A DNA stretch of 64,000 bases from positions 23,371-87,370 of the forward strand of contig CARVLU010000004.1 of the NCBI GenBank assembly GCA_949082785.1. The letters run 5' to 3'. Below, piece by piece: positions 1 through 64,000 of the stretch (positions are counted from its first letter, which is position 1; every line of letters begins with the position of its first letter). Both the position numbers and the translations under genes were made by a program. The notes below the pieces were generated by a model. It did not search any database and was not told where the DNA came from. It worked only from the letters and a program-made list of their open reading frames with translations. Origin of the DNA: an uncultured Alphaproteobacteria bacterium (GTDB lineage: Bacteria; Pseudomonadota; Alphaproteobacteria; Rs-D84).

Positions 1-470
1 TCGACGGGATTTTTTCCAACCCACGACGCAACACCGAATAAAATGGCAATCTGACGTTTGGCAATATATTCGCCCAGTCCCAGCCACAGCATACGCATCA
101 CCAGGCCGTTTTCACGATACGCGGCATCAACGCATGCGCGTGACATTTCTGCGATGTTTCCCTGGGCCTTTTTAATCTTGGAAATATTAAATTCAGATTC
201 GGTATAAAACCCGCCCATTTTTTCGGCCGCATCGCGGTCGATGATACGATACGTTCCGACGATTTTGTCGCCATGAAACACCGCCATATATTCGGCGAAC
301 AAATCGAACGCGTCATATTCTTCGCGCAGACTTTTTTGTTCTTCGGTGGCGGACGCGCCTTCTTCTTCGACAAACACGGCATAGCGCAACGCGCGCACCT
401 GTCTGCGTTCTTCTTTGGTTCGGGTCAATCGCACTTCGTAATCGCGTACCTTGATAGCCATTTTATTTAA
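1..470 (-). CDS. GNAT-fold N-acyltransferase (OlsB/hemolysin-like), 3' end truncated by window edge
   Basis: Reading from ATG at 470-468 gives a coherent frame (MAIKVRDYEVRLTRTKEERRQVRALRYAVFVEEEG...GTYRIIDRD...) that runs off position 1 without a stop. Not listed in the ORF track because no stop falls inside the window. Confidence 0.55.
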
Positions 471-777
471 TCCTTTGTAGCATATATACCCAAAAGCGTA
501 TCAGACAAAGCCGCCATTATCAATCACTTTTATTTTCCTTGCTTCTGGGCAATGGATGATATAACCTGGGATTAAATGCAGACAATAAAATCTGTACCTT
601 GTCTTCAAACGCAAAGGGAATTTATCATGACAAAATCTTTGACTGCCAACTTGTGTAAATATAATTTCTTTATTATGCCTATAAATATGGGATTGTTTGC
701 GCTTGGAATATTGTCCTAGTGCGGACAGCGTCCATACAGTTTATAAACGTAAACGCACAGTACAGGAAAAAAGAGCA

Positions 778-1662
778 ATGAATACGCCAACAGTGTCCAT
801 CGTATTACCATGTTATAATGGCGCACGTTTTCTGGCCGCCAGCTTGGATTCAATTCTGGCCCAAACCTTTACCGATTGGGAATTAATCATCGTCAATGAT
901 CACAGCACCGATGCCAGCCCCCAAATCGCCAACCAATACGCCGCGCGCGACCCGCGCATCCGCGTTATCCACAATGAAACAAATCTGAAATTACCGGCCA
1001 GTTTGAATGTCGGTTTTGGTGCCGCCCGCGCCCCTTACCTGACATGGACCAGTGATGACAATATGGCAAAGCCCGACTGGCTGTCAACACTGGTCGAATA
1101 TTTAAACGCGCACCCCGACACCGACATGGTCTGCGCCGATATGGATTTGATTGACGAAGACGCCAACACATACGGCAAACTGTCGGACGGATGCGACCGC
1201 ACGGTGACCGAATTATCATATAAATCAAACGTTGGTGCCGCGTTTATGTACCGCCGCGCCATCGCCGACAAAATCGGCGGATACGACGAAGTCATGTTCT
1301 GTGCCGAAGATTATGATTACTGGGTCCGCATTGCATTGGCGGGGCGTCTGGATTATATCGACGCCAACATATACCGTTATCGTCAAAATCCGGGTTCCCT
1401 GACCGCGACCCAGCAACCACGCATCTGGGCAAAAACCACGGTCATTAAAAACAAGTATCACACCCGCTGGGGCGACCGGTTAAAACTGGGCTGGTGGGGA
1501 CGAAAAAAATTGGCATATCTGTGCCGCAACCCATATCCGCGCGCTGAATTCAGCCTGGTGGGCATGCGTCATCTGTTTGTGCGCCAAATCATCGGCCTGG
1601 TGTTCTGTTGGAATCCGAAGCTGCGCCGCCAAATAAAAAACAAATTCGAAGTCAAATTATAA
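778..1662 (+). CDS. family 2 glycosyltransferase
   Basis: VSIVLPCYNGARFLAASLDSILAQTFTDWELIIVNDHSTDAS is a typical GT2 N-terminus with a DxD-type motif. The ATG at 778 has an upstream aggaaaaaaga ribosome-binding site; the longer listed ORF start is probably an artefact. Confidence 0.8.
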   Translation: MNTPTVSIVLPCYNGARFLAASLDSILAQTFTDWELIIVNDHSTDASPQIANQYAARDPRIRVIHNETNLKLPASLNVGFGAARAPYLTWTSDDNMAKPDWLSTLVEYLNAHPDTDMVCADMDLIDEDANTYGKLSDGCDRTVTELSYKSNVGAAFMYRRAIADKIGGYDEVMFCAEDYDYWVRIALAGRLDYIDANIYRYRQNPGSLTATQQPRIWAKTTVIKNKYHTRWGDRLKLGWWGRKKLAYLCRNPYPRAEFSLVGMRHLFVRQIIGLVFCWNPKLRRQIKNKFEVKL

Positions 1663-1680
1663 AACACGGGGGAAATTACC

Positions 1681-2796
1681 ATGAAAAATATTATCGTCAT
1701 TTTGGGGACACGACCCGAAGCAATCAAGCTGGCTCCTGTCATCTTGGAACTGCGTAAAAATCCGAACAATCGCGTCTTTGTCTGCAACACCGAACAACAA
1801 AAAGAATTATCCAATCAGACACTGGGATTTTTCGGAATTCGGGCGGACTTTAACCTGGACGTGATGCGGCCCAATCAAACACTGGCCGGGGTCCAGTCAC
1901 GCATTTTAACCGCCCTGTCGGATGTGTATCAAAACAATCACTTTGACGCGACCATCGTCCAGGGTGACACCATGACCGTGTTCTGTGGGGCATTGGTATC
2001 GTTTTATAACCGCGTCCCGGTCTTTCATGTCGAAGCAGGCCTGCGTTCATACGACCTGTTCGAACCATTCCCCGAAGAAGCCATGCGCCAAATGACATCA
2101 CGCATCACGGACTTGCACTTTGCGCCGACACAACTGGCATACGATTCTTTAATCCGCGAAGGCATCAGCCCCGACAAAATCAAATTGACCGGTAACACGG
2201 TTATCGACGCGCTGTCGTGTCTGTCGGATGAAACGATTGATAACGCGTGCACGGCCATGCACAACCGCGGGGTACGTCTGGACGACAAACTGGTACTGGT
2301 GACGGCGCACCGCCGTGAAAACCATGGCCAGCGTCTGGACCAAATTTTGGATGCAGTTCAAACATTGACCGCCGAATTCCCCGACCATCAATTTGTGTTG
2401 CCGGTCCATCCCAATCCGAACGTTCATGACAAAGTCTATGCGGCACTGGACAAAATCCCGAACGTGATTTTGACGGCGCCATTGGATTATCCGGAACTGG
2501 TGTGCATCATGCGCAATACAAAACTGGTTCTGACCGATTCCGGCGGCATCCAAGAAGAAGCCCCCACATTCGGCGCCCCCGTTTTGGTCATGCGTTACGA
2601 AACCGAACGAACCGAAGGCGTCACCGCCGGCTTTGCCAAACTGGTGGGGGCCGACACGGATAAAATTTTGGAAAACGCACGTGCGGTTTTGGGGCGTGAC
2701 AAATCCGAAACACGCCTGGACGGTTCCAAAAATCCGTATGGCGACGGTAAATCGGCCCAGAAAATTGACACCGCAATAGGGGAATTTTGGAAATGA
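1681..2796 (+). CDS. wecB: UDP-N-acetylglucosamine 2-epimerase (non-hydrolysing)
   Basis: MKNIIVILGTRPEAIKLAPV...HVEAGLRS...TDSGGIQEEAP is the canonical WecB/MnaA pattern. Confidence 0.9.
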   Translation: MKNIIVILGTRPEAIKLAPVILELRKNPNNRVFVCNTEQQKELSNQTLGFFGIRADFNLDVMRPNQTLAGVQSRILTALSDVYQNNHFDATIVQGDTMTVFCGALVSFYNRVPVFHVEAGLRSYDLFEPFPEEAMRQMTSRITDLHFAPTQLAYDSLIREGISPDKIKLTGNTVIDALSCLSDETIDNACTAMHNRGVRLDDKLVLVTAHRRENHGQRLDQILDAVQTLTAEFPDHQFVLPVHPNPNVHDKVYAALDKIPNVILTAPLDYPELVCIMRNTKLVLTDSGGIQEEAPTFGAPVLVMRYETERTEGVTAGFAKLVGADTDKILENARAVLGRDKSETRLDGSKNPYGDGKSAQKIDTAIGEFWK

Positions 2797-3587
2797 CAAA
2801 CCCCCGCCTGATTGCCATTACAATTGTTCGCAATGAAACCGGAAACTATCTGACCGAATGGTTGAAAAATATCGGTTCGATTGCGGATTACCACGTGTTT
2901 CTGGACGACGCGTCGGACGATGATACGCCGGCCGTTATTTCACGACATCTGGAATCACATCCGGGCGAACTGCACCGGCGTAAAACATCACTGTTTCGTG
3001 AAAACGAACCGGCACTGCGCGGGCAACTGTGGGAACACGTGCGCCGCGTGGCGCGGCCGGGCGACTGGATTTTGATTGTGGATGCCGACGAATTTTACGA
3101 CCACAATTTGATGCGGTTAAAACCGCAACTGTTGGCCGACCGTTACCCCGACGTCGAAGTGGTTAAGGTATCCTGTCTGGACATGTGGAACAAAACATCG
3201 TACCGCACCGACGGTCTGTGGTCACCGGAATATGTGGACACGCGCATCATCCGGTATCACGATGTTCCGTTTGGCGCAACGGGGACTGAATTGCATTTGC
3301 CGCCGTATCCGGCATCGACCAACCTGGCCCAGAATTTAAAAATCTGGATTCCGAAAATCCATCTGGCATATCTGCGCAATGGGGACAAGATTCGCCGGTA
3401 TAATTTTTATACCACGAATGTATCGGCGGACACGGACCCGGTATCGCACCGGCATGCGATGTCGATTGCCGACACCGATGTCCAGTGCACACCGTATATA
3501 ACGCCAATGTATACATTGGCCGCGCATTTGCGCGGCCGGTGGCAAAATTTACACATCCGCCGCACCTTGAAAAAATATGGGAAATAA
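2793..3587 (+). CDS. putative GT-A fold glycosyltransferase
   Basis: IAITIVRNE...FLDDASDDDT...IVDADEF carries DxD-like acidic motifs. The ATG at 2793 overlaps the wecB stop (ATGA), so it is operonic with wecB. Confidence 0.5.
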   Translation: MTNPRLIAITIVRNETGNYLTEWLKNIGSIADYHVFLDDASDDDTPAVISRHLESHPGELHRRKTSLFRENEPALRGQLWEHVRRVARPGDWILIVDADEFYDHNLMRLKPQLLADRYPDVEVVKVSCLDMWNKTSYRTDGLWSPEYVDTRIIRYHDVPFGATGTELHLPPYPASTNLAQNLKIWIPKIHLAYLRNGDKIRRYNFYTTNVSADTDPVSHRHAMSIADTDVQCTPYITPMYTLAAHLRGRWQNLHIRRTLKKYGK

Positions 3588-3590
3588 AAA

Positions 3591-4808
3591 ATGACGATTA
3601 AAAAAGCATTCAAAAAAACATTTCGATTTGTTCGCGACGTTGTAACCGTCCGCCCGCTGCGTAAATATATCGGCCGGAAATTGGCCGCGCGCCAGTATCA
3701 GCGCATTGTATCCAACGTCGAATCACAATACGACGGCCGCCCCGTTTTGATATTCCAACACGCGATGTTCGATAACCGCGGGGAAAAATGTTATAACGGC
3801 GGCGCGGAACGCTATGTCACCGATTTGGCCGATATTTTACAGGGTCGCGGCTATACCCCCATTTTGATTCAGATGGGCGATGAAAAAGTCGGCCTGTGGG
3901 AACGCCGCGTCGGGAATTTGCGCATCTTTGGTTTGCCGGTGCGCGATTATCTGGCGACAATTGCGCTGTTTCGCAAATATGAATTTGTGATTTATTCCGG
4001 CGCCACGCATTGGGGTAAAAAATTGCATCCCAACATTTTGATTTCGCACGGCATTACATGGGACATTCATGGTTCCGACGTGAAAACCAACGACATCCTG
4101 GGGATGTTTGCGGGCGTTGATAAATTTGTATCGGTCGATACGAACACCATTTCGTGGCTGCGGACGACGTTTGCAAAGACACTGCGCCATTTTGATGCGA
4201 CATATGTGCCGAACTATGTTGACACATCGGTCTATAAGCCGGCACCCCGCAAGCCCGATGGCCACATTCAAATCACGTTCCCGCGCCGCGCGGCCCCCGA
4301 ACGGGGCTATTGGCTGATGTCGGCCGCACTGCCGCCCATTATGGAAAAATACCCGAATGTCTTGTTTGATTTTGTGGGTTTTGCGCACGGGGATGAAATC
4401 AACAACGACATCAAAAAATTGACCCATCGTTTTCCCGGCCGCGTGAAACACTATGTCTGCACGCCCGATGAAATGCCCGCGATTTATCAACGCGCAGACA
4501 TTTCCCTGGTCCCGACCATTTATGCCGAAGGCACGTCCCTGTCCTGTCTGGAAGCCCAGGCCACCGGCAACATCGTCATCGCGACCAACATCGGTGGATT
4601 GCCGAACCTGGTGCTGGACGGATACAACGGCCTGTTAATCAGTCCCGATGCCCACAGCCTGATGACGGCGCTGGACCGTGTTTTGGCGGACCCCAAATTA
4701 CAGAAAACTTTGTCGGCCAACGCGGTTGCCGTTGCCGCCGCATTTGACAAGAAAAATTGGATTCGCCGCTGGGGTGATATCGTTGATTCCATGAACGGGG
4801 GAAATTAA
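3591..4808 (+). CDS. GT1/GT4 family glycosyltransferase
   Basis: C-terminal EGTSLSCLEAQATGNIVIATNIGGLPNLVLDGYNGLL is the EX7E-type motif region of retaining GT4 enzymes. Confidence 0.8.
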   Translation: MTIKKAFKKTFRFVRDVVTVRPLRKYIGRKLAARQYQRIVSNVESQYDGRPVLIFQHAMFDNRGEKCYNGGAERYVTDLADILQGRGYTPILIQMGDEKVGLWERRVGNLRIFGLPVRDYLATIALFRKYEFVIYSGATHWGKKLHPNILISHGITWDIHGSDVKTNDILGMFAGVDKFVSVDTNTISWLRTTFAKTLRHFDATYVPNYVDTSVYKPAPRKPDGHIQITFPRRAAPERGYWLMSAALPPIMEKYPNVLFDFVGFAHGDEINNDIKKLTHRFPGRVKHYVCTPDEMPAIYQRADISLVPTIYAEGTSLSCLEAQATGNIVIATNIGGLPNLVLDGYNGLLISPDAHSLMTALDRVLADPKLQKTLSANAVAVAAAFDKKNWIRRWGDIVDSMNGGN

Positions 4809-4809
4809 A

Positions 4810-5619
4810 ATGCGCAATCCATTTCGCCGGCGGGTGCCCGAAACAGCCGACAATTCCATCGAAACATTTCTGACATGGTTTCAATCGGCCCGACCGCAAT
4901 CTTATAAACGCCTGGACAGCGAAGATTGGGCGGCCGCGCACGATGAACAGTGCGCCCAACTGCAATCGCAAATTCGCAACGACGCGTTTTTAAACGAATG
5001 GACGACGGAAATAGAACGCCTGACAATGCCGGGCGAAACGGTTTTGGAAATCGGATGCGCATTGGGCGCAACATCCCTGTATCTGGGGCGGCGCGGGCGC
5101 GTGGTCACGGGTCTGGATTATGCCCAGCGGATGTGTGACACATTTATCACAAACGCCGCCGCATTGGGGATTCGGGCCGACGCCATCTGCGCTGACATTA
5201 CGCGACCATTGCCGATTGCGGACAATGCGTATGACGTGGTGTGGCATGCGGGGGTGATTGAACATTTCACCAATGACGAAGCCCAATTTATCATCCGCGA
5301 AAACGCCCGCGTTGCGCGCCGGTGCGTGATATCAATGGCACCGAACGCCGCATCACTGGCATACCGGATTGGCAAAGAATACGCCGAACGCACAGGCGGA
5401 TGGCTGGCCGGCGAAGAACACCCGAAATACACGCAACAGGATTTGTTTATCAACGCGGGCCTGCGCAATATTCGCGAATATTCGATTGATATGAATTTCG
5501 CCCTGGCCTTTTTGCCACCGGGAAAATTGCGCGACACGCTGACAACCATTTATCAAAACCTGCCGACATCGGATGACATTCACCAAGGCTACCTGTTGGT
5601 CACCATCGGAGAAAAATAA
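4810..5619 (+). CDS. class I SAM-dependent methyltransferase
   Basis: VLEIGCALGATSLYLGRRGRVVTGLDY (motif I) and DVVWHAGVIEHF (motif post-II). Confidence 0.75.
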   Translation: MRNPFRRRVPETADNSIETFLTWFQSARPQSYKRLDSEDWAAAHDEQCAQLQSQIRNDAFLNEWTTEIERLTMPGETVLEIGCALGATSLYLGRRGRVVTGLDYAQRMCDTFITNAAALGIRADAICADITRPLPIADNAYDVVWHAGVIEHFTNDEAQFIIRENARVARRCVISMAPNAASLAYRIGKEYAERTGGWLAGEEHPKYTQQDLFINAGLRNIREYSIDMNFALAFLPPGKLRDTLTTIYQNLPTSDDIHQGYLLVTIGEK

Positions 5620-5620
5620 C

Positions 5621-6508
5621 ATGACCCACAAACCAATGATTTCCGTTATCATACCATTTTATAATGAATATAATTATCTAGAAAATGCGGTTTTATCTGT
5701 ATTATTCCAATCCTATAAAAATATAGAAGTTTTGGTTGTTGATGATTCCGGCACCCACAGCGCCCGTGACATCGTCAAAAATCTGAAAGACAAACGCGTC
5801 CGTTTATTGGATTATGGCGAAAATCGTGGCGTGTCCGCGGCCCGTAATTATGGTCTGGCCCATGCCAAGGGGGATTGGGTTTATTTTCTGGACAGTGATG
5901 ATTTTATCAGTTCAAACTTTCTGGACCGATGCCTGGCGGCGGCCCAGTATTCCAAATTACCCGTCGCGGGAATCATCCGGCACATCAACACCCCCGACAA
6001 ACTGATTGCCAAGTTTGGCAGTGACAGTTTGGATTTTGTGATTTTTTCAATCGAAGTAAACAGTGGTTCAAACGCAGCCGCAATGCACCATCAGTATATA
6101 TATTCCAAAAAATTTCTGGATACCAATAAAATCAGATTCTGCGAAGGCTTGGTTTTCGGCGAAGACCTGTTATTTCATTTATTGGTCGCCAGCTATGCGC
6201 GTTTTGTATGTTTAACCGGTGGCGCTTTTTATTATTTCCGCGCGCCCACCCCGGATAAAATTCGCCCATACACCGCCCAAGATTGTCAAAAATGGATTAT
6301 AACAAAACAAAAATTTGAATCTGAATATTCAAGAATTTTAACCTTGGGCAACCCCCGATTAAACAGTCAAGATGCCGAAACATTGATAAAAAATATGACT
6401 GATTTATCAACCCCGAAACAGCATGTATCGCGTACGGTTCGTGTTTTGGCATGCGTTATCCCTGTGCGAAAATGGCGGCGAAAATTTCGCAACCATTTTG
6501 CACATTAA
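5621..6508 (+). CDS. family 2 glycosyltransferase (AT-rich gene)
   Basis: MISVIIPFYNEYNYLENAVLSVLFQSYKNIEVLVVDDSG. The ATG at 5621 overlaps the methyltransferase stop. Base composition is visibly more AT-rich than flanking genes. Confidence 0.8.
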   Translation: MTHKPMISVIIPFYNEYNYLENAVLSVLFQSYKNIEVLVVDDSGTHSARDIVKNLKDKRVRLLDYGENRGVSAARNYGLAHAKGDWVYFLDSDDFISSNFLDRCLAAAQYSKLPVAGIIRHINTPDKLIAKFGSDSLDFVIFSIEVNSGSNAAAMHHQYIYSKKFLDTNKIRFCEGLVFGEDLLFHLLVASYARFVCLTGGAFYYFRAPTPDKIRPYTAQDCQKWIITKQKFESEYSRILTLGNPRLNSQDAETLIKNMTDLSTPKQHVSRTVRVLACVIPVRKWRRKFRNHFAH

Positions 6509-6512
6509 AACA

Positions 6513-7010
6513 TTATTCTGACATTCCGTGAATCATCCAGTCATATTTACTTTGCTGTGTACTGACCCCACCCCCATTCCAACGTACCTGCAAACTGAAT
6601 GACGTTGCGGTTTTGGACCCGACCAGCAAATTAATTGTCAGCGAACCAACGTTTTCATAACTACCAAATGCCTTGGGGATGGCGGTTATGGTATAATTTG
6701 TGTCTGCCATTGCAACAGGCAGTTTGACCGCCCCGGTTCCTTCGTTAATGCCGCCCTGTTCAATCCAACCGGATTGATATTTACGATACCATGTATAGTT
6801 ATTTTCGGCCGATGGCACCTGACAGTCCACCACAAAATCGATGCCATCGGGCAATGCCGGGGTCGCACCGATGGTATGCCCGCCCGGTGTTACACCATCA
6901 TGTAAACGCAGTGTCGTATTTGTTGTATCCATTGTTATTTCGCCAACCGCCCCGGTAAAAGATTCATGCTGGGCCGCGCTGCCGCGACGAATTTGAATTT
7001 GACGCGCCAT
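6513..7010 (-). CDS. phage tail-fibre-like protein with Mtd_N-type N-terminal motif
   Basis: N-terminus MARQIQIRRGSAAQHESFTGAVGEITMDTTNTTLRLHDGVTPGG matches the conserved IQ(I/F)RRG(S/T)AAQ...GE(I)..DT....L..HDG.T.GG N-terminal domain of phage receptor-binding/tail fibre proteins (Bordetella phage Mtd type). There is an aaggaa ribosome-binding site 8 nt upstream of the ATG. Confidence 0.55.
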   Translation of the reverse strand: MARQIQIRRGSAAQHESFTGAVGEITMDTTNTTLRLHDGVTPGGHTIGATPALPDGIDFVVDCQVPSAENNYTWYRKYQSGWIEQGGINEGTGAVKLPVAMADTNYTITAIPKAFGSYENVGSLTINLLVGSKTATSFSLQVRWNGGGVSTQQSKYDWMIHGMSE

Positions 7011-7034
7011 AATTAAATTCCTTTTGTTTGCATT

Positions 7035-7073
7035 AAAATGAAAATAAAATCAGCCGCCCAAAAAGGACGGCTG
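7035..7073 (-). terminator. intrinsic terminator-like hairpin (cagccgtcc ttttt gggcggctg + U-run) downstream of the transglycosylase gene
   Basis: Perfect 9 bp stem followed by attttatttt on the minus strand. Confidence 0.55.
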
Positions 7074-7112
7074 AATAATCTTATTATACCAGAATTTGGG
7101 ATAAAAATCAAC

Positions 7113-8177
7113 CTACTTCAATTCATCGGCCAGTGTTGCGACCGCAATCGCATACCAGTTGGAATTGTTCCATTTTTTTATCCGGTAAAAATTGGGATAC
7201 GTTAAATACGCAACAATGACCGGGCGCGGCGCAATATCGGTATCCGTGCCGTATTCGGATGCCGCATCGACCGTGGTGGCAGATTCCTGTAACGCATCCT
7301 GTCGCAAATCGGCAACCAAACCCGCCGCCATATCCGCAACCGGGATGGGCGTGCCATCGGGATTTGTAACCCCCATCGCGGCCCATTCGGTCAAATTTTT
7401 CCGCGTTTTACCATCGACCAGCGATAAATCAAAATCCGCCGGCAACGTCACGCGCCGCACAATACGTTGGGACGGGTCCCACCCCAGTTTATTCAAATAA
7501 TTGCCCGCGCTGAACATGGCGTCACCCACACTGTGGATAATATCGATTTTCCCGTCGCCATTGCCGTCCGCGCCGTATTGTTCCAGCGTTGTCGGGATAA
7601 ATTGGAAATGCCCCATCGCCCCGGCCCAGCTGCCGTGGATATCGGTGATATCCAGTTTATTTTTACTGGCAGTTTTCATCAGCGACAACAATTGCTTTTT
7701 AAAAAAAGTTTCACGCCGTCCTTCGTACATCAATGTTAAAAACGCATCCGTTAATTGATGTCGCGCCTTGACCGCGCCATAATTCGATTCCAATCCCCAA
7801 AAAGCCAAAATAACATGTGCCGGCACCCCGTATGTGGATTCCACGCGCCCCAGCATTGTTGGATAAACAGTGCGCATTTTTTGACCGTTGCTTATCCGGG
7901 TTTGATTAATCATGCGGCCCAAATATTGGTCCAGTGTTAATTTAAATTCGGATTGATTGGCGTCACTGCGCACAATCGACGGGATAAAGTTCGGCGACCG
8001 CAATGTTGCCTTTATCGTATCGGCATCCACGCCCGCCGCGGTTGCGGACGTGCGCACATCGGCCAAAATCGCGTCCCAGCGTTCCATGTCAAAGCATCCC
8101 CGGTCGGCGCACATTCCCGCCCCCGGCACCAGCGCAATCGCCACCAGCCCGCACAAACGTGACATAAATTTATTCAT
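7113..8177 (-). CDS. lytic murein transglycosylase (MltB family) with C-terminal peptidoglycan-binding domain
   Basis: Signal peptide. GVPAHVILAFWGLESNYG...GAMGHFQFIPTTLEQYGADGNGDGKIDI is the MltB/Slt family 3 catalytic region. Confidence 0.85.
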   Translation of the reverse strand: MNKFMSRLCGLVAIALVPGAGMCADRGCFDMERWDAILADVRTSATAAGVDADTIKATLRSPNFIPSIVRSDANQSEFKLTLDQYLGRMINQTRISNGQKMRTVYPTMLGRVESTYGVPAHVILAFWGLESNYGAVKARHQLTDAFLTLMYEGRRETFFKKQLLSLMKTASKNKLDITDIHGSWAGAMGHFQFIPTTLEQYGADGNGDGKIDIIHSVGDAMFSAGNYLNKLGWDPSQRIVRRVTLPADFDLSLVDGKTRKNLTEWAAMGVTNPDGTPIPVADMAAGLVADLRQDALQESATTVDAASEYGTDTDIAPRPVIVAYLTYPNFYRIKKWNNSNWYAIAVATLADELK

Positions 8178-8201
8178 ATCATCAACCTTGGTTAAAAAAA
8201 C

Positions 8202-9683
8202 TTAAAACGCGTACTTTACACCGATGTGCAAACCGAACGATTGCCATGTGGCGTATTTCAAAGAATTTGAAACATCTTCGGTATGCGCGGGAACCGTTTC
8301 CAAAATCGGCAGATTATTATCGTCCAAGATATACTGGCCATTTTCATCGACCAAATAATGGCTGTATTCTGCGATATATAATTTACCCGGGATGTTGCCC
8401 ACGTGGAAACAGTTTGTGTCAACCTTTAACGACAACTGCAACCGGTCGGACAATCTGTAATTGTATTCCATTTCTGCAATGTACGAATATGCACCCTTGC
8501 TTCCTTCGTCCAAGAAACTGGGGTTTTGTTGCCAATCGGTACGGTTGGGCCAAATCCCTTCGGATGAATATTTGGGCAAACCAAACTGGACATAGAAACG
8601 CAGCTTGTCGTTCAGTGTCATTTGCTTTTCCACCTCCAATCCGACGTAAAATCCAGACCACGTTGTGTTGTAAATATGGGTTGTCCCATCGATACGGACC
8701 ATGCCATCGCCACCGATGATGACGCAATCGCCCGGTTCCACGCCCCACGGAATGGTTCCCATCGCCGGGTCGTAATCACCGGTCACCAATTGATTCCCCA
8801 ATTCAAAGAACCCACTGCCGGGCGCCTGGACCAACTTGATATCTTCGGGCGACATACAGACCTGGTACCAATCGTCGGGTGCGGCGGTACCGACCGGCAA
8901 CGTATAATAATACCCGTTGGCGTCGCCATAGACATAATCCCCCTTGTCCGTCATTAATGGCAGATAAATCCCCGGATTGGGATAAATATGGTCGGACATT
9001 TCCAGATTATGCTTAAAGATTTCATAACCAATCGACGGCGACAATTTCCATCCGCCGATGTCCCACACATGATGGGCGCCCAAACCGATGCGCAAATGAT
9101 TGCTGCGCCCGGACATTTCCCCCATGGAAATGGTAAAAATCCCTTCGGCTGGTTTGGCGTGGTCAAACGGTTCCAAATCGTAATCCATGGACAACCCGCC
9201 ATGGTTTAAATCACCGTACGTGTATTCCCCGTATGCGAACAAATCGAAATTACGAATGGAAAAGTTATGGCGTGCACCGACCGTCAATTCGTTAAAGACC
9301 ATGTCATCCCATTCCAGGATGGAATTAACGCCGGTTTTAAATTGAAAATCCGCAAAGCGGCGCGAATACCCGGCATAGATGCTGGGGCCCTTTTCGGCAT
9401 CCGGCGGCAACGCAATGCCGTTGGTGGTCATGGTGCCGGCGATAATTGCCGATTGCGCGACGGGGCGCGGCACTTCGTACGATTGGCTGCGCGTACCGAC
9501 AACCTGTTTCTGGCCGGATTGACCCACATATTTGGTGTACCCCTGGCTGGCATACTGGCCATACCCCATCTGATTGGCGTTCTGGGTCTGGGTTTGATAG
9601 TAAACGGGCACCCCTTCCTGGGCGGCGATGGCGCCCCCAGACATCAGGATTATGGACAAGATTGCAAAAAAACGTGTATTCAT
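8202..9683 (-). CDS. outer-membrane beta-barrel protein (putative porin/major OMP)
   Basis: N-terminal signal peptide MNTRFFAILSIILMSGGAIAA, alternating amphipathic segments and C-terminal ...GLHIGVKYAF with terminal Phe, typical of OM beta-barrels. No specific family recognised. Confidence 0.5.
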   Translation of the reverse strand: MNTRFFAILSIILMSGGAIAAQEGVPVYYQTQTQNANQMGYGQYASQGYTKYVGQSGQKQVVGTRSQSYEVPRPVAQSAIIAGTMTTNGIALPPDAEKGPSIYAGYSRRFADFQFKTGVNSILEWDDMVFNELTVGARHNFSIRNFDLFAYGEYTYGDLNHGGLSMDYDLEPFDHAKPAEGIFTISMGEMSGRSNHLRIGLGAHHVWDIGGWKLSPSIGYEIFKHNLEMSDHIYPNPGIYLPLMTDKGDYVYGDANGYYYTLPVGTAAPDDWYQVCMSPEDIKLVQAPGSGFFELGNQLVTGDYDPAMGTIPWGVEPGDCVIIGGDGMVRIDGTTHIYNTTWSGFYVGLEVEKQMTLNDKLRFYVQFGLPKYSSEGIWPNRTDWQQNPSFLDEGSKGAYSYIAEMEYNYRLSDRLQLSLKVDTNCFHVGNIPGKLYIAEYSHYLVDENGQYILDDNNLPILETVPAHTEDVSNSLKYATWQSFGLHIGVKYAF

Positions 9684-9781
9684 ACCTAAATAATATCACA
9701 TGCATTATAACATAAAAAAACGCCCGGCAAAAGCGTTAATTATTCCGTGACAATTGGCGCACGTGCGTCTATGATGGAATC

Positions 9782-10840
9782 ATGTCAACACCGCATAATC
9801 TGTATATTCACGTCCCCTTTTGCATGTCAAAGTGTAATTATTGCGCCTTTTTCTCGCACGCGCGGCCCGCACCGGACTGGGACGCGTACGCGGCGGGGAT
9901 TTGCGACGAAATCAAATATTGGGGCGCGCGCCTGGGGGGAACAAATGTGCCAACCATCTTTTTCGGGGGCGGCACGCCGTCATTGATGCCGACCGCCACG
10001 TTCGGCCAAATCATGGATTGCATGTCGCGCCACTTTCATATCGACAGCGATGCGGAAATCACACTGGAATCCAATCCCGGCACACTGGATACGGCGCGAC
10101 TGGGCGAATTTATGGCGCGCGGCGTCAACCGTTTATCCGTTGGCGTGCAAAGCCTGAATGACGACGCCCTGCGCTTTTTGGGGCGACGCCACACGGCGGC
10201 GGACGCATTGGCATTGATTGATGCGGCGCATAGAATGGGGCTGCACGTGTCGGCGGATTTTATATACGGATTACCGCACCAAACGACGGCCCATGTGCGC
10301 GATCTATGCCGCGATATCAACGCCATCGGATTGCGCCATTGTTCGATGTATGAATTGACCATCGAACCGGACACCCCGTTTGGCAAAATGAATTTAACCA
10401 TGCCATCCAACGAAGAAATGGCGGACATGTACGCCGCGATTGGCGAAACGTTGGCATTGCCCCGATACGAAGTGTCCAATTACGCCACCGCACATACGCA
10501 ATGCCGCCACAATGCGAACATCTGGGCCGGGGGCGCGTACGTGGGATTGGGCCGCGGCGCGGCGGGTCGGCCATTGATTGATGGCGTTTGGTACGACCAG
10601 ATGGGCGCGGCCCAGCGATGCACCCCCATGACATCGCACGACCGCGCAACGGAAAAAATCATCACCGGCATGCGCACGATGCGCGGCGTTGAATTGACCG
10701 ACGATGTGCGCGCGGCGCTGGACTGGGACGCGGTTGCCAATTGCGCGGGCGACGTCATACAAACACCGGACGGATTTCTGGCCCCGACGGAAAAAGCCAT
10801 ATTGATTTTGGACAATTTACTGGTAAAATTAATTCGATAA
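9782..10840 (+). CDS. hemW: radical SAM family haem chaperone HemW (coproporphyrinogen III oxidase-like)
   Basis: LYIHVPFCMSKCNYCAF is a CxxxCxxC radical-SAM motif with a HemN-like fold. Length 352 aa fits HemW rather than HemN. Confidence 0.8.
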   Translation: MSTPHNLYIHVPFCMSKCNYCAFFSHARPAPDWDAYAAGICDEIKYWGARLGGTNVPTIFFGGGTPSLMPTATFGQIMDCMSRHFHIDSDAEITLESNPGTLDTARLGEFMARGVNRLSVGVQSLNDDALRFLGRRHTAADALALIDAAHRMGLHVSADFIYGLPHQTTAHVRDLCRDINAIGLRHCSMYELTIEPDTPFGKMNLTMPSNEEMADMYAAIGETLALPRYEVSNYATAHTQCRHNANIWAGGAYVGLGRGAAGRPLIDGVWYDQMGAAQRCTPMTSHDRATEKIITGMRTMRGVELTDDVRAALDWDAVANCAGDVIQTPDGFLAPTEKAILILDNLLVKLIR

Positions 10841-10843
10841 AAA

Positions 10844-12829
10844 ATGGAAAGCAAATTCTGGAACATCATCGGCGTTATTGCGGTTGCGGCCGCCGTCGTC
10901 ATTGCATTTTTTGTATCAAAGGAAACACATATGACCACAGGCATCAAAACAGAAAACATGGATTTCAGCATTCGCCCCGGCGACGACTTTTACGATTACG
11001 CCACACTGGGCTGGCAACGGGCCAACCCCATCCCCGATGATTACACACGTTACGGATCATTTGACGTTCTGCGCGACCAGAATTTGGAACGCGTCCGCGA
11101 AATCGCGCAATCCGACGGGGGTAAAATCGGCACCCTGTACCGCGTTGCGATGAATGCGGACAAATTGAACACCGACGGGACTGCGCCGGTCCAACCGTAT
11201 TTGGCGGAAATCGACGCAATTACGTCCCGCGACCAATTGGCGGCATTTTTGGGTAAAATGCACCATCATGCAACGGCATTCTGGGGCGACTGGGTTGCAC
11301 TGGACGAAATGGACAGCGAACACTTCCTGTATAACATTGGCCAGGGTGCAATCGGTCTGACGCGCGATTATTATTTTGACGACGACGAAAAATCCCGTGA
11401 AATCCGCACCAAATATAAAAAATACATCACGGACCAAATGGCGAATTTTGGCATTGCGGTGGACGCAGATAAACTCTATGCATTCGAAGAACGCATGGCA
11501 AAATCTTTTCATACCAAGGAAAAGCTGCGCGACCCCCACGCCAATTATCACAAGATGTCGCTGGCGCAAATCCGCGCCGAATATCCGGACTTTGATTGGG
11601 ATGCGTTTTTGGCGGCGCGCGGCGCAAATCCCGAATTTATCAACATTGCACAACCAGATGCCATTTCCGAATCCATCAAAATCATGCACGACACCGATTT
11701 GGATTTGATAAAGACTTATTTAAAATGGCGCATGATTAATTCTGGCGTGTCGTTGTTGGACGACAAAACATACGAAATCGCATTTGATTTTTACAACCGC
11801 ACCATGTCGGGACAACCCACGCCCAAGGCACGGTGGAAACGCGCGGTATATTTGCTGGACGATTCCCTGGGCGAAGAAATCGGCCGTCTGTACGTTGAAA
11901 AATACTTTTCCCCCGCGGCGAAACAGCGCATGCAGCAATTGGTTCAGAATCTGCAACGTGCATATAAAATGCGGATTGAAAAACTGGAATGGATGTCGAT
12001 TGCTACCAAAGAAAAAGCCCTGGAAAAACTGTCCACATTCCGTGCAAAAATCGGATACCCCGACCGTTGGCGTGATTATTCCAAATTGGAAATCCGTGAT
12101 GATTCCCTGTGGGACAACATGGTGCGCGTCGCCGAATTCCAGGACCGCTTTTGGTTGGAAAAAATCGGCGGTCCGAACGACCCGTCGCTGTGGTATATGA
12201 ACGCACACGAAGTCAATGCGTATTACGACCCGTCAACAAATGAAATTTGTTTCCCGGCCGGCATTCTGCAATACCCGTTCTTTGACATGAATGCGGACGA
12301 CGCGTTTAATTATGGCGCAATCGGGTCCACAATCGGACACGAAATGACACATGGGTTTGATGACACCGGACGCAAATTTGACCGCGATGGCAACCTGCGC
12401 GATTGGTGGACGGCGGACGATGGCGCGCGCTTTGACGCACGGGCAAACGTCCTGCGCAAATTCTTTGACAATATTTTGGTGGCGCCAAACACGCATGCAA
12501 ACGGCGAATTCACACTGGGCGAAAATCTGGCCGATTACGGCGGCGTTACAATCGCGTTCACCGCGTACCAGAATTTTGCCACACCCGCCGCAACCGATGA
12601 ACACGGCATGACCGGCGACATGCGTTTCTTTGTCGCCTATGCCGGAACCGAAGCCGGCAACATCCGCGACGACGCGATTTTATTGCGGACAAAAACCGAC
12701 GAACATTCACTGTCACGCTGGCGCGTGAACGGCATATTACCGCACATTGACGCGTGGTATGACGCGTTCCACATCACAGAAAACGACAAACTGTATGTGG
12801 CCCCAGAAAACCGCATTAAATTGTGGTAA
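10844..12829 (+). CDS. pepO: M13 family metalloendopeptidase (PepO/neprilysin-like)
   Basis: N-terminal membrane anchor. HEMTHGFD zincin motif (HExxH) and ENLADYGG (ExxxD) are diagnostic of M13 peptidases. Confidence 0.85.
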   Translation: MESKFWNIIGVIAVAAAVVIAFFVSKETHMTTGIKTENMDFSIRPGDDFYDYATLGWQRANPIPDDYTRYGSFDVLRDQNLERVREIAQSDGGKIGTLYRVAMNADKLNTDGTAPVQPYLAEIDAITSRDQLAAFLGKMHHHATAFWGDWVALDEMDSEHFLYNIGQGAIGLTRDYYFDDDEKSREIRTKYKKYITDQMANFGIAVDADKLYAFEERMAKSFHTKEKLRDPHANYHKMSLAQIRAEYPDFDWDAFLAARGANPEFINIAQPDAISESIKIMHDTDLDLIKTYLKWRMINSGVSLLDDKTYEIAFDFYNRTMSGQPTPKARWKRAVYLLDDSLGEEIGRLYVEKYFSPAAKQRMQQLVQNLQRAYKMRIEKLEWMSIATKEKALEKLSTFRAKIGYPDRWRDYSKLEIRDDSLWDNMVRVAEFQDRFWLEKIGGPNDPSLWYMNAHEVNAYYDPSTNEICFPAGILQYPFFDMNADDAFNYGAIGSTIGHEMTHGFDDTGRKFDRDGNLRDWWTADDGARFDARANVLRKFFDNILVAPNTHANGEFTLGENLADYGGVTIAFTAYQNFATPAATDEHGMTGDMRFFVAYAGTEAGNIRDDAILLRTKTDEHSLSRWRVNGILPHIDAWYDAFHITENDKLYVAPENRIKLW

Positions 12830-12862
12830 CAAAAACCCCGGCGATGGCCGGGGATTTTTTTG
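12830..12862 (+). terminator. intrinsic terminator after pepO
   Basis: ccccggcgatggccgggg hairpin followed by tttttttgg. Confidence 0.6.
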
Positions 12863-13087
12863 GCGTTTGGTGAAAAAAATCCATGCCGGGTGCAACGGCA
12901 TGGCCCCCGCGGGAATCCGCCGCACGCGCCATAAAAAAATACCGCCAAAATAAACGGTCATTTATTTTAGTGGTATTTTTTCTTGCCCTGTGACCCCATT
13001 ATATCACCGTTTCCGCCGCCCCGTCAATCGGAAAGATTGCCCAATCCAAACCACCGGTTGGGCCCGGCAAATTAACGGGGGGAATTT

Positions 13088-13876
13088 ATGAAACACATCA
13101 TGATACGAATTGCCGGCGGCATGGTTGCGGCGTTTGGAATTATTGTCAATCGCGGTCATGCAGACGTGAATAATTGCACCACGTGGACGAACGAAACCGC
13201 GGGTAATTTAAATTACAAAAAATGTTCATACAACAGCGACGGCGGCGGGTATCGATACTTTGCCAGCTGGTCCAGTGTCCCCACCGGCAGCAATGCCTTG
13301 GCGCCGGCGCGCGAAACATGTATGAACGCCATGGGGACCATTGATTATCCGGGCTGCAAAAGTGGTCGCTGTAATCAGACCGGCATTGTCTGCGAAGATA
13401 CGGGGCTGCTGTTTTCTGTGGGCTGTTGCCTGGCCAGTCCGTCGTACGGCCAGCCCGGCGCATGCGCCACCAATGCCACGGGATGCCGCGTCCAGGTTAT
13501 GCCGATAGAGGCCGCAAATTACACCTACTATCGTTTTAACAGTTGTGCGAACGGTTATTACACCCCGACGAATTTGGGCGGGACATGCACCGGAACGTAT
13601 TCATCGTTGGAATCAATTACCGCCTGTTGCGCGCAATGTTCGGGATACCAAAACATCAACGGCCAATGGGTCACGGTCAACGGGGCGTCGGGATCAACAT
13701 CCGGCATATTTATCAATACGTCCACCACACCGGGCATGGGGATTACAACATGTTTGGCGTCAATGTCCCTGGGGCCCATCACCGCCAAAGACAACAGTGG
13801 CACGTACGATTTGATGGGATTTGTGGATGCAAACAACCCCGGTACATATACCAGTGGTTGTTATTATTCCGAATAA
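13088..13876 (+). CDS. secreted cysteine-rich protein (paralog family A)
   Basis: Signal peptide MKHIMIRIAGGMVAAFGIIVNRGHA; more than 20 Cys in CxxC / C...GYY arrangements; ends ...SGCYYSE. Ribosome-binding site ggggg 6 nt upstream. Confidence 0.6.
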   Translation: MKHIMIRIAGGMVAAFGIIVNRGHADVNNCTTWTNETAGNLNYKKCSYNSDGGGYRYFASWSSVPTGSNALAPARETCMNAMGTIDYPGCKSGRCNQTGIVCEDTGLLFSVGCCLASPSYGQPGACATNATGCRVQVMPIEAANYTYYRFNSCANGYYTPTNLGGTCTGTYSSLESITACCAQCSGYQNINGQWVTVNGASGSTSGIFINTSTTPGMGITTCLASMSLGPITAKDNSGTYDLMGFVDANNPGTYTSGCYYSE

Positions 13877-13910
13877 AAAAACCGGCGTTTGCCGGGTTTT
13901 TATTTTTCAT
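13875..13910. terminator. bidirectional intrinsic terminator between cysteine-rich gene (+) and HTH gene (-)
   Basis: aaaaaaa ccggcgtttgccgg tttttattttt: stem flanked by A-run and T-run. Confidence 0.6.
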
Positions 13911-14154
13911 GTCCCGCGTCGGGCAATGGGGTTGGAATAAACTTGGCAAAATCGTCCATGCGGGCACCGGTGGACGCCAAAATTTTGGACAGACTGTGCA
14001 TGGACGGCCAACGGGGCTTGCCTTCTTTGGACCAGCGTTTGCTGCGATTAAACGTCGTCGGATCCAGACCGCTGCACTTGGCCAATCCCGAACAAGACAT
14101 TTTGTGTTCGCTGGCAAAGCGTTCAATGGCATTCCAAATATCTTCGTGTGTCAT
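13900..14154 (-). CDS. small HTH-type DNA-binding protein (phage-repressor-like N-terminal domain)
   Basis: MTHEDIWNAIERFASEHKMSCSGLAKCSGLDPTTFNRSKR resembles the HTH of phage repressor/XRE-like regulators. ATG at 14154. Confidence 0.45.
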   Translation of the reverse strand: MTHEDIWNAIERFASEHKMSCSGLAKCSGLDPTTFNRSKRWSKEGKPRWPSMHSLSKILASTGARMDDFAKFIPTPLPDAGHEK

Positions 14155-14269
14155 TTCTCTCTCCTGTTGCTGAAACTGAATTACCAATACATAAATCATT
14201 GGATGGCGAACCGCCCCCATCTTTCAGCCCCCAGGGTAGAATACAACGTCAATAAATGGTACAGGTTTG

Positions 14270-14719
14270 TTATCCTGCCACCCGCAGATTGGGGCGCAGC
14301 GTGCGCAAATTATCCAGGGATTTTTCCTGGGCCGCGCGGAATGCCGCCGGGTTCCAGATTTGAAAACTGTTGCCGCGGCCGACAAAAACGGCACTGTCGG
14401 TGATACCGGCATGCTGTAACAATTCGGCGGGGATGACAATACGGCCCGTCACATCGAACATCAGCGGCCGCGCATCGGCAAACAGCATGGCCGACAAATC
14501 ATCCAGTTCGCTGTCAAAGACGCCCATTTGGTCGGTTGCCGCCGCCAATTTTTCCATGCGCGCCATGGTCATGCCTTCGATACAATTATGGGTGAACGAC
14601 CGGTATAAAACGACGCCTGCAAATGCGTCACCGGCCACCGAAGCGCGGAAAGACGCCGGGACGGAAATGCGTCCCTTTGTATCCAAACGGTTTTCATAAG
14701 ATGAGAGAAACAATGACAT
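14270..14719 (-). CDS. mraZ: transcriptional regulator MraZ
   Basis: 149 aa with two MraZ repeats (LDTKGRISVPASFR and DVTGRIVIPAELLQ, i.e. the DxxxR motifs) and SpoVT/AbrB-like fold. No rsmH/ftsL follow it in this window. Confidence 0.85.
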   Translation of the reverse strand: MSLFLSSYENRLDTKGRISVPASFRASVAGDAFAGVVLYRSFTHNCIEGMTMARMEKLAAATDQMGVFDSELDDLSAMLFADARPLMFDVTGRIVIPAELLQHAGITDSAVFVGRGNSFQIWNPAAFRAAQEKSLDNLRTLRPNLRVAG

Positions 14720-15088
14720 TTCAGTGTTCCGTGTGGGGCGCGTGCCCGTGCATCCTTCTGGCTTCTGATGTTACCGTAGCACGGGCATTTATGGTTGTCA
14801 ATGACATTGTATAATCAATTCATGGGATTTCATGGTTTTCTAAGTAAAATTTCATATTTTTGAAATAAAATGCCAGTAAATACATTTTTCGCTTGACCAT
14901 CGATTCGTTTTTGTTCTATGATTCGTGTATAGACAACCAAGAAACCAACAAAAAGCCCAGAAAACCGCCCAAAAACCGGAATTCTGGTAAAAACGAAAGC
15001 GAAACAAAAAATTTAACTCAGGAATTTGTAAATACAAACTCTGGCTTGGATTTTTGATTTCAATCAAAAGAAAGGGGGGAACCGCATC

Positions 15089-15421
15089 ATGCAAAAGAAT
15101 ATCAAAGAAATTATGATTGCCCTGAACAAAGTCCTGACGACAACTGTTTGGGTCAACGAAGACCGCCAAATCGTATCGCTGGGTGACGAACTGCAAATCG
15201 GCCACAATAACGCGCCGCGTTCAATCGAAGATTTGTCCCGTCCGTCACTGGTTGGTGCATACGTATCGTTACAGATTCGCACGGATAATTTCGACGTCGC
15301 GGCCGAAAGCATGGATACCAAGGCCTTGGCACTGCGCGTCAAAGAAATGGTCTTTGCCGAAGCGAAAAAGATTATGGATGCGGGCGACGCCACATCCGAC
15401 AAGTTTGCCATGGCGGCATAA
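15089..15421 (+). CDS. hypothetical protein
   Basis: ORF of 110 aa with a strong ribosome-binding site (aaagaaagggggg, 9 nt upstream). No recognisable domain. Confidence 0.4.
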   Translation: MQKNIKEIMIALNKVLTTTVWVNEDRQIVSLGDELQIGHNNAPRSIEDLSRPSLVGAYVSLQIRTDNFDVAAESMDTKALALRVKEMVFAEAKKIMDAGDATSDKFAMAA

Positions 15422-15496
15422 CAGTTTCCGGTCATCCGGAAGGAAGGGAGCACTGTCGGGACATCTGTCCCGACAGTTTTTTATCATCACGACCAT

Positions 15497-15601
15497 TTCC
15501 CTGGATTGCCACGCCACTGACGTGGCTCGCAATGACAAAGGAGATACAGTGCCAGGCAATTCAACACCCTTGTCATTGCGAGCCATCGGCGAAGCAATCC
15601 A
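15497..15601. repeat. MITE-like palindromic element, copy A (9 bp TIR ctggattgc/gcaatccag; internal ctcgcaatgacaa / ttgtcattgcgag arms)
   Basis: ctggattgccacgccactgacgtggctcgcaatgacaaagg...cccttgtcattgcgagccatcggcgaagcaatccag. A second copy is at 19818-19925. Confidence 0.55.
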
Positions 15602-15637
15602 GTAAAAAAAATCCCCACACCAATAAATTTAAATTCC

Positions 15638-15666
15638 TTGAAACTTCGCGCGGGGTGCGATATACT
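15638..15666 (+). promoter_or_regulatory. sigma70-type promoter TTGAAA-17-TATACT driving leader RNA copy 1
   Basis: ttgaaa(15638-43), 17 nt spacer, tatact(15661-66). The identical promoter is present in the inverted copy at 19754-19782. Confidence 0.5.
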
Positions 15667-15672
15667 GGATTC

Positions 15673-15848
15673 GCATTGGGAAACCGGTGTAGGCTTCAAA
15701 ACCTAATAGTACTGTCAGTGATGACATTAAACTATCTCCAACTTTAATCGGTTGGGGGGCTGTGAATATATTGAATAAACAGCGCTATTGTACTAATAGT
15801 TTTGAACCTCCAACCGCCCACAATGTTGTCGGGCGGTGTTTTTTTGCT
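15673..15848 (+). ncRNA. structured leader RNA, copy 1 (outer helix ttcaaaac..gtac/gtac..ttttgaa; long-range ggttggggg/cctccaacc pairing; intrinsic terminator ccgccc..gggcgg-U8)
   Basis: Predicted transcription start ~7 nt after the -10. GGTTGGGGGGCTGTGAATATATTGAATA...CCTCCAACC followed by a terminator ending 24 nt before the ATG at 15872. Family members are at 17244-17417 (-), 19578-19747 (-) and 54058-54160 (+). Confidence 0.45.
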
Positions 15849-15871
15849 TAAAAAAAATAAGGAGTCAAACT

Positions 15872-16099
15872 ATGGCAAAATTATTAATCGACGCAAACTA
15901 TTACGGCAGTGTGATGCGTCATGCGCGCGAACATTTGAAAATCAGTGTTTCCGACGCGGCAAAATTACTGAAAATGAACAAGAAAGATTATCAGAAATGT
16001 GAACGTGGCCAGGCGCTGTTTGATATCGGGATACTGCGCCGTTTCTTTCACGGGGCGTTTGCACTGCTGGTGATAAAACGCAGCCGCGATAATTTGTAG
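15872..16099 (+). CDS. small XRE/Cro-type HTH protein (75 aa), copy A
   Basis: MAKLLIDANYYGSVMRHAREHLKISVSDAAKLLKMNKKDYQKCERGQ is a helix-turn-helix. aaggag ribosome-binding site 8 nt upstream. A near-identical paralog is at 19334-19561 (-). Confidence 0.7.
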   Translation: MAKLLIDANYYGSVMRHAREHLKISVSDAAKLLKMNKKDYQKCERGQALFDIGILRRFFHGAFALLVIKRSRDNL

Positions 16100-16175
16100 C
16101 GCGCATCCGCGTGGCAATCCAGGAATAGGGCATTGTGCGCGTTATGGGATGCCAAAAGGGGACAAAGTGACATAA

Positions 16176-16207
16176 CAAAAACCCCGGCGGTTGCCGGGGA
16201 TTTTATT
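16176..16207. terminator. bidirectional intrinsic terminator
   Basis: aaaaa ccccggcggttgccgggg attttatttc. Confidence 0.6.
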
Positions 16208-16370
16208 TCGCCTTTTTCAGGGACGGTTTGCGGGGGCGGCATTTGTATGCGTTTTTGTCCGCAATCGACAGGGCAATCGCCACCGCCTGTTTCTGGGGGC
16301 GGCCGGCGTGGACTTCGGCGCGGATGTTTTCGGATATGGTTTTGCGGGTGCAACCTTGTTTCAGGGGCAT
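16203..16370 (-). CDS. small basic hypothetical protein (55 aa)
   Basis: MPLKQGCTRKTISENIRAEVHAGRPQKQAVAIALSIADKNAYKCRPRKPSLKKAK. Ribosome-binding site aaagg 8 nt upstream of the ATG at 16370. Confidence 0.4.
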   Translation of the reverse strand: MPLKQGCTRKTISENIRAEVHAGRPQKQAVAIALSIADKNAYKCRPRKPSLKKAK

Positions 16371-16443
16371 GATATAACCTTTCTGTTTCTGGGGACATTG
16401 TATCACAGCGATGGCGCAAAATATACAGGATGAAAATCCAGCC

Positions 16444-17229
16444 TTAGTCAGACAGGTGATACGTTTGGTCGTTGTATCGCACGTTGATTGATGCGGCCGC
16501 GCCCGACTTTAACACGCCATAGCATGTTTTGCCGCCATATCCAATGCGCAATGAAGGCGTGGTATATGCCACCGGATACAAATTAAACGTGCGCCCATTT
16601 CCGGTTTTTATTTTCCCAATTCCGGCCCCGCACAGGGGCACGCATGTGCCATCGTGATTGCCATAACCCGCGTCGCATTCCCATGGACAGTCGTTGGTCG
16701 GCGAACTGTCGGATTGTGCGGGCGTGCCGGCCCCGGTATAATGCGCATGTTCCGGCAGATTTGTGCATGGCCGGGCGTATCGGTACCACGTGTGCCATGT
16801 TGTCCCCACATATTGGGCCAAATAATATCCGGGGTTGGCCCGGTACCATAAAAATGCGGATTGGCCATTCCAGTAATCGGTGCCATTATACCAGCTTTCG
16901 ATATACAGTTCCCCATATGGGCTGGATATAAAGACACCTGCGAAACAATGTGCCGGCCAGATGGCCCCGTTTGTCGATGAACCGGGGTTCCACGACATCA
17001 GCCATGATTGTTGCGTCACCCGGTCCACCGGGTACAGTGTCGATACGAATCCGTACCAATCGGTCGTGTCCGTCGGACATGGATGTTGCGTGTCGTCACC
17101 GGGACAATAATACCCATCGACGCATTTTTCGCATGTGGTGCCGTTTAAATACATCCCCCCATCGCATACGCCCCATGCCACCGCCGGCATTCCCATCACG
17201 CACGCAATTGTCCATAAAACAAATTTCAT
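16444..17229 (-). CDS. secreted cysteine-rich protein (paralog family B)
   Basis: Signal peptide MKFVLWTIACVMGMPAVAWG from the ATG at 17229. Motifs CEKCVDGYYCPGDDTQHPCP and CPWECDAGYGNHDGTCVPLCG; W/Y-rich middle. Confidence 0.6.
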   Translation of the reverse strand: MKFVLWTIACVMGMPAVAWGVCDGGMYLNGTTCEKCVDGYYCPGDDTQHPCPTDTTDWYGFVSTLYPVDRVTQQSWLMSWNPGSSTNGAIWPAHCFAGVFISSPYGELYIESWYNGTDYWNGQSAFLWYRANPGYYLAQYVGTTWHTWYRYARPCTNLPEHAHYTGAGTPAQSDSSPTNDCPWECDAGYGNHDGTCVPLCGAGIGKIKTGNGRTFNLYPVAYTTPSLRIGYGGKTCYGVLKSGAAASINVRYNDQTYHLSD

Positions 17230-17243
17230 TGTTAACCCCGAAC

Positions 17244-17417
17244 AAAAAATAAAACCACCAGAAACGTTTCGGGTGGTTGGAGTTTTACAACAATTGAACG
17301 AATTGCGCGGTTTATTCAATGTATTCACCACACTCCAACCGACAAGATTGGAATGTTTATCGTCACACGGACGCGTTCAACGGGTTGTAAAGCCCCATGG
17401 CGCCATCGGCCACCACG
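17244..17417 (-). ncRNA. structured leader RNA, copy 2 (promoter GTGACA-17-TATAAT at 17424-17452; ggttggag/ctccaacc; terminator ccaccc..ggtgg-U)
   Basis: Minus-strand ggttggagtgtggtgaatacattgaataaaccgcgc...aaactccaaccacccgaaacgtttctggtggttttatttttt ending 15 nt before the start codon of the cysteine-rich gene. Confidence 0.45.
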
Positions 17418-17506
17418 GGGTATATTATAACGCAAGTTTTGAAAATTGTCACCCCATTATTTTGGGGCGATAAATGAAAAACGGGGGCGGGCCCCGTTTT
17501 GTTTTA

Positions 17507-17833
17507 TTAATGCGCCATCAGATGTAAAATCACACTGGTGATAAAAATCAGGGTGATGATGCCCAAAATAAATTTCTGGGGTTTGTGGCCGTCATTGCCG
17601 TGGCAATGGTCGCATTCGCATCGGCAATCACGCACCACCAACACCCACGACAGACCCAACATCCCGGCGGAAAACACGAACAGCCACGGTTCCAGCCATT
17701 GCGGAATAATATGCAGATGCGCAGATTCCGGCGCAATCAATCCCACAATCGACAGCGCAATCGGCAGACCGCAACAAAAGACATGCGGCAACAATGACGC
17801 CGCGATTCCAATTTTAACAGCTTTGTTTTTCAT
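17507..17833 (-). CDS. MerT-like metal transport membrane protein
   Basis: VFCCGLPIALSIVGLI (Cys pair in TM1) and LEPWLFVFSAGMLGLSW resemble MerT. Loop DCRCECDHCHGNDGH is metal-binding-like. The ATG at 17833 is 7 nt after a TATAAT (near-leaderless). Confidence 0.55.
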   Translation of the reverse strand: MKNKAVKIGIAASLLPHVFCCGLPIALSIVGLIAPESAHLHIIPQWLEPWLFVFSAGMLGLSWVLVVRDCRCECDHCHGNDGHKPQKFILGIITLIFITSVILHLMAH

Positions 17834-17886
17834 GATGTATATTATACGCAATTTTGCGCCAAACGCCAAAAAATTTTTTATTCAGT

Positions 17887-17962
17887 TGGTATCCCCAGAC
17901 GGAATCGAACCGCCATTTAATTCTTAGGAGGAATTTGTTCTATCCGATTGAACTATGGGGAC
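17887..17962 (-). tRNA. tRNA-Arg (anticodon CCU)
   Basis: Cloverleaf folded by hand: acceptor GTCCCCA/TGGGGAT, anticodon loop CTCCTAA, T-loop GGTTCGATTCC, 3' CCA. Confidence 0.85.
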
Positions 17963-18049
17963 GTGTTCCTTATATCTTATTCGCTGGATTTTAATATTGC
18001 AAGTTATTATCCGCCAGACTATAATGTTCAAACAATATGGAGAAAAAGT

Positions 18050-18988
18050 ATGGGTAGCAGACTGGTTGGGTACGGGTCATATTTGCCTGAAAAAATTATG
18101 ACCAATCAAGATTTTGAAAAAATTATGGATACATCCGATGAATGGATTGTGCAACGCACCGGGATGCGCGAACGTCACTTTGCACGCGATGACGAAACCG
18201 TTGTTGATATGGGCGTCATTGCCGCACAGCGGGCGTTGGAACGCGCAAATTTAACCATCGATGATATCGATATGGTCGTGGTTGCAACAACGACATCTGA
18301 ATTGGATTTCCCGTCGGTCGGGGTCCAGATTCTGGGGAAATTGGGCGCCACCCGGGACCAGCCCGGATTTGACGTGCGCGGGGCATGTACGGGATATATT
18401 TATGCGCTGCATTGCGCGCGCGCGTTCTTTACCGCGGGGATGTACCGCCGCATCATGGTTATCGGCGCGGAAAAAATGTCCCGCTTTATCAATTGGGACG
18501 ACCGCAGCACCGCCGTATTGTTCGGCGATGGGGCGGGCGCGCTGATTTTCGAACATTCCACGTCCAGTTATTCCGGGATTATCGATACGGTCGTGATGGG
18601 TGACGGGAAATCGTTCGACATGCTGCACGGGACACCCGACCACAAGATTTCCATGAACGGACCCGAAACGTATAAAAAGGCCGTGACATTAATGCCCGAA
18701 GCCGCCAGTTACATCATGGAACATGCGGGCATCACGGCGGACAACGTCGATTGGATTATCCCGCACCAGGCAAATCTGCGCATTATCAACAGTGGCGCGG
18801 AAAGACTGGGGTTCCCGTTGGAAAAGATTTTGGTCACCGTGGACAAGCATGCAAACACCAGCGGCGCGTCGGGCGTATTGGCGTTGGCGTATGGGATGGA
18901 CAACGGTTTGATTAAACAGGGTCAGTTAATCTTGTACCCCGCATTTGGCAGTGGTCTGACATGGGGTGCGGCGTTAATCAGGGTGTAA
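18050..18988 (+). CDS. fabH: 3-oxoacyl-ACP synthase III
   Basis: MGSRLVGYGSYLPEKIMTNQDFEKIMDTSDEWIVQRTGMRERHFA...GACTGYIYALHCA (active-site Cys) ...HQANLRII...GNTSGAS. The listed ORF starts at an upstream TTG; the ATG at 18050 is preferred. Confidence 0.9.
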   Translation: MGSRLVGYGSYLPEKIMTNQDFEKIMDTSDEWIVQRTGMRERHFARDDETVVDMGVIAAQRALERANLTIDDIDMVVVATTTSELDFPSVGVQILGKLGATRDQPGFDVRGACTGYIYALHCARAFFTAGMYRRIMVIGAEKMSRFINWDDRSTAVLFGDGAGALIFEHSTSSYSGIIDTVVMGDGKSFDMLHGTPDHKISMNGPETYKKAVTLMPEAASYIMEHAGITADNVDWIIPHQANLRIINSGAERLGFPLEKILVTVDKHANTSGASGVLALAYGMDNGLIKQGQLILYPAFGSGLTWGAALIRV

Positions 18989-18992
18989 ACAC

Positions 18993-19274
18993 ATGGCAAC
19001 AATTACCAGAATGGATTTTGCAAACAAATTGCGTGAACAGTTCGGTCTGACCACGACGGATTCGTACAAACTGGTGGATGTGATTTTCGGGGAAATCCAG
19101 GAATCATTAATCCACGGCGAAGAAGTCAAGTTTGCGGGTCTGGGCAGTTTCAAGATTTTGGACAAGGCCCCACGTATGGGCCGCAACCCGAAAACGGGCG
19201 CGCCGGCGATTATTTCTGCGCGTCGCGTGGCAACATTCCGCCCCAGCACCGAATTCAGAAAACGTGTTGCGTAA
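18993..19274 (+). CDS. ihfA: integration host factor subunit alpha
   Basis: MATITRMDFANKLREQFGLTTTDSYKLVDVIFGEIQESLIHGEEVKFAGLGSFKILDKAPRMGRNPKTGAP is HU/IHF family, directly after fabH as in alphaproteobacteria. Confidence 0.85.
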   Translation: MATITRMDFANKLREQFGLTTTDSYKLVDVIFGEIQESLIHGEEVKFAGLGSFKILDKAPRMGRNPKTGAPAIISARRVATFRPSTEFRKRVA

Positions 19275-19280
19275 ATCATT

Positions 19281-19310
19281 AAAAACACCGGTAAATACCG
19301 GTGTTTTTTA
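19281..19310. terminator. bidirectional intrinsic terminator between ihfA (+) and HTH copy B (-)
   Basis: aaaaa caccggtaaataccggtg tttttta. Confidence 0.6.
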
Positions 19311-19333
19311 TTGGTTGCATCCCAGGATTGGTG

Positions 19334-19561
19334 TTACAAATTGTCGCGGCTGCGTTTTATCACCAGCAGTGCAAACGCCCCGTGAAAGAAACGACGCAGT
19401 ATCCCGATATCAAACAGCGCCTGCCCACGTTCACATTTCTGATAATCTTTCTTGTTCATTTTCAATAATTTTGCCGCGTCGGCAACACTGATTTTCAAAT
19501 GTTCGCGCGCATGACGCATCACGCTGCCATAGTAATTGGCGTCGATTAATAATTTAGCCAT
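19334..19561 (-). CDS. small XRE/Cro-type HTH protein (75 aa), copy B
   Basis: MAKLLIDANYYGSVMRHAREHLKISVADAAKLL... has one amino-acid difference and several silent differences from the copy at 15872-16099. Confidence 0.7.
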   Translation of the reverse strand: MAKLLIDANYYGSVMRHAREHLKISVADAAKLLKMNKKDYQKCERGQALFDIGILRRFFHGAFALLVIKRSRDNL

Positions 19562-19577
19562 AGTTTTAACTCCTTTA

Positions 19578-19747
19578 TAAAAACACCACCCAAGACATTT
19601 GGGTGGTTGGAGGTTCAAAACTATTAGTACAATAGCGCTGTTTATTCAATATATTCACAGCCCCCCAACCGATTAAAGTTGGAGATAGTTTAATGTCATC
19701 ACTGACAGTACTATTAGGTTTTGAAGCCTACACCGGTTTCCCAATGC
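19578..19747 (-). ncRNA. structured leader RNA, copy 1b (inverted paralog of 15673-15848; promoter at 19754-19782)
   Basis: Same architecture as copy 1. The terminator ccaccc..gggtgg differs from ccgccc..gggcgg by a compensatory G-C to A-T change. Confidence 0.45.
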
Positions 19748-19817
19748 GAATCCAGTATATCGCACCCCGCGCGAAGTTTCAAGAATTATATCACGCCAGG
19801 TGTGTTGGTTTATTGAC

Positions 19818-19925
19818 TGGATTGCCGCGCCACTATCGTGGCTCGCAATGACAAGGGTGATAAAGTTCCTGGAAATTAGACACCATTGTCATTGCGAAGG
19901 AGTGAAACGACTGCGGCAATCCAGT
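19818..19925. repeat. MITE-like palindromic element, copy B
   Basis: ctggattgccgcgccactatcgtggctcgcaatgacaaggg...ccattgtcattgcgaaggag...gcaatccag, same TIR as copy A. Confidence 0.55.
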
Positions 19926-19983
19926 GAATAAAATCCCCGCCATGGGCGGGGCGCAAACAAAAAATCCCCCATACGGGGGATGA

Positions 19984-21048
19984 TTATTGTTCGGCCATTA
20001 ATTCAGCCTTGATCGGTGCCAGCGCATCCACATGCGCACTGATTTTATGATACACATCCGATTTGGTTAAATTCAGTGCACTGCGTATCGCGTTTGCGAA
20101 CGCCAATGCGTCACTGTTGCCGTGTGTTTTAATCGCAAACCCACGCAGCCCCAAGAACATCGCCCCCGCATATGAACGCGGGTCAATTTTATGTTTCAAA
20201 CGCTTGAACACATGGACCAAGAAAAATGCCCCGACAACCGCCAGCACAGATTTTTTCAAATTTTCCATCAACACGCGCTTAATCAATTTTGCGGTGCCTT
20301 CCACCGTTTTCAAAACGATGTTACCGGTGAACCCGTCGGTGACGACAACCTGGACGTTACCGGCGCTGATATCGGTCCCTTCGACAAAGCCGATATATTC
20401 ATACGGCAATTGGTCACGATGCGCCATCAGCAATTTGTTCAAACGTTGCAGGGTTTCGTTCCCCTTGGTGTCTTCTTCACCGATATTCAAAACACCCAAT
20501 TTCGGATGGGGCATATGACCGATAACGTCGGCATAAACACTGCCCAGGATGGCAAAATCGAACAGATTTTCCGCATCACACCGAACATTGGCCCCCAAAT
20601 CCAGCATGACAACGCGCGAATCCCCGCCGCCCGACGGCAACATGGTTGTGATTGCCGGACGCGAAATCCCATCGACCGTTTTCAGTGCCAATTTCGACAG
20701 CGCCATCAACACGCCGGTGTTACCCGCACTGATGACGGCGGTGGAATTACCTTCGCGGACATCTTTGATGGCCATATACATGGATGTATTCTGGGCATGG
20801 CGGATGACATCGCGCACCTTGTCCGTGCCACGGATAACATCGGGCGCATGGATGATTTCACAATTGCGCGCGACGCGCGGATATTTGTTCATCATCTTGC
20901 GCAGACGTTTTTCATCGCCAAACACACGAAAGAATACCGTATCTTCGCCATTCTGGTACAGGAACTGGTTCATTCCACCCAACACGGCCCCGGGCGCCTT
21001 ATCCCCGCCCATTGCATCAATTGAAATAATTTGTTTTTCGCTGGACAT
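19984..21048 (-). CDS. plsX: phosphate acyltransferase PlsX
   Basis: MSSEKQIISIDAMGGDKAPGAVLGG...GNTGVLMA...VTDGFTGNIVLKTVEG. Two tandem hairpin terminators follow at 19925-19983. Confidence 0.9.
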   Translation of the reverse strand: MSSEKQIISIDAMGGDKAPGAVLGGMNQFLYQNGEDTVFFRVFGDEKRLRKMMNKYPRVARNCEIIHAPDVIRGTDKVRDVIRHAQNTSMYMAIKDVREGNSTAVISAGNTGVLMALSKLALKTVDGISRPAITTMLPSGGGDSRVVMLDLGANVRCDAENLFDFAILGSVYADVIGHMPHPKLGVLNIGEEDTKGNETLQRLNKLLMAHRDQLPYEYIGFVEGTDISAGNVQVVVTDGFTGNIVLKTVEGTAKLIKRVLMENLKKSVLAVVGAFFLVHVFKRLKHKIDPRSYAGAMFLGLRGFAIKTHGNSDALAFANAIRSALNLTKSDVYHKISAHVDALAPIKAELMAEQ

Positions 21049-21116
21049 AGCACATAAAAAAAGCAGAAGGCACAATTAAATGAACCGCCCCTTCTGCCAA
21101 TATATCTTGTTACAGA

Positions 21117-21266
21117 TTATTTAGACCCGCAAGCCGCGCAAACGTGATGCGGGCGTTTCTTTTCGCCGCATGCCTTGCAAACGGTGGACGGCATGATATT
21201 CAGCGCATCATGGGAACGACGCTGTGCGGAACGTGCTTTGCTTGTTTTACTTTTTGGCGTTGCCAT
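21117..21266 (-). CDS. rpmF: 50S ribosomal protein L32
   Basis: Unlisted 50 aa ORF MATPKSKTSKARSAQRRSHDALNIMPSTVCKACGEKKRPHHVCAACGSK with RRSHDAL core and C4 zinc ribbon. Located upstream of plsX as expected. Confidence 0.8.
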   Translation of the reverse strand: MATPKSKTSKARSAQRRSHDALNIMPSTVCKACGEKKRPHHVCAACGSK

Positions 21267-21441
21267 TTTACAATCCTTTTATAATTTACAATTGGACATT
21301 TTATTAAAATCTTGCGGATATGCAAGAAAAACTTTACGTCGATGTCCGGTCCATGGGAATGCGACCACCCCCATCAGATTTCGCACCGTCTGCGCCCGGC
21401 CCATCATTGGGTCATCGGGCGCAATCGGTACCACTGGGTCC

Positions 21442-24400
21442 TTAGATATCCAGCAACTGTTGCTGAACATTACCTTCGCGGGCCAATTTTTCCGCTTTTT
21501 CTTCTTCCTTGGCGATTTCGCGCACGCGGCGGACATATGCCCCGGTTCCAATCGGAATCAAACGACCCACAATCAGGTTTTCGTTAATCCCGACCAGTTT
21601 ATCGGTCGCACCGCTGATGGCGGCATCAACCAACACCTTGGTCGTCTGTTGGAACGACGCGTTGGAAATGAACGAACGTGATGTCAGGGATGCGCGGGTC
21701 AAACCGACCAAGACCTGGGATGCTTCGGCCGCTTTGCCGCCATCGCGGATAACGCGTGCATTTTCTTCTTCGAAATCGACGCGGTCAACCACTTGGCCCA
21801 TCAAGAAGCCCGTATCGCCCGGATTGGTGATTTCCACACGGCGTGTCATTTCACGAATCAAGATTTCAATATGTTTGTCGTTGATGATAACGCCCTGCAA
21901 ACGGTAAACCTGCTGGATCTGTTCGACCATAAATGTCGCCAATGCTTTCTGGCCCAAGATGCGCAGAATATCCTGCGGCACGGGGTCGCCATCGACCAGC
22001 TTTTCCGCCTTTTTCACGGTATCGCCGCTGCGCACCAACAGGTTTGTTCCCTTTGGCACGGCGTATTCGACCGGTGCGGTACCGTCATCGGGTTCGATAC
22101 GGATGATGATTTTGGACTTGGCGTCTTCCAGTTCGATTGTCCCGTCAACTTCGGCCAGCAATGCCGGGTTGGTCGGGCGGCGGACTTCCAACAGCGCTTC
22201 GACGCGCGGCAGACCGCCAGTAATGTCGCTGGTACGTTTTGTCTGAACCGGGATGCGGGCCAAGATGTCGCCGGCGGCAACGCGGTCGCCGTTGGCCACA
22301 TTCAGTACCGAATAAATCGGCAACAGATATTCCGCAATCTTTTTCCCGCCCAGGGAAACCACATTCCCCTTGTCATCAACCAATGTTACCGCGGGCTTCA
22401 ACGCCTTTTTGGTATTGGTCTTCCAATTGATAACCTTGCGCGAAACGATACCGGTTACGGCGTCAACTTCTTCTTGGAACGAAACGTTTTCAACCAAATC
22501 GTTAAAGTTCACAATACCATCTTTTTCCGCGATGATGGTGTTGGAATACGGATCCCATTCGGCCACCTTGGCGCCCTTTTCAACACTGTCGCCGTCATTG
22601 ACAATCAGCATTGACGCATACGGCAACGCCGCCGTGAACAGTTTGTCCCCCTTGTCATCGACAACGGACAATTCGCCGTTACGGGACAGCACCACAATAC
22701 GGCCCACCGAATTTTTAATCGTGTTGACACCCGACAATTTGATGGTCCCGGACACCGGCACTTCGATAAAGTGGCTTTCTGCGCCCCCGGACGCAATCCC
22801 CCCAATGTGGAAGGTACGCAGCGTCAACTGGGTCCCGGGTTCACCAATCGATTGCCCCGCGATAACACCGACCGCTTCGCCGACGTGGGCCAACGACCCG
22901 CGCGACAAATCCATACCATAACATTTGGCGCACAGACCGTCACTGCAACACGTCAAAACGCTGCGGACGTCAACGGACGGGATACCGGCTTCGTTAATCT
23001 TTTTGGCGGCGGATTTGGTGACCAATTCACCGGCCGGCACAATAACTTCTTTGGTAATGGGATGAACGATGTCATGCGCCGCCGTACGGCCCAAAACAAC
23101 ATCCCCCAGCGCAACCGACAGGCTTGACCCCTGGTACACAGGTTTGGCTGTGATGTATTCGGTTGTACCGCAATCGTGTTCGGTAATAACGGTATTCTGG
23201 GCCAATTCCACCAAACGACGGGTCAAATAACCCGCTTCGGCGGTTTTCAACGCCGTATCCGACATCCCCTTACGCGCACCGTGGGTGGACGTAAAGTATT
23301 CGGACATGGTCAGCCCTTCTTTAAAGTTCGAGATAATCGGAACTTCGATAATAGAACCGTCGGGTTTCTGCATCATACCACGCATACCGGCCAACTGCTG
23401 AATCTGACCCTTGGACCCACGGGCACCGGACAACGCCATCATCAGAACGGAATTCCAATTGTCGCCTTCGGTCTTGCCCAACGCGGCATATGCCAAATCC
23501 CCCAGTTTATCGGTGGTTTTCTGCCACAAGTCAATCAACTTGTTATATCTTTCGCCATGGGACAGCAACCCATTCTGGTACTGCTGTTCGATTTCTTCGG
23601 CGGCTTTTTCCGCACCAGCAATCATTTCTTTCTTTTCTTCGGGGATGACGATATCGTCAAAACCGATGGAAATACCACTGCGCGCGGCCTGTTCGAACCC
23701 GGTGTTCTTTAAGGCGTCGGCCAACAGAATCATATCTTTGTCGCCGCAACGTTCGTATGTTGTCGCCAACAGATTCTTGATTTCTTTCTTGGAAAATACT
23801 TTGTTGACCAAATCGAACGGCATGTTGTCTTTCTTGGGCAACAGTTCACCCAAAATCATGCGACCGGCGGTTGTTTTGTATGTCTTGCCATTGATACGCG
23901 CAACAATCGGTGTGTGCAGCGTGATGGTCTTGTTTTCCAGCGCCAGTTTGACTTCGTCCATATTGGCAAAGCGCGGTGATTTTTCCGTATGTTCGCCATT
24001 AATCAGCGAAATATAGTAAATCCCCAACACCATGTCCTGGGACAATTCAATCATGGGTTCGCCGTTCGCGGGCGACAGAACGTTATTGGACGACAACATC
24101 AATGTGCGCGCTTCCAATTGCGCTTCCAGCGAAATGGGCACGTGCACGGACATCTGGTCACCGTCAAAGTCGGCATTAAATCCCTTACACACCAACGGGT
24201 GCAAACGGATAGCCTTGCCTTCGATCAAGACGGGTTCAAACGCCAACAGGGACAAACGGTGCAATGTCGGCGCACGGTTCAACAGAACCGGATGCTGGTA
24301 AATAACCTTTTCCAGGATTTCCCAAACGATTTCTTCGCCGTTTTCAACCATCTTGCGGGCGGTCTTTAACGTGTTGGCATAATCCCCCGCCAACAGACGC

Positions 24401-25551
24401 GCAAACACGAACGGTTTGAACAATTCCAACGCCATTGTCTTGGGCAGCCCCACCTGGTGCAGTTTCAACGACGGCCCCGACACAATAACACTACGGCCGG
24501 AATAATCCACACGCTTACCCAACATGTTCATACGGAAACGACCGGATTTCCCGCGCAACGAATCCGACAGAGATTTCAGCGGGCGGCGGTTTTGGGACAC
24601 CATCGGGCGTGCCTTGTGACCGTTGTCAAACAGGGAATCAACGGCTTCCTGTAACATGCGCTTTTCATTGCGGACGATGATTTCCGGCGCGTGCATGTCA
24701 ATAAATCTTTTCAAACGGTTGTTACGGATAATCACGCGACGATACAAATCGTTCAAATCGGACGCCGCAACGTGGCCCGCATCCAGTGTGACCAGCGGAC
24801 GCATATCTGGCGGAATAACCGGCAGAATATCCGGCAACATCCATGCCGGGTCGGTCTTGGATTCCAGGAATGCTTCGACCAGTTTCAATTGTTTGATTAA
24901 CGCCTTGCGTTTGGCTTCGGATTTGGTTTCGGCCAATTCCGCGCGCAGACGGCGGCGTTCGTCACCCATATCCAGGTTGGCGATAATATTGCGCACGCCT
25001 TCGGCACCGATGCCGACATGGAACGCATCCGCGCCAAATTCTTCGACGGCGGCCTGGTATTCATCTTCGCTGATGACGTCGTACATTTTCAAAGACGTCA
25101 GCCCCGGTTCCGTCACGATATAGGCATCGTAATAGATAACCTGTTCCAGTTTTTTCTGGGGCAGATTATTCAACAGTGTTGCGATTTTGCCTTCGCGCAT
25201 GAACCAAGTATGGGACACCGGCATGGCCAGTTTGATGTGCCCCATGCGTTCACGACGCACCGACGACGCGCCAATTTCCACGCCGCAACGTTCGCAGACC
25301 ACGCCGCGGAACTTGATGCGTTTATATTTGCCGCACGCGCATTCATAATCTTTGACCGGTCCAAAAATCTGCTGACAGAACAACCCGTCTGCTTCTGGTT
25401 TCAAAGAATGATAGTTAATTGTTTCCGGCTTTTTAACTTCGCCATGGGACCAAGACAGGATTTCTTCGGGCGATGCGATTGTGATTCGCAGGGCGTCGAA
25501 CTGTTCTTTGGTTTCGATTTGTCCAAATATCTTTTGCAACATATTGGTCAT
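21442..25551 (-). CDS. rpoC: DNA-directed RNA polymerase subunit beta'
   Basis: MTNMLQKIFGQIETKEQFDALRITIASPEEILSWSHGEVKKPETINY..., NADFDGDQM active site, ~1369 aa. Start chosen by alignment to RpoC N-termini. Confidence 0.95.
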   Translation of the reverse strand: MTNMLQKIFGQIETKEQFDALRITIASPEEILSWSHGEVKKPETINYHSLKPEADGLFCQQIFGPVKDYECACGKYKRIKFRGVVCERCGVEIGASSVRRERMGHIKLAMPVSHTWFMREGKIATLLNNLPQKKLEQVIYYDAYIVTEPGLTSLKMYDVISEDEYQAAVEEFGADAFHVGIGAEGVRNIIANLDMGDERRRLRAELAETKSEAKRKALIKQLKLVEAFLESKTDPAWMLPDILPVIPPDMRPLVTLDAGHVAASDLNDLYRRVIIRNNRLKRFIDMHAPEIIVRNEKRMLQEAVDSLFDNGHKARPMVSQNRRPLKSLSDSLRGKSGRFRMNMLGKRVDYSGRSVIVSGPSLKLHQVGLPKTMALELFKPFVFARLLAGDYANTLKTARKMVENGEEIVWEILEKVIYQHPVLLNRAPTLHRLSLLAFEPVLIEGKAIRLHPLVCKGFNADFDGDQMSVHVPISLEAQLEARTLMLSSNNVLSPANGEPMIELSQDMVLGIYYISLINGEHTEKSPRFANMDEVKLALENKTITLHTPIVARINGKTYKTTAGRMILGELLPKKDNMPFDLVNKVFSKKEIKNLLATTYERCGDKDMILLADALKNTGFEQAARSGISIGFDDIVIPEEKKEMIAGAEKAAEEIEQQYQNGLLSHGERYNKLIDLWQKTTDKLGDLAYAALGKTEGDNWNSVLMMALSGARGSKGQIQQLAGMRGMMQKPDGSIIEVPIISNFKEGLTMSEYFTSTHGARKGMSDTALKTAEAGYLTRRLVELAQNTVITEHDCGTTEYITAKPVYQGSSLSVALGDVVLGRTAAHDIVHPITKEVIVPAGELVTKSAAKKINEAGIPSVDVRSVLTCCSDGLCAKCYGMDLSRGSLAHVGEAVGVIAGQSIGEPGTQLTLRTFHIGGIASGGAESHFIEVPVSGTIKLSGVNTIKNSVGRIVVLSRNGELSVVDDKGDKLFTAALPYASMLIVNDGDSVEKGAKVAEWDPYSNTIIAEKDGIVNFNDLVENVSFQEEVDAVTGIVSRKVINWKTNTKKALKPAVTLVDDKGNVVSLGGKKIAEYLLPIYSVLNVANGDRVAAGDILARIPVQTKRTSDITGGLPRVEALLEVRRPTNPALLAEVDGTIELEDAKSKIIIRIEPDDGTAPVEYAVPKGTNLLVRSGDTVKKAEKLVDGDPVPQDILRILGQKALATFMVEQIQQVYRLQGVIINDKHIEILIREMTRRVEITNPGDTGFLMGQVVDRVDFEEENARVIRDGGKAAEASQVLVGLTRASLTSRSFISNASFQQTTKVLVDAAISGATDKLVGINENLIVGRLIPIGTGAYVRRVREIAKEEEKAEKLAREGNVQQQLLDI

Positions 25552-25632
25552 GTATTTTTGCTCCTTATCGTCGCTAAAAGTGCTAGTGGCAAGTGTGACC
25601 GACAGCATCATCGGTCACGAATGCCCCCGCCA

Positions 25633-28600
25633 CTAATCAATTTTCTTCGGTGTCATGGCCAGCCCCAGCCCGCGCAATTCACGTACAAATACGTTAAAGG
25701 CTTCTGGTGTGCCGGTTTGGATGTCGTTGCTGCCGGAAATGATGGATTCGTACATCTTGTTTCGGCCCGCGATGTCGTCCGATTTGACGGTCAACATTTC
25801 GCGCAACAAGTGTGCGGCGCCATGCGCTTCCAACGCCCAAACTTCCATTTCCCCCAGTCGCTGACCACCCATGTGGGCTTTACCGGACAACGGCTGTTGT
25901 GTAACCAGGGAATAATTACCAATCGAACGTGCGTGAATCTTTTCATCAACAAAGTGATGCAGTTTCAGCATGTACATCACGCCAACGGTTACCGGACGTG
26001 CAAACTTTTCACCCGTCATCCCGTCGTACAGGGTGAACTGACCGGTTTCCGGCAATTTTGCCAGTTTCAACATCCGACGAATATCTTCGGGTGTGGCCCC
26101 GTCGAACGTCGGTGTCGCCATCGGAACACCATTGCGTAACAAAGCGGCTTCGGCGCGGACATCGGTATCGGTCATTTTATCCAGTTTTTCGGATACATCT
26201 TTGCCATATACCTTGCCCATGACGCTGCGCAAATCATCTGTCACGGCACGTTTTTGTTTGACTTCTTCCAGAACATCGCCAATCTGCTGGCCCAGTGTAC
26301 GGGCGGCCATGCCCAAGTGGGTTTCCAGAATCTGACCAATGTTCATACGCGACGGTACCCCCAACGGGTTCAAGACCAAGTCAACCGGTGTCCCATCGGC
26401 CAGGTGCGGCATGTCTTCGATCGGGACAACCTTGGAAACAATACCCTTGTTCCCGTGACGACCGGCCATTTTATCCCCGGGCTGTAACTTCATCTTGTGC
26501 GCGATATAGACCTTGACTTCTTTCAAGACGCCTGCGTTCAACGAATTGCTTTCGGTTGCCTTGGCCACTTCGGCGTCGGCTTTTTCGTTCAACAGCTTTA
26601 ATTTAATAATATGCTGTTCGCGCAATTCATCGATACGTGTCTGCGCTTCTTTGTTGCGCACGACAATTTTCTTCATATCGGCGGGGCGGATACCTTCGAA
26701 CACTTCTTCGGTCAGCTTTTTCCCGACAAACGGTTTCAAGCTGCCTGTGCCGGCGTCAATAACGGCGCCTTCGGCGATTTGGAAGATTTGGTCGGCAAAG
26801 CCCTTTTCGATAATGGCGATTTCTTCTTCGCGGTCTTTGTTAATCTTTTCGATTTTTTGCAGTTCAATCATCTGGGTGCGTTCGTCTTTTTTGACACCAT
26901 GACGGGTCAAGACGTTCACGCCGATAACTGTCCCTTCTTCGTTCGGCCCCACGCGCAGCGATGTATCTTTGACATTCAATGCCTTTTCCCCAAAGATGTT
27001 GCGCAACAGCGCTTCTTCCGGGGTCAGCAGTGTTTCAGATTTCGGCGAAACACGACCGACCAAGATGTCGCCCTGTTTCACGCGTGCACCGACGTAAATA
27101 ATACCGGATTCGTCCAGATTTTTCAGTGCTTCTTCGCTGACGTTCGGGATGTCGCGGGTAAAGCTTTCCGGCCCCAACTGCGTATCACGAACCTTGAATT
27201 CTTTTTCAACGATTTTAACCGAAGTATAAACGTCGTCGCGGGAAATGCGTTCGGAAATAACGATAGAGTCTTCATAGTTATACCCACGCCACGGCATGAA
27301 CGCGACCAAAACGTTGCGTCCCAATGCCAATTCACCGTAATTCATCGACGAACCGTCGGCAATGATGTCGCCCGCGGAAATGCGGTCGCCCACCTTGACC
27401 AGGGGTTTCTGATGAATCAACGTTTCACTGTTGGACCGTTCGAATTTTTCCAGGTTGTAAATATCAACCCCGGTCACAACGTTGCGGCTGTTCATACATT
27501 TAACCACGATACGGTTTGCATCAACGGATTCAACGACACCGCTGTGTTTTGCAACCTTACCGGTGCGGGAATCACGCGCCACTTCGCGTTCGATACCGGT
27601 CCCGACCAGCGGGGCTTCGACGCGCAACAACGGCACGGCCTGGCGTTGCATGTTCGAACCCATCAACGCACGGTTGGCGTCGTCCGATTCAACGAACGGA
27701 ATCAAACCGGTTGCGATGGACATAACCTGACGCGGTTCAACGTCGATTAAATCGATTTCTTCTTTGGGCACCATGGTAAATTCGCCGTCAACGCGTGCGG
27801 TCACGACGTCTTCGGACAGAATGCCCGCGGCGGTTGTGGGTGTGTTACCCTGGGCGATTTTGTGGCCCAATTCTTCGTCCGCCGTCAGATAAACGATTTT
27901 ATCTGTAATTTTACTGTTTTCGACCACATAGTACGGTGTTTCAATAAATCCATACGGATTTACACGTGCATACGCGGCCAAATGGTTAATCAGCCCAATG
28001 TTGGCCCCTTCGGGGGTGTGGATGGGGCACAAACGGCCATAGTGTGTCGGGTGAACGTCGCGGACGTCGATACCGGCGCGATCGCGGTTCAACCCACCCG
28101 GCCCCAGGGCCGAAATACGACGCTTGTGTTCCAATTCTGCCAACGGGTTGTACGCGTCCATAAACTGGGACAATTGGGACGTGCCCAAGAATTCAGACAC
28201 CAGCGACATCAACGGTTTAACGTTAATGACATCCTGGGGCTGCATATTGGCAATATTCGGGCTGGACAGCGCTTCGCGGACCAGACGTTCGATACGAACC
28301 ATCCCGGTGCGGAAATTCTGTTCCAACAATTCGCCAACGGTGCGGACGCGACGGTTCGACAGATTGTCGATATCATCGACGACGTCTTTGCGATCGATAA
28401 TGTTGGTCAGTGTTTTCAACACGGCCAAGAAATCCGCCTTGGTCAACAAACGTTCATCTTCGGGCTTCTTGCCGGATTCGATTTTCAGACGCTTGTTCAT
28501 TTTAAAGCGGCCCACCGCCGACAAATCATAATACGCGGCTTCAAATCCCTGGCGCAGGAACAGATTGATGGCCGCTTCCAGTGTCGGACGTTCGCCCGGA

Positions 28601-29769
28601 CGGATAATGTTATAAATTTCAATCAACGCTTCTTCGCGGTTGGTGGTCTTGTCGGCCATCAAAGTGTTGCGGATATGCGCGCTGATGGTGGCATTGTCGA
28701 TGGAAATCAGGGAAATGTTTTTAATATCCCGCTTTTCCAAATCGGCCAAAACTTCTTCTGTGATTTCGGTACCGGCCGGGAACAACACTTCGTCGCCAAC
28801 CATAATCGGGTCGAACAGATATTCGCCAATCAGGGCATCTGTGGCCACGCCGAATTCTTTGGACGCGGCCATAATTTTGGCCAAACGTTTTGCATTCAAA
28901 CGGTCGCCCTTGGACGCCAAAACTTTCTTGTCCTTGGGGTTAACAATATCGTAATTCAGGCGATATTTATCCAACCCTTCGAATGTGGCGGTTTCACCAA
29001 CCCACAGTTTGCCGTCAAAGGCCAACGGGATACGCTGATAAAACGCGGACAAGATTTCAGTTTCACTCATCCCGCGGATGGATGTCTTGCGCGGGTCGGC
29101 CAACCATTTCTTTTCATCTTCGGCCGCCGGCAGACAACGCAACAACACCGTTGCCGGGATTTTGCGGCGACGGTCGATGCGGACATAGATAACGCCCTTG
29201 GCTTCTTCGAAATCAATCCAGCTGCCATGTTCGGGGATGATACGCGCTGTATACGTAACCGGGTTCCCAGCGACCTTGGATTCTTTGGTCGTACCGAACA
29301 CAACACCCTGGGCGCGGTGCATCTGGGAAACGATAACACGTTCGACGCCCGATGCGATAAAGCTGCCGCGTTCAGTCATCAGCGGCACTTCGCCCATAAA
29401 TATTTCTTGTTCCTTGATATCGCGCAAAGACTTCTTACCATCTTCTGCAACATCCCATAAAATCAATCTCAGCTTCAATTTCAGCTTGCTGGAATACGTC
29501 ATATTACGCAGCATGCATTCTTTTACGTTATAGACAGGCTTGTCCAAAGTATATTCGACAAATTCCAGGTCTGCGACGCCGGCATAATCCTTGATCGGAA
29601 ACATGGATGAAAATACATTCTGCAACCCAATATTTTTACGGTTTTGTGGGTCAACATCAGCCTGCAAGAAATCTTTGTAAGAATTATATTGAATTTCAAC
29701 TAAATCAGGAAGCGGAGTTTGCAAAAAACTTTTACCAAAAGATTTTCTAAGTTTCTGGATAACTGCCAT
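25633..29769 (-). CDS. rpoB: DNA-directed RNA polymerase subunit beta
   Basis: MAVIQKLRKSFGKSFLQTPLPDLVEIQYNSYKDFLQ...; 1378 aa; follows rplL. Confidence 0.95.
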   Translation of the reverse strand: MAVIQKLRKSFGKSFLQTPLPDLVEIQYNSYKDFLQADVDPQNRKNIGLQNVFSSMFPIKDYAGVADLEFVEYTLDKPVYNVKECMLRNMTYSSKLKLKLRLILWDVAEDGKKSLRDIKEQEIFMGEVPLMTERGSFIASGVERVIVSQMHRAQGVVFGTTKESKVAGNPVTYTARIIPEHGSWIDFEEAKGVIYVRIDRRRKIPATVLLRCLPAAEDEKKWLADPRKTSIRGMSETEILSAFYQRIPLAFDGKLWVGETATFEGLDKYRLNYDIVNPKDKKVLASKGDRLNAKRLAKIMAASKEFGVATDALIGEYLFDPIMVGDEVLFPAGTEITEEVLADLEKRDIKNISLISIDNATISAHIRNTLMADKTTNREEALIEIYNIIRPGERPTLEAAINLFLRQGFEAAYYDLSAVGRFKMNKRLKIESGKKPEDERLLTKADFLAVLKTLTNIIDRKDVVDDIDNLSNRRVRTVGELLEQNFRTGMVRIERLVREALSSPNIANMQPQDVINVKPLMSLVSEFLGTSQLSQFMDAYNPLAELEHKRRISALGPGGLNRDRAGIDVRDVHPTHYGRLCPIHTPEGANIGLINHLAAYARVNPYGFIETPYYVVENSKITDKIVYLTADEELGHKIAQGNTPTTAAGILSEDVVTARVDGEFTMVPKEEIDLIDVEPRQVMSIATGLIPFVESDDANRALMGSNMQRQAVPLLRVEAPLVGTGIEREVARDSRTGKVAKHSGVVESVDANRIVVKCMNSRNVVTGVDIYNLEKFERSNSETLIHQKPLVKVGDRISAGDIIADGSSMNYGELALGRNVLVAFMPWRGYNYEDSIVISERISRDDVYTSVKIVEKEFKVRDTQLGPESFTRDIPNVSEEALKNLDESGIIYVGARVKQGDILVGRVSPKSETLLTPEEALLRNIFGEKALNVKDTSLRVGPNEEGTVIGVNVLTRHGVKKDERTQMIELQKIEKINKDREEEIAIIEKGFADQIFQIAEGAVIDAGTGSLKPFVGKKLTEEVFEGIRPADMKKIVVRNKEAQTRIDELREQHIIKLKLLNEKADAEVAKATESNSLNAGVLKEVKVYIAHKMKLQPGDKMAGRHGNKGIVSKVVPIEDMPHLADGTPVDLVLNPLGVPSRMNIGQILETHLGMAARTLGQQIGDVLEEVKQKRAVTDDLRSVMGKVYGKDVSEKLDKMTDTDVRAEAALLRNGVPMATPTFDGATPEDIRRMLKLAKLPETGQFTLYDGMTGEKFARPVTVGVMYMLKLHHFVDEKIHARSIGNYSLVTQQPLSGKAHMGGQRLGEMEVWALEAHGAAHLLREMLTVKSDDIAGRNKMYESIISGSNDIQTGTPEAFNVFVRELRGLGLAMTPKKID

Positions 29770-29939
29770 GTTTTGAATCCTTTCTTTTTTGTGTTTTGCA
29801 AACGAAAAAGTTTGCGAATTATTCGCTGTCCCTTTTTACGCCTGTATGCCCGCCTGGGATATACAGCATCCCAAGCGGGCGGCGAAATCGCAAATTTGCG
29901 ATTTTACAGATTGGTGGGACCGAACCGGTCCCGGCAGAA
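29770..29939 (-). promoter_or_regulatory. rplL-rpoB intergenic attenuator region
   Basis: Minus-strand hairpins ccgggaccggttcggtcccacc, atcgcaaatttgcgat and cccgcttgggatgctgtatatcccaggcggg. Partial terminators at this position are conserved in bacteria. Confidence 0.4.
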
Positions 29940-30305
29940 TTATTTCAATTCCACCTTCGCGCCAGCGGCTTCCAAGGTCGCTTTCAGCTTTTCAGCTTCG
30001 TCCTTGCTGGCGGCTTCTTTGACAGCCTTCGGTGCGGATTCGACCAAAGCTTTCGCTTCGCCCAAGCCCAAACCTGTGATGTCTTTCACAGCCTTGATGA
30101 CAGCCAATTTGTTCGCACCGGCTTCAGCCAGGATAACGTCAAATTCTGTCTTTTCTTCTGCGGCGGCCGCTGCCGGACCTGCTGCAACTGCAACAGCTGC
30201 GGCGGCGCTAACGCCCCATGTTTCTTCCAACGCTTTGGACAGTTCAACAGCTTCCAAAACGGACAATTTGGACAATTCTTCAACCAATTTCTGAATGTCT
30301 GCCAT
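29940..30305 (-). CDS. rplL: 50S ribosomal protein L7/L12
   Basis: [37 protein letters not shown]... Confidence 0.95.
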
Positions 30306-30350
30306 TTTATACTCCTATTCGGGTGATTTGCAGAATGTTTCCATTCTGTA

Positions 30351-30848
30351 TTATTGTTCTTTTTTTCCATACTCTGCGGATACACGGGCCAGGCGCGACG
30401 CCGGTTCGACCAAGATACGCGCGATTGTGCCACGGATTTCCAACAGGGACGGAAGCTTGGATAATTGCATAACGCCGTCTGTATCCAGAAGTTCCGCGTC
30501 CATTTTACCACCAACGATGGTCAGATTAGGATGGGCTTCGGCAAATTTGGCCAAAACCTTGGTCACGGCCAGCGCGTCTGTCGCAACGGCGACGGCGGTG
30601 GGCCGCTTCATCAAATCGGAAACGGGTGCAAAGTCGGTGTCTTTCAACGCCAACTTCATCAAACGGTTTTTAACGACTTTGAACACAGAAACCAGGCCAC
30701 GCAATTCGTTACGCAGACCTTCCATTTCTTTAACGGTCAAGCCATGGTTTTCAACAACGAAAACCCCGTTCGCTTCTTTCAGGGACGACTGTAACGCTGA
30801 AATCAAATCTGATTTTTCTTCGCGTCTCATTTTGTCATTTTCCTTCAA
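30351..30848 (-). CDS. rplJ: 50S ribosomal protein L10
   Basis: L10 family. The true start may be the internal MRREEKSD (30830). Confidence 0.9.
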   Translation of the reverse strand: MKENDKMRREEKSDLISALQSSLKEANGVFVVENHGLTVKEMEGLRNELRGLVSVFKVVKNRLMKLALKDTDFAPVSDLMKRPTAVAVATDALAVTKVLAKFAEAHPNLTIVGGKMDAELLDTDGVMQLSKLPSLLEIRGTIARILVEPASRLARVSAEYGKKEQ

Positions 30849-31046
30849 GCTTCTTTGTTTAACTTTCCATCCCGGGTTGCCCCGGGGTGGGGCTGTGTCC
30901 CATCCGGTTTCGCGGACGGGGCTGGTTCCTGCCCCAAAGAATTTTTTCTTTGTCTATGATGGCGTTTTGTTTAAGCGTTTGACCGCACCATCAGTCTTGG
31001 ACAGAAATCTGTTTTACCATCCGGCGCATCCGCCGGATGGCATGGA
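30849..31046 (-). promoter_or_regulatory. rplJ (L10) leader region
   Basis: ~200 nt GC-rich structured untranslated region between rplA and rplJ, the position of the L10(L12)4 autoregulatory leader. Confidence 0.45.
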
Positions 31047-31721
31047 TTATTTCACATCGACTTTCAAGCCCGGGCCCTGGGTGGTCGCAACCGCGCAACC
31101 CAAGATGTACTGACCCTTGCTGGATGCCGGTTTGACCTTTTTCAGCTGTTCAATCAACGCGGTCGCGTTTTCAACCAGCTTTTGTGTGTCAAACGACATT
31201 TTACCGATACCGGCGTGGATGATACCTTTCTTTTCCGCACGGTATTCAATCTGCCCCGCCTTGGCTGTTGCAACAGCTTCGGCAACGTTGTTTGTAACCG
31301 TACCCAGTTTCGGGTTCGGCATCAAACCTTTGGGCCCCAAGATACGTGCAACCTTGGACATTTTCGGCATCATGTCGGGCGTTGCGATAACGCGGTCGAA
31401 ATTGATTTCGCCGGCCGCGACTTTTTCAATCAAATCTTCGCCACCAACGACATCGGCACCGGCCTTTTTGGCTTCGTCCTGGGAATTGGCGGTAAAGACC
31501 GCAACGCGGACAGTTTTACCCGTGCCATTCGGCAGGGACAACATACCACGGATGTTCTGGTCAGCCTTGGCTACATCGATGCCCAAACGGACGGCGATTT
31601 CCAAGCTTTCATCGAACTTCTTGGAACAATACGGACGCAACGCTTCGATTGCATCGGCGATGGACCAGACTTTATCTGTATCCAAATTTGCCCAAGTTTT
31701 TTGTCTTTTTGTAACTTTCAT
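31047..31721 (-). CDS. rplA: 50S ribosomal protein L1
   Basis: MKVTKRQKTWANLDTDKVWSIADAIEALR... Confidence 0.95.
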   Translation of the reverse strand: MKVTKRQKTWANLDTDKVWSIADAIEALRPYCSKKFDESLEIAVRLGIDVAKADQNIRGMLSLPNGTGKTVRVAVFTANSQDEAKKAGADVVGGEDLIEKVAAGEINFDRVIATPDMMPKMSKVARILGPKGLMPNPKLGTVTNNVAEAVATAKAGQIEYRAEKKGIIHAGIGKMSFDTQKLVENATALIEQLKKVKPASSKGQYILGCAVATTQGPGLKVDVK

Positions 31722-31724
31722 ATC

Positions 31725-32156
31725 TTATTCCCCCACCTTTACGCCCATGGAACGGCACTGACCGGCGACGATGTTCATCGCAGATTCAATGGTAGAGCAA
31801 TTCAAGTCCGGCATTTTCGCTTCGGCAATCTGTTTGATTTGGTCCTGGGAAATGGTCCCGACGAAATCACGGCCCGGTTTGTGGGACCCGATTTTCAGCT
31901 TCAACGCCTTTTTGATGTAATACGACACCGGCGGCAGCTTCATGATAAATTCAAAGCTGCGGTCTGTATAAACCGTGATGATGCACGGAATCGGCATGCC
32001 CGGTTCCTTGTCCGCGGTTTTGTCGTTAAACTGTTTGCAGAATTCGGCGATATTCACGCCGGCCGCACCCAACGCCGGCCCAATCGGAGGCGCAGGATTC
32101 GCTTGTTTTGCGGGAACGACCAGTTTGACCACTCCCTTTACTTCTTTTTTTGCCAT
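31725..32156 (-). CDS. rplK: 50S ribosomal protein L11
   Basis: [30 protein letters not shown]... Confidence 0.95.
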
Positions 32157-32414
32157 TTTTTCACTCCATTTGTTTGGTTCGTGTTGTGGTACGATGTGGC
32201 GCATCTACCACAGGTTTGCGATTTTTACAAAAACCGCACAAAAAACTCTTGTCCTACCCAGCGTTGCTTTGCCTTTAATCTGGCATAATATTCTGTAATC
32301 GCCTTTCGTGCCCAATCCGGATTTTTCGCCCTGAACCCGGATATGATGAATGCCACCGTAACCATATCTTTCAGCTTTTCTTTACACGGTGCAATCCACG
32401 TAAACTTTTTCATC

Positions 32415-32948
32415 TTATACTCTTTCAACCTGCGTAAAGTCCAATTCAACACTGGTTTCACGACCAAAGACCAAAATGGTCACGGTCATTTTTTGTTTCA
32501 AATTATCCACTTCGGACGCGATACCGTTAAAGTTCGCGAACGGTCCGTCGATAACATGAACTTCCTGGCCTACTTCGTATTCGACGTCATCCATGATAAC
32601 GGCGCCTTCTTCGACCTGCTTTTGCAGACGACGTGCTTCTTCTTCGCTGACGGCGATGGGCTTGTTTTTCTGGCCCAGGAACATAACCACCTGGGGCATT
32701 AATTTCACCAAAGAAAACGTTTCATTGGTCAACACCATCTGAACGACGATATAGCCCGGAAAAAACTTCTTTTCAGATTTAACGCGTTTGCCGGCTTTAA
32801 CTTCTGTGACTTCGCGTGTGGGAACCAAAATTTCCCCAAACAGCGCGTTCAAACGACGCTTGTCAATTTGTTCGCGCAAGCCGCGCGCAACCTTGTCTTC
32901 GCAGCCCGTATGAACATTCACGACAAACCACTGCATTTTGCCTTCCAT
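32415..32948 (-). CDS. nusG: transcription termination/antitermination factor NusG
   Basis: MEGKMQWFVVNVHTGCEDKV...FPGYIVVQM...KOW region GQEVHVIDGPFANFNG. The start may be 32936. Confidence 0.9.
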   Translation of the reverse strand: MEGKMQWFVVNVHTGCEDKVARGLREQIDKRRLNALFGEILVPTREVTEVKAGKRVKSEKKFFPGYIVVQMVLTNETFSLVKLMPQVVMFLGQKNKPIAVSEEEARRLQKQVEEGAVIMDDVEYEVGQEVHVIDGPFANFNGIASEVDNLKQKMTVTILVFGRETSVELDFTQVERV

Positions 32949-32967
32949 ATGCACTTCCTTTGCCCGT

Positions 32968-33147
32968 TTAGAAAATCCAACCAACAATCGCATTCAGCAG
33001 ACTGTCCACCAGAAAGAAGAACAGCGCCGCCAAACCAGAAAACACCAGAATCATAATAGTGGTACGCACAACAGTATCGCGCGACGGCCAAACAATTTTG
33101 AACCATTCGCTGCGGACTGATTTGATATATTCTAGCAATTTCTTCAT
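32968..33147 (-). CDS. secE: preprotein translocase subunit SecE
   Basis: MKKLLEYIKSVRSEWFKIVWPSRDTVVRTTIMILVFSGLAALFFFLVDSLLNAIVGWIF (59 aa). Lies between tRNA-Trp and nusG. Confidence 0.8.
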   Translation of the reverse strand: MKKLLEYIKSVRSEWFKIVWPSRDTVVRTTIMILVFSGLAALFFFLVDSLLNAIVGWIF

Positions 33148-33225
33148 AAATAAAAATCCGGTTTTTATCAGTATTCCTGGCGTTTTTTTTGCGACCACAT
33201 GACATCCAAATTCCACCCAGAAATT

Positions 33226-33299
33226 TGGCAGGGGCAGAAGGAATCGAACCCTCATCCGCGGTTTTGGAGACCGATATTCTACCGTTGAACTATGCCCCT
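33226..33299 (-). tRNA. tRNA-Trp (anticodon CCA)
   Basis: AGGGGCATAGTTCAACGGTAGAATATCGGTCTCCAAAACCGCGGATGAGGGTTCGATTCCTTCTGCCCCTGCCA aligns with bacterial tRNA-Trp. Conserved position upstream of secE. Confidence 0.85.
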
Positions 33300-33573
33300 G
33301 TTTTGTATCAGCGACAAATTCACACAGGCCCAAAAATCACCCGCACTTTATCTGTCCCCCATACCGCTTTACGCCAGTAGCCTGCGCTACAATAGCACAA
33401 ACATTCCAGAAATCAAGCGGAAAGTATTATAAGACTTTAATCGCCCCAGCGCAAGCGATTTTTCACATCCGCCGCAGAATTCGTTGCCCAAAATCGCATT
33501 TTTGCCACACTTTTCGCTTGCGCAGGCGCTTATTTTTTGGCTACAATCTTTTTAATAGAAGGGAGAACGCATC

Positions 33574-34233
33574 GTGGCCGATAGGATAGAGCCGCCAATT
33601 TTACTGTCCAGACTGATGACATTTGTCTTTGCCGCCGCGCTGGTCGTGGTGGTGGTTTTGGTGGTCACACTGGCCAAAATGTTTCCGCTGAACCGGCCCC
33701 AAATTTTCTTTTTGACGACGCAGCCGCGTTCTGATTTGGAAATCCGACTGTACCCCATGACGCCGCGCGACGAAAACGTCGATATTTACAAGCGCAGCTT
33801 TATCAAGGAATATATCAAGGCCCGCAACGAAATCATCCCGAACGTCGGCGTCATGCGGCGCAAGTGGTCAAATACCGACGACGGCATCGTGAACATGTGG
33901 TCCACGCCCGATGTTTATGCCGCCCTGACCCAGACGGATTTGTGGACCGCGTACATGAACGACGTGCCCGATACGGAATTCTATTGTCCGGTGGAATTTG
34001 CGCCCAATGCCATCGCACCGCGTTCCGACGACACCTATGCGGTCAGTTTTACGTATTTTTGTACAAATAATAATGGACAGACCGATAAAAAAGATTATAC
34101 AATCGTAATCAGATTGGAATCTGACGAAAATCCAACCATTAAATGGGGGGACCGCCTGAACAACCCGCTGGGGATTCGCGTGGCCGAATATACGGTCGAA
34201 TCCGGGAACGGCGACCCATTGGACTTTAAATAA
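33574..34233 (+). CDS. virB8: type IV secretion system protein VirB8
   Basis: GTG start with aagggag ribosome-binding site; N-terminal TM; C-terminal NTF2-like domain ending ...NNPLGIRVAEYTVESGNG, which matches the VirB8 signature NPLGFQVSEYR. Confidence 0.85.
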   Translation: MADRIEPPILLSRLMTFVFAAALVVVVVLVVTLAKMFPLNRPQIFFLTTQPRSDLEIRLYPMTPRDENVDIYKRSFIKEYIKARNEIIPNVGVMRRKWSNTDDGIVNMWSTPDVYAALTQTDLWTAYMNDVPDTEFYCPVEFAPNAIAPRSDDTYAVSFTYFCTNNNGQTDKKDYTIVIRLESDENPTIKWGDRLNNPLGIRVAEYTVESGNGDPLDFK

Positions 34234-34274
34234 TACCGGCACCGTCAGAAGACACAGTAAGGAAAGGGACCATA

Positions 34275-35810
34275 ATGACTTTTTCAAAAGCATTGAAATT
34301 AAACGTATCCGTGATTTGCCTGGGGGCGTTGTGCTGTGCAATGCCGGCGACGGCCGCCGAATACGGGGTTCAGTCGGCGTGGGACAATCCCAACGCAAAC
34401 ATGGCCGCCGGCAGTATTAAGCCCGGCTATGCCCAACTGGCGTGGTCCGCGGGTAATGTTTTACCGATTAAATTGCGCAACGGCATGGTGACAATGGTCA
34501 CATTGCCCAACGGCGAACAAATCGCCGACGCCCAGATTGGGAACGGGGGCCTGTTTGATATCCAGGCGACCCAGGGCGAACGCACCATGTTCATCAGCCC
34601 CATGCCGGACAACTTGGGGTCGGACACAAACCTGATTGTGATTGGCAAATCGGGCAACGTTTATACATTTTATCTGCGCAGCGAACCTTCGAATTCCAGT
34701 GAAATTACACATTCCCAGGTGGACGTCGTCCTGGACGGCAACGCCAGTTTGCCGATGGCATCCGCGGCCAGCACCACATCCGGCGGCGGCATGAATTCGC
34801 TGTTTAAAAAGAAATCATCCACCCCATCGACCGTCGGCGTTGACGGCGAAGATTACGGTTGGATTAAATCGATGAAAATCGACCCGTCGGAATTCCGCTT
34901 TGACCTGGACATTTTTGTCCCCAATCCGGATGATTACGTCATTGCGCCCGAACGCGTATGGCGCGACCGCATTTTCACATACATTGATTTCGGGGACAAG
35001 GTTATTTCCATGACCCAGCGTCCCGTGGTATCCCTGTTGGTCGAAGGGGGCGAATCCCCGGTCGGATTCCGCACCGACGGCGAAGATGGGCGCCTGTTGA
35101 TTGTAGAAGCGGTGGGCGACATGGTCCTGCGCAGTGGCCAGCGTATTGTTTGCATTAAAAAGCGTGAAAAACCGTTCCTGATTGCGGATACCGCGTCCGT
35201 TATGGCCCTGGCAGAAGCGAACGTGGCCCAATCCATGATGTCCGGCCAATCGTTGAACAACATTGCATACAACGCCGACCTGGCCGCGATGAGTGGGTCT
35301 GTCAACAACTATACCACAACCCCGATGTTTTCTTACAACGGGGCGGCACCGCAACAAATGAACGCCGGCGTTTATGGCGGGTATTATGCGCCGACGGGAT
35401 ATAACGCACCGGCACCGACATCGTCTGGTGTTTCCATGTTGCCGACGCAACGCAACACGGCGGGCGCCTATTTACCCCAGACAAACATCCCATTGATTAC
35501 CAGCAACCAAACCGGCGTTGCGGTGGAATTGAAATCCGATACCTCGGTCAAGGCGTTAAATGATTACTGGACGGGTCTGCTGGCGAAATTCAGCGGCGAA
35601 GACGGCCAGGGTCTGCTGACCCCGTACAAAGACAGCGTATTCTTTGCTGTCGATGAACAGGGTGTGGGCGACCTGGGGGCGGATTCTTCGACGGCGCGCC
35701 TGTATCGTCTGCGCATTGGTCCGATGTCCGACATCGACACTGCCCAGCGTTTGTGCGACCAGATGCTGAAATTCAGCGGCACCAGCTGTCATGTCGTTCG
35801 CATCCAGTAA
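34275..35810 (+). CDS. virB9: VirB9/TrbG/CagX-family T4SS protein with ~230 aa C-terminal extension ending in a SPOR-like domain
   Basis: Signal peptide. VirB9 N-terminal domain (...VTMVTLPNGEQIADAQIGNGGLFDIQATQGERTMFISPM...TNLIVIGKSGNVYTFYL) and C-terminal beta-sandwich (...RIFTYIDFGD...GRLLIVEAVGDMVLRSGQRIVCI). Low-complexity N/Q/Y-rich linker, then ...VFFAVDEQG...RLYRLRIGPMSDIDTAQRLCDQMLKFSGTSCHVVRIQ (SPOR-like). Confidence 0.8.
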   Translation: MTFSKALKLNVSVICLGALCCAMPATAAEYGVQSAWDNPNANMAAGSIKPGYAQLAWSAGNVLPIKLRNGMVTMVTLPNGEQIADAQIGNGGLFDIQATQGERTMFISPMPDNLGSDTNLIVIGKSGNVYTFYLRSEPSNSSEITHSQVDVVLDGNASLPMASAASTTSGGGMNSLFKKKSSTPSTVGVDGEDYGWIKSMKIDPSEFRFDLDIFVPNPDDYVIAPERVWRDRIFTYIDFGDKVISMTQRPVVSLLVEGGESPVGFRTDGEDGRLLIVEAVGDMVLRSGQRIVCIKKREKPFLIADTASVMALAEANVAQSMMSGQSLNNIAYNADLAAMSGSVNNYTTTPMFSYNGAAPQQMNAGVYGGYYAPTGYNAPAPTSSGVSMLPTQRNTAGAYLPQTNIPLITSNQTGVAVELKSDTSVKALNDYWTGLLAKFSGEDGQGLLTPYKDSVFFAVDEQGVGDLGADSSTARLYRLRIGPMSDIDTAQRLCDQMLKFSGTSCHVVRIQ

Positions 35811-35856
35811 CGAATTTTTTGGGGACCGCGCGCACCGCGGCGGGGAACGGTAACAT

Positions 35857-38283
35857 ATGAATAAGATAGCCAAACAATTTTCCGACCTGCGTCAGACGAC
35901 GCCGAAACATATCCAGTGGTTATTGCTGGTGGCGGCGTTTGTGGTGGTGCTGATATTGTTGACGCTGTTGTTGCGTGGCCGCACGGAAAAAACGGACGTG
36001 GTGACGTTGCCCGATGACGAAAAATTAACACTGGCGGTGACCCCCGACAGTGTGGATTGGGCAAACACGACCGTCGGCACGAAAAAAACGCAAAAAATCA
36101 CGATTTCAACCACCGGCGCGGTAAAGATTGCGGCGGTGCGCCTGTCCCGGGAAGTTGCGGGCCTGGCCACGCCCAAAACGACATGCACCAACATGGGCGA
36201 AATCAATGACAAGATTTCATGCACCATCAGTTTGACGTACGAACCGACGGTCCCGATGGACACGACGGGCGTATCGTTGTTTGTGGATTGGCGCGGTGTG
36301 GACGCGCCGGACGGGATGACGCGCGCGGAAAAAATCCCGATGGCGCTGGGCGCGGTGTCGCCCACCCCGGTGATTCCACCGGCCCCAAAATCCGAACCGG
36401 CCCCCGCACCCGCGGCGCAGCCCGAACCCGACGTCGTCCCGGTTGTTGATATCGAACCGGCGCGCCCCCAGCCCAGCGCGCAGATTCAGCGTGACATCGA
36501 CACCATTGCGCCCCCGCTGCCCATGCTGGACAACAAATCGAATGCCAAACCCGCCCCCCAGGTTAATGCGGACGACGACATCACGGTGACAATATCTGAT
36601 GGCTGTTCTGATTTTTCATTCCCGGGCTATAACACATCGGGGCAACAGATTGGCTGGATTAAACCGGAACGCGGCGCGTATTATTTCTATCCCTTTGCCG
36701 ACCGCGAATGCAAAAACGCCACCGGGAAATATAATCCCGACAACGGCATTATCACGGCAATCAACAACCCGTCCCAGAAAATCGGCACGGACGCCGAACA
36801 CATTGGCCACACAACGATTTCGGGGGCCGCATTGCCCCAATTGTCCAACCCGGTTGCCAATTCAAACGTGAACCGTGCCCGCCAATTGACCAGTGCGGAA
36901 TTATCACAATCGATGTCGATGGGCACCGGCGCGGCCCAGGTTGCGCTGAAACCGGCGCCGGCATCTGATATTTTATACACGACATCCGACGCAAATGTGG
37001 TTGCATCGACCCAGCCGTACGACCGGTCGTTCATCCTGCGCCAATATAAACCGATTCCGGCCACAATCGTGTCCGATGTGCGCGCCGACACAACCCTGAT
37101 TAATGGCCAGCAATTCTTGCCCGTGCGCGCGACGGTGGACCGCAACGTGTATTCGGACAACGGTCGCACGGTTATCATCCCGACCGGGACATTGATGTTG
37201 GGGTATGTCACCGGCGAAGTGCCGGGCCCGTACAAGACCATTGGTCGTATGGAAATCAAATGGTACCAATTTGTTTTGCCCAATGGCGTTGAATTTAACT
37301 TTGGCGGCGCGACCGATCCGTTTTCCGGCGACGCCCAGGGTCGCATTGGCGTTCCCGGCCGGGGCAGTACGGATTACCTGGAACAATTCGTGATGCCGAT
37401 GCTGACCGCGATTGTGCCGGCGGCCGTCAATATGATTGCGCCCATTGCGGACAAATTCGTGAACCAAATCGATTTGGATAACAACACAGTTGTGCAATCG
37501 GGTACGGTCCGTTCGTCTGAATTGGCGAAAAATGAAATCATCACGGCCTGGAACCAGGTGGCCCAGAAATTAATGGTCGATATGATGGACAACACCACGC
37601 CCCCGTTCACGATTGCGGCCGGCACGCGCATTACGGTTTATTCGCCCCAGGATTTGGCGGTGGTCTGCATGGATAATTCCAAGAAATGTTCATTGCAACA
37701 TTTGAAAGAACAATCACCGACGGGCAACCCAATGCGTGCGACCCCATCGCCCAGCATTCGTGCGGCGGAAGACGATTCTTGGATTGGCCAGGTACGTTCG
37801 TTCAATTGGGCCGCCGAATACTGTTCGGATTACAAGGATGGTAAATTAAACCTGACCAACGCCCAGGTCCGAGAAATGAATTCCAAGGGGATTGATTACA
37901 ACACGGTTCTGTTCTATTGCCAGTCCAACCAGTACAAGGCGATTAACAACGCGAAACAGGACGCCGTCTTTAACAATCAACAGCAGACGTTCCAGAACAA
38001 TTACAACGTCAGCAACAACGGCACGGGTCTGACGGGGATATCGGGCGACCAAAGTTATAACGAAGATGTCTTGGGCTTGAAATACAATGACGACGGCACT
38101 ATACAAAATCCGTTCAACCAGACATTGCCCGTGGAAACACCGCCGGCAACCATCACCTGCGAAGATGGGACCAACCCGGATGCGAACGGTTGCTGTACGG
38201 GTGAAATATACACCGACATGGGGGACCAGGGATTTAACTGTTGTCCCGAAACCGGTGGCGACTGTTTTCCGCCGATATTATAA
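35857..38283 (+). CDS. virB10: VirB10/TrbI-family T4SS protein with ~180 aa C-terminal Cys/Asn-rich extension
   Basis: TM helix, Pro-rich region (PTPVIPPAPKSEPAPAPAAQPEPD). VirB10 core (IPATIVSDVRADTTLING..VRATVDRNVYSDNGRTVIIPTGTLMLGYV...GRMEIKWYQFVLPNGVEFNFGG...TRITVYSPQDLAV), then an extra tail ending CEDGTNPDANGCCTGEIYTDMGDQGFNCCPETGGDCFPPIL. Confidence 0.85.
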   Translation: MNKIAKQFSDLRQTTPKHIQWLLLVAAFVVVLILLTLLLRGRTEKTDVVTLPDDEKLTLAVTPDSVDWANTTVGTKKTQKITISTTGAVKIAAVRLSREVAGLATPKTTCTNMGEINDKISCTISLTYEPTVPMDTTGVSLFVDWRGVDAPDGMTRAEKIPMALGAVSPTPVIPPAPKSEPAPAPAAQPEPDVVPVVDIEPARPQPSAQIQRDIDTIAPPLPMLDNKSNAKPAPQVNADDDITVTISDGCSDFSFPGYNTSGQQIGWIKPERGAYYFYPFADRECKNATGKYNPDNGIITAINNPSQKIGTDAEHIGHTTISGAALPQLSNPVANSNVNRARQLTSAELSQSMSMGTGAAQVALKPAPASDILYTTSDANVVASTQPYDRSFILRQYKPIPATIVSDVRADTTLINGQQFLPVRATVDRNVYSDNGRTVIIPTGTLMLGYVTGEVPGPYKTIGRMEIKWYQFVLPNGVEFNFGGATDPFSGDAQGRIGVPGRGSTDYLEQFVMPMLTAIVPAAVNMIAPIADKFVNQIDLDNNTVVQSGTVRSSELAKNEIITAWNQVAQKLMVDMMDNTTPPFTIAAGTRITVYSPQDLAVVCMDNSKKCSLQHLKEQSPTGNPMRATPSPSIRAAEDDSWIGQVRSFNWAAEYCSDYKDGKLNLTNAQVREMNSKGIDYNTVLFYCQSNQYKAINNAKQDAVFNNQQQTFQNNYNVSNNGTGLTGISGDQSYNEDVLGLKYNDDGTIQNPFNQTLPVETPPATITCEDGTNPDANGCCTGEIYTDMGDQGFNCCPETGGDCFPPIL

Positions 38284-38308
38284 ACCCGCATCATGCGGGT
38301 TTATTTTT
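38284..38308 (+). terminator. intrinsic terminator after virB10
   Basis: acccgcatcatgcgggt hairpin + ttatttttgg. Confidence 0.5.
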
Positions 38309-38545
38309 GGATAACGTTTTTTTGACCATTAAAATTCGGGCACATTTATGTGCCCAAAATTTTATGGGCCGCTGGGCGGAATCTGGCACCGTGACGGCGC
38401 GATTCGACTGACCCGGATTAAATCAGCCCAGCGATATAGATTTCCGATTCGAACTTCAACCTTTGGTTGTAACGTTTTACAGGAAACTATTCTTAATCTA
38501 TATATTAAAAAGTCCGCAACATTTTTACCAACAAGGAGAGCAAGA

Positions 38546-38893
38546 ATGACACAACAAACCATGCAAACAACTATCCCGGCCGAAAAGTTTCAAAATGCGG
38601 AACAGCTGTGGTTTTGGTTTTTGTACGCACGCAGCGTACGAAACGGCTTTGTCCGGGGCCATATGACGTCCCAGCGTCGCATCTGCGAATTGCTGGACGT
38701 GGAAACATTGGTAACGAAACTGTATTTATCGGGCCGACTGACCGACGCCCAACTGTCCGTGATGAAGGAATTTGGTGACCGTCGCCGCGCCCCGCACCAA
38801 CACATCTGGGCCGAAAATAAAAAGGCAGAATTATGGCGCACCGCCATGTCCGTATTAAACGCCGCCGCCACGGCACGCGGTTGGATTGAATAA
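38546..38893 (+). CDS. hypothetical protein (115 aa)
   Basis: Strong ribosome-binding site aaggagag 7 nt upstream. MTQQTMQTTIPAEKFQNAEQLWFWFLYARSV... No family recognised. Confidence 0.45.
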   Translation: MTQQTMQTTIPAEKFQNAEQLWFWFLYARSVRNGFVRGHMTSQRRICELLDVETLVTKLYLSGRLTDAQLSVMKEFGDRRRAPHQHIWAENKKAELWRTAMSVLNAAATARGWIE

Positions 38894-38907
38894 ATCCGGG
38901 GGATAAC

Positions 38908-39252
38908 ATGATTATTATCGCATTTGCACAAAACACATCCCGCATATGGCCACGGATAATTTGCCGCAGATATCGCCATTGTGCGGTGATTGCACCCGCG
39001 GGGGACAAATTGGTACTGCACCAATTTACGCGCCGGGGCCAATGCACAACATTGACATTATCCGCGCGTGATATGCGCATTCTGGGACGCGGCGGCTGGG
39101 TGTTTATCTATCTGCCGGGAACACTGGCCGCGGATTTTGATGGCGCATCCGCCCGCACATGTGTCGCAATGGCCAAACATGCGGCACGCATCAGCGCCCC
39201 ATTTGTCCAGACGCCATTGGCGCTGTACAAATATCTGATGCGCCGCGCATAA
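38908..39252 (+). CDS. hypothetical protein (114 aa)
   Basis: ATG 14 nt after the previous stop; probably co-transcribed. No family recognised. Confidence 0.4.
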   Translation: MIIIAFAQNTSRIWPRIICRRYRHCAVIAPAGDKLVLHQFTRRGQCTTLTLSARDMRILGRGGWVFIYLPGTLAADFDGASARTCVAMAKHAARISAPFVQTPLALYKYLMRRA

Positions 39253-39363
39253 CCAATCCCGCCCCGGCGGGATTTTTAATTTATCGGGCACTTCACTTCT
39301 GTGGCACCGCATGGCGCGGCAATGGGGATGGATAAAAAAATCCCCGCGGATGCGGGGATAGTC

Positions 39364-40950
39364 TTATTTCCGGGTGGACCGTTTAATGATGTAAATCTGA
39401 CCGATACCGAACAAATTCGACACCGTCCAATACAGCACCAATCCCGCCGGCATCCACGCAAACATCACCGTGAACAACAGCGGCATCCATTTCATCATCC
39501 GCTGGGTCTGGGCGGCCATATCATTGCCGGCCGCACTGGCACCGGATTGCAGACGCTGTTGCCAATACATGGTTGCGCCCATCAAAATCGGCATAATAAA
39601 GTACGGATCCATCACGGCCAAATCAGAAATCCACAGGAAATGTGCACTGCGCATCTGAACGGAAATCAATAACGCTTTGTACAATGCAAAGAAAATTGGA
39701 ATCTGAATCAGCATCGGCAAACAACCCGACATCGGCGATGTTTTGTGCGTTTGATACAGACGCATCATTTCCATCTGCATGCGCGGTTTGTCATTCGCGT
39801 ACAGCTTTTGAATACGGGCCATTTCCGGCTGCATCTTTTGCATGGTCATCATCGATGTGTACGATTTGCGCGTCAACGGCCACAAAATCCCGCGCAGCAC
39901 CAACGTCAACAAAATAATCGCCACGCCGTAATTCATCACAATACCGTACAGCGCGTTCAACGCCCACAGCATCGGCCGTGCCAAGAACCAGAACCACCCG
40001 TAATCCATTGTTTTATCCACGCCCGGGATAACCGTCGCCGCATGGGACAATGTGCGCTGTTCACGCGGTCCCGCATACAGATGCGTGCGAATGGTTTCGG
40101 TCGCGCCATTGGCAATTGTGCGCGCACCGGCGGACGCGTCCGCCTGGTACCGGGCGACGTCATAATTGTCATCCAACTTTTTCATGCGAATCGTTTGGTC
40201 GGGCGAATCGACCGCGACAAACGTTTCCCAATATTGGTCGGCAAACCCGACAAAGCCGTTTGTGGTTGTGTACGCATATGCGCGGCGTGATAAATCATGC
40301 CAATCTTCGCGTTCGATATCGGAATTGGCGTATGCAATCGCACCGGTAAATACGCCCGCGGTTGATTTGCCGCCCGCGTCCCGCACGATGCGCGCATATG
40401 GCGAAACGGTGATGTCGCGACCACTGCGGTTTGTGATTTCGTCGGTCACGGTGATAATGTAATTGTCGGCCGTGACAACGCGGCGATACGACACGCCGTC
40501 GGCACTGCGCCATGTCATGGCGCCGTCCGCCCCCATGCGCCATACGGTGCCGACCGCCGGTGCCGTTGTGCCGGTGGCCAACAAACCAATTTCCGCAAAA
40601 TCATTATCACCGGCCAATAATGTCACGGGATGGCCCGCGTTATCGGATTTTTCCGATTGGGCAAAATCTTTTAACTGAATCTGATTGATGCGCAATCCCT
40701 GGACCCGGGCGGTGATATTATCCGTCGCGGTGTCAAACGCGGGCACCGCCGACAAATCGGCGACGGGCGCGGGCGCCGGGGCATTGTCCACATTTTTTTT
40801 CGGACCAAACCAGATTGAAACCAACCACCAAGAAATCAAAAATAAAATAATCCACCACAAAACGCCGGAAAAGCGCGGCTTTTTTCCCGCCGCGCTGTTA
40901 TTGGCATTCCATTGATTAAACCCAGAATTTTTATCCAAAAACTTTACCAT
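39364..40950 (-). CDS. yidC: membrane protein insertase YidC
   Basis: 528 aa; periplasmic domain plus C-terminal 5-TM core (...PLLFTVMFAWMPAGLVLYWTVSNLFGIGQIYII). Confidence 0.9.
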   Translation of the reverse strand: MVKFLDKNSGFNQWNANNSAAGKKPRFSGVLWWIILFLISWWLVSIWFGPKKNVDNAPAPAPVADLSAVPAFDTATDNITARVQGLRINQIQLKDFAQSEKSDNAGHPVTLLAGDNDFAEIGLLATGTTAPAVGTVWRMGADGAMTWRSADGVSYRRVVTADNYIITVTDEITNRSGRDITVSPYARIVRDAGGKSTAGVFTGAIAYANSDIEREDWHDLSRRAYAYTTTNGFVGFADQYWETFVAVDSPDQTIRMKKLDDNYDVARYQADASAGARTIANGATETIRTHLYAGPREQRTLSHAATVIPGVDKTMDYGWFWFLARPMLWALNALYGIVMNYGVAIILLTLVLRGILWPLTRKSYTSMMTMQKMQPEMARIQKLYANDKPRMQMEMMRLYQTHKTSPMSGCLPMLIQIPIFFALYKALLISVQMRSAHFLWISDLAVMDPYFIMPILMGATMYWQQRLQSGASAAGNDMAAQTQRMMKWMPLLFTVMFAWMPAGLVLYWTVSNLFGIGQIYIIKRSTRK

Positions 40951-40952
40951 AC

Positions 40953-41495
40953 TTATTTACCACCCTTTGTTTCGCACGCCGCCATGCAACGCCGTCTGTT
41001 CAGATACCAGTTCAATATATATAATCCGACGCCCACCGCAATACAAGTGTCGGCGACATTGAACGCCGGCCAGTGAATCCCGCCGATATGAAAGTCCAAG
41101 AAATCAATCACCGCGCCAAAACGCACCCGGTCAATCAGGTTCCCAATCGCCCCGCCCAGAATCAGCGCCAACGGCACGCGTTCATACGCGCACGCGCGGC
41201 ACGCCATGTAATGCGCGATAAACCCGACAATCGCCCCGGTAAAGATGACGATAATCAGCGGGGCCGTTTCACCCAACCCGCGCAGCAATGAAAACGACGC
41301 GCCCGGATTCCACGTGAACACAATGTTAAAGAAATTTGTCACCTGGTCCATCAGATACGGCACCGGCACCAAATCCCACGCGCCGCCAAACAACGGCACG
41401 CCCCCCGTCAACAGGTACAACAGATACCCCTTGGACAGTTGGTCCAGAACAATGACACCCAGAATAATTGCAAAATATTTTAAAATCTTTTTCAT
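40953..41495 (-). CDS. lspA: lipoprotein signal peptidase (signal peptidase II)
   Basis: MKKILKYFAIILGVIVLDQLSKGYLL...FNVADTCIAVGVGLYIL carries the LspA conserved Asp/Asn motifs. Confidence 0.85.
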   Translation of the reverse strand: MKKILKYFAIILGVIVLDQLSKGYLLYLLTGGVPLFGGAWDLVPVPYLMDQVTNFFNIVFTWNPGASFSLLRGLGETAPLIIVIFTGAIVGFIAHYMACRACAYERVPLALILGGAIGNLIDRVRFGAVIDFLDFHIGGIHWPAFNVADTCIAVGVGLYILNWYLNRRRCMAACETKGGK

Positions 41496-41610
41496 GAACT
41501 TTCCCCGTTGGATGCAATATAACAATTCGCCCCCGCAAAAGCAAATAAAATGTCCCCCATAAATCCTGTAATTCATGGGGAACAATTCCTGTGATTTACG
41601 ACGCGGGCAA

Positions 41611-43314
41611 TTATTTTTTTTCTTCGCCCGGGGCGACGCGCGCGTAATTGTTGGCGCGCATTTCTTGCAGCAACGCTTCTATCTTGCGTTCGGACACGCC
41701 CACGTTTTCCAGCACCCCGTACGCCAATCGGAACGAAGATTCGATGGTTTCTGGTTGCGCTTCGGTCACACCGCGGGCGACCAATTCCCGGGATTCGGCC
41801 AAATTGCGCGCCCGGGCAAAAATCTTGACACGCGGGGCGATTGAATGCACGGACCGCACGGTGTTGTGTGCCGTCGTCGAATTGTCCAGCGCAACCACCA
41901 CCGCACGCGTTTTGCGAGGTGCCAACCCAAAATCGCGCAGCACGGTTTCACTGCTGGTATCGCCATAGTAAACATTATACCCGCGGTCGCGCCCAATCAT
42001 CACCGCGTCCACATTTAAATCCAGCGCAACATAACTGATGTTTTCCGCGTCCAGCATTTGCGCCACAATCTGGCCCACGCGCCCAAACCCACAAATAATC
42101 ACATCGGGTTTTTGTTGCGGCAGATTTTTATTCACCTGTTTCTGGCGCCAATGTGAAAACAGACGCCCCGATTTTTGCAACCGGTCATAAATCGCCAACA
42201 GTATCGGCGTCGCAATCATCGACAGAATAATAATGGCGGTCAAAATTTCTTCGTGCAGAACGGGGATGGCTTCGATTCCGCTGTTCTTCATTGTTTGCAG
42301 TATCAGCAGACCGAATTCCCCCCCCTGGGCCAGTATCAGGGCAATCATGGCGGCATCTTGGGACAATACGCCGCGCACGCGCGCCACGATATAAATCGCC
42401 GCAAATTTCAAGAACACCAACCCCATCAGCCCCATCGCCACAATCAGCCAGTTATCGACCAAGAACGGAATATTCAACCCCATCCCCAGCGATACGAAAA
42501 ACAGCGCGATAAACAGCATCGCATACGGCCCGATTTCCGCCCGAATTTGATGGCGATAAATCGTTTCCGACATCAGCATCCCGCCCAAAAACGCCCCCAG
42601 CGCTGGCGGCAGCCCAAACATATCCATCACCACCGCCCACACAATGATGTTCAGCATGATGGCCAGCAAAAAAGCTTCTTTGGACCGCAGACGTGCGACC
42701 ATGCGCATGACCGGATTTAAAATTAACCGCGCGACAATCATCACCCCCAGCACCAGGCCCACCGACATCACCAAAACATCAATGACCGTCGCCCCCAGGT
42801 TAAATGATTTACCCGCCAACACCGGCAACATCGCCAACAGCGGGATTGCCAGCAAATCTTGGAACAACAAAATCGAAAACGTCTGGCGGCCCATATTGGT
42901 TGATAATTCATTGCGGTCGGCCAGCAATTGCAGATCTTCGGACGCGCTGGACATCGCCAGTATCAGGGCCACCATCACGCACCCCATAATCGTCCACGAC
43001 GTCAATCCGAACAACACCGGGAATAAAACCGCCACCACCATCAACACCTGGGCCGCGCCAAATCCGAAAATGGTGTGCTTCATCTGCCACAAACGCTTGA
43101 TATTCAGTTCCAGCCCGATATTAAACCACAAGAACATTATCCCCAGTTCCCCCAGGAATGTCCACGTGTCGGTTAATTGAAACAGGTTCAACAGATACGG
43201 CCCCGACAAAATCCCCGCAAACAAAAACGCCAGCAACGTCCCCACCCGCGCCAGACGCAATACAAACACCAAAACAAATGCGATTCCAAAAAACGCCAAC
43301 ACAGACAACGGCAT
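41611..43314 (-). CDS. CPA2 family monovalent cation:proton antiporter (Kef-type) with C-terminal TrkA-N/RCK domain
   Basis: 12-13 TM N-terminal domain, then ...VIICGFGRVGQIVAQML (Rossmann GxGxxG of RCK). Confidence 0.8.
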   Translation of the reverse strand: MPLSVLAFFGIAFVLVFVLRLARVGTLLAFLFAGILSGPYLLNLFQLTDTWTFLGELGIMFLWFNIGLELNIKRLWQMKHTIFGFGAAQVLMVVAVLFPVLFGLTSWTIMGCVMVALILAMSSASEDLQLLADRNELSTNMGRQTFSILLFQDLLAIPLLAMLPVLAGKSFNLGATVIDVLVMSVGLVLGVMIVARLILNPVMRMVARLRSKEAFLLAIMLNIIVWAVVMDMFGLPPALGAFLGGMLMSETIYRHQIRAEIGPYAMLFIALFFVSLGMGLNIPFLVDNWLIVAMGLMGLVFLKFAAIYIVARVRGVLSQDAAMIALILAQGGEFGLLILQTMKNSGIEAIPVLHEEILTAIIILSMIATPILLAIYDRLQKSGRLFSHWRQKQVNKNLPQQKPDVIICGFGRVGQIVAQMLDAENISYVALDLNVDAVMIGRDRGYNVYYGDTSSETVLRDFGLAPRKTRAVVVALDNSTTAHNTVRSVHSIAPRVKIFARARNLAESRELVARGVTEAQPETIESSFRLAYGVLENVGVSERKIEALLQEMRANNYARVAPGEEKK

Positions 43315-43355
43315 TGAATCCCCCCTACTCTCTGCTTATGCAATACTTGGTTTTA

Positions 43356-44192
43356 TTATATCAAAATATTCGCCGCCAATTCAGCAAATTTTTCGGGCGA
43401 CAATTCTTCGGCGCGTTCCATCCCCGTCAAGCCAAAGCGCCCCCAGTCCACGCCCGAAATAATGCCGCGAATCATTTTACGCCGCTGGCCAAACAAACGG
43501 GCCGTCATGGCGGAAATACGCGACAAATCGCCGATGGCGGCAATCTTGGCTGGGTTTGGAATAATTTGCACAACGGCCGATTCCACCTTGGGCCGGGGGA
43601 CAAATGCGGTGGACGGCACATCAAACAAAATCCGCGCATCCGCAATCAGTGATGTCAACACCCCCAGCCGGCCATATTGCGCATCCCCGGGGCGTGCGAC
43701 GATACGCTGGGCAACTTCCCTTTGGAACATCAGCGTCAATGACTGAATACCGCGCCCATCGGGCTGGGCCGCAATTTTCTGCAACCAGTGGATCAGCAAT
43801 TCCGTCCCGACATTGTACGGCAAATTGGAACAAATCGCATATTTATCCAGATTCAGTTCCGATGTATCGACCCGCAACGCATCACCAAAAATAATTTCCA
43901 TGCGCCCCGCCGCCGCATCCGCAATGCGGTTTAAAATTGGGGCTGTGGTGGCATCCTTTTCAATGACGATTAATCGCGGGGCGCCGGCCATCAATAATGC
44001 GCGCGTCAAACCGCCCGGGCCGGGGCCCACTTCGACAACGGGCATCTGTTCAATATCGGGAACACTGCGCGCGATACGCCCCGTCAGATTCAAATCAAAC
44101 AGAAAATTTTGGCCCAATTGCTTTTTGGGTTCCAAACCGCAATCACGCATCATAACCGATACCGGCGGCAAAGATTCCACAGTCATTGTCAT
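43356..44192 (-). CDS. rsmA: 16S rRNA (adenine1518/1519-N6)-dimethyltransferase
   Basis: KKQLGQNFLFDLNLTGRIARSV...VVEVGPGPGGLTRALL is the KsgA/RsmA signature. Confidence 0.85.
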   Translation of the reverse strand: MTMTVESLPPVSVMMRDCGLEPKKQLGQNFLFDLNLTGRIARSVPDIEQMPVVEVGPGPGGLTRALLMAGAPRLIVIEKDATTAPILNRIADAAAGRMEIIFGDALRVDTSELNLDKYAICSNLPYNVGTELLIHWLQKIAAQPDGRGIQSLTLMFQREVAQRIVARPGDAQYGRLGVLTSLIADARILFDVPSTAFVPRPKVESAVVQIIPNPAKIAAIGDLSRISAMTARLFGQRRKMIRGIISGVDWGRFGLTGMERAEELSPEKFAELAANILI

Positions 44193-44788
44193 AATGTTTT
44201 TCGCCCCCCGAACGCCAATGTCAACGTGCCATCGTCCAAGTAATCCAAATCCCCGCCCAGCGGCACACCGGACGCCAGTTCGGAATACGTCACATCATCG
44301 CGCGCGCCGACAACCGACATAACATAGTGCTGGGTTGTTTTCCCTTCGACTGTGTTGGGTAATGCGAAAATAATTTCCGTGATTTTTTCGTCTGTGATGC
44401 GCGCGGGCAGTGATGCGATATTCAAATCATCGGGGGTGACACCCGCCACACCGGACAATTGCCCGCCCAAAATGTGATAGCGTCCCTGAAACACCGCAGA
44501 TTTTTCCAGCGTCCACACGTCTGCCAAATCACGCACCACGGCAATCTGGCCGGTGGCGCGCGCGCCGTCACGACAAAATTCGCATTTATCCGCCGACGCA
44601 TCCGTCAACATGCCGCACACCGGGCATGGCGCAATATTTTCCGCCGCGTCCATCAACGCCACCGCCAATGACGACGCGCGTCCGGTCTTGTCCTGTAACA
44701 GGGCCAACACAATACGCTGTGCTGCGCGGTTGCCGACCCGCGGCAACTTGGCAAATTGTTTGATTAACTTTTCAATTTTCGAATTCAT
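44189..44788 (-). CDS. recR: recombination protein RecR
   Basis: MNSKIEKLIKQFAKLPRVGNRAAQRIVLALL (HhH), CPVCGMLTDASADKCEFC zinc finger, Toprim domain. Confidence 0.9.
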   Translation of the reverse strand: MNSKIEKLIKQFAKLPRVGNRAAQRIVLALLQDKTGRASSLAVALMDAAENIAPCPVCGMLTDASADKCEFCRDGARATGQIAVVRDLADVWTLEKSAVFQGRYHILGGQLSGVAGVTPDDLNIASLPARITDEKITEIIFALPNTVEGKTTQHYVMSVVGARDDVTYSELASGVPLGGDLDYLDDGTLTLAFGGRKTL

Positions 44789-44799
44789 GATATCAGACT

Positions 44800-45912
44800 T
44801 TAATGAAATATATAGCAATCGATTCCGACGCCCGCCGCGCGTGATTTCAAATTGGCGGCAGACGCATCCGACAAATTATTGACGCGGACACGAAACATGC
44901 CGTTGGGCGCGGGTTCAATGGTGGCCGTGACATTTAACGCACTGCGCACACGCGCAACCTGGGTCTGGGCGGCGTCACGCGATGCAAACGCGCCGAATTG
45001 AACGCCCGCATTGCCCGGCGTGTGGGTGGTCGGCGGCGCCGTGACGGCCGATGCGCGCACGGGCGCGGCGTATGTTGGGGCCGGTGTCTTGGTCGTTTGG
45101 ACCGTTACCGGCGCGGTGCCATTGTCCAGCATCGCGAACCCCTTGTTCAGCATGTTTGTCGATACCGCCGCGCGCACATCTTTGTTTTCCGCCCCCAGCA
45201 CGACGGAAATCAAGCGGCGGTTTCCCCGCTTTGCCGTCGCCACCAGCGAATATTTGGATTTGTTGGTAAATCCGGTCTTCATCCCGTCGCACCCCGGATA
45301 CATCCCCAACAACCGGTTGCCGTTGGTATATGTTTTGCCGTTATACGTCCACGATTTAATGCCGAAATATTTCCAATACTGGGGAAAATGTTTATACACC
45401 GCCATCGACAACAACGCGATATCGCGCGCGGTTGATAACTGGTCATCATTGGGCAACCCGGATGAATTTTCAAAATTGGTTTTCGACAATCCGATTTCGG
45501 TTGCCACCCGCGTCATCAGGGATGCAAAGTTCCCTTCCTTGCCACCCTTTAAATTTTCGGCCAACACGCGGGCGATGTCATTGGCGCTAAGCACGGCGAC
45601 GGCCTTAATCGCATCTTCGACACTAATCTTGCTGCCGGCGGCAACGCCCAGTTTGACCGGTGACGCATTCGCGGCCGATTGCGATACAATCAGATAATCA
45701 TCCAGATGCAGCCGCCCGTGTTCCAACGCATCAAACGTCAGATACAGCGTCATAATTTTGGTCAAACTTGCCGGATAATTTAAATCGCCCGCATTTTCAG
45801 AATACAGCACGCGCCCAGTGTCCATATCGGCGACCAACGCGGCGCGATACCCGCCGGCGTGCGCCGCGCCACACAAACACACCAATAAAAAGGCAAGACA
45901 GCCAAATCTCAT
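44800..45912 (-). CDS. D-alanyl-D-alanine carboxypeptidase (PBP5/6 type) with C-terminal SPOR domain
   Basis: Signal peptide; SLTKIMT (SxxK) and SGL (SxN-like) motifs; C-terminal ...GVQFGAFASRDAAQTQVARVRSALNVTATIEP..FRVRVNNLSDASAANLKSRAAGVGIDCYIFH is SPOR-like. Confidence 0.8.
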   Translation of the reverse strand: MRFGCLAFLLVCLCGAAHAGGYRAALVADMDTGRVLYSENAGDLNYPASLTKIMTLYLTFDALEHGRLHLDDYLIVSQSAANASPVKLGVAAGSKISVEDAIKAVAVLSANDIARVLAENLKGGKEGNFASLMTRVATEIGLSKTNFENSSGLPNDDQLSTARDIALLSMAVYKHFPQYWKYFGIKSWTYNGKTYTNGNRLLGMYPGCDGMKTGFTNKSKYSLVATAKRGNRRLISVVLGAENKDVRAAVSTNMLNKGFAMLDNGTAPVTVQTTKTPAPTYAAPVRASAVTAPPTTHTPGNAGVQFGAFASRDAAQTQVARVRSALNVTATIEPAPNGMFRVRVNNLSDASAANLKSRAAGVGIDCYIFH

Positions 45913-45978
45913 ACCCGAAATAATACAAAAAATCCGCCCCCGTGGTCAAGGGCGGATATCACCATCACTGGGGCAAAA

Positions 45979-47349
45979 TTATCCCAATTTACGCAGGGAA
46001 ATTTTTTCACCATCAACGATGACCAGAATACCAGATTCCAGACCGAAATGTTTCGCAGCTGCAACAGCGTCACGGGCATCGAACATTTTGTCATCACAAA
46101 CGGAAAATACGCCGCGTGACAGGCACAGCTGGTTTGCAACAACCGCTTCGCGGGCAACGGCATAAACCGGCACATCCGGACGACGGCAAGAAATCCAAGT
46201 CGCCGCGCGTGTGTCATTTGCAAAGACAACAATCGCCGCCGCCTTGTTCAATTCGGCCATCAACGTTACGGACAACGCCCAATCATTTTCCGGCAATTCT
46301 TCGGCATCGGACCAATCCTGGCCGTTTTCGATGGAATCTTCGTCGGCATGCTTTAACACCTTGGCCATGGTTTCGACCACGAACGCCGGGTTATTGCTGA
46401 TGGTTGTTTCTTCGGATGTCATTGTGGAATCGACATGCAGATACGCCGCCGTCGCGATATCGGAAATTTCCGCGCGGGTCGGGAATTCACTGCTGACCAT
46501 CGACCCCAACATCTGTGTCGCCATGATAACTGGTTTGTTCTTTTCACGGCACAGACGGATAATACGACGGGAAATGGCCGGAACCTGTTCGAACGGCACT
46601 TCGACCGCCAAGTCGCCACGGGCAATCATGATGCCGTCTGCAACTTCGACGATGGCATCGATTTTTTCGACCGCCTGGGGGCGTTCAATTTTGGCAATGA
46701 TTTTAACCGGGTGCGATGTGCGGGCCTGGATAAATTCGCGTGTTTCAATGACATCTTCGGGTTTCTGGACGAACGAAATCGCAACGAAATCCGGGTTTTT
46801 GGTCAACACATATTCCAGGTCGGCGCGGTCTTTTGCCGTCAGAACGGATGTCGCAACTTCTGTATCGGGCAAATTGAACCCACGGCGGGACCAGATTTCC
46901 GTCCCGCGGATAACGGTCGCTTCGATGCTGTCGGGGTTAACCTTTTCCACCTTCATTTCAATTTTACCGTCGTTCAGCAAAACGCGGTCACCGGGCTTTA
47001 ACGAATGGATAACATCCAAATCCGGCAACTGAACGCGGTTGGAATTGCCCGGTGTCGGGTCGCTGTCAAAGACGAATTTTTGACCGGCAACAATCGGGAA
47101 TTTATCTTCTGTTTCGAAAACGCCGATACGGTGTTTCGGCCCCTGCAAATCGGCCAGAACCGCAACCGGGGAACCAGTTTCGGCGGAAATTTCACGAATG
47201 ATGTCGATTTTTTTACCCTGGGCATCGCCAACGTCATGGCTAAAATTCAGGCGGCACACGTTCACGCCGGCGGCAATCATTTTAGACAAGACTTCTTTGC
47301 TTTCGCTGTTCGGTCCGATGGACGAAGTGATTTTTGTAAATTTTTTCAT
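45979..47349 (-). CDS. pyk: pyruvate kinase
   Basis: MKKFTKITSSIGPNSESKEVLSKMIAAGVNVCRLNFSHD...; the listed longer ORF start is upstream of the conserved N-terminus. Confidence 0.9.
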   Translation of the reverse strand: MKKFTKITSSIGPNSESKEVLSKMIAAGVNVCRLNFSHDVGDAQGKKIDIIREISAETGSPVAVLADLQGPKHRIGVFETEDKFPIVAGQKFVFDSDPTPGNSNRVQLPDLDVIHSLKPGDRVLLNDGKIEMKVEKVNPDSIEATVIRGTEIWSRRGFNLPDTEVATSVLTAKDRADLEYVLTKNPDFVAISFVQKPEDVIETREFIQARTSHPVKIIAKIERPQAVEKIDAIVEVADGIMIARGDLAVEVPFEQVPAISRRIIRLCREKNKPVIMATQMLGSMVSSEFPTRAEISDIATAAYLHVDSTMTSEETTISNNPAFVVETMAKVLKHADEDSIENGQDWSDAEELPENDWALSVTLMAELNKAAAIVVFANDTRAATWISCRRPDVPVYAVAREAVVANQLCLSRGVFSVCDDKMFDARDAVAAAKHFGLESGILVIVDGEKISLRKLG

Positions 47350-47415
47350 TTTTGTTTCCTTGATTTTTGCGTTTATTGATATATCATAAACTTTTGAAAT
47401 AAACAAGGGGAAATC

Positions 47416-47670
47416 TTGATGATGAAAAATCCAAATCACGGTGCCATTGACAACGAACAATTGGTCAGCATTATCGAACGTATCGAAAAACTGAACGAAG
47501 ACACGGCGTCCATCGCCGCCGATATCAAGGAAATTTACAGCGAAGCGAAAAGTGCCGGCTTTGACCCGAAATACATCCGCCAGATGATCCGCCTGCGCAA
47601 GCTGGATCCGGATGAACTGGACGAAGCGGACGAATTAACCAAAATGTACCGCAACGCGTTGGGGATTTAA
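47416..47670 (+). CDS. gapR: DUF2312/GapR-family nucleoid-associated protein
   Basis: ...NEQLVSIIERIEKLNEDTASIAADIKEIYSEAKSAGFDPKYIRQMIRLRKLDPDELDEADEL is the characteristic GapR sequence of alphaproteobacteria. Confidence 0.75.
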   Translation: MMMKNPNHGAIDNEQLVSIIERIEKLNEDTASIAADIKEIYSEAKSAGFDPKYIRQMIRLRKLDPDELDEADELTKMYRNALGI

Positions 47671-47984
47671 TGAAATCCTTTACCCGTAAAATCGAAGATT
47701 TTGACTGCGCCCATTGCGGCGCAGTCGTTCATGGCAACGGATACACCAACCATTGCCCCAATTGTCTGTGGTCGCGTCACGTGGACAACAACCCGGGCGA
47801 CCGCGCGGCCACGTGCCACGGGATGATGCCGCCCATTTCTGCCCAGCCCGAATCCGACCATTTTATCATCACCCACAAATGCGAAAAATGTGGCAAGATA
47901 AAGCGGCAACGAACCACCGACGCCGACAACATGGACGCCATTATCGCATTAATGTCGGACAATACTTTTATTTTTGGCAAATAA
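47670..47984 (+). CDS. RNHCP domain-containing protein
   Basis: FDCAHCGAVVHGNGYTNHCPNCLWSRHVD...CHGMM contains the RNHCP motif with zinc-ribbon cysteines. Confidence 0.6.
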   Translation: MKSFTRKIEDFDCAHCGAVVHGNGYTNHCPNCLWSRHVDNNPGDRAATCHGMMPPISAQPESDHFIITHKCEKCGKIKRQRTTDADNMDAIIALMSDNTFIFGK

Positions 47985-47987
47985 TCA

Positions 47988-49979
47988 TTGCATGGAATGG
48001 ATATAAATTCCTATACTTTATCCATGCGGGAATTTATCAGCGAACAATTTCAAAACCGTTTTCTGTGGGCGCCGTTTCTGATGGCGTTTGGTGCGGCGCT
48101 GTATTTCACGTTGAACGGTGAACCGCCACTGCCGTGCCCGGTGCTGTTTGCGATTGCGATGCTGGCGGGTGCATTCGCGCCACGCGTGCCGACATTGTTG
48201 CGTGGCATTTTACTGTTGGGGTTTGGATTTTGTTATGCGGCGGCGTTCACGCATGTTATCGACACACCGCAAATCACACGCAATTTGCGCGACCTGGAAA
48301 TTTCCGGTACAATCACAAAAATTGATTACACCGATACGAAAACACGCATCTATATCCGTATTCCGGCCAACCTGATTAACCGCGATATTTCCGAAAACCG
48401 CACGGCAACGGTTCGGGTGTCAATGTCTGAAATCCCGACGCCCGTGCACATCGGCGACACAATTGATGCGCGCGTCACACTGTTTCGTCCCGCATCCAGT
48501 TACATGCCCGAAACATTCGATTATGCCCGTTGGGCGTATTTCAACGGATTGTCCGCAACCGGCTTTGTCCAGGATTATTCGATTACATCCACACGCACAT
48601 ACAATATAAACACACTGCGCGATTATATTCACGGGAAATCCGATTCATTTCTGGCCGACACGCTGGTTCTGGGATATAAATCCGCATTACCGGATGACGA
48701 CCGCACAATTTGGACGACAAACGGTGTGGGTCACGTCTGGTCCATCAGTGGATTTCACATGACACTGGTGTCGGGTTGGTTGTTCGCATTCTTTTACCTA
48801 ATCTTTCGCACTATTGCACCCATAACGCGGCGCGTACCCGCACGGATTCCCGCCATGATTTGCGCATGGTTCGGACTGTTGTTTTATTTGTTCATATCGG
48901 GCGGCGGGATTGCGACCATTCGCGCGTTCTTGATGACGTCATTGGTATTTGCCGCATTTGTGTCGGGCCGCGAAGCCCTGTCGATGCGCAACATTTGCCT
49001 GGCGTTTTGTTTGATATTCCTGATTAATCCGCACTATGTGATGCAACCGGGATTTCAATTATCGTTTTCCGCGGTGTTCGGTTTGATTTGGTATTTCAGA
49101 AATTCCACATATCAAAAGCGCACAGTGATTCAGCGTATCCGTCGCGCCATCGCCGCCGCCGCAATGACATCCATTATCGCAACAATCTTTACCACGCCGT
49201 TTGTGGCCGCACATTTCTATCAATTCCCGACATATTCGTTGGTGGGTAATCTGATTTTGTTGCCACTGTTTTCAGTGGCGATTATGCCGCTGGTCATGCT
49301 GGGGACGGTGACGGCGACACTGGGATGGACGGGACCATTAATGTTGGCTGAAATGATTTATCACGGGGCGTTGGCGGTTGCGACGAAAATCGCGGCACTG
49401 CCACTGGCCGTCATTTTGACGCCACATATTCCAAACATCGCCATTGTGTTTATGATTGTGGGATTTCTGTGTTTGATGTTTATCCGCGCGACGCGTCCAA
49501 AAATAAATTACATCCTGTGCGCGTCATTTATCGGCATTGGTGTGGTGATAACCGCCCTGGCACCGCGGCCGATATTCTTTGCCACGCACGACCACGAATT
49601 AATCGCATTTGTTGCACCCGACGGCAAACTGGAATTTAACAAAGCCCGCGCATCCAACCACTTCTTTGCGTTCGACACGTGGAAGCAAATAAACACAGAA
49701 CCAACCGCAACACCAAATCGTCGCCGTAAATGCGTACGCGGTGTTTGCATATTTGAAACCCAAAATTGGACACTGGCATATACCCAGAAATTTGTGCCCA
49801 CCATGAACAACATTGCAAAATTCTGTCGTGACGAATCGATTGATTACATTGTGTCGTACTTTGACATCGACGCGCCGGGTTGCAATCACAAAATTTTGCG
49901 TGGCGCATTTTCAATTTACAAATCTGGTCGCGTGAAGTATCACGTTACGCGTCGGCCGTGGCATAATCCGCGCCGATAA
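47988..49979 (+). CDS. comEC: ComEC/Rec2 family competence protein (no metallo-beta-lactamase domain evident)
   Basis: DUF4131-like N-terminus plus competence domain (multi-TM; NGVGHVWSISGFHMTLVSGW). Confidence 0.8.
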   Translation: MHGMDINSYTLSMREFISEQFQNRFLWAPFLMAFGAALYFTLNGEPPLPCPVLFAIAMLAGAFAPRVPTLLRGILLLGFGFCYAAAFTHVIDTPQITRNLRDLEISGTITKIDYTDTKTRIYIRIPANLINRDISENRTATVRVSMSEIPTPVHIGDTIDARVTLFRPASSYMPETFDYARWAYFNGLSATGFVQDYSITSTRTYNINTLRDYIHGKSDSFLADTLVLGYKSALPDDDRTIWTTNGVGHVWSISGFHMTLVSGWLFAFFYLIFRTIAPITRRVPARIPAMICAWFGLLFYLFISGGGIATIRAFLMTSLVFAAFVSGREALSMRNICLAFCLIFLINPHYVMQPGFQLSFSAVFGLIWYFRNSTYQKRTVIQRIRRAIAAAAMTSIIATIFTTPFVAAHFYQFPTYSLVGNLILLPLFSVAIMPLVMLGTVTATLGWTGPLMLAEMIYHGALAVATKIAALPLAVILTPHIPNIAIVFMIVGFLCLMFIRATRPKINYILCASFIGIGVVITALAPRPIFFATHDHELIAFVAPDGKLEFNKARASNHFFAFDTWKQINTEPTATPNRRRKCVRGVCIFETQNWTLAYTQKFVPTMNNIAKFCRDESIDYIVSYFDIDAPGCNHKILRGAFSIYKSGRVKYHVTRRPWHNPRR

Positions 49980-50691
49980 AATACAGCCCCGATGCCGGCG
50001 CCGTCGGCCCGGCCGCCGACCGCGCGCGCGCCGCAAAGATTTCATCAATATCAAACGGTTTGCCCAATCCAATTTCGACCAGTGTACCGACCATATTGCG
50101 CACCATGTGGTGCAGGAAAGATTGTGCGGAAAATTCAAAAATAATTTCATCCCCCCGACGCGTAACGCGGGCCACATCCAATGTTTTCATGGGGCTTTTC
50201 GCCTGGCACTGGCTGGCGCGGAAACTGGTGAAATCATGCGCACCGATTAATTTTTCAGCGGCCCGTTCCATCGCATCCACATCCAATTCGCGCGGCACCC
50301 ACCACACGCGATTTTTATTCAACACCGCCGGCGCGCGACGATTTAAAACAACATATCTGTAATGACGCCCGCGACATGAAAACCGCGCATGGAAATCATC
50401 GGGAACAACCGCGCAATCCAAAACCACGACCGGCCGCCCCACCAGATAGAAATTCAGTGCCCGCATAACGGTATCCGGACCATATCCGCCATCAATATCG
50501 ACGTGCGCCACCATGGCGGTGGCATGCACCCCCGCGTCCGTGCGCCCGGCCGCAACAACATCGGCATCAGCCCCACAGAATGATTTTATCGCATCCTGTA
50601 ACAGCGATTGCACGGACGGCCCCTGGTGGTTTTGCTGCCACCCGATTAAATCCGTTCCGTCATATTCCAAAATCAGTTTGTAACGCGTCAT
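49945..50691 (-). CDS. truA: tRNA pseudouridine(38-40) synthase
   Basis: MTRYKLILEYDGTDLIGWQ...RTDAGVHA active-site Asp motif. Confidence 0.9.
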   Translation of the reverse strand: MTRYKLILEYDGTDLIGWQQNHQGPSVQSLLQDAIKSFCGADADVVAAGRTDAGVHATAMVAHVDIDGGYGPDTVMRALNFYLVGRPVVVLDCAVVPDDFHARFSCRGRHYRYVVLNRRAPAVLNKNRVWWVPRELDVDAMERAAEKLIGAHDFTSFRASQCQAKSPMKTLDVARVTRRGDEIIFEFSAQSFLHHMVRNMVGTLVEIGLGKPFDIDEIFAARARSAAGPTAPASGLYFIGADYATADA

Positions 50692-51500
50692 TATTGTCCG
50701 TATTTAATTTCTGCCCCGCGCAGTCCATTGACAAAGCTTTTCCAATCCATGGGCTTTTTCCCGGCGGGCTGAATCTGGATGATTTCCAGATGCCCGTCCG
50801 CATTAACGCGGGTCTGCAAAATCTTGACATCCATACCGTTGATTTTTGTCCGCCCCGCGCCCAAGGCCCGAATTTGATTATGAATATCGCGCGCGCTGCG
50901 CGACCAATCAATAATTTCGTCGTCGCCGGTAAATTTGCGCGTAAATGTGGGCGCGCCCACCTGTGGGACGGCGCCATACGCCGCGGGATTGCCCAGATAT
51001 TCGGTCAGCATTTGCGCCCCGATTTCCGACACGCGCCGTTCAATGTCTGCGTTGGTGTCATCTTCGCCGATATCAAAGGGCACCCGCATATAAACATCAC
51101 CCGCATCCATTTCGGCCGTCACCTGCATCAGACAGATTTCAGATGACGCGTCGCCATTATACAACGCGGTGCGTATCGGCGACGGCCCACGGTATTTGGG
51201 CAATGCACTTGGGTGAATATTCACGCACGGCGCCGAATTCAAAACATTGTCGCGCAAAATTACCCCATATGAAATGACAACCACCATATCGGGATTGTAA
51301 TTATATTGGCGAATGCTGGTATGAACGGTCAACCCATGGGCATCGGCCCATTGGTGCACCGGCGATTGGGTCAAGACCTGTTTCCGGCCGACGGGTTTGG
51401 GCGCGCGCGTGAACACCGCAACAATTTCATGACCCGCGCAGCGAACGGCGTCAAAAATCGGCACGACAAAATCGTTTGTTCCCATTAATACCAGTTTCAT
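50691..51500 (-). CDS. fmt: methionyl-tRNA formyltransferase
   Basis: MKLVLMGTNDFVVPIFDAV...NIHPSALPKYRGPSPI (formyltransferase SLLP motif). Shorter than usual at 269 aa; the C-terminal domain is reduced. Confidence 0.85.
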   Translation of the reverse strand: MKLVLMGTNDFVVPIFDAVRCAGHEIVAVFTRAPKPVGRKQVLTQSPVHQWADAHGLTVHTSIRQYNYNPDMVVVISYGVILRDNVLNSAPCVNIHPSALPKYRGPSPIRTALYNGDASSEICLMQVTAEMDAGDVYMRVPFDIGEDDTNADIERRVSEIGAQMLTEYLGNPAAYGAVPQVGAPTFTRKFTGDDEIIDWSRSARDIHNQIRALGAGRTKINGMDVKILQTRVNADGHLEIIQIQPAGKKPMDWKSFVNGLRGAEIKYGQ

Positions 51501-52003
51501 GATTTGCGTCTCCGAACCTTGCGCATTAACATTTCGCGTTTAATGGGCGACAGATAATCAATAAACAGTTTGCCATCCAGATGGTCGGTTTCATGCTGGA
51601 CAATGCGGGCGGGCATGCCCGACATTTGGGCGCGCATTTTTTTGCCCGTTTCGTCCGTCCATTCGACGTCCACACATTTGGGGCGCACCACATTGGAATA
51701 CACCGGCAGATTATCCGCCCCCAGCACCGACAGACACCCTTCTTCCATGACGCACGTGTCGGCGCTGCGCCGTGTGATAACGGGGTTCAACATTTTAAAG
51801 ACCGTATTGGTATCCGGGTCCATCATGACCAAGAACCGCTGTAATAATCCCACCTGGGGGGCGGCCAACCCGACGCCGTTTTGGGCGTGCATCATGCGGA
51901 CCATTTCGTCCAGCGTATCCAAAATTTCCGGGGTGATTTTATCGATTGGCGTGCATACCGACCGCAACACCAAATCCCCGCAAAGTTTCATTTGCAACAT
52001 CAA
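51497..52003 (-). CDS. def: peptide deformylase
   Basis: GVGLAAPQVG, EGCLSV, HETDHLDG: the three Def motifs. Confidence 0.9.
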   Translation of the reverse strand: MMLQMKLCGDLVLRSVCTPIDKITPEILDTLDEMVRMMHAQNGVGLAAPQVGLLQRFLVMMDPDTNTVFKMLNPVITRRSADTCVMEEGCLSVLGADNLPVYSNVVRPKCVDVEWTDETGKKMRAQMSGMPARIVQHETDHLDGKLFIDYLSPIKREMLMRKVRRRKS

Positions 52004-52042
52004 TAATTCCTTTTATAATGGATTTTATCAAAGGATTGGGAA

Positions 52043-52912
52043 ATGACAACTTATATTTTAATCTTGCTGGTGGTGATTGTGGTGCTGTTGATTGCGGTGC
52101 TGATGCGGCCCGTAACGGTGGATTTATCGGCCCTGCGCGAAGATAACAGCCGTCTGCGCGAACGACTGGCTGAACGTCTGGGGGCATTGGCGCAAAACGC
52201 CACGGAATTAAAGAATATCAGTGCCGACATCGCGAATTTCAAAAACATCCTGATGGGCAACAAACAGGCCCGCGGCACATTCGGCGAACGCCAACTGGAA
52301 GATATTGTGGCCGACATCATGCCGCCGGAAACATACGCGTTTCAGTGCGTACTGGAAACGGGCGTGCGGCCGGACTGCGTCATTCGTCTGCCATATCCGC
52401 CGGGGGACATGATAATCGACAGCAAATTCCCGTTGGAAAGTTACGCCCGCCTGCACGAAGACAATATTTATCGCAAACAATTTGAACTGGACGTGCGCAA
52501 GCATATTGACGCCATCGCGGAAAAATATATTATCCCGGGCCGCACCGCGGAATCGGCGATGATGTTTATCGCATCGGAATCAATTTTCGAAACATTGCAC
52601 CGTGAATTTCCGGGCGCGGTGGATTACGCCGCACGCAAACGGGTTTTTATTGTATCCCCATCCACACTGTGGGCGACATTGAACACCATCCGCGCGGTAT
52701 TGTCGGACATCAAAATTAAACGCGTCGCCGCGCAAATCAAAAAAGAATTGGATTACCTGTTAACAGACCTGGGGCGGTTGGCGGACCGGGCGGGCAATTT
52801 ACAGCGTCACTTTGACCAAACCACGTCGGACATCGACCAATTGCAAACATCTATTAAAAAAATTACGCCGCGCGCGGAAAAATTGCGGGAACTGGATTTC
52901 GGCGAAGAATAA
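52043..52912 (+). CDS. rmuC: DNA recombination protein RmuC
   Basis: N-terminal TM and coiled coil, then RmuC domain (...GTFGERQLEDIV...DCVIRLP..DMIIDSKFPLESY...). Confidence 0.85.
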   Translation: MTTYILILLVVIVVLLIAVLMRPVTVDLSALREDNSRLRERLAERLGALAQNATELKNISADIANFKNILMGNKQARGTFGERQLEDIVADIMPPETYAFQCVLETGVRPDCVIRLPYPPGDMIIDSKFPLESYARLHEDNIYRKQFELDVRKHIDAIAEKYIIPGRTAESAMMFIASESIFETLHREFPGAVDYAARKRVFIVSPSTLWATLNTIRAVLSDIKIKRVAAQIKKELDYLLTDLGRLADRAGNLQRHFDQTTSDIDQLQTSIKKITPRAEKLRELDFGEE

Positions 52913-52942
52913 AAATACCGGCATTTGCCGGTGTTTTTATTT
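52911..52942. terminator. bidirectional intrinsic terminator
   Basis: aaaaa taccggcatttgccggtg tttttatttc. Confidence 0.6.
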
Positions 52943-53245
52943 CTTTTTTGTGGTGCGTTTTCTGCGTGCGGGCGCGGGTTCAGTTGCACCGCCCCCCGCC
53001 AGAATTTGCATCTGCATTTGCATGATTGTTTTTTGATTTTGTTGAATTAAATTTTCTTTGTCCCGGATAACATCCAACAACCGATCGTTTTCCAATTGCA
53101 CCTTTTGCAATTCGCGGCGCCCCAGAACAATCTGGTCGGACATTTGACGGCGGCGGCCCCGGTTAAACAGCGACGTTACCACCGCGCCAACCAACGCCCC
53201 GCTGGCCGCACTGATTAAATCAAACAAAGTATCTATCAAAGGCAT
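52937..53245 (-). CDS. hypothetical small membrane-anchored coiled-coil protein
   Basis: MPLIDTLFDLISAASGALVGAVVTSLF then Q/M-rich coiled coil. Weak call. Confidence 0.35.
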   Translation of the reverse strand: MPLIDTLFDLISAASGALVGAVVTSLFNRGRRRQMSDQIVLGRRELQKVQLENDRLLDVIRDKENLIQQNQKTIMQMQMQILAGGGATEPAPARRKRTTKKK

Positions 53246-53285
53246 GCCCCCATATTATCATGGGGGCATCCTGTTTTCATTCGGA

Positions 53286-53894
53286 TTATTTTCCGCCGCC
53301 GGCTCTCAGACCCGTTTTGCGGTCCACCCAAACCTGTTCGTCGGCGATTTCCATCACCGGCATGTCGGACCGGCTGTCGGAATACGACCGCACGACCCGC
53401 GGAACGTATTTATGTTCCTTGGCCCATTCGTCCAGCGCAATAACCTTGTTCGCCCCCCAGCACAAGAAATCAAATTTCCACGGCGCACGCTTGTCCATAA
53501 CCGAACACATCACGGCGTCGAATTTGATATCACGCACCAATTGCGGCACCAAATAATCCGGCCCGGCAGAAATCAAAACAACCTTGCGTCCGGCACTGCG
53601 TTCGGCGTCCACCTGTTCGCGTGCCCAGCCAAAGCGTTCCCGGCGATGCTGCTTAATAAACGCGGGCGCAAATTTTTTAACCATTTCCGGCGTCATAAAT
53701 CGGCGCGCATTTTGCCGCCACCAAATGCCGTTTGGTTTAAAATATCTGCACATCATCGCCACCCCAATCAGCGGCAAAAACAGCCACGGACGGACCGAAT
53801 GGCGAAAACAGTATTTTGCGAATTCCATATTGCAGTCGCGCGCGGACAATGTCCCGTCGAAATCAAAAACTACAACGTCAACTTTTCTTAACAT
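53286..53894 (-). CDS. HAD-IB family hydrolase
   Basis: VVVFDFDGTLS (motif I DxDGT) from the ATG at 53894; 203 aa. Confidence 0.7.
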   Translation of the reverse strand: MLRKVDVVVFDFDGTLSARDCNMEFAKYCFRHSVRPWLFLPLIGVAMMCRYFKPNGIWWRQNARRFMTPEMVKKFAPAFIKQHRRERFGWAREQVDAERSAGRKVVLISAGPDYLVPQLVRDIKFDAVMCSVMDKRAPWKFDFLCWGANKVIALDEWAKEHKYVPRVVRSYSDSRSDMPVMEIADEQVWVDRKTGLRAGGGK

Positions 53895-54057
53895 GATATC
53901 CCTTTTGTTACTTTGCGGGGGCATTATAACAACGTTTTGCTTGCACCGCAAATTTTATATTGTTATGATGAAAATGTTATCGGGCGTTCCGATAACGGGG
54001 TTTAGCGACCCATTCTTGTACGCCGGCATACACGCGTCATGGTATGCGCTTTTTTCT

Positions 54058-54160
54058 ATCTCCAACTATTGGGTTGGAGGGTGTGGAAATATATTCGAAT
54101 ACCACCACTATTTACAAGATAGTCGCTAACCTCCAACCGCCTGTTTCTGGCGGTTTTTCG
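54058..54160 (+). ncRNA. structured leader RNA, copy 3 (outer helix ctatct/agatag; ggttggagg/cctccaacc; terminator ccgcc..ggcgg-U5)
   Basis: atctccaactattgggttggagggtgtggaaatatattcgaatacc...ctaacctccaaccgcctgtttctggcggttttt ends 28 nt before the ATG at 54189. A candidate promoter TTGCAC-17-TATGAT lies at 53941-53969. Confidence 0.45.
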
Positions 54161-54188
54161 TACACGAAAAACAAACGGAGGTTAGAAA

Positions 54189-54653
54189 ATGAAACATAAA
54201 TCAGTCTGGGTCGGGGTTGCGCTGTTGATACCGACCGGCATCCACGGGGCCACCTGGGTTACACCATCGTGTTGCAGCGAGAATACAATTGCGCCATCCA
54301 CCATCAAATGCAAAAGCGTCACCCGCAAAGTGGAATGCGGCGGCATAACAATCGTTGATTGCGGCGAATGCCAATCGGGATACAGCCCGTACCAGGCCAA
54401 AAAAACCGTTTGCAGCGGCGCCGCCCAACAAACCATCACATACCAGGATTGTATGCAAAACGTTGTCGTTTCGTGCAGCGTTGGTGAATACCAGGACGGA
54501 ATGCTGTGCGCCAAATGCCCGGACGGTGGAAAATCCGATATTGGCGCCACGTCCATCACCCAGTGTTATAAACCCAAATACGAAAACACGTTTTCCGATT
54601 CCACCGGCAGCGGGGTTACGGGGATGGATAATAACTGTTATTACACGAAATAA
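54189..54653 (+). CDS. secreted cysteine-rich protein (paralog family C)
   Basis: Signal peptide MKHKSVWVGVALLIPTGIHG; motifs CGECQSGYSPY and CAKCPDGG; ends NNCYYTK. ggagg ribosome-binding site. Confidence 0.6.
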   Translation: MKHKSVWVGVALLIPTGIHGATWVTPSCCSENTIAPSTIKCKSVTRKVECGGITIVDCGECQSGYSPYQAKKTVCSGAAQQTITYQDCMQNVVVSCSVGEYQDGMLCAKCPDGGKSDIGATSITQCYKPKYENTFSDSTGSGVTGMDNNCYYTK

Positions 54654-54682
54654 AAATGCCGGGATTTACCGGCATTTTTTTA
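54652..54682. terminator. bidirectional intrinsic terminator
   Basis: aaaaa tgccgggatttaccggca ttttttta. Confidence 0.6.
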
Positions 54683-57600
54683 ATTCTTGCGCTTTTTAGA
54701 CTTGCGTTTGAATTTCTGGCGCATCCCTTCCAACAAGAAGAACAGCGCCGGCGTCAATGTGAATGTCCAAATCAAACTGGCCAACATACCGCCAATCATA
54801 ACCGCGGCCATGGCGACCTTGGTTCCATCGGTACTCCACATCTGGGGCAACATCCCGGTGATAACCGCAATCGACGTCATCAGAACCATGTTCTTTTTTT
54901 CCGTCAATTCCGTCCACAGCGCCACGCGCGGCACCGCGCCATTGGCAATGCGGGCGATTGTCGGTTCCAACACCAGAATGTTGTTGTTCACAACCAACCC
55001 AACCAACATAACGAACGCCATCATCGCGCCGACATTCATCGTCGCCCCCGACAGGAACATGATAATAAACACGCCTGCGAAACTGGTGATAATCGATGTT
55101 GCAATGGTGAACGGATGAACCAAAGAATTCAAAATCGCCGCCAACAACATGAATGTCAATATGGTCGCCAGCAAGAACGCCTTGCCGATTTCACCGGCGG
55201 TTTCGCTTTGCGTTTCCGACATCCCGCCAAATTCGGCGTGGTAACCCGGTTTCCAATCCATCGCGTCCAATCCGGCCTGAATCTTTTGCTGGACCGGGCC
55301 CATGGTGGATTTACCGATATTGATATCGATTTCAGTAATACGCGTTTTGTTCAAACGGTTGATGTTTGGTGTTGCGGGCAAACTTTTGATTTCACCCAAT
55401 TGCGACAATGCAACCATCCCCTTTTGCGAATTGACATAGACGTTGTCAAACATCGACGCGTTTTTGAACGATTTGTCGAATTCCAAAACAATGGGATATT
55501 CTTCGCCGCGTTCTTTGTACTTGTAATCATCATTGCCGTACAGTGCCGCGCGCAGTGTTGCCCCCGCGTACGAATTCTGGACACCCCACGAATTCATTTT
55601 CGCCTGGTCGGGGATGAACTGAATTTCATCATTGGGTGATGGAACCGCCAGAACGGCCGTCTGAACTTCTGGGATTTGGTTAATCATATCCAGAATCTGG
55701 GCCGCGTACGCGTCACGCGTCGCATCATCATCGCCATAGATGTTCAACACCATATCCGATGTCTGGGACGAAGACATGCCCGCCCCGGCCTTTATCTGGA
55801 ATTCGGCATCGGGAATTTCCGACAGTTTCGGCAAAATCTGGCGCGCCAATTCTTTGTCGGATGTTCGGCGCGGATTACCCAAATCGGCCAATTCCAATTT
55901 AACGGTGATGTTTTGCAAACCGCGTTCCCCGATTTTGACGGTGGTCGCCGTGACATCCGGGAATTCTTTCAAAACATCTTCGACCTGGGCCGCGATAGAC
56001 ACAGATTTTTCATATGTCGCCCCCATCGGCGCACGCGCCGTGATGGTGATTTCGTTGGTGTCGGTTGCCGGCGAAAATTCGTTACCCACGAATTTCATCA
56101 GCATCGACGACGCAATCAGAATCGCAAACGCCCCCAACACCACGCGACCGGGATGGCGGAACTGATAATCGAACCACTGGCGCAGCGGGGTTTTATCCAC
56201 GACAACGGTCTGGGTGGTGTCGATTTTCTGGGGCTTGGGTTCACGAATGCGCAAGAATTGTGCAATCATCATCGGCGCCAGTGTGAACGAAAACATCAGC
56301 GACAACAATGTCAGATACACAACGGTCATCCCGAATTGCGACATGAACTGGCCGGCAATCCCGCCCATAAACGCCAACGGCAAGAACACAACGACGTTGG
56401 TCCCGACGCCCGCCAAAACGGAAACGGCAACCTTTTTCGTACCGTCAACCGCCGCGCGCTGCGGATTTTTCCCGTTGTTCATTTCCTGTAACGCGGATTC
56501 GATTAAGATAATCGCATTGGACACCAACGTCCCCAGTGCCGACGAATACGCCAGCAAAGTCATCGCATTAATGGTGAACCCACTGCCGTCCATGAAAAAG
56601 AATCCCGCAATCAACGACGCCGGAATCACCGCGCCCGCGATAATTGTGGACCGCCAGTTGCGTGTAAAGACCAGCAACACCAAAACCGTAAAGATAATCC
56701 CCAGGATGATGCCGTAAATGGTGCTGTACGTTTCTTCGGCGATGGATGTGGACGAATCCGACACAATCGACATTTCCGCACCCGGGAAACGGGATTGCAT
56801 ATCGGCCTGGAACGCGGGCAATTTTTCGCGCAGTGCGGACGAAATCTTAATCGCGTTACCGTCGTCTGCCTTGACCACGGATGCAACGACGACATCTTCA
56901 CCCTTGTACCGGGCGCCGTTTTCAATATCGCGCGCGGCATCCACCACGGTTGCAATATCGGAAATGCGGAATTTTTGCCCTTCCATTGTGACGATTTGCA
57001 AATTGCGAATGTCATCGACCGATGCGAATTCCCCGATAAAGCGTACGTTGGACGACGTCACCGCGCTTTCGATTTTACCGCCCGGCACGTTCAAATTCTT
57101 GCTGCCCAGCGCAGACACCACGTCCATAATCGTCACGCCGCGCGCCGCCATCAGTTCCGGGTCCATCTGGATACGAACCGCACGTTCGCGCCCACCGAAC
57201 ACGGACACACTGGCAACCCCGTTGATGGCGGTGATTTTATTCGACAGATTGTTGTCCACATATTCTTCCAAATCACGTGCATCGGCGCCGCGCAACACGA
57301 TATCGACAACCGATTCCTGTAACGGATTTAATTTTTCAACAACGGGCTGCTTTAACGCGTCGGGAAATTCGGACCCCAATGCGTCAATTTTGGTTTTGAC
57401 TTCGGCGGCCTTGTCATTAACATTGACCCCCAGGTTAAATTCAGCCATCACATACCCGCCGTTTTCGAACGCCTGGGACGTGATTTTTTTCAAACCGGCG
57501 ACTTCGGAAATGGCGTCTTCAGCTTTCTTAATGACCTGGGATTCGATTTCGGACGGCGCCGCACCCGGATACACAAAGTTCGCCGTCACCATCGGGAAAT

Positions 57601-57715
57601 CCAGCGACGGGGTTCGTTCAATGTTCATCTTTGGGAACGATACCAGCCCCAACACAACCCAGAACATAACAAACATCAGGGTTGTAATCGGTCTGCGTAC
57701 AAAAAAGTTTAACAT
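54680..57715 (-). CDS. RND (HAE1) multidrug efflux permease, AcrB/MexB-like
   Basis: 1011 aa, 12 TM with two large periplasmic loops; MLNFFVRRPITTLMFVMFWVVLGLVSF N-terminus typical of AcrB family. Confidence 0.9.
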   Translation of the reverse strand: MLNFFVRRPITTLMFVMFWVVLGLVSFPKMNIERTPSLDFPMVTANFVYPGAAPSEIESQVIKKAEDAISEVAGLKKITSQAFENGGYVMAEFNLGVNVNDKAAEVKTKIDALGSEFPDALKQPVVEKLNPLQESVVDIVLRGADARDLEEYVDNNLSNKITAINGVASVSVFGGRERAVRIQMDPELMAARGVTIMDVVSALGSKNLNVPGGKIESAVTSSNVRFIGEFASVDDIRNLQIVTMEGQKFRISDIATVVDAARDIENGARYKGEDVVVASVVKADDGNAIKISSALREKLPAFQADMQSRFPGAEMSIVSDSSTSIAEETYSTIYGIILGIIFTVLVLLVFTRNWRSTIIAGAVIPASLIAGFFFMDGSGFTINAMTLLAYSSALGTLVSNAIILIESALQEMNNGKNPQRAAVDGTKKVAVSVLAGVGTNVVVFLPLAFMGGIAGQFMSQFGMTVVYLTLLSLMFSFTLAPMMIAQFLRIREPKPQKIDTTQTVVVDKTPLRQWFDYQFRHPGRVVLGAFAILIASSMLMKFVGNEFSPATDTNEITITARAPMGATYEKSVSIAAQVEDVLKEFPDVTATTVKIGERGLQNITVKLELADLGNPRRTSDKELARQILPKLSEIPDAEFQIKAGAGMSSSQTSDMVLNIYGDDDATRDAYAAQILDMINQIPEVQTAVLAVPSPNDEIQFIPDQAKMNSWGVQNSYAGATLRAALYGNDDYKYKERGEEYPIVLEFDKSFKNASMFDNVYVNSQKGMVALSQLGEIKSLPATPNINRLNKTRITEIDINIGKSTMGPVQQKIQAGLDAMDWKPGYHAEFGGMSETQSETAGEIGKAFLLATILTFMLLAAILNSLVHPFTIATSIITSFAGVFIIMFLSGATMNVGAMMAFVMLVGLVVNNNILVLEPTIARIANGAVPRVALWTELTEKKNMVLMTSIAVITGMLPQMWSTDGTKVAMAAVMIGGMLASLIWTFTLTPALFFLLEGMRQKFKRKSKKRKN

Positions 57716-57752
57716 TTATTTTCTCCTATCCTTGGGATACTGATACACAGAT

Positions 57753-58373
57753 TTATTTTTTCAGACGGACTTTGTCGCCATCGGCCACCTGGGTCGTGAT
57801 GACGATATCACCGTCATGAATACCGTCGGTTACAATGGCGTTTTCATTGTCGCGGCGTCCAACGGTCACGCGCACGGCGCGCGCCACACCATTGTCATAC
57901 ACCATGACCGCGTTGCCATGAATGGCGTGCACCGGAACAAAGTGGCCGGTCACCCGATATTCGACAAAATTCAGACCATCGGCCACGCCGCGCGTGCGCA
58001 CCACGTGCATCCCGGTGTCCAGGTCGATATTCTGGGCGACCGACACGATGACACCATCGCCCACGGATTGCCCCGGCTTAAAATGCGACAAACGGGCACC
58101 CGACACCAACGCGCGGTTGTTTTTGACAGTCAACGGTTCACGCAGTACGTCCGCCCGGCGTTCCATTTTAACCGTGTCCACAACAACACCGTTTGTCGCC
58201 GCGTCGCGCGCCGGATTAAACACGACCATTCGGTTTTGCACCCCAACCATGGCAAAGCGGAAAATCACCCACGCCGCCAGCAAGACCACGCCCGCCGCAT
58301 ACATTCTTTTTTTGGTGCGCGGACGGCGAATCCACACACTGAAACGTTTTAATTTTTCCTGAAAATCATTCAT
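57753..58373 (-). CDS. short RND periplasmic adaptor-like protein (membrane anchor + beta-barrel/MP domains only)
   Basis: 206 aa. N-terminal TM, then sequence resembling the C-terminal beta-barrel and membrane-proximal domains of AcrA/HlyD-type adaptors. No coiled-coil hairpin or lipoyl segment. Confidence 0.6.
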   Translation of the reverse strand: MNDFQEKLKRFSVWIRRPRTKKRMYAAGVVLLAAWVIFRFAMVGVQNRMVVFNPARDAATNGVVVDTVKMERRADVLREPLTVKNNRALVSGARLSHFKPGQSVGDGVIVSVAQNIDLDTGMHVVRTRGVADGLNFVEYRVTGHFVPVHAIHGNAVMVYDNGVARAVRVTVGRRDNENAIVTDGIHDGDIVITTQVADGDKVRLKK

Positions 58374-58376
58374 GAC

Positions 58377-59708
58377 TTATTCCCCTATTTTCTTTACCGA
58401 TTCCGCGGCCATGACAATTTTGTATTTCGAATTCAGCAACGCCATATCCAACTGATACAGCCCCGCCGACGCTTCGGACAGTTCGATGGCAGATGTCTGA
58501 CCGGCGGCAAAACGTTCCTGGGAAAATCTGTACGCTTTGGCGGCCAAATTGCGCGCTTCTTGTAATTTGTCCATGTTCCCGCGCAAATGGTTATAAGACA
58601 AAACCGCGTTGTTATATTCTTCGGTTTTTAACTTCTTGGACTTGTCCAAATCCTGGCGGGCGGCTTCGGCATCCATGGCGTCAATGGTTGCATTTGCACG
58701 CACGGCACCACCGCTGAAAATCGGCAATTGCAGTGCCAGCCCCCAGTATGCAGATTGCGACCCACTGCGTTCGAACATGGTATCATATTCGGGCCCCATC
58801 GCGATAAAGCTGTACGATGCGGTCGCCGCCAACGTCGGCAGATAACCCGCACGTGACGATTTCGCCTTGGCTTCGTACATTTTAATCTGCTGGTTTAAAA
58901 TGTCCCATTCGGGCGTGTTCTTTAACCCGCCCGCATTCAGCGCCCCAAACGACGCCGGGAAATTGTCGGTCAATGTGATGTCCGTATCCATATCAATCCC
59001 GGCCAGAATTTTCAGCATTCTGTACGCGGTGTCGCGATTAAATTCGGCATCGGACAAATTGATTTCTTTGGCCGCGATATCCGATTCAATTTTGACCAGA
59101 TTGGCACGCGATGCACGCCCCGCCGCCCCCAAATTGCGCCGCGCGTCACGGGCATCACGCAAATCGGCCGCAGAAATGCGAACGATTTCGTCGGTCATTT
59201 TGGCGGTCCAATAAACGTTGGCCGCACTGTAACGCACTTCGCGTAATGTCAATTCACGGCTGGATTCCGACATTTTGATGGCGGATTTCACACTTTTGAC
59301 CGCGTTGCCGATTTTGCCGAATGTATAAATCGGCTGGGACACACTGACGCCCATCATCAAGATGTTGTCGGGAATTTCAATATGCACCGATTGATTTTTC
59401 AACGTATCAGAAATCAGCCCCCCCAACGCCGGCGGCAAATCCACCCCGGACGATTTGGATGGGTTTTCAACGTTAATCATGTTCATGTACGTGGCCGACC
59501 CATCGATTTTAAACCACCGATTGGCATTTGCGGCGGTCAGTTGGGCCTGGGCCTTTTTCAAATTGGCGTCGGCCTTTTTCATATCTTGGGATTCGGCGAC
59601 AATTTTATCAATCGCGTCATTCAAAGACAAATCCAGCGCATATGCCCCCGGGCACACAAACACCGCCCCCAGCATTCCCATCATTGTCCAGCTTTTTAAA
59701 TTAAGCAT
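58377..59708 (-). CDS. TolC-family outer membrane efflux protein
   Basis: Signal peptide; two tandem repeats of the outer membrane factor coiled-coil/beta structure; 443 aa. Confidence 0.85.
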   Translation of the reverse strand: MLNLKSWTMMGMLGAVFVCPGAYALDLSLNDAIDKIVAESQDMKKADANLKKAQAQLTAANANRWFKIDGSATYMNMINVENPSKSSGVDLPPALGGLISDTLKNQSVHIEIPDNILMMGVSVSQPIYTFGKIGNAVKSVKSAIKMSESSRELTLREVRYSAANVYWTAKMTDEIVRISAADLRDARDARRNLGAAGRASRANLVKIESDIAAKEINLSDAEFNRDTAYRMLKILAGIDMDTDITLTDNFPASFGALNAGGLKNTPEWDILNQQIKMYEAKAKSSRAGYLPTLAATASYSFIAMGPEYDTMFERSGSQSAYWGLALQLPIFSGGAVRANATIDAMDAEAARQDLDKSKKLKTEEYNNAVLSYNHLRGNMDKLQEARNLAAKAYRFSQERFAAGQTSAIELSEASAGLYQLDMALLNSKYKIVMAAESVKKIGE

Positions 59709-60150
59709 TATCCAACTCCATCTTTTGTAATACTTCCTTTAATGCTCGCAGCGCCGATGTCAACTTGACCTCTTCGGCGTCCGGCAAATTCGAAAACAGT
59801 TGTTCAATATGACTTTGGAAATTTTCCATGGCGACAACGGCGACCTTTTCCCCCTTGGGCGTGACGGCGTACCACACGTTGCGGCGGTCATTTTCATCAA
59901 TTTCGCGCACCAGTAATCCGTCACGTTCCAGTTTACGAAACGCGGCGCACAAATTCGGCGCAGACACCATTTCACGACGTGCGATATCTTTTAATCGGCC
60001 CCGCCCCCCCATGTGCACACGCATCAATATTCGCAGCAACTGGCGCGGATAGCCCGACAGATGCGTCGGTTCAATACGCATTTTGCCCGCCAACCGGTCC
60101 AGTGTGATGATATTGTCTTGCATCAAATGAATAAATTCCTTGCGCGGCAT
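59701..60150 (-). CDS. MarR family transcriptional regulator
   Basis: Winged HTH (...LSGYPRQLLRILMRVHMGGRGRLKDIARREMVSAPNLCAAFRKLERDGLLVRE..). First gene of the efflux operon. Confidence 0.8.
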   Translation of the reverse strand: MPRKEFIHLMQDNIITLDRLAGKMRIEPTHLSGYPRQLLRILMRVHMGGRGRLKDIARREMVSAPNLCAAFRKLERDGLLVREIDENDRRNVWYAVTPKGEKVAVVAMENFQSHIEQLFSNLPDAEEVKLTSALRALKEVLQKMELDNA

Positions 60151-60322
60151 TTAAATCTCCTTTATAATAAGAGAGTCCTAATAATTATTAAAAACGCGAA
60201 TAATTATATATTTTAATGATTTAAATGCAAGCGGAAATTTGAATAAATTTCTATTTTTTTAACGGGCGGCAATTTTTGTTATTGCAAAACCGGGACAAAT
60301 AATTATAATCATTGATGCTTTT

Positions 60323-60396
60323 TGGGGTGTCGTCTAATGGTAGGACAAGAGATTTTGGTTCTCTTTATCATGGTTCGAATCCGTGCGCCCCAACCA
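60323..60396 (+). tRNA. tRNA-Gln (anticodon UUG)
   Basis: TGGGGTGTCGTCTAATGGTAGGACAAGAGATTTTGGTTCTCTTTATCATGGTTCGAATCCGTGCGCCCCAACCA folds as cloverleaf; 5' U as in bacterial tRNA-Gln. Confidence 0.85.
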
Positions 60397-60404
60397 GTTT
60401 TATA

Positions 60405-60431
60405 AAAATCGCCCCGTTGGGGCGTTTTTTA
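60405..60431 (+). terminator. intrinsic terminator after tRNA-Gln
   Basis: aaaaa tcgccccgttggggcg tttttt. Confidence 0.6.
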
Positions 60432-60679
60432 TAAAATGATGCGCCACGCGGATTGTAATCGTCCGTTTCACACGATTACTGCAAAACGTTATTAACGTTT
60501 TGTACGTGTTTGGCAAAACCTATGATTTTCCCAAACACTAGTGGGGACATCCCCACTCCCCTGTGTGCGCCCCAACCAATAATTCAACCGGCGGTTCTGC
60601 CGGTTTAATTTTTGGAATCGGGGGCTTAGACGACAAACACAATAAAATTAATACCGCACGTCGGCGGTTGTAATTTTAT

Positions 60680-60754
60680 TGGCAGTCCCAACGGGAATCG
60701 AACCCGTGTTATCAGGATGAGAACCTGGTGTCCTGACCGCTAGACGATGGGACC
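60680..60754 (-). tRNA. tRNA-Glu (anticodon CUC)
   Basis: GGTCCCATCGTCTAGCGGTCAGGACACCAGGTTCTCATCCTGATAACACGGGTTCGATTCCCGTTGGGACTGCCA. One C-A mismatch in the anticodon stem. Confidence 0.8.
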
Positions 60755-60775
60755 AAAAGAACGTTTGTTATTTTA

Positions 60776-61513
60776 TCACTTTTTCTGGGACGCATCATAT
60801 AATTTTTTGTATTCCGCGCGCACCGCCGCCATCAATTCACGCGCCGGGCTGCGTTGGTCCCAATCCAGCAAATGCGAAAAATCACCGAACGCGCAATCTT
60901 CCCAATCGATAAAGGCAACGATGTCCCACGTTTTCAGATTGATGATAAAGTTATCGCAAATATCCCCCTGGCACCAGCCGCACATGTACCCGGGCCGCAT
61001 ATTGGGCCGGGGCTTTAAATCACGGATTTCGACCGGGTCACAACGCGCGACATCAAACAGGAACCGTGCCACCTGGCGGGCCAATTTGTTTTTGTGGCGC
61101 AACACATCCGCCACCGGCAATTGACGCATTGTCTTGCCCGGGATTAAATCATATTTACGCACCAGCATCCCGTTGTGGTTCAACATTTCAACGTTCGGGA
61201 TATACAGCGGCGACACCGACCGCAGCGCATCCGTCACGCGTTTTTCACGCATGGCCAATTCACGATAATTATCGCGCCGCAATGGAAATTTATAGATATA
61301 TTTGTCATTAACACCAATCAACAGACTGCGGGCCTGGTACCCGATAAATGTCCGAAACCGCCGGATTTTGACGCCCAAATCCGCCCGGACAAAGCGCAAA
61401 TACGACATCACCGGCGAATTCAGCAACACACGCAGTTTTTTGCGGTCATCTTTGTTATAGACGCATCCACAGATAATATTTGTAACAAAATGTCTGATGG
61501 GTTGTTTTGACAT
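60776..61513 (-). CDS. aminoglycoside/choline-kinase-like phosphotransferase family protein
   Basis: GWCQGDICDNFII resembles the HGDxxxxN catalytic loop of APH/ChoK-type kinases; ...IDWEDCAFGD is a DxD-like metal site. ATG at 61513. Confidence 0.6.
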   Translation of the reverse strand: MSKQPIRHFVTNIICGCVYNKDDRKKLRVLLNSPVMSYLRFVRADLGVKIRRFRTFIGYQARSLLIGVNDKYIYKFPLRRDNYRELAMREKRVTDALRSVSPLYIPNVEMLNHNGMLVRKYDLIPGKTMRQLPVADVLRHKNKLARQVARFLFDVARCDPVEIRDLKPRPNMRPGYMCGWCQGDICDNFIINLKTWDIVAFIDWEDCAFGDFSHLLDWDQRSPARELMAAVRAEYKKLYDASQKK

Positions 61514-61629
61514 AGCACGTTCAGCGTACCCCACATTTATCCCCCCCGCAAGGAAAACTTTCATCACCCAAAAATAAAAGATTGCGCATTAAAATCTTTG
61601 AATTATAGTACAGCCAAAGGATTAAGCCA

Positions 61630-62178
61630 ATGACAACACCGCAAAAATTACTGCTGACATGGGCGCTGCTGATTATGGGGTCGTGCGGGCACAAATCGGA
61701 TGCCCAGACGAATTTGTCCGATGTGAACGACCAAATCGCCCTGACGCGCACGAACATCCGCGCCATCCGCGATGCAAACCGGCGCGGGATTGCACGCACA
61801 CTGGACAGAAATTCGGATTACAAATACACGGTTGAAAACCGCACGCGGGTGGACAGTCTGCGCACGGCAAACGCCGATATTATCCGACGCGCATGCCAGT
61901 GTGCACGCGCCACCGCGGTATTTACCATTGTACCGAACAATTCCATGGTCTTTCACCAATATTCCCACGTGCCGTCCGTTCGCAGTTTGCGCACATCATA
62001 CGAATTGAACCAGGACGACATCAAAAGATACGAACGCCACGCGTCCAAGACCGACGGTTTTGAACGCCGCGTAAAAAATCATTACGACAGCATTATGTAC
62101 GCCGACCTGGCGGTGGCGCATGCGCGGTTGGATTCACTGTTGAATGTAAAGCATCAATTAATCATTAATTCCCGTTAA
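61630..62178 (+). CDS. hypothetical lipoprotein
   Basis: Lipobox LLIMGSCG after an N-terminal hydrophobic segment. No family recognised. Confidence 0.5.
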   Translation: MTTPQKLLLTWALLIMGSCGHKSDAQTNLSDVNDQIALTRTNIRAIRDANRRGIARTLDRNSDYKYTVENRTRVDSLRTANADIIRRACQCARATAVFTIVPNNSMVFHQYSHVPSVRSLRTSYELNQDDIKRYERHASKTDGFERRVKNHYDSIMYADLAVAHARLDSLLNVKHQLIINSR

Positions 62179-62204
62179 AAAAACGCCCCGTTGGGCGTTT
62201 TTTA
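62177..62204. terminator. bidirectional intrinsic terminator
   Basis: aaaaaaa cgccccgttgggcg ttttttatt, nearly the same hairpin as at 60405-60431. Confidence 0.6.
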
Positions 62205-62612
62205 TTATGACAGCAAACGTTGCGCCGATTCCAGCAATCCAATTGCGCGGTTGATTTCCGCGACGTCGGCGCGGGGCGCCGGGGCGGCCGGGACGATTGG
62301 TGCAACCGGACCCACCGGCGAATCATTTGCAACGTCCGGGCGGCGCAACAAATCGGACGCATTTTCCGGGAAATTCCCATCACGCAGCAATTTTTTCACA
62401 CCCGCGATTGTCATCCCATGACTGTACAGCAATTCTTTGATAACGGTCAGACGCGCGACCGTTTCCGCGCGGTAATACCGGCGCCCACCCGCCCCCGTCG
62501 TGGGCCGAATGGCGACCGGGAATTGCTTTTCCCAGTAACGCAACGTATGTGCCGGCACCCCCAGTTGGACCGACACATCGTTAATAGATGAAAAAAATTC
62601 ATTATTGTTCAT
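62205..62612 (-). CDS. MerR family transcriptional regulator
   Basis: N-terminal MerR-type HTH (FSSINDVSVQLGVPAHTLRYWEKQFPVAIRPTTGAGGRRYYRAETV). Confidence 0.8.
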   Translation of the reverse strand: MNNNEFFSSINDVSVQLGVPAHTLRYWEKQFPVAIRPTTGAGGRRYYRAETVARLTVIKELLYSHGMTIAGVKKLLRDGNFPENASDLLRRPDVANDSPVGPVAPIVPAAPAPRADVAEINRAIGLLESAQRLLS

Positions 62613-64000
62613 CTGTCACCTGTTGATTTTCGGCCATCGCATCGGCATCCGTATCCACGACATCGGCTTCTGCGGCGCTGTCGTCGCGCACGATGGAAAT
62701 GGCGGACACAACCTTTTCATTTTCGGCCGTCCGGAACAGTGTTACCCCCGCCGTTGCGCGACCCGCAATGCGAACGTCACCCACGGGCGTGCGAATAATC
62801 TTGCCCCCGTCGGTTACCATAATGATATCCTGGTCGTCTGTCACTGGGAAAGAACCCGCAACGGCCGTGTTTTTCCCGCCCAGTTTAATGTTGGTGAACC
62901 CGCCGCCCCCACGATGGGTGATGCGGTATTCATAACTGCTGGTGCGTTTGCCATATCCGTTTTCAGAAATGGTCAAGATGAACTGTTCGGCCGCGGCCAT
63001 TTCGGCCATCTTGGCATCGTCCAGGGTCAGTGTTGTTGCTTCTTCTTCTCCGTCGGCTTCTTCTTCGATTCCGGTCGCCGCGCGGCGCAGTGCGCGTGAT
63101 TGTTTTATATACGCACTGCGGACTGCGGAATCGGCTTCGCCATGGTTCAGCATGGCCATACCGATGATGCGGTCATCCGCCCCCAGTGTCATCCCGCGCA
63201 CCCCGGTCGAATTACGTCCGGCAAAGATACGAATTTCCGGCACCGGGAAACGGATGCACCGCCCGCGATATGTTGACAGGAACACATCCTGGTCTTCGCT
63301 GCACGGCAATACGGAAATCAGACTGTCGCCTTCGTCCAGTTTCATGGCGATTTTCCCGTTTGTGCGGATGGAATCGAAATCAGACATACGGTTGCGGCGC
63401 ACGGTCCCGGACGCGGTTGCAAACATCAAGAAATGTTCTTTGCCCGATTCTGCGACGCGCTGCATATCTTCGTCCGACACCGGCAGAATAGCTGTAATTA
63501 CCTCTCCGTTTTCCAGCGGCAACAAATTGACCAGCGGGCGCCCCTTGGCTGCGGCGGCAGCTTCGGGTAATTTATATGTTTTTAATTTGTAACAAATCCC
63601 CTTGGAACTGAAAAACAGCAACGGCGTGTGGGTATTTGCAACGAACACCTGCACGACATAGTCATCGTCTTTGGTGCTCATGGCGTTGCGTCCCTTGCCG
63701 CCGCGTTTCTGCGCGCGATATGTATCCAGGGATACGCGTTTGATATAACCTGTGTTGGTGACGGTGACGACCATGTCTTCGCGCGCAATCAAGTCTTCGA
63801 TATCGATATCGATTTCCGCATCGGAAATTTCTGTGCGGCGATCACTGGCCCAGCTGTCGCGGACGGCGGCGGTTTCATCGCGGATGATTTGAACGATGCG
63901 TTCATAACTGCCCAAAATATCCAACAGATCTTTGATAACCGCGCCCAAATCGACCAAGTCATTATGAATCTTGTCGCGTTCCAACCCAGTCAGTCTGTGC
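62602..64000 (-). CDS. gyrA: DNA gyrase subunit A, C-terminal portion (5' end beyond window)
   Basis: ...ERDKIHNDLVDLGAVIKDLLDILGSYERIVQIIRDE.. (end of the coiled-coil/tower), then beta-pinwheel C-terminal domain repeats and an acidic tail (DTDADAMAENQQVTDEQ). Confidence 0.8.
   Translation of the reverse strand, partial: HRLTGLERDKIHNDLVDLGAVIKDLLDILGSYERIVQIIRDETAAVRDSWASDRRTEISDAEIDIDIEDLIAREDMVVTVTNTGYIKRVSLDTYRAQKRGGKGRNAMSTKDDDYVVQVFVANTHTPLLFFSSKGICYKLKTYKLPEAAAAAKGRPLVNLLPLENGEVITAILPVSDEDMQRVAESGKEHFLMFATASGTVRRNRMSDFDSIRTNGKIAMKLDEGDSLISVLPCSEDQDVFLSTYRGRCIRFPVPEIRIFAGRNSTGVRGMTLGADDRIIGMAMLNHGEADSAVRSAYIKQSRALRRAATGIEEEADGEEEATTLTLDDAKMAEMAAAEQFILTISENGYGKRTSSYEYRITHRGGGGFTNIKLGGKNTAVAGSFPVTDDQDIIMVTDGGKIIRTPVGDVRIAGRATAGVTLFRTAENEKVVSAISIVRDDSAAEADVVDTDADAMAENQQVTDEQ

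Follow-up and report, generated by a model that had tools for sequence, protein, structure and literature searches.

The two inverted repeats that bracket a segment of about 3.2 kb of housekeeping genes in the window (the whole 64-kb stretch of DNA that was analysed) are two members of a dispersed cassette family and not a local duplication. The family is lineage-specific to the order Rs-D84 (Candidatus Enterousia relatives), which are gut Alphaproteobacteria with reduced genomes, and the inversion is probably a structural variant that has become fixed in one strain lineage, with no programmed switch. Taking the parts together, we consider it likely that a cassette of a second type (type B) from the dispersed family was copied into a solitary palindrome beside plsX, that crossover between the two cassettes then flipped the segment, that the variant became fixed, and that the RNA carried by each cassette serves as a leader.

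The cassette pair and the segment between

Each cassette, of 0.6 kb, has the order of a palindrome (termed D1 here), a spacer, a sigma-70 promoter, a leader RNA of about 170 nt with a terminator, and a 75-aa Xre-type helix-turn-helix (HTH) gene. The preliminary description had placed inverted copies of ~95% identity at 15625-16102 (+) and 19331-19800 (-), and the global alignment of both intervals agrees with this, with 440 of 462 aligned bases identical (95.2%; 90.5% with the 24 gap columns counted). In a repeat search the arms are 15630-15820/19600-19790 (191 nt, 98%) and 15867-16108/19325-19566 (242 nt, 94%), the longest perfect run between the two cassettes is 179 nt, and the homology continues outward at ~80%, across the palindrome of about 105 bp, as far as 15493 and 19938. 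The same promoter, leader RNA and 75-aa HTH gene had been described for both repeats and are indeed present in both. The promoter TTGAAA-17-TATACT, which is conserved in all paralogues, lies at 15638-15666 (+) in the left cassette and at 19754-19782 (-) in the right one, and the HTH genes, of the Xre type, lie at 15872-16099 (+; HTH-L) and 19334-19561 (-; HTH-R). The two genes have 12 nucleotide differences, comprising 10 synonymous ones, one S27A and a TAG versus TAA stop, so that the proteins are one residue apart; the identical HTH-R protein is also encoded elsewhere, at the efp/accC locus.

It is noted that the HTH is the sole ORF of the repeat, which contains no transposase. With this protein PHROGs and NCBIfam gave generic or weak HTH matches, a PDB sequence search gave no match, and a Foldseek fold search gave generic Xre, HipB and C-protein folds, none of them with E <= 0.001. 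In all contexts seen, the HTH gene forms a monocistronic unit and converges with the neighbouring gene. A type II toxin-antitoxin reading, with the HTH as an Xre, HipB or MqsA-like antitoxin, was dropped because the partner gene is absent, there being no adjacent co-transcribed toxin gene, and the likeness to HipB is that of a generic Xre HTH.

The inverted segment (16123-19324) is collinear with 8101-11288 of locus L001, in the opposite orientation relative to both flanks. It holds a gene of 55 aa (p55; 16203-16370, -), a gene for a Cys-rich secreted protein (CysR; 16444-17229, -), a gene for a 108-aa membrane protein (17507-17833, -), a tRNA-Arg(CCT) (17887-17962, -), fabH (18050-18988, +) and the HU/IHF-family gene ihfA (18993-19274, +), each having its own promoter inside the segment, that of fabH being at 17997-18025. 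The fixed flank on the right comprises two terminator hairpins after plsX (19935-19981, -), which are common to L001 and L004, then plsX (19984-21048, -) and rpmF (21117-21266, -). Pfam bears out the earlier identities of rpmF, plsX, fabH and the HU/IHF-family gene, and ARAGORN and Rfam that of the tRNA-Arg. The cysteine-rich gene is real, with a signal peptide and merely a weak TNFR-like match, and the label "MerT-like" finds no support from Pfam or NCBIfam. The genes called in the 10 kb to either side include no recombinase or transposase. GC skew was tried as a clock for the inversion and is uninformative for dating because the skew follows the coding strand here.

Palindromes, junctions and orientation across strains

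The D1 palindrome upstream of the left cassette (15501-15607), which is of type A and REPIN-like, has the form CTGGATTGCC..TCGCAATGACAA..TTGTCATTGCGA..GCAATCCAG and is identical to the D1 beside the single cassette of L001. D1 is a near-perfect palindrome, intergenic and multi-copy, usually after gene 3' ends; nhmmer gave 85 matches across the collected loci, tandem arrays included, and D1 sequences border many cassettes on both sides. Full copies in the window number only two and lie exactly at both outer boundaries. A literature search with the core sequence returned unrelated primers only. We also note that the contig L085/L115 terminates near a D1 palindrome.

The junctions are a mosaic. 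On the inner side of the left cassette, a 14-nt fragment of the D1 right end (GCGTGGCAATCCAG; 16109-16122) is joined to the segment as in L001; this fragment and 16100-16108 combined correspond to the 3' end of the B-type cassette in L101. On the right side, the palindrome D1' (19817-19924) is a hybrid. Its plsX-proximal half is that of the solitary D1' of L001 and L004, the latter being essentially identical to the former, while from the core CGCAATGACAA on, the cassette-side half and the spacer are those of a B-type cassette (L086a, L101), with about 110 nt beyond CGCAATGACAA agreeing with L086a except for one mismatch. Taking L101 as the proxy for type B, with spacer B at 31/31, terminator type L at 23/23 and the 3' end CCGCGTGGCAATCCAGGAA, we find spacer B in the right copy and the L101-like terminator and 3' end in the left copy of the window. 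The A-type (L001-like) alleles are in the left copy over 15480-15636, in the right copy over 15816-15866, in the left copy again over 15877-16039 and in the right copy again over 16090-16135, the copies being identical over 15637-15815, so that the A-type alleles switch copies at least three times; these parental types are proxies from other strains or species, and the L001 cassette is itself partly converted in its RNA and mid-CDS regions. The two copies hold reciprocal patches of both parental cassette types, as is expected for crossover between them.

Contigs with 100% identical FabH show two arrangements. The window arrangement, with two cassettes and fabH-ihfA opposite to plsX, is present in 11 contigs, and the other one, with one cassette and fabH-ihfA co-oriented with plsX, in 10. 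The blastn map of the window against L001 shows that the reversed part is the segment only, with the flanks unchanged. The window type is also that of L002 and L084. When the orientation of fabH relative to plsX is compared in the nearest relatives, a check proposed in the preliminary description, L001 and L003 (conspecific) and the sister MAG L004 have the same orientation as the flipped window, the outgroup L004 (PlsX 97%) having the co-oriented, one-cassette order. The claim that the flip would restore a canonical order rpmF-plsX-fabH-ihfA stands in that fabH-ihfA is put on the plsX strand, but plsX and fabH do not become adjacent; a canonical operon is not restored, since the two remain parted by 2 kb of genes on the opposite strand. 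In the 80 genus-level loci plsX and fabH are never adjacent (0/80), with the fabH-ihfA block in either orientation, and the gene order of the region is scrambled genus-wide.

The window arrangement occurs in all 23 contigs examined that have the exact HTH-L protein and recurs in more than 20 independent assemblies (ENA, NCBI, JGI). The two-cassette, co-oriented isomer occurs in 0 of these 23 contigs, which are consensus assemblies and as such blind to minority orientations, and with the same proviso there is no sign of ongoing switching among them. The suggestion that the segment could still be invertible thus gains no support from the assemblies, which hold one orientation per genotype.

Proposed history and its rivals

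We propose a model of two steps. The ancestor would have had the order plsX, solitary D1', p55, CysR, membrane-protein gene, tRNA, fabH, ihfA, one cassette, D1, p110 and mraZ, with the single cassette of type A and facing ihfA, an order that L001 and L004 keep. A B-type cassette of the kind present at the secG locus would then have been copied into the solitary D1' downstream of plsX, with the left join at the D1 core CGCAATGACAA and the right join at the D1 right end GCAATCCAG(GAA), and this would have led to an inverted cassette pair around the 3.2-kb segment. Subsequently, as the mosaic suggests, general homologous recombination between the two cassettes would have flipped the segment; the number of crossovers must be odd for this, and three switches can be seen. 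Gene conversion at a later time may have produced the 179 nt identical between the copies. The predicted intermediate, with two cassettes and the segment co-oriented with plsX, was not seen among the contigs compared. The earlier claim of homologous recombination between the inverted copies thus holds as to the inversion itself, which is evident against the conspecifics and fits the reciprocal patches, but it is incomplete: since the strains with the other orientation have one cassette only, the inversion needed an earlier step creating the second copy.

The same observations bear on other histories. The inversion might have occurred by recombination or cruciform breakage at the two D1 palindromes, with the second cassette acquired or duplicated separately. 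The two palindromes share homology in either orientation, the outer boundaries are the only places in the 64 kb where copies lie, the new material has its left junction within the D1 core, and D1 elements form arrays and border many cassettes. However, an inversion between D1 and D1' predicts one all-A cassette with spacer A beside plsX, whereas the cassette beside plsX carries spacer B, and the patches of types A and B are distributed reciprocally over both copies; we regard this history as improbable. Still less probable is that the two-cassette arrangement of the window is ancestral and that a flip, with subsequent deletion of the cassette next to plsX, turned it into the order of L001 and L004. 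RNA-HTH cassettes do lie directly downstream of plsX, co-oriented with it, in the distant species L011, L013 and L014, so that a two-cassette ancestor with later loss keeps some probability when genus-level data are taken by themselves. But a complete solitary D1' is common to L001 and the more distant L004, and its right half is unlike that of the window, so that the deletion must have recreated the solitary D1' twice or must predate the split, and the D1' of the window is visibly a hybrid with a cassette type from another locus.

A programmed invertible element, in which a site-specific recombinase acting on the repeats brings about phase variation, would be suggested by inverted repeats that bracket a surface-protein-like gene and by the occurrence of both orientations in the species. 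If this were so, short invertase sites of about 10-40 bp would be expected, whereas the repeats are of 475 bp, diverged and gene-bearing; moreover, a recombinase is absent within 10 kb, the opposite orientation always comes with a different copy number, the HTH-L contigs are uniform (23/23), and every gene of the segment carries its promoter along with it. Such a switch is very unlikely. An assembly artefact, by short-read mis-joins across the repeats, scarcely deserves credence: MAG and metagenome contigs, the 179-nt identical run and the end of L085/L115 near D1 would allow for it, but the same arrangement recurs in the more than 20 independent assemblies, and the other arrangement has a different copy number and unique junction sequence of its own, which is impossible from a mis-join. 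Replicative transposition, giving an inversion together with a duplicated element, was dropped because a transposase is absent and spacer B is of foreign origin.

The history by cassette copying and crossover resembles a known class of events. Chromosomal inversions by homologous recombination take place between dispersed inverted repeats such as rrn operons, IS copies and prophages. As in those inversions, the flipped segment has long inverted repeats at its ends, its orientation varies between strains, and exchange and conversion tracts are present in the copies without a dedicated recombinase. By contrast with them, the repeat unit is a 0.6-kb promoter-RNA-HTH cassette with a palindrome, no more than 3.2 kb is inverted, and the second copy would itself have been formed at a palindrome. 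REP and REPIN elements are short repeated extragenic palindromes mobilised by RAYT transposases, a REPIN being a hairpin that a pair of short inverted repeats forms. D1 is likewise a palindromic doublet of about 100 bp, intergenic, multi-copy and sometimes in tandem arrays, but unlike them it is closely linked with a gene cassette and would have been the site at which the new one joined. Integron attC cassettes are similar in being small, in being bounded by imperfect palindromes of about 100 bp with palindrome arrays possible, and in that the cassette content at one site varies between strains; they differ in that an integrase and RYYYAAC/GTTRRRY core sites are absent here, each cassette has its own promoter, and the joins resemble homologous or microhomology exchange, not site-specific cuts.

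The leader RNA and the cassette family

In the left cassette the leader RNA spans 15673-15845 (+; 121 bits; start deduced from the -10 box), with an intrinsic terminator (15814-15836) and a T run at its end; in the right one it spans 19579-19747 (-), with the terminator at 19586-19606. A third copy (17245-17452, -; 102 bits) lies upstream of the Cys-rich gene, with the promoter GTGACA-17-TATAAT (17452-17424), a variant first hairpin and a terminator, and a fourth, more diverged one (53998-54134, +) lies upstream of a 154-aa signal-peptide Cys-rich gene (54189-54653). All 4 copies in the window (4/4) have a promoter upstream and an ORF downstream. The leader folds at z = -5.1, and the intrinsic terminator, which is present in all leader copies, is just ahead of the ribosome-binding site. 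Compensatory changes occur in 18 of the 48 pairs, with 97.2% of cells paired; the double-change cells number 121, against 1-22 in slid controls, and the covariation score was reached by 0 of 500 shuffles.

At gathering thresholds, Rfam gave tRNAs only for the window and 16 diverse paralogue loci. A search at relaxed E-value gave a sub-threshold match to sRNA-Xcc1 (RF02221; 29-31 bits, E 0.015-0.04, gathering threshold 53), a multi-copy, mobile-DNA-linked family present on integrons, genomic islands and prophages. In common with that family, the leader has in its 3' domain a closing helix, GGNNGGGGG/CCNCCNNCC, that encloses two hairpins and has ACCC after it; unlike the family, the cassette RNA scores far under the threshold of 53, is about twice as long, has extra covarying helices and has a fixed place ahead of an ORF. 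Viral contigs scanned with the RNA core motif gave nothing, and therefore there is no sign of a phage origin.

Like attenuation leaders and riboswitches, the cassette RNA is a 5' leader of conserved structure whose intrinsic terminator lies immediately ahead of the ribosome-binding site; it precedes unrelated genes (HTH and Cys-rich secreted proteins) and has three mutually complementary elements that change in concert. A candidate alternative helix of 9 bp is pairable in 22/22 copies, with concerted change in L064 and L020, and overlaps the terminator by only 3 nt. As a candidate antiterminator, this helix costs 9.3 kcal/mol when forced, leaves a shortened terminator and gave no convincing switch; the leader differs from attenuation leaders and riboswitches in that its alternative helix is disfavoured in silico and the terminator is not fully removed. 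The most likely role of the RNA is that of a leader or attenuator controlling the downstream gene in cis, and this is the least certain step of our explanation.

The family is abundant: at least 8 HTH paralogues are under the locus-tag prefix K2L95_ (one MAG), and contigs of 278-354 kb each hold 7-8 leader RNA copies. In the self-comparison of the first 91 loci (the 80 genus-level ones included) there were few other large inverted pairs (L073, L076). A second inverted cassette pair, at L086 around secG-rnc-lepB-comM, was considered as an inversion and rejected, since the orthologous L101 has the same orientation and one cassette.

Reduced genomes usually shed repeats. The members of Rs-D84 have genomes of about 0.75-1.0 Mb (PMC12306168) and, though reduced, hold many 0.6-kb cassette copies at rearrangement breakpoints. 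As biology the inversion is ordinary, and its history is documented from one junction to the next; the cassette and its RNA are more unusual. The history described above offers a concrete model in which palindromic repeats can serve gene cassettes as landing sites with no need of a dedicated recombinase. The structured RNA is well supported, has no Rfam family and also stands ahead of secreted Cys-rich genes, which makes it a testable candidate for a new leader or riboswitch class and for a regulatory circuit in uncultured gut bacteria. Tentatively, the cassettes may be undescribed non-autonomous elements, copied by homology between REPIN-like landing pads in genomes of <1 Mb, that would be a main driver of the genus-wide scrambling and would carry a new attenuator or riboswitch RNA class governing small Xre regulators and variable Cys-rich surface proteins, possibly contributing to surface variation in the gut.

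Orientation of the segment in strains and relatives

The source organism is an uncultured gut alphaproteobacterium near Candidatus Enterousia, in the order Rs-D84, the genomes of which are reduced to about 0.75-1.0 Mb (PMC12306168). The calls of rpmF, plsX, fabH, an HU/IHF-family gene (here ihfA) and tRNA-Arg(CCT) in the preliminary description of the window were all confirmed, while its label 'MerT-like' is backed by no family. The contigs encoding the exact FabH protein show two arrangements. Eleven are window-like, with two cassettes carrying a helix-turn-helix (HTH) gene and with plsX opposite to fabH-ihfA, and ten are like the conspecific strain contigs L001 and L003, with the order rpoB-rpoC-rpmF-plsX(+), p55(-), CysR(-), a 108-aa membrane-protein gene(-), fabH(+), ihfA(+) and a single HTH cassette(-). 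In a blastn map against the L001 type the reversal is limited to 16121-19897, and the two flanks, not reversed, show 97-99% identity. The sister MAG locus L004, the PlsX of which shares 97% identity, is arranged like L001. Thus, in the proposed comparison with the nearest relatives, fabH lies relative to plsX in L001, L003 and L004 opposite to the window, and these relatives have one cassette, not two.

It had also been stated that flipping the segment restores a canonical rpmF-plsX-fabH-ihfA order. The flipped orientation is indeed the state of the nearest relatives, but no operon is restored, with 2 kb of opposite-strand genes between plsX and fabH even in L001. Among 80 plsX-anchored loci of the genus, rpoC-rpmF-plsX is invariant, the blocks of 108-aa gene, fabH and ihfA and of p110 and mraZ lie downstream of plsX in either orientation at distances of 0-10 kb, and plsX is adjacent to fabH in none; the canonical order is therefore not the local norm. 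Moreover, fabH has a promoter-like site of its own (17997-18025). Repeat-less relatives sharing the window orientation, which had been named as evidence against an inversion, do exist among distant species, several of which (e.g. L048 and L060) have ihfA(-) facing plsX(+) without such repeats; they do not settle the matter, however, as the closest relatives are in the opposite state.

Three further observations concern this region. In L041, L048, L055, L060, L070, L072 and L073, no more than ~470 nt separates ihfA from the gene of the 108-aa membrane protein, so that fabH is outside the block there, either elsewhere or absent. Shortly downstream of plsX in another species, L076 has an unrelated 303-bp inverted repeat pair (12486-12786 and 16627-16928, 93%) with ~3.8 kb between. 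The 55-aa gene p55 at 16203-16370 (-), which matches the phage family phrog_2423 of unknown function (E 9e-17), keeps its place beside the Cys-rich gene in both L001 and L004.

The two cassettes and the origin of the inversion

As had been described, the intervals 15625-16102 (+) and 19331-19800 (-) are inverted copies, with 440 of 462 aligned bases identical (95.2%) and a perfect run of 179 nt, each having the promoter TTGAAA-17-TATACT, a leader and a 75-aa HTH ORF. A repeat search of the window splits them at a short indel-rich stretch into two arms, 15867-16108/19325-19566 (242 nt, 94%) and 15630-15820/19600-19790 (191 nt, 98%). The leader of either copy folds much better than shuffles (z = -5.1) and is closed by an intrinsic terminator immediately 5' of the ribosome-binding site. 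The genes of the left (HTH-L) and right (HTH-R) proteins differ at 12 nucleotides, 10 of them synonymous and the others giving one Ser/Ala change and a stop-codon difference, so that both ORFs are under purifying selection. Either product is a generic Xre-type helix-turn-helix protein, with an HTH_31 score slightly under the Pfam cut-off and a predicted fold similar to HipB, ClgR and C-proteins. Each repeat has on its outer side a ~105-bp palindrome, D1, at 15501-15607 on the left and 19817-19924 (D1') on the right; the 64 kb has no other full copy, but a 14-nt D1 end fragment is at 16109-16122. The gene-finder ORFs of 32-105 aa in D1 and the spacers (15532-15747, 19693-19931 and similar; e.g. 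...WIAAPLSWLAMT...) are palindrome artefacts, not genes.

An identical solitary D1' is present 3' of plsX in L001 and L004. The window D1' equals it up to the core CGCAATGACAA, beyond which it equals the D1 half and spacer of the B type, the cassette type of the secG locus (L086, L101), with one mismatch over ~110 nt. Two further features of L101 are its terminator variant, CCGCCCACAATGTTGTCGGGCGG, and its 3' end, CCGCGTGGCAATCCAGGAA; the window has both of these in the left copy but spacer B in the right, and the 3' end of the left copy joins the segment exactly at the point where D1' joins it in L001. The A-type alleles, those of the resident L001-like cassette, switch back and forth between the copies, being in the left copy at 15480-15636, in the right at 15816-15866, in the left again at 15877-16039 and in the right at 16090-16135, with the copies identical at 15637-15815. 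Such reciprocal patches are the expected product of crossovers between two diverged inverted copies. The identical stretch is a conversion tract; selection alone is insufficient for the identity, other paralogues varying freely there, with compensation.

The simplest history has two steps. The B cassette would have been copied into D1' by D1 homology, and an odd number of crossovers with the A cassette would then have flipped the segment. The expected intermediate is plsX-D1'-spacer B-...-terminator L-...-CCGCGTGGCAATCCAG-GAATAGGG, with the B cassette intact and the segment co-oriented. If instead the inversion had occurred between D1 and D1', with a cassette gained later, spacer B and the reciprocal patches would be left unexplained, and an ancestor with two cassettes, one of them lost later, is at odds with the solitary D1' common to L001 and L004. 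Recurrence of the window arrangement in over 20 independent assemblies excludes misassembly, as do the unique junction sequences.

It had been suggested that the segment could still be invertible. There is no sign of switching: the 23 contigs read with a gene for the exact HTH-L protein are without exception arranged like the window, a comparison that held even for ≤900 bp either side of the gene, and no two-cassette strain in the other orientation is among these assemblies. A programmed switch would have to operate without coexisting orientations among the assemblies, and also without short sites and without a recombinase, no recombinase or transposase being found among the called genes within 10 kb. 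Homologous recombination between the copies, as originally proposed, is the best explanation of the flip, except that a second copy must have been put in place beforehand and that the repeats are members of a dispersed family. The initial observation is confirmed and its interpretation partly supported.

The dispersed cassette family and its leader RNA

The HTH family is small and lineage-restricted (32 clusters, all at least 66% identical), with at least 8 paralogues bearing the locus-tag prefix K2L95_ of one MAG; L004 and L086 both come from the assembly with this prefix. A scan with the RNA core motif found seven copies on one 278-kb contig, eight on a 354-kb contig and none in viral contigs. 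Alignment of paralogues across loci shows that the entire unit is common, namely D1, spacer, promoter, RNA, terminator, ribosome-binding site and HTH gene. D1 also occurs solitarily and as tandem arrays, made up of 3 to 9 units that repeat every ~125 bp (L009 18480-20185, L014 11112-11437, L104 3026-3481, L106 6929-7280 and L110 10081-10434), and D1 sequence lies 3' as well as 5' of many cassettes; the array of L014 is directly 3' of plsX and is followed by an RNA-HTH cassette. Cassettes sit where strains differ, one paralogue having different upstream neighbours in L087 and L088. The sister MAG has a second inward-facing cassette pair around secG-rnc-lepB-comM (L086), while the orthologous L101 has one cassette, Cys-rich genes at the other site and no inversion. 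A protein identical to HTH-R is also encoded at a third site, the efp/accC locus (L116), in more than 18 contigs, which we take as sequence evidence for gene conversion among dispersed cassettes. Part of the variable stems is gone from the L116 RNA, and the gene there is followed by two copies of D1. The 75-aa paralogue P0013 is named 'CRISPR-associated endonuclease Cas1' in NCBI, almost certainly an annotation error.

From 22 distinct copies, the RNA consensus has 48 pairs, 18 of them with compensatory changes, and 97.2% of the cells are paired. Double-change cells number 121, compared with 1-22 for slid partners, and none of 500 shuffles matches the observed score. For this RNA, Rfam yields no family at or above threshold, whether in the window or at 16 paralogue loci; sRNA-Xcc1 weakly resembles the 3' domain (29-31 bits, threshold 53). 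According to a covariance model the window has four copies of the RNA. Besides those of the two cassettes, the third (17245-17452, (-)) has its own promoter and is followed by the segment's Cys-rich gene, and the fourth (53998-54134, (+); 43 bits, E 3e-8) is diverged, has a terminator and a ribosome-binding site, and lies upstream of a Cys-rich gene of 154 aa with a signal peptide (54189-54653, (+)). Genus-wide, the RNA is upstream of very diverged small HTH proteins or of secreted proteins, often directly downstream of plsX. Three elements, CUCCAACC, GGUUGGAGG and CCUCCAACC, are mutually complementary and co-vary in concert in L064 and L020, the third overlapping the terminator, so that the leader looks like an attenuator candidate. 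In silico, the alternative helix is 9.3 kcal/mol worse and the terminator is not abolished; a regulatory switch is therefore what we infer rather than a result.

The secreted Cys-rich family, with CxxC...GYY-type repeats, a C-terminal C[YH]Y motif and a weak TNFR-like Pfam match, has, besides the gene at 54189-54653, that of the segment at 16444-17229 (-), one at 13088-13876 (+) and genes in L101 (7482-8872), where they occupy the site of the L086 HTH cassette. The family may consist of variable surface proteins. At ~9 kb from the L001 cassette, beside Pom and SLT_2 genes, is a gene (20362-20859) with Mtd_N, the domain at the N-terminus of the major tropism determinant, which is one of the proteins that diversity-generating retroelements target; the orthologue of this gene is presumably near the window start.

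Finally, we note that what merits pursuit is the cassette family with its RNA, the inversion itself being ordinary.

Follow-up and report, generated by a model that had tools for sequence, protein, structure and literature searches.

Element copies and their surroundings

The window, by which is meant the whole 64,000-nt stretch of DNA analysed here, contains exactly four copies of a non-coding element when searched on both strands, with filters off, using a covariance model of the element core (R1). These copies score 79-108 bits, with the best non-member, the antisense of copy 4, reaching 22.6 bits (Table 1), and they are the four homologous loci that a first-pass annotation had proposed. 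All four share a layout in which a promoter is followed by a leader of ~175 nt, an intrinsic terminator and then a start codon, with 26, 15, 16 and 26 nt between the end of the U-run and the start codon. Copies 1 and 1b are the arms of a 480-nt inverted repeat and are 94-98% complementary, thus there are only three independent sequences within the window.

A sigma70 promoter had been suggested for each copy. This was borne out for three copies, where a promoter scan finds promoter-like sites with 10-11 of 12 matches (15638-15666, 19782-19754 and 17452-17424); the scan reported none upstream of copy 4, where a promoter with a weak -35 is seen only by eye at the homologous distance (TTGCAC at 53941-46, 17 nt, TATGAT at 53964-69). 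The transcribed part of copy 4 is ~53976-54163, its real start being ~80 nt further upstream than was first proposed, and its true outer helix is TTAGCGAC..CTTGTA / TACAAG..GTCGCTAA, the pairing ctatct/agatag not being a conserved outer helix as had been thought. The GC-rich hairpin and U-run expected of every copy were found in four out of four. The compensatory differences described in the terminator stem (ACCGCCC/GGGCGGT versus ACCACCC/GGGTGGT) are correct, as are those in a long-range helix in which GGTTGGGGG or GGTTGGAGG can each pair with CCTCCAACC. Chance is excluded as an origin, because the leaders fold far better than their own shuffles (z -5.5, -3.7 and -4.6) and because at least 137 copies are found elsewhere.

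Table 1. Positions of the element copies, the parts of copies 1 and 4, and the downstream ORFs in the window
Feature	Position	Strand	Basis or remark
Copy 1, core	15731-15846	+	R1 core covariance model, 102.5 bits
Copy 1 promoter (TTGAAA, 17-nt spacer, TATACT)	15638-15666	+	promoter scan, 10/12 matches
Copy 1 P0, hairpin at transcript 5' end	15673-15689	+	in minimum-free-energy fold
Copy 1 A0-A1-A2 (AGGC, TTCAAAAC, TAATAGTAC), 5' strand of outer helix	15691-15712	+	covariation, complementarity
Copy 1 hairpin h (TGTCA gtga TGACA)	15713-15726	+	variable, missing from some copies
Copy 1 segment B (CTCCAAC), Fold I partner of C	15736-15742	+	minimum-free-energy folds, covariation
Copy 1 segment C (GGTTGGGGG), P1 5' strand, partner of B and C'	15750-15758	+	covariation
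Copy 1 hairpin D (P2), conserved loop GAAUAUAUUGAAUAA	15759-15783	+	co-varying stem, near-invariant loop
Copy 1 hairpin E (P3), stem CTAT/ATAG, loop = A2'	15785-15799	+	stem covariation, loop-A2 complementarity
Copy 1 A1' linker (GTTTTGAA) and C' (CCTCCAACC, P1 3' strand)	15799-15815	+	covariation
Copy 1 intrinsic terminator T (ACCGCCC...GGGCGGT + U-run)	15813-15846	+	first 3 nt = last 3 nt of C'
Copy 1 downstream ORF, 75-aa Cro/XRE-like HTH protein	15872-16099	+	Pfam HTH_31, E 1.6e-4
Copy 1b, core	19576-19689	-	R1 core covariance model, 107.6 bits
Copy 1b, full element, promoter to U-run	19576-19782	-	inverted paralogue of copy 1
Copy 1b downstream HTH ORF	19334-19561	-	
Copy 3, core	17245-17358	-	R1 core covariance model, 104.1 bits
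Copy 3, full element	17245-17452	-	
Copy 3 downstream ORF, Cys-rich protein with N-terminal hydrophobic segment	16444-17229	-	
Copy 4, core	54055-54163	+	R1 core covariance model, 79.4 bits
Copy 4, full element	53941-54163	+	weak -35 TTGCAC, -10 TATGAT
Copy 4 P0	53976-53995	+	
Copy 4 A	53997-54021	+	
Copy 4 B	54060-54066	+	
Copy 4 C	54072-54080	+	
Copy 4 C'	54130-54138	+	
Copy 4 T	54136-54154	+	
Copy 4 downstream ORF	54189-54653	+	

Two mutually exclusive folds of the leader

Covariation, measured on 124 copies aligned with MAFFT from sequence alone, supports two mutually exclusive nested folds of the leader. Fold I is the minimum-free-energy fold, in which a long outer helix surrounds three hairpins, one of them CTCCAAC paired with GGTTGGAG. 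This outer helix is copy-specific and ~20 bp long, being formed by A0/A1/A2 with A2'/A1'/CCUC around h, B:C and D. In Fold II GGTTGGAGG pairs with CCTCCAACC (C:C', or P1), enclosing hairpins D (P2) and E (P3). Pairing reaches 91.4% in Fold I, whose covariation score is 0.395 (shuffles give 0.15 and slid registers no more than 0.086), and 92.7% in Fold II, whose score is 0.410.

Compensatory changes are found across the family at all six pairs of P0, all seven pairs of A1:A1', which is specific to Fold I, co-vary, and A2 is complementary to the E loop of its own copy rather than to that of others (cognate -7.7 versus non-cognate -1.8 kcal/mol, KS p 1e-78). Hairpin D has five out of five co-varying stem pairs and a loop that is invariant or nearly so, whilst the E stem, specific to Fold II, exchanges UA (69) for AU (38) at pair 260/280. 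The C:C' helix is 99.4% paired with co-varying pairs; its ninth pair is GC in 91 copies, UA in 20 and UG in 7, and in divergent copies both strands of GGTTGGAG / CTCCAACC change together, so that this pairing, first recognised in the window, is real. Three-way covariation links segments B, C and C', with six or more independent variants, e.g. GGTCAGGAGG / CCTCCTGACC / CTCCTGACC. Where B alone varies it departs from the perfect complement almost only via G.U pairs, which fits RNA pairing on the element strand.

A pseudoknot had been proposed for the element. The long-range pairing on which it was based holds, but it is better described as part of two exclusive nested folds, as 113 of the 124 copies have B paired with GGTTGGAG when folded to minimum free energy; the outer helix and GGTTGGAGG:CCTCCAACC may also coexist as a pseudoknot. 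The outer helix competes for the CCUC of CCTCCAACC, and forcing Fold II upon the full-length leader has a median cost of 13 kcal/mol, Fold II being favoured only when the 5' half of the leader is missing. Given this cost, and that C' is transcribed later than B:C and helix A, unaided formation of Fold II is not expected. The bottom pairs of the terminator, ACC:GGU, are retained in 92-98% of copies and overlap C', though by no more than 3 nt, the terminator stem beginning with the final three bases of CCTCCAACC.

In ~13-20% of copies A1'-CCUCC has extended complementarity to the Shine-Dalgarno region, which is weak and copy-specific; in copy 4 the Shine-Dalgarno region GGAGGTTAG is the perfect complement of CTAACCTCC. 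No copy-specific complementarity was seen between the E loop and either the 160 nt downstream (p 0.67) or the ribosome-binding region (p 0.45). Two further candidates were rejected. A leader peptide or mini-ORF that would span the D loop or 5' half was inspected by eye and its frames are not conserved, because the length of the D stem shifts by non-multiples of three. An internal promoter, made of TTGAAT in the D loop and TATAGT in hairpin E, has a spacing that follows the length of the E loop, and its -10 is lost in CAAT/ATTG copies of the alignment.

A family in gut Alphaproteobacteria and the genes behind it

At least 137 copies of the element occur in MAGs of Candidatus Enterousia and related Rs-D84 gut Alphaproteobacteria, uncultured organisms with genomes of ~0.75-1 Mb (PMC12306168). 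A simple local duplication, which had been put forward as the alternative, is refuted. Matches of the collection scan at L077, L087 and L103 were dropped after inspection as chance. The -10 box upstream of the leader is at least 90% conserved in the 124 aligned copies and, as this is the sole conserved promoter, there is no room for a separate promoter for the ORF. Five or more T follow the terminator stem in 114 of the 124 copies, with ~10 keeping the leader without a U-run.

The element and its downstream ORF lie on the same strand, with a median of 50 nt from C' to the start codon and 29-72 nt in 100 of 110 copies, in keeping with the short fixed spacing to heterogeneous ORFs that had been claimed (after CCTCCAACC in these 110 copies). 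The downstream proteins fall into 45 unrelated clusters, the largest being that of the copy 1 ORF. Small HTH or HTH-like proteins make up ~30% of these clusters and many of the other proteins are Cys-rich with an N-terminal hydrophobic segment. No shared pathway or ligand-related function was found amongst the downstream genes, most clusters having no Pfam match. With its own promoter and terminator and so many protein clusters behind it, the element is indeed a recurrent non-coding module and not part of any single gene.

It could be that the module is an unregulated cassette, a spreading promoter, stable 5' structure and terminator that acts as an insulator or selfish repeat and feeds acquired or shuffled genes in a host genome with few regulators, the alternative pairings being by-products of internal repeats. 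There are many copies in these small genomes, the neighbouring genes are lineage-specific and mostly unannotated, tandem copies exist with no ORF between them (e.g. L059 and L119), and copies 1 and 1b flank an inversion, all of which would suit such a cassette. However, a by-product would not retain the three-way compensation of B, C and C', nor the co-varying helices of both folds, and a terminator placed between a promoter and its sole ORF is counter-productive unless it is regulated. Neither terminal repeats, target-site duplications nor a transposase were noticed, in passing, beside the copies. An unregulated cassette is considered very unlikely.

A distant relative of sRNA-Xcc1

When the window and 18 related loci were compared with Rfam at gathering thresholds only tRNAs and tmRNA were found, and none on the element. 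The earlier statement that this is no known class holds to the extent that there is no match at gathering score, but the core has a relative below it. Against the model of sRNA-Xcc1 (RF02221, gathering score 53), a small RNA of Proteobacteria carried on integrons, phages and islands, window copies score 29.3 and 31.0 bits and the best related copies 38.8 and 39.6 bits (E 0.0025 and 0.0016), with 21 phage-borne members used as a positive control scoring 54-81 bits. Judged from sequence and predicted structure, the Fold II core is a distant, sub-threshold relative of sRNA-Xcc1.

Both families have three helices, with a G-rich 9-bp P1 around two hairpins (P2 and P3), a partly shared P2 loop motif that reads AAUACAAUA...GAAUAA in sRNA-Xcc1 and GAAUAYAUU-GAAUAA in the Rs-D84 family, and a linker of UUUGA type ahead of the P1 3' strand, which is then followed by RCC and a hairpin. 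In both a same-strand ORF lies ~50 nt downstream (median 52 nt for canonical sRNA-Xcc1). sRNA-Xcc1 is multi-copy and at times tandem (PMC12189769), as is the Rs-D84 element, and is found upstream of symE (10.1101/2025.06.18.660453) and of an ORF6N-domain gene (10.1101/2020.03.17.996009), so that both are located before heterogeneous accessory genes.

There are also clear differences. The Rs-D84 P2 loop lacks the inner CCCGAAAGGG hairpin, keeping only the flanking motifs of the sRNA-Xcc1 loop AAUACAAuA-(CCCGaAAGGG)-GAAuaa, although the divergent copies L017:1624-1745 and L048:5280-5416 carry UAUACAACA together with the inner hairpin and bridge the two loop forms. The Rs-D84 promoter lies ~75 nt upstream of P1, which makes the complementary upstream segment part of the same RNA. 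Segment B, which opposes P1 in the Rs-D84 family, was sought in canonical sRNA-Xcc1 loci and is absent from them. A U-run terminator is present in 114/124 Rs-D84 copies but in 5/62 canonical sRNA-Xcc1, whose hairpin after P1 is mostly without a U-run. Instead, the P3 loop of canonical sRNA-Xcc1 is complementary to the downstream ribosome-binding region (cognate -6.84 versus -3.33 kcal/mol, p 8e-14; 70% in the best 5%), for which the Rs-D84 family gives no such signal. A cruder test of the whole canonical P3 region against 130 nt downstream gave no signal, and a search with the pattern GGCCGGGG..CCCCGGCCACCC, aimed at canonical sRNA-Xcc1, returned one C4 RNA and no sRNA-Xcc1.

sRNA-Xcc1 has been seen in Xanthomonas as a discrete RNA of ~88-100 nt (PMC2996969), and a small RNA might likewise be the main product here. 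The leader would then be an auto-inhibited precursor, held in Fold I, of an sRNA-Xcc1- or C4-like antisense RNA, with the ORF expressed through leak-through. Cleavage just 5' of GGU (RNase P-like, cf. phage P1 C4) or elsewhere in the 5' half would free the core, which would refold to Fold II and act by base pairing, its targets being the 'address' A2/A1 of its own locus, ribosome-binding regions via A1'-CCUCC, or distant sites. That Fold II is favoured only without the 5' half would explain why a disfavoured fold is conserved. P1 begins with GGU, matching the GGW motif of the C4 RNase P site (PMC5320573), and RCC follows; the loop-complementary upstream segment mirrors a1/b1 of C4, canonical sRNA-Xcc1 is itself antisense to the downstream ribosome-binding region, and in a subset of copies the Shine-Dalgarno sequence and spacer are complementary to A1'-CCUCC. 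On the other hand, the E loop has no copy-specific complementarity downstream, C4 is not matched at E up to 10, a trans-acting RNA would not need to lie so close before a start codon, on the same strand, in 45 protein clusters, and RNase P requires a formed P1, which Fold I blocks. Such a small RNA is a possibility, but a rather unlikely one.

A possible terminator switch

The existence of two exclusive folds and the kinship with sRNA-Xcc1 suggest that the leader most probably controls whether the next gene is expressed, and the attenuator-like cis-regulatory role suggested in the first-pass annotation is the best reading. Its specific form, a cis-acting leader with terminator, antiterminator and anti-antiterminator on an sRNA-Xcc1-like core that would respond to an effector, is put forward tentatively, at somewhat short of an even chance. 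We infer promoter use, termination and read-through at the leader. Each copy would be a self-contained cis-regulatory leader in which a strong promoter drives an RNA of ~175-180 nt, with terminator T placed 15-30 nt before the ribosome-binding site of the controlled gene. In Fold I C is not the partner of CCUCCAACC (C'), which leaves the ACC at the end of C' available to finish the terminator stem; this would give full termination, an abundant short RNA and a gene that is off. Fold II uses the ACC that the terminator needs and frees B, A1 and A2, thus it would be the antiterminated state, with read-through and the gene on. B:C would then be the anti-antiterminator and helix A a lock.

The switch might be thrown by a factor common to all copies that recognises the invariant parts, namely the two GAAUA repeats of the D loop and the sequence of P1, or that removes or masks the 5' half. 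Candidate triggers are a small ligand, a protein that binds the RNA, or processing by an RNase like that of C4 RNA. The module would have evolved from an sRNA-Xcc1-type leader by exchange of a translational platform, in which the loop pairs with the ribosome-binding region, for a transcriptional one, made of B and the U-run terminator. The Shine-Dalgarno complementarity in a minority of copies suggests that translation may be controlled as well, or instead. Counted against the terminator switch are the 13 kcal/mol cost of Fold II, the 3-nt overlap of C' and terminator, the ~10/124 copies without a U-run, and downstream genes that have no common function.

A small ligand as trigger would make the element a riboswitch, in which P1 and the D loop form a pocket for a small molecule, e.g. 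a global signal such as a second messenger or an ion. Once bound, this would favour Fold II during transcription and so switch the terminator in Rs-D84 or the ribosome-binding region in canonical sRNA-Xcc1. A conserved core joined to two different expression platforms in two lineages is a hallmark of riboswitch classes, and conservation beyond the needs of pairing is concentrated in one loop and one helix. Heterogeneous downstream genes are also a property of second-messenger riboswitches such as those for c-di-GMP. However, a ligand would have much to overcome in a gap of 13 kcal/mol with B:C formed first. Conservation falls in a helix and in the large AU-rich loop of a hairpin and not in a junction, the downstream genes lack any metabolic theme, and 'address' helices specific to each copy are closer in kind to antisense systems than to aptamers. 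A riboswitch is considered very unlikely.

Possible significance

To our knowledge almost nothing is known about gene regulation in Rs-D84 or Candidatus Enterousia. By rough extrapolation the leader stands before perhaps 15-20 genes per genome, including most of the small HTH genes seen here and many for Cys-rich proteins with N-terminal hydrophobic segments, which makes it a candidate for a dominant regulatory device of these bacteria. We know of no target for sRNA-Xcc1, which carries the label 'trans-acting virulence sRNA' in the annotation of thousands of genomes, and the complementarity of its P3 loop to the ribosome-binding region of the next gene now gives it a concrete, testable mechanism. 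One RNA core appears to have been re-wired from translational to transcriptional control between the two families. Speculatively, and with a fairly low probability, the P1/P2 core (the G-rich helix and the GAAUA...GAAUAA loop) that the Rs-D84 family has in common with the sRNA-Xcc1 RNAs of many Proteobacteria and their phages could be the receptor for one conserved signal or factor, wired to interchangeable outputs, namely a terminator switch in Rs-D84 bacteria and, in phages and integrons, blocking of the ribosome-binding site by antisense pairing. If so, it would be a widespread unrecognised class of regulatory RNA for accessory and mobile genes and, in the ~0.9-Mb Enterousia genomes, would be among the main gene-control systems, with roughly 2% of genes.

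Comparison with known systems

The C4 RNAs of phages P1 and P7 (immI operon; c4-a1b1 motif) resemble the element in having upstream segments, a1/b1 there and A1/A2 here, complementary to the loop or linker of the RNA itself. The order of parts is also alike, an upstream segment followed by a three-helix RNA, with P1 starting GGW and CC following, and then the controlled gene (PMC5320573); in the Rs-D84 family P1 opens with GGU and is followed by RCC. Both families have expanded to many chromosomal copies, C4 in Acinetobacter (PMC5320573). Yet the C4 covariance model (RF01695), which does detect a true C4 RNA in L133, finds nothing in 15400-20000 even with E allowed up to 10. No downstream a2/b2 target was found for the E loop, an analogue for the linker and CCUCC being weak and limited to a subset of copies, and C4 has neither a B:P1 alternative nor an overlapping intrinsic terminator.

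A further parallel is with classical intrinsic-terminator attenuators and riboswitch expression platforms, such as the trp leader, the T-box and many riboswitches. The Rs-D84 leader differs from these in that the overlap with the terminator is so short, and in having no consistent leader peptide (by eye) and no tRNA-binding elements. As in an attenuator, a Rho-independent terminator lies between the promoter and the ORF, B, C and C' pair successively and exclusively, with B competing, and the last segment, C', shares its ACC with a terminator stem directly upstream of the ORF; to this plan the Rs-D84 leader adds an extra copy-specific helix of ~20 bp that would lock the off state.

The leader module and its four copies

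The first-pass annotation took four loci for copies of one leader RNA module, and this is borne out: all four share the same architecture, and a search of the window (both strands, filters off) with the core's covariance model R1, derived from 49 related copies, returned exactly those four, all remaining matches scoring 22.6 bits or less, with no fifth copy in the window. A terminator had been placed in each copy, and a G+C-rich hairpin with a U-run is found in 4/4, the start codon lying 15-26 nt further on. The promoter claimed before each copy is supported for copies 1, 1b and 3, where a scan lists promoter-like sites; copy 4 is absent from the scan list and its -35 is weak. The true start of copy 4 lies about 80 nt further upstream than was thought, and its outer helix is not ctatct/agatag but TTAGCGAC..CTTGTA / TACAAG..GTCGCTAA. 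The predicted transcripts of about 175 nt fold much better than shuffled sequences (z -5.5, -3.7 and -4.6).

Features of the leader copies (ranges of copies are the R1 core matches; P0 to ORF start are those of copy 1), with the C, C' and B segments of divergent relatives
Feature	Position	Strand	Detail
Copy 1	15731-15846	+	R1 102.5 bits
Copy 1b	19576-19689	-	R1 107.6 bits
Copy 3	17245-17358	-	R1 104.1 bits
Copy 4	54055-54163	+	R1 79.4 bits
Copy 4 predicted -35	53941-46	+	TTGCAC, weak
Copy 4 predicted -10	53964-69	+	TATGAT, good
Copy 1 promoter	15638-15666	+	TTGAAA, 17 nt, TATACT
P0	15673-15689	+	5' hairpin
A0-A1-A2	15691-15712	+	outer helix, 5' strand
h	15713-15726	+	variable hairpin
B	15736-15742	+	CTCCAAC
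C	15750-15758	+	GGTTGGGGG
D	15759-15783	+	hairpin, loop GAAUAUAUUGAAUAA
E	15785-15799	+	hairpin, stem CTAT/ATAG, loop = A2'
A1'	15799-15806	+	linker
C'	15807-15815	+	CCTCCAACC
T	15813-15837	+	terminator stem-loop
U-run	ends 15846	+	
Shine-Dalgarno	about 15859-15864	+	
ORF start	15872	+	ATG
Divergent copy	L038:3478		C GGTCAGGAGG; C' CCTCCTGACC; B CTCCTGACC
Divergent copy	L018:7208		C GGCAGGAGG; C' CCTCCTGCC; B CCTTCTGCC
Divergent copy	L017:1624		C GGTCGGGATG; C' CTCCCGACC; B GTCCCGACC
Divergent copy	L093:1130		C GGTCGGGGG; C' CTCCCCGACC; B CGCCCGACC
Divergent copy	L027		C GGTTGGGGG; C' TCCCCAACC; B TCCCAAC

Copies 1 and 1b, each with its own HTH gene, are the arms of a 480-nt inverted repeat (15630-16108 and 19325-19790, 94-98% complementary) around a 3.2-kb segment, which together with the opposite orientation of fabH (17948-18985, +) and plsX (19987-21075, -) suggests inversion through recombination between the two leader-gene modules. 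Just upstream of the HTH-type promoters (15562-15607, 19813-19860) lies a repeat ...cccttgtcattgcgagcc...ggcgaagcaatccagtaaa, also present upstream of copies in the related contigs L008, L031, L069 and L070 and extended in other MAGs as gcaatccagtaaata-tttgcaaa; it is a possible REP/MITE-like element or operator. The tRNA-Arg(CCT) gene (17887-17962, -) overlaps the listed TTG start (17948, +) of the fabH-like ORF by 15 nt; the true start is probably further downstream.

Two exclusive folds

Compensatory changes support two folds, both tested on A4, a MAFFT alignment of 124 copies made from sequence alone. Fold I (P0, A0, A1:A1', B:C, D and T) has 91.4% of cells paired and a covariation score of 0.395, against 0.150 in column shuffles and at most 0.086 in slid registers; compensatory changes occur at 7/7 pairs of A1:A1', 5/5 of D and 6/6 of P0, and the non-Watson-Crick cases in B:C are almost exclusively G.U pairs. 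Fold II (P0, C:C', D, E and the upper part of T) has 92.7% of cells paired and scores 0.410, with pair nine of C:C' being GC in 91 copies, UA in 20 and UG in 7, and one pair of E being UA in 69 and AU in 38. The A2 helix was tested by permutation, as its region aligns poorly: over 114 distinct loops the duplex of A2 with the E loop averages -7.7 kcal/mol for cognate against -1.8 for non-cognate pairings, with 65% of cognate duplexes in the best 1% (KS p 1e-78). A2' is the E loop, often with the first base of the E 3' arm, therefore A2:A2' and E are mutually exclusive.

B and C' share C as their partner, and in the divergent copies found by R1 all three segments change in concert (table). Of the evidence that B:C and C:C' are both used, this three-way covariation is the strongest, and both folds appear to be under selection. 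The covariation also counts against a promoter/terminator cassette without regulation, which we consider improbable. The long connecting loops make the pseudoknot first envisaged, with the outer helix and C:C' formed together, sterically conceivable, but A0 and B compete with it directly.

Of the 124 full-length leaders, 113 have B:C in their minimum-free-energy structure, and structures made to contain C:C' are a median of 13.1 kcal/mol less stable, so Fold I is predicted to be thermodynamically favoured. These energetics are awkward for a riboswitch, as is the gene content; a single core with two expression platforms would suit one, yet we give this reading only a slim chance.

Terminator, promoter and downstream genes

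C' ends in ACC, and these three bases pair with GGU before the U-run in 92-98% of copies; at least five T follow the terminator stem in 114/124, and the start codon is a median of 50 nt from C'. The sole conserved promoter is upstream of P0, its -10 box at least 90% conserved in A4. The position of the leader relative to promoter and ORF, the terminator, the two exclusive folds and the overlap of C' with T are established, and a cis-acting switch in which T gates the gene is the reading that we tentatively prefer. In Fold I, T would form, leaving the gene off and yielding a stable short RNA, whilst Fold II would keep ACC from T and permit read-through, B serving as anti-antiterminator and helix A as lock. 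With Fold II about 13 kcal/mol less stable and the pairings that compete with it transcribed earlier, some factor would have to cover or cut off the 5' half, or else hold the invariant surface of P1 (C:C') and the D loop in place; candidates are a protein, a ligand or, as with C4, a nuclease.

The downstream genes are heterogeneous, as first noted, with 108 non-redundant proteins falling into 45 clusters. The largest (20 members, including the copy 1 and 1b genes) is of Cro/XRE-like HTH proteins of 70-80 aa, another has 11 proteins of 60-67 aa, many others are Cys-rich with N-terminal hydrophobic segments, and single cases include an ABC transporter, a glycosyltransferase, GmrSD and TyrRS. In a minority of copies A1'-CCUCC matches the Shine-Dalgarno region further than generic CCUCC:GGAGG pairing would (KS p 1e-7, with -10.4 kcal/mol for cognate pairs against -9.1), with extended matches in copy 4 (GGAGGTTAG) and L071 (GGAGGTTCGAA), and in modelled read-through mRNAs the two are paired in 19/101 copies. 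The terminator U-run can also pair with an A-run just 5' of the Shine-Dalgarno in 38/80 family members, including 15838-15858 and 54155-54170 in the window (e.g. UUUUUUUGCUUAAAAAAA, UUUUCGUACACGAAAA), with z < -1.64 against shuffles in 31% of cases; this would be a further hairpin, possible only in read-through transcripts.

Family size and hosts

Copies also occur outside the window. An exact-pattern scan matched 3 contigs in a viral collection and at least 119 stretches in one-genome-per-species contigs, and R1 found at least 137 copies in the collected loci, 14 of them missed by the exact pattern. Among the matches listed, almost all are MAGs labelled Candidatus Enterousia, Rickettsiales bacterium or Alphaproteobacteria, the same MAG often being matched on several contigs; the matched MAGs come from animal and human guts and rumens. 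Enterousia belongs to Rs-D84, an uncultured order with genomes of about 0.75-1.0 Mb (PMC12306168). Away from the seed matches there is about one extra copy per 57 kb, which suggests, by extrapolation rather than counting, very roughly 15-20 per genome. At L059:2779-3063, L119:436-791 and L089:2335-2944 two or three leaders stand in tandem 170-290 nt apart with ORFs absent or tiny between them, resembling the five tandem sRNA-Xcc1 copies reported for a Xylella genomic island (PMC12189769).

Relation to sRNA-Xcc1 and C4

Whilst no Rfam family reached its gathering score on any copy scanned, in E-value mode the Fold II core matched sRNA-Xcc1 (RF02221) with 29.3 and 31.0 bits in the window and 38.8 and 39.6 bits in L048 (E 0.0025 and 0.0016). 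The alignment runs helix to helix, and the P2 loop motif, the UUUGA linker and the RCC after it also match. Divergent copies from the same MAGs (L017:1624-1745, L048:5280-5416, L093:1130-1262, L015:7104-7229) combine another P1 sequence with an enlarged P2 insert (UAUACAACA and an inner GGGC...GCCC hairpin), and stand between the Enterousia type and canonical sRNA-Xcc1.

sRNA-Xcc1 is usually described as a trans-acting small RNA whose target is not known. As a positive control, phage-borne sequences retrieved by motif pattern gave 21 bona fide sRNA-Xcc1 (54-81 bits), the canonical set coming from phage and prophage contigs L141-L248 (e.g. L144, L145, L153, L163). Locus by locus, the P3 loop of these complements the stretch from Shine-Dalgarno to start codon in the ORF that follows about 52 nt downstream (cognate mean -6.84 against -3.33 kcal/mol, 70% in the best 5%, KS p 8e-14, 27 distinct loops), complementarity to an upstream segment being weaker (p 5e-7). 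This implies that canonical sRNA-Xcc1 would act in cis by a C4-like mechanism, as antisense to the next gene's ribosome-binding region, a side result possibly of broader interest than the window itself. A CTCAAA(A) box 5' of the Shine-Dalgarno at canonical loci matches the conserved UUUGAG linker.

The C4 antisense RNA of phage P1 has the same layout as canonical sRNA-Xcc1, with a1b1 followed by c4 and, covering the ribosome-binding site, a2b2, and RNase P cuts at the GGW start of P1 (PMC5320573). The homology and the energetics favour reading the window family as a processed, auto-inhibited antisense small RNA, but its target is missing, which leaves this unlikely though worth keeping in mind. 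The window family differs in having B, which is absent from canonical loci, a U-run terminator, where a post-P1 hairpin with U-run occurs in only 5/62 canonical elements, a promoter upstream of the a1b1-like segment, and an E loop (the P3 equivalent) with no target in the ribosome-binding region (p 0.45 and 0.67). The leader is, on our preferred reading of a terminator switch, an sRNA-Xcc1/C4-type element rebuilt to that end and expanded in a reduced-genome lineage, and is absent from Rfam.

What the first reader, a model, noticed from the sequence alone, without database searches (positions are those of the whole stretch)
17244..17452. Leader copy 2: terminator hairpin ends only 15 nt before the start codon of a cysteine-rich secreted-protein gene
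On the minus strand, a GTGACA-17-TATAAT promoter (17424-17452) is followed by ggttggagtgtggtgaatacattgaataaaccgcgc ... aaactccaaccacccgaaacgtttctggtggttttatttttt. The ATG at 17229 follows with only a weak ribosome-binding site (cgggg).
Because the terminator sits between promoter and start codon, expression of the downstream gene must depend on regulated read-through. The CTCCAACC 3' strand abuts or overlaps (cc) the 5' arm of the terminator. This is the geometry expected if formation of the long-range helix influences terminator folding.
Basis: partly seen in the sequence, partly recalled or inferred. Interest (0 to 1): 0.7.

Follow-up and report, generated by a model that had tools for sequence, protein, structure and literature searches.

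The report
Multicopy two-state terminator leader RNA
The flagged stretch is one copy of a previously undescribed ~170-nt structured leader RNA, with its own promoter and terminator, that sits directly in front of dozens of secreted-protein and small regulator genes in uncultured gut Alphaproteobacteria. Its conserved alternative base-pairings look like a transcription on/off switch.

Summary
At 17244-17452 (-) there is a near-consensus promoter, a ~174-nt structured transcript, an intrinsic terminator, and an ATG 14 nt after the U-tract.

It is one of four copies in the window. At least 30 copies lie in the sampled loci of one related genome, and more than 100 distinct copies were found in metagenomes. 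Of 106 copies, 92 have a co-oriented SD+ORF, starting a median of 23 nt after the terminator.

- **The toggle.** GGUUGGAG (region 2) can pair with an upstream CUCCAAC (region 1) or with the downstream CUCCAACC (region 3, helix P1). All three covary together in divergent copies.
- **Link to the terminator.** P1 shares 3-4 nt with the base of the terminator stem in 95/104 copies. Withholding them weakens the hairpin from -10.5 to -4.0 kcal/mol.
- **Long-range pairings.** Two hypervariable, copy-specific pairings tie a 75-nt 5' domain to the three-way junction: S1 loop with J3/1, and linker with H2 loop.

No Rfam 15 family matches. sRNA-Xcc1 is only a sub-threshold look-alike.

Best reading: a default-OFF transcription attenuator with an unknown, probably macromolecular, effector. 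Stand-alone copies without an ORF keep a trans-acting sRNA role open. Read-through has not been measured.

The parts
17424..17452 (-). Sigma-70-type promoter GTGACA-17-TATAAT. The predicted transcription start is ~17417.
   Evidence: Scores 11/12, the best site in 14-21 kb. A -10 hexamer at the equivalent distance is present in 37/37 close copies and 99/106 metagenome copies.
17244..17417 (-). Whole leader transcript (copy 2 of the family), ~174 nt from the predicted start to the end of the U-tract.
   Evidence: Covariance-model hit at 17247-17417, 135.3 bits, E = 1.6e-29 (this copy is in the model's seed alignment). MFE -62.7 kcal/mol. Fold z-score -3.82.
17397..17416 (-). S0: 5'-terminal hairpin.
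   Evidence: In the MFE of copy 2 and at the equivalent place in all copies, with different sequences in different subtypes.
17382..17396 (-). S1 hairpin (GGG-loop-CCC). Its loop UUUACAAC (17391-17384) pairs with J3/1 to form helix B1.
   Evidence: S1 stem covaries: GC62/GU22/AU13. B1 has all 6 pairs changed on both sides and is 95.8% paired, on an alignment not fitted to it.
17374..17381 (-). Linker GUUGAACG. It pairs with the H2 loop and the start of the H2 3' arm (CGUUCAAU, 17300-17293) to form helix B3.
   Evidence: Cognate duplex -7.77 versus non-cognate -1.80 kcal/mol over 103 copies, with 93 distinct H2 loops. Seen in the MFE of copy 2.
17361..17373 (-). S2 hairpin (CGUC-CGUGU-GACG). 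In other copies it is GUC-GNRA-like-GAC.
   Evidence: In the MFE of all copies. Pairs counted, e.g. CG52/UA18.
17346..17355 (-). Region 1 (CAUUCCAAUC). It competes for region 2 and forms the 1:2 hairpin in the terminator-competent state.
   Evidence: The 1:2 hairpin is in the MFE of 35/37 and 106/106 copies. Regions 1, 2 and 3 covary together in divergent copies.
17331..17340 (-). Region 2 (GGUUGGAGUG). It is the 5' strand of P1 and also the 3' strand of the 1:2 hairpin, and so is the toggling strand.
17307..17331 (-). H1 hairpin, with a 15-nt apical loop GAAUACAUUGAAUAA (17326-17312) that carries a UGAAUA direct repeat.
   Evidence: All five stem pairs covary heavily, e.g. GC43/UA36/CG17. The loop's AAUA is conserved in at least 97% of 107 sequences.
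17291..17305 (-). H2 hairpin (CAAUU-CGUUC-AAUUG). Its loop is hypervariable across the family.
   Evidence: Stem pair AU65/UA38/CG3. Loop length is 3-10 nt, with 93 distinct loops of 103.
17283..17290 (-). J3/1 (UUGUAAAA). Together with G17291 it is complementary to the S1 loop (helix B1).
17275..17282 (-). Region 3 (CUCCAACC), the 3' strand of P1. Its last 4 nt (AACC) are also the base of the terminator stem.
   Evidence: P1 is 100% paired. The overlap is 3-4 nt in 95/104 copies. Region 3 covaries with region 2 in divergent copies.
17244..17278 (-). Intrinsic terminator: hairpin at 17278-17253, then UUUUAUUUUUU ending at 17244.
   Evidence: -11.2 kcal/mol, falling to -3.4 when the 4 nt shared with P1 are withheld. 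Terminator stems covary across copies: AU47/GC35/GU18.
16444..17239 (-). SD-like GGGG (17239-17236), ATG (17229-17227), and the 261-aa gene for a signal-peptide, cysteine-rich protein. The end coordinate includes the stop codon.
   Evidence: Only a weak Pfam hit, to a TNFR-like Cys-rich repeat. The ortholog, with the same leader, is in L012.
17478..17500 (-). Terminator of the upstream 108-aa membrane-protein gene. It bounds the leader's transcription unit on the 5' side.
   Evidence: AAAACGGGGCCCGCCCCCGTTTT.
15672..15844 (+). Family copy 1, upstream of a 75-aa XRE-type HTH gene (15872-16099).
   Evidence: 165.9 bits.
19578..19748 (-). Family copy 3, upstream of a paralogous 75-aa HTH gene (19561-19334).
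   Evidence: 168.9 bits.
53976..54161 (+). Family copy 4, upstream of a second cysteine-rich signal-peptide protein gene (54189-54653).
   Evidence: 94.3 bits.

Best explanation
The region is a cis-acting transcription attenuator of a previously undescribed family.

**Layout.** A constitutive-looking sigma-70 promoter makes a ~170-nt leader that ends in an intrinsic terminator 14-30 nt before the start codon of the controlled gene. The leader has a fixed scaffold:
- hairpins S0, S1, S2, H1 and H2;
- two copy-specific long-range pairings, S1 loop with J3/1 and linker with H2 loop.

**The toggle.** One strand, GGUUGGAG (region 2), can take either of two partners.
- In the default state it pairs with the nearby upstream CUCCAAC (region 1). 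CUCCAACC (region 3) is then free and the full terminator forms, so transcription stops and a stable short RNA is released.
- In the alternative state it pairs with region 3 (helix P1). This closes a three-way junction and removes the 3-4 basal pairs of the terminator next to the U-tract, so RNA polymerase reads into the gene.

**What is shown (computationally).** All the helices, their covariation, the joint covariation of regions 1, 2 and 3, the P1/terminator overlap, the fixed short distance to the ORFs, and the absence of any known RNA family.

**What is inferred.** That P1 actually lowers termination, that the default is OFF, and that a factor shifts the balance. I think this factor is more likely a protein or an RNA than a small molecule. 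The conserved unpaired nucleotides sit in the H1 apical loop (a UGAAUA repeat), whereas the junction strands are hypervariable.
For: - **Family size.** Four copies in the window, at least 30 model matches in the sampled loci of one MAG, and 109 model matches in metagenome contigs.
- **Promoter.** A -10 box at a fixed distance in 37/37 and 99/106 copies.
- **Downstream genes.** A co-oriented SD+ORF in 92/106 copies, with a median gap of 23 nt. That leaves no room for a second promoter.
- **Three-way-junction fold.** 98.2% paired, 21/25 pairs with changes on both sides, 0/500 shuffles as good, and slid controls at 35-58%.
- **Long-range pairings.** Helix B1 has all 6 pairs covarying on an alignment not fitted to it. 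The whole rod gives a cognate duplex of -18.8 versus non-cognate -10.0 kcal/mol, 35 SD from permutations. Helix B3 gives -7.8 versus -1.8.
- **The toggle.** Regions 1, 2 and 3 change together. Examples are CTCCTGTC / GGGCAGGAGG / CCTCCTGCC, CTCCTGA / GGTCAGGAGG / CCTCCTGACC, and CCCCGAC / GGGTCGGG / CCCGACC.
- **Link to the terminator.** P1 shares 3-4 nt with the terminator stem in 95/104 copies. Hairpin energy goes from -10.5 to -4.0 kcal/mol overall, and from -11.2 to -3.4 for copy 2. With P1 forced, terminator pairs fall from 8.3 to 2.9.
- **Default state.** The terminator-competent fold is the MFE in 35/37 and 106/106 copies.
- **Ortholog.** An orthologous leader precedes the orthologous gene.
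Against: - No expression or termination data exist for any copy.
- Five of 37 close copies have no downstream ORF. They lie in tandem arrays, each with its own promoter and terminator, which a pure cis-regulator does not need.
- In nested-fold energetics P1 is 10-13 kcal/mol less stable than the default. The switch therefore needs a strong effector or kinetic control, and neither has been identified. If B1 and B3 coexist with P1 as pseudoknots the gap is smaller, but that was not computed.
- The P1/terminator overlap is only partial. In copies 1 and 3 a 6-7-bp hairpin can still form.
- The outer 8 bp of P1 and region 1 were fixed by the metagenome search pattern. Their invariance in that set is therefore not evidence.
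Confidence: 0.55

Rival explanations
1. The RNA is a family of stand-alone, trans-acting small RNAs (sibling sRNAs). The promoter and terminator simply define a ~170-nt sRNA gene, and the conserved H1 loop or the CCUCC-containing strands act on other targets. Downstream genes are expressed only through incidental terminator leakage.
For: - Orphan copies lack a downstream ORF and lie in tandem arrays: L004 4398-4567, L018 2901-3072, and L019 14755-14923, 14950-15112 and 15137-15305.
- The default fold is a very stable terminated RNA.
- The H1 loop is conserved and exposed.
- sRNA-Xcc1, the nearest look-alike, was detected as a discrete 88-nt RNA (PMC2996969) and also occurs in tandem arrays (PMC12189769).
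Against: - In 87% of copies an SD+ORF starts 13-60 nt downstream on the same strand, with no space for its own promoter.
- The joint covariation of regions 1, 2 and 3, and the conserved overlap of P1 with the terminator base, are the signature of a switch acting on the terminator. A plain sRNA would not need them.
- The two readings are not exclusive. A terminated leader can also act in trans.
Confidence: 0.25
2. The leader is a small-molecule riboswitch. The three-way junction P1-H1-H2 is an aptamer, and ligand binding stabilises P1 to give an ON switch, as in the pbuE adenine riboswitch.
For: - The three-way-junction architecture closes with a helix that overlaps the terminator.
- There are many copies per genome in front of functionally related (secreted) genes, as for c-di-GMP riboswitches (own knowledge).
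Against: - The junction strands are 0-1 nt long or hypervariable. J3/1 pairs with the S1 loop.
- The only strongly conserved unpaired nucleotides are in an apical loop.
- Downstream genes give no metabolic clue.
- ORF-less copies exist.
Confidence: 0.08
3. The element is a mobile or repetitive promoter-terminator cassette (MITE- or REP-like, or part of a selfish RNA+HTH module). Its structures matter for spread or for DNA-level events, and it does not regulate the downstream gene.
For: - It is highly multicopy and dispersed among housekeeping genes.
- Near-identical inverted pairs flank gene blocks: window 15527-16108 versus 19325-19897, and L001.
- A REP-like palindrome lies next to the modules.
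Against: - G-U pairs are strand-specific: GU82 at one pair, and 7-22 GU at others. Promoter, terminator and orientation are always co-directional with an ORF. Both point to a structure that works in RNA.
- The non-HTH copies carry only the leader in front of unrelated genes, and no terminal repeats or target duplications were seen.
- Covariation shows long-term selection on the RNA fold.
Confidence: 0.07
4. The leader works by ribosome-mediated (leader-peptide) attenuation, or is a type III toxin-antitoxin-like RNA followed by a terminator and a toxin gene.
For: - An open frame happens to run from GTG 17331 through the leader into the gene.
- The order promoter, RNA, terminator, gene is that of ToxIN (own knowledge).
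- sRNA-Xcc1 lies upstream of the toxin gene symE in Xanthomonas integrons (bioRxiv 10.1101/2025.06.18.660453).
Against: - H2 loop length varies from 3 to 10 nt in no multiple of three, so no reading frame is conserved across the leader. There is also no SD/start for a leader peptide.
- The leader has no internal tandem repeats.
- Downstream genes are extremely diverse: secreted proteins, XRE regulators and a trypsin-like protease.
Confidence: 0.03

Closest known systems
sRNA-Xcc1 (Rfam RF02221)
   Same: - It has the same kind of three-way junction. A ~9-bp closing helix is followed at once by a hairpin with a large AAUA-containing loop, then a second short hairpin, a 6-8-nt J3/1, and a CCACCC-like tail.
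- Window copies 1 and 3 give full-length sub-threshold hits of 31 and 29 bits.
- It is also found directly upstream of small genes: symE in Xanthomonas integron cassettes (bioRxiv 10.1101/2025.06.18.660453) and an ORF6N gene in APSE phages (bioRxiv 10.1101/2020.03.17.996009).
- It also occurs in tandem arrays ~381 nt apart in a Xylella island (PMC12189769).
   Different: - The scores are far below the gathering score of 53 bits. Copy 2 gives no hit at all, and no copy in six other loci gives one.
- sRNA-Xcc1 is an 88-nt RNA whose 5' end maps at the closing helix (PMC2996969). Here the predicted start is ~77 nt further upstream. The extra domain supplies region 1 and the two long-range pairings.
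- The helix sequences differ: GGUUGGAGG versus GGCCGGGGG.
Terminator/antiterminator expression platforms of ON riboswitches (e.g. pbuE/ydhL adenine riboswitch) and classical 1:2 / 2:3 / 3:4 attenuators (trp leader). Comparison from own knowledge.
   Same: - The closing helix of a three-way junction shares nucleotides with the 5' arm of an intrinsic terminator.
- A strand toggles between an upstream and a downstream partner.
- The promoter-proximal terminator lies just before the ORF.
   Different: - There is no conserved junction pocket, no leader peptide, and no known ligand.
- There are dozens of copies per genome in front of unrelated genes.
- The long-range pairings are hypervariable and copy-specific.
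- Some copies have no gene behind them.
Leader RNAs that recruit specialised antitermination factors: the LoaP-dependent dfn leader (PMC12691694), UpxY/ops leaders of Bacteroides capsule operons (PMC11685472), and lambda PR'-6S RNA-tR' with Q (own knowledge).
   Same: [quoted passage not shown]
- Such leaders are used for secreted or surface products in gut bacteria.
- The conserved H1 apical loop would suit a protein-binding site.
   Different: - No such factor has been identified here.
- Those systems do not show a covarying alternative pairing that overlaps the terminator.
- They are single-copy per operon, not 30 or more per genome.

Membership tests
sRNA-Xcc1 (RF02221) | Reaches the Rfam gathering score (53 bits) of the family's covariance model. 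| tested here: not met
   There is no hit at gathering in the window. In a 4.6-kb E-value scan copies 1 and 3 score 31 and 29 bits and copy 2 gives no hit. No family copy in six other loci is hit at E <= 5.
sRNA-Xcc1 (RF02221) | An ~88-nt transcript that begins at the closing helix of the three-way junction. | tested here: not met
   The conserved -10 box lies 75-85 nt upstream of the closing helix in 37/37 copies, and the intervening 75 nt is structured and covaries with the junction. The sRNA-Xcc1 ends come from RACE in PMC2996969. The start site here is predicted, not measured.
sRNA-Xcc1 (RF02221) | A three-way junction: closing helix plus two hairpins. | tested here: met
   RNAalifold and pair counts: 98.2% paired, 21/25 pairs with changes on both sides. 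This is a resemblance in architecture only.
Any Rfam 15 family (4227 models) | A match at or above the family's gathering score. | tested here: not met
   Only four tRNAs are found in the window. Nothing is found at the leader in the E-value scans either.
Transcription attenuator / riboswitch-like terminator leader | An intrinsic terminator between the transcription start and the start codon, with no room for a second promoter. | tested here: met
   In copy 2 the U-tract ends at 17244 and the ATG is at 17229. Across the family, 92/106 copies have an ORF at a median of 23 nt.
Transcription attenuator / riboswitch-like terminator leader | Mutually exclusive alternative pairing that includes part of the terminator stem and is supported by covariation. 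| tested here: met
   Regions 1, 2 and 3 covary together. P1 shares 3-4 nt with the terminator base in 95/104 copies. Terminator pairs fall from 8.3 to 2.9 when P1 is forced.
Transcription attenuator / riboswitch-like terminator leader | Read-through that depends on conditions or on an effector. | not testable with these tools
   This needs term-seq, RNA-seq or in vitro transcription. The organisms are uncultured.
Small-molecule riboswitch | Highly conserved unpaired nucleotides that form a binding pocket in junctions or internal loops. | tested here: not met
   The junction strands are 0-1 nt long or hypervariable. Conservation is confined to the H1 apical loop and the toggling strands.
Leader-peptide (ribosome-mediated) attenuation | A conserved short ORF with a start signal inside the leader. 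| tested here: not met
   H2 loop length is 3-10 nt with no frame conservation, and there is no conserved SD/start.
Type III toxin-antitoxin (ToxIN-like) | Tandem short antitoxin RNA repeats, then a terminator, then one conserved toxin gene. | tested here: not met
   The leader has no internal tandem repeats. Downstream genes are diverse and mostly encode secreted proteins or XRE regulators.
NusG-paralog (LoaP/UpxY/RfaH) dependent leaders | A specialised NusG paralog or other dedicated antiterminator encoded in the genome and acting on the leader. | not tested
   Only fragments of the genomes were available, and no search for such a factor was made.

The most novel reading that the evidence does not exclude
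The family is a new class of global RNA switch. One shared signal, read through the conserved H1 loop and the region 1/2/3 toggle, would control 30 or more secreted-protein and XRE-regulator genes per genome in gut Alphaproteobacteria. The hypervariable, copy-specific linker/H2-loop and S1-loop/J3/1 pairings would act as address codes. They would keep the many paralogous leaders from mispairing. They might also allow copy-specific trans control by the ORF-less 'orphan' RNAs, for example for selective or mutually exclusive expression of surface proteins.
Probability: 0.15. Interest if true: 0.85.

Novelty: new variant of a known kind. Interest (0 to 1): 0.66.

Why it matters
If the reading is right, it would matter in three ways.
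- A large set of lineage-specific secreted proteins and small XRE regulators in an uncultured, host-associated alphaproteobacterial lineage would be gated by one portable RNA module. That is a regulon defined by an RNA rather than by a DNA operator.
- The module combines features not usually seen together. These are its own conserved promoter, a three-strand toggle on an intrinsic terminator, and two fast-evolving but always complementary long-range pairings (93 different H2 loops in 103 copies).
- It offers a ready test bed for how many paralogous structured RNAs avoid cross-talk in one cell.

It would also add a well-supported family, with more than 100 members and heavy covariation, to the list of orphan regulatory RNAs. 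It may throw light on sRNA-Xcc1, whose function is still unknown and which also sits in front of small genes.

Tried and rejected
- **BLAST of an HTH-type leader + gene module (window 19300-19800, copy 3 rather than the finding's copy 2).** No match in distant mode against the plasmid or the phage collection. There is thus no sign of a known mobile element.
- **Rfam.** Nothing at gathering or at relaxed thresholds. The sRNA-Xcc1 hint did not extend to copy 2 or to other loci, so membership is rejected and only a resemblance is kept.
- **Genome collection.** The HTH family was found in a single GTDB species genome, so its taxonomic breadth could not be judged from genomes.
- **Mapping copy 2's MFE onto the MAFFT alignment.** This gave only 36-43 of 54 pairs in other copies because the hypervariable segments are misaligned. 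I replaced it with alignment-free cognate versus non-cognate duplex tests and a model-based alignment.
- **A continuous 'rod' helix as a full alternative to S1 and H2.** Its middle part (S1 3' arm with H2 3' arm) is not supported: only 24/103 and 57/103 copies pair there. The long-range pairings may therefore coexist with S1 and H2 as pseudoknots.
- **Trans pairing between copies.** Only one suggestive pair of neighbouring orphans was found. It was not pursued.
- **Other mechanisms.** Leader peptide, type III TA and small-molecule pocket were rejected on comparative grounds.
- **Literature.** A search for the motif's sequences found nothing relevant.
Full report
**1. The observation**

On the minus strand the region reads as follows.
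- Promoter: GTGACA (17452-17447), 17 nt, TATAAT (17429-17424).
- A ~174-nt stretch.
- Hairpin AACCACC-C-GAA-ACGT-TTC-T-GGTGGTT (17278-17253), followed by TTTTATTTTTT ending at 17244.
- GGGG (17239-17236) and ATG (17229).

The ATG opens a 261-aa protein with a signal-peptide-like N-terminus and many cysteines.

The promoter scores 11/12 and is the best in 14-21 kb. The leader folds better than all 200 shuffles, z = -3.82. The preceding gene ends with its own terminator at 17500-17478, so this is a separate transcription unit.

**2. It is a family**

BLAST and a covariance model find four copies in the window:
- 15672-15844 (+);
- 17247-17417 (-), the finding;
- 19578-19748 (-);
- 53976-54161 (+).

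Copies 1 and 3 precede paralogous 75-aa XRE-type HTH genes. Copy 4 precedes a second Cys-rich signal-peptide protein.

The HTH family is confined to uncultured Alphaproteobacteria. It has 30 clusters, all at least 71% identical, and occurs in only one GTDB species genome, MAG GCA_029059055.1, at 16 loci. The sampled loci of that MAG hold at least 30 matches to the model. One is an orthologous leader in front of the ortholog of the finding's gene (L012 12112-12282).

Only 2 viral contigs matched. The model then found 109 matches at E < 1e-3.

**3. Anatomy**

All close copies carry a -10 hexamer 75-85 nt upstream of the GGTTGG strand: 37/37, and 99/106 in the wider set. In 5'-to-3' order the transcript holds:
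- hairpin S0;
- hairpin S1 (GGG-loop-CCC);
- a linker;
- hairpin S2, often with a GNRA-like loop;
- UAAAC;
- region 1 (CUCCAAC);
- region 2 (GGUUGGAGG);
- hairpin H1, with a 15-nt loop (GAAUAUAUUGAAUAA, a UGAAUA direct repeat);
- hairpin H2, with a hypervariable loop;
- J3/1;
- region 3 (CCUCCAACC);
- the terminator.

*Three-way junction.* RNAalifold on a sequence alignment returns S1, P1 (region 2 with region 3), H1, H2 and the terminator. On 107 distinct sequences this structure is 98.2% paired. Of its 25 pairs, 21 have changes on both sides, no shuffle of 500 reaches it, and slid controls are 35-58% paired. The outer 8 bp of P1 and region 1 were fixed by my search pattern, so their constancy in that set is uninformative. 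The inner P1 pair (GC86/UA16/UG3) and H1, H2 and S1 are informative.

*Long-range pairings.* RNAfold gives a different picture in 35/37 and 106/106 copies. Region 2 pairs with region 1. The S1 loop and linker pair with J3/1 and the H2 loop, and the full terminator forms. These long-range pairings are real.
- Cognate duplexes average -18.8 kcal/mol against -10.0 for non-cognate ones. Permutations give -10.14 with SD 0.25.
- On the alignment fitted to the other structure, all six S1-loop/J3/1 pairs change on both sides, for example AU41/CG41/GC9/UA7 and AU36/UA25/GC19/CG14.
- The linker/H2-loop pairing scores -7.8 versus -1.8 kcal/mol, with 93 distinct loops among 103 copies.

The piece that would join the two into one continuous rod (S1 3' arm with H2 3' arm) is not supported, whereas the S1 and H2 stems are. 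The long-range pairings may therefore coexist with S1 and H2 as a pseudoknotted scaffold rather than replace them. I could not decide this.

**4. The toggle**

Divergent copies found by the model but not by my regular expression change regions 1, 2 and 3 together:
- CTCCTGTC / GGGCAGGAGG / CCTCCTGCC (L011);
- CTCCTGA / GGTCAGGAGG / CCTCCTGACC (L013, L020, L010);
- CCCCGAC / GGGTCGGG / CCCGACC (L011).

Region 3 would not need to follow region 2 if only the 1:2 hairpin mattered. Region 1 would not need to follow if only P1 mattered. Both pairings are therefore under selection, and they exclude each other.

P1 shares 3-4 nt with the terminator stem in 95/104 copies. Withholding those nucleotides changes the hairpin from -10.5 to -4.0 kcal/mol (copy 2: -11.2 to -3.4) and moves it away from the U-tract. 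Forcing P1 costs 10-13 kcal/mol in nested-fold energetics and cuts terminator pairs from 8.3 to 2.9.

**5. Context**

In 92/106 copies a co-oriented SD+ORF starts a median of 23 nt after the U-tract (10th-90th percentile 16-58). The downstream genes are diverse:
- the 75-aa HTH (23 of 92);
- other XRE proteins;
- at least 34 of 92 with signal-peptide-like N-termini;
- a trypsin-like protease;
- many with no Pfam family.

Five of 37 close copies have no ORF and stand in tandem arrays (L004/L018; L019 14755-15803), each with its own promoter and terminator.

**6. Mechanism**

The layout fits a default-OFF attenuator. The local 1:2 hairpin forms first, region 3 stays free, the terminator forms, and a stable short RNA results. 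When region 2 is handed to region 3, the terminator base is lost and the gene is transcribed.

What drives the hand-over is unknown. Conserved unpaired nucleotides are concentrated in the H1 apical loop (AAUA in at least 97% of sequences), while the junction strands are hypervariable. This argues against a small-molecule pocket and for a protein or RNA partner. A leader peptide is excluded because H2 loop lengths of 3-10 nt break any reading frame.

The orphan copies keep open a role for the short RNA itself. That role is compatible with, but not required by, the attenuator model.

**7. Comparison with known systems**

No Rfam 15 family reaches threshold.

sRNA-Xcc1 (RF02221) shares the three-way-junction plan, a position upstream of small genes, and tandem arrays (bioRxiv 10.1101/2025.06.18.660453; bioRxiv 10.1101/2020.03.17.996009; PMC12189769). 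However, it scores at most 31 bits against a gathering score of 53. It is absent for copy 2, and it is an 88-nt RNA that starts at the closing helix (PMC2996969). It is a look-alike, and this family is not a member of it.

In function the nearest things are:
- terminator/antiterminator platforms of ON riboswitches and classical attenuators (own knowledge);
- leaders that need a dedicated antitermination factor, such as the LoaP-dependent dfn leader (PMC12691694) or the UpxY leaders (PMC11685472).

A search of the literature for the motif's sequences found nothing.

**8. Verdict**

The element belongs to a new, strongly supported family of structured leader RNAs. The attenuator mechanism is the best-supported reading (about 0.55), followed by a stand-alone sRNA role (about 0.25).

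Noticed in passing
window 15527-16108 and 19325-19897: A ~580-bp inverted repeat (94-98% identical) is made of two HTH modules (leader + 75-aa gene). It brackets the segment that holds the finding, tRNA-Arg(CCT), fabH and the HU/IHF-like gene. plsX (19984-21075, -) and fabH/ihfA (17948-19274, +) lie on opposite strands, although these genes are usually co-linear. That suggests an inversion by recombination between the two modules. A similar inverted pair brackets secG-rnc-lepB-comM in L001.
   Followed up: partly
window 15527-15585 and 19839-19897; also downstream of the HTH gene in L003: A REP-like palindromic element, TCGCAATGACAARGG...CCCTTGTCATTGCGA, lies next to the HTH modules. Its relation to the leader family is unknown.
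   Followed up: no
window 15656-15675 (copy 1) and the equivalent place in copy 3 and most HTH-type copies: HTH-type promoters carry an inverted repeat (A)TGCGA-N10-TCGCA(T) that spans the -10 box and the predicted start. It is a candidate operator for autoregulation by the 75-aa HTH protein. Copy 2 has only the left half.
   Followed up: no
L019 14755-15803; L004 4398-4821; L018 2901-3327: These are tandem arrays of two to four leader copies, each with its own promoter and terminator, and only the last is followed by an ORF. In L019 the 5' segment of orphan 15137-15305 pairs better with the 3' segment of its neighbour 14755-14923 (-20.8 kcal/mol) than either does with its own partner (-11.2 and -15.5). 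L019 14950-15112 is a shorter copy, reduced to little more than the three-way junction.
   Followed up: partly
window 17507-17833 (-): The gene just upstream of the leader encodes a 108-aa membrane protein with a Cys/His cluster (CRCECDHCHGNDGH) and no Pfam family. It has its own promoter-like site (17869-17841) and terminator.
   Followed up: no
window 16444-17229 (-) and L017 ~8780-9580: The finding's protein and another leader-controlled protein share a short Cys motif: C-x2-C-x-x-GYYC-x-G...C (CEKCVDGYYCPGDDTQHPC versus CADCGMGYYCTGGQHRAPC). This hints at a lineage-specific family of secreted Cys-rich proteins. There is only a weak Pfam hit to a TNFR-like repeat.
   Followed up: no
L024 and L093 (contig Ga0209694_1000017, 353,733 bp): This metagenome contig carries leader copies and downstream genes almost identical to those of the window. 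The copy 4 protein differs by one residue in the first 50 shown. It is probably the same or a sister species, and would be useful for whole-genome counts of the motif.
   Followed up: no
H1 loop, window 17312-17326 and all copies: The conserved loop reads as a direct repeat UGAAUA-N3-UGAAUA, and in many copies it also holds an AU palindrome (AAUAUAUU). It could be a site for a dimeric protein or for loop-loop contacts between copies.
   Followed up: no
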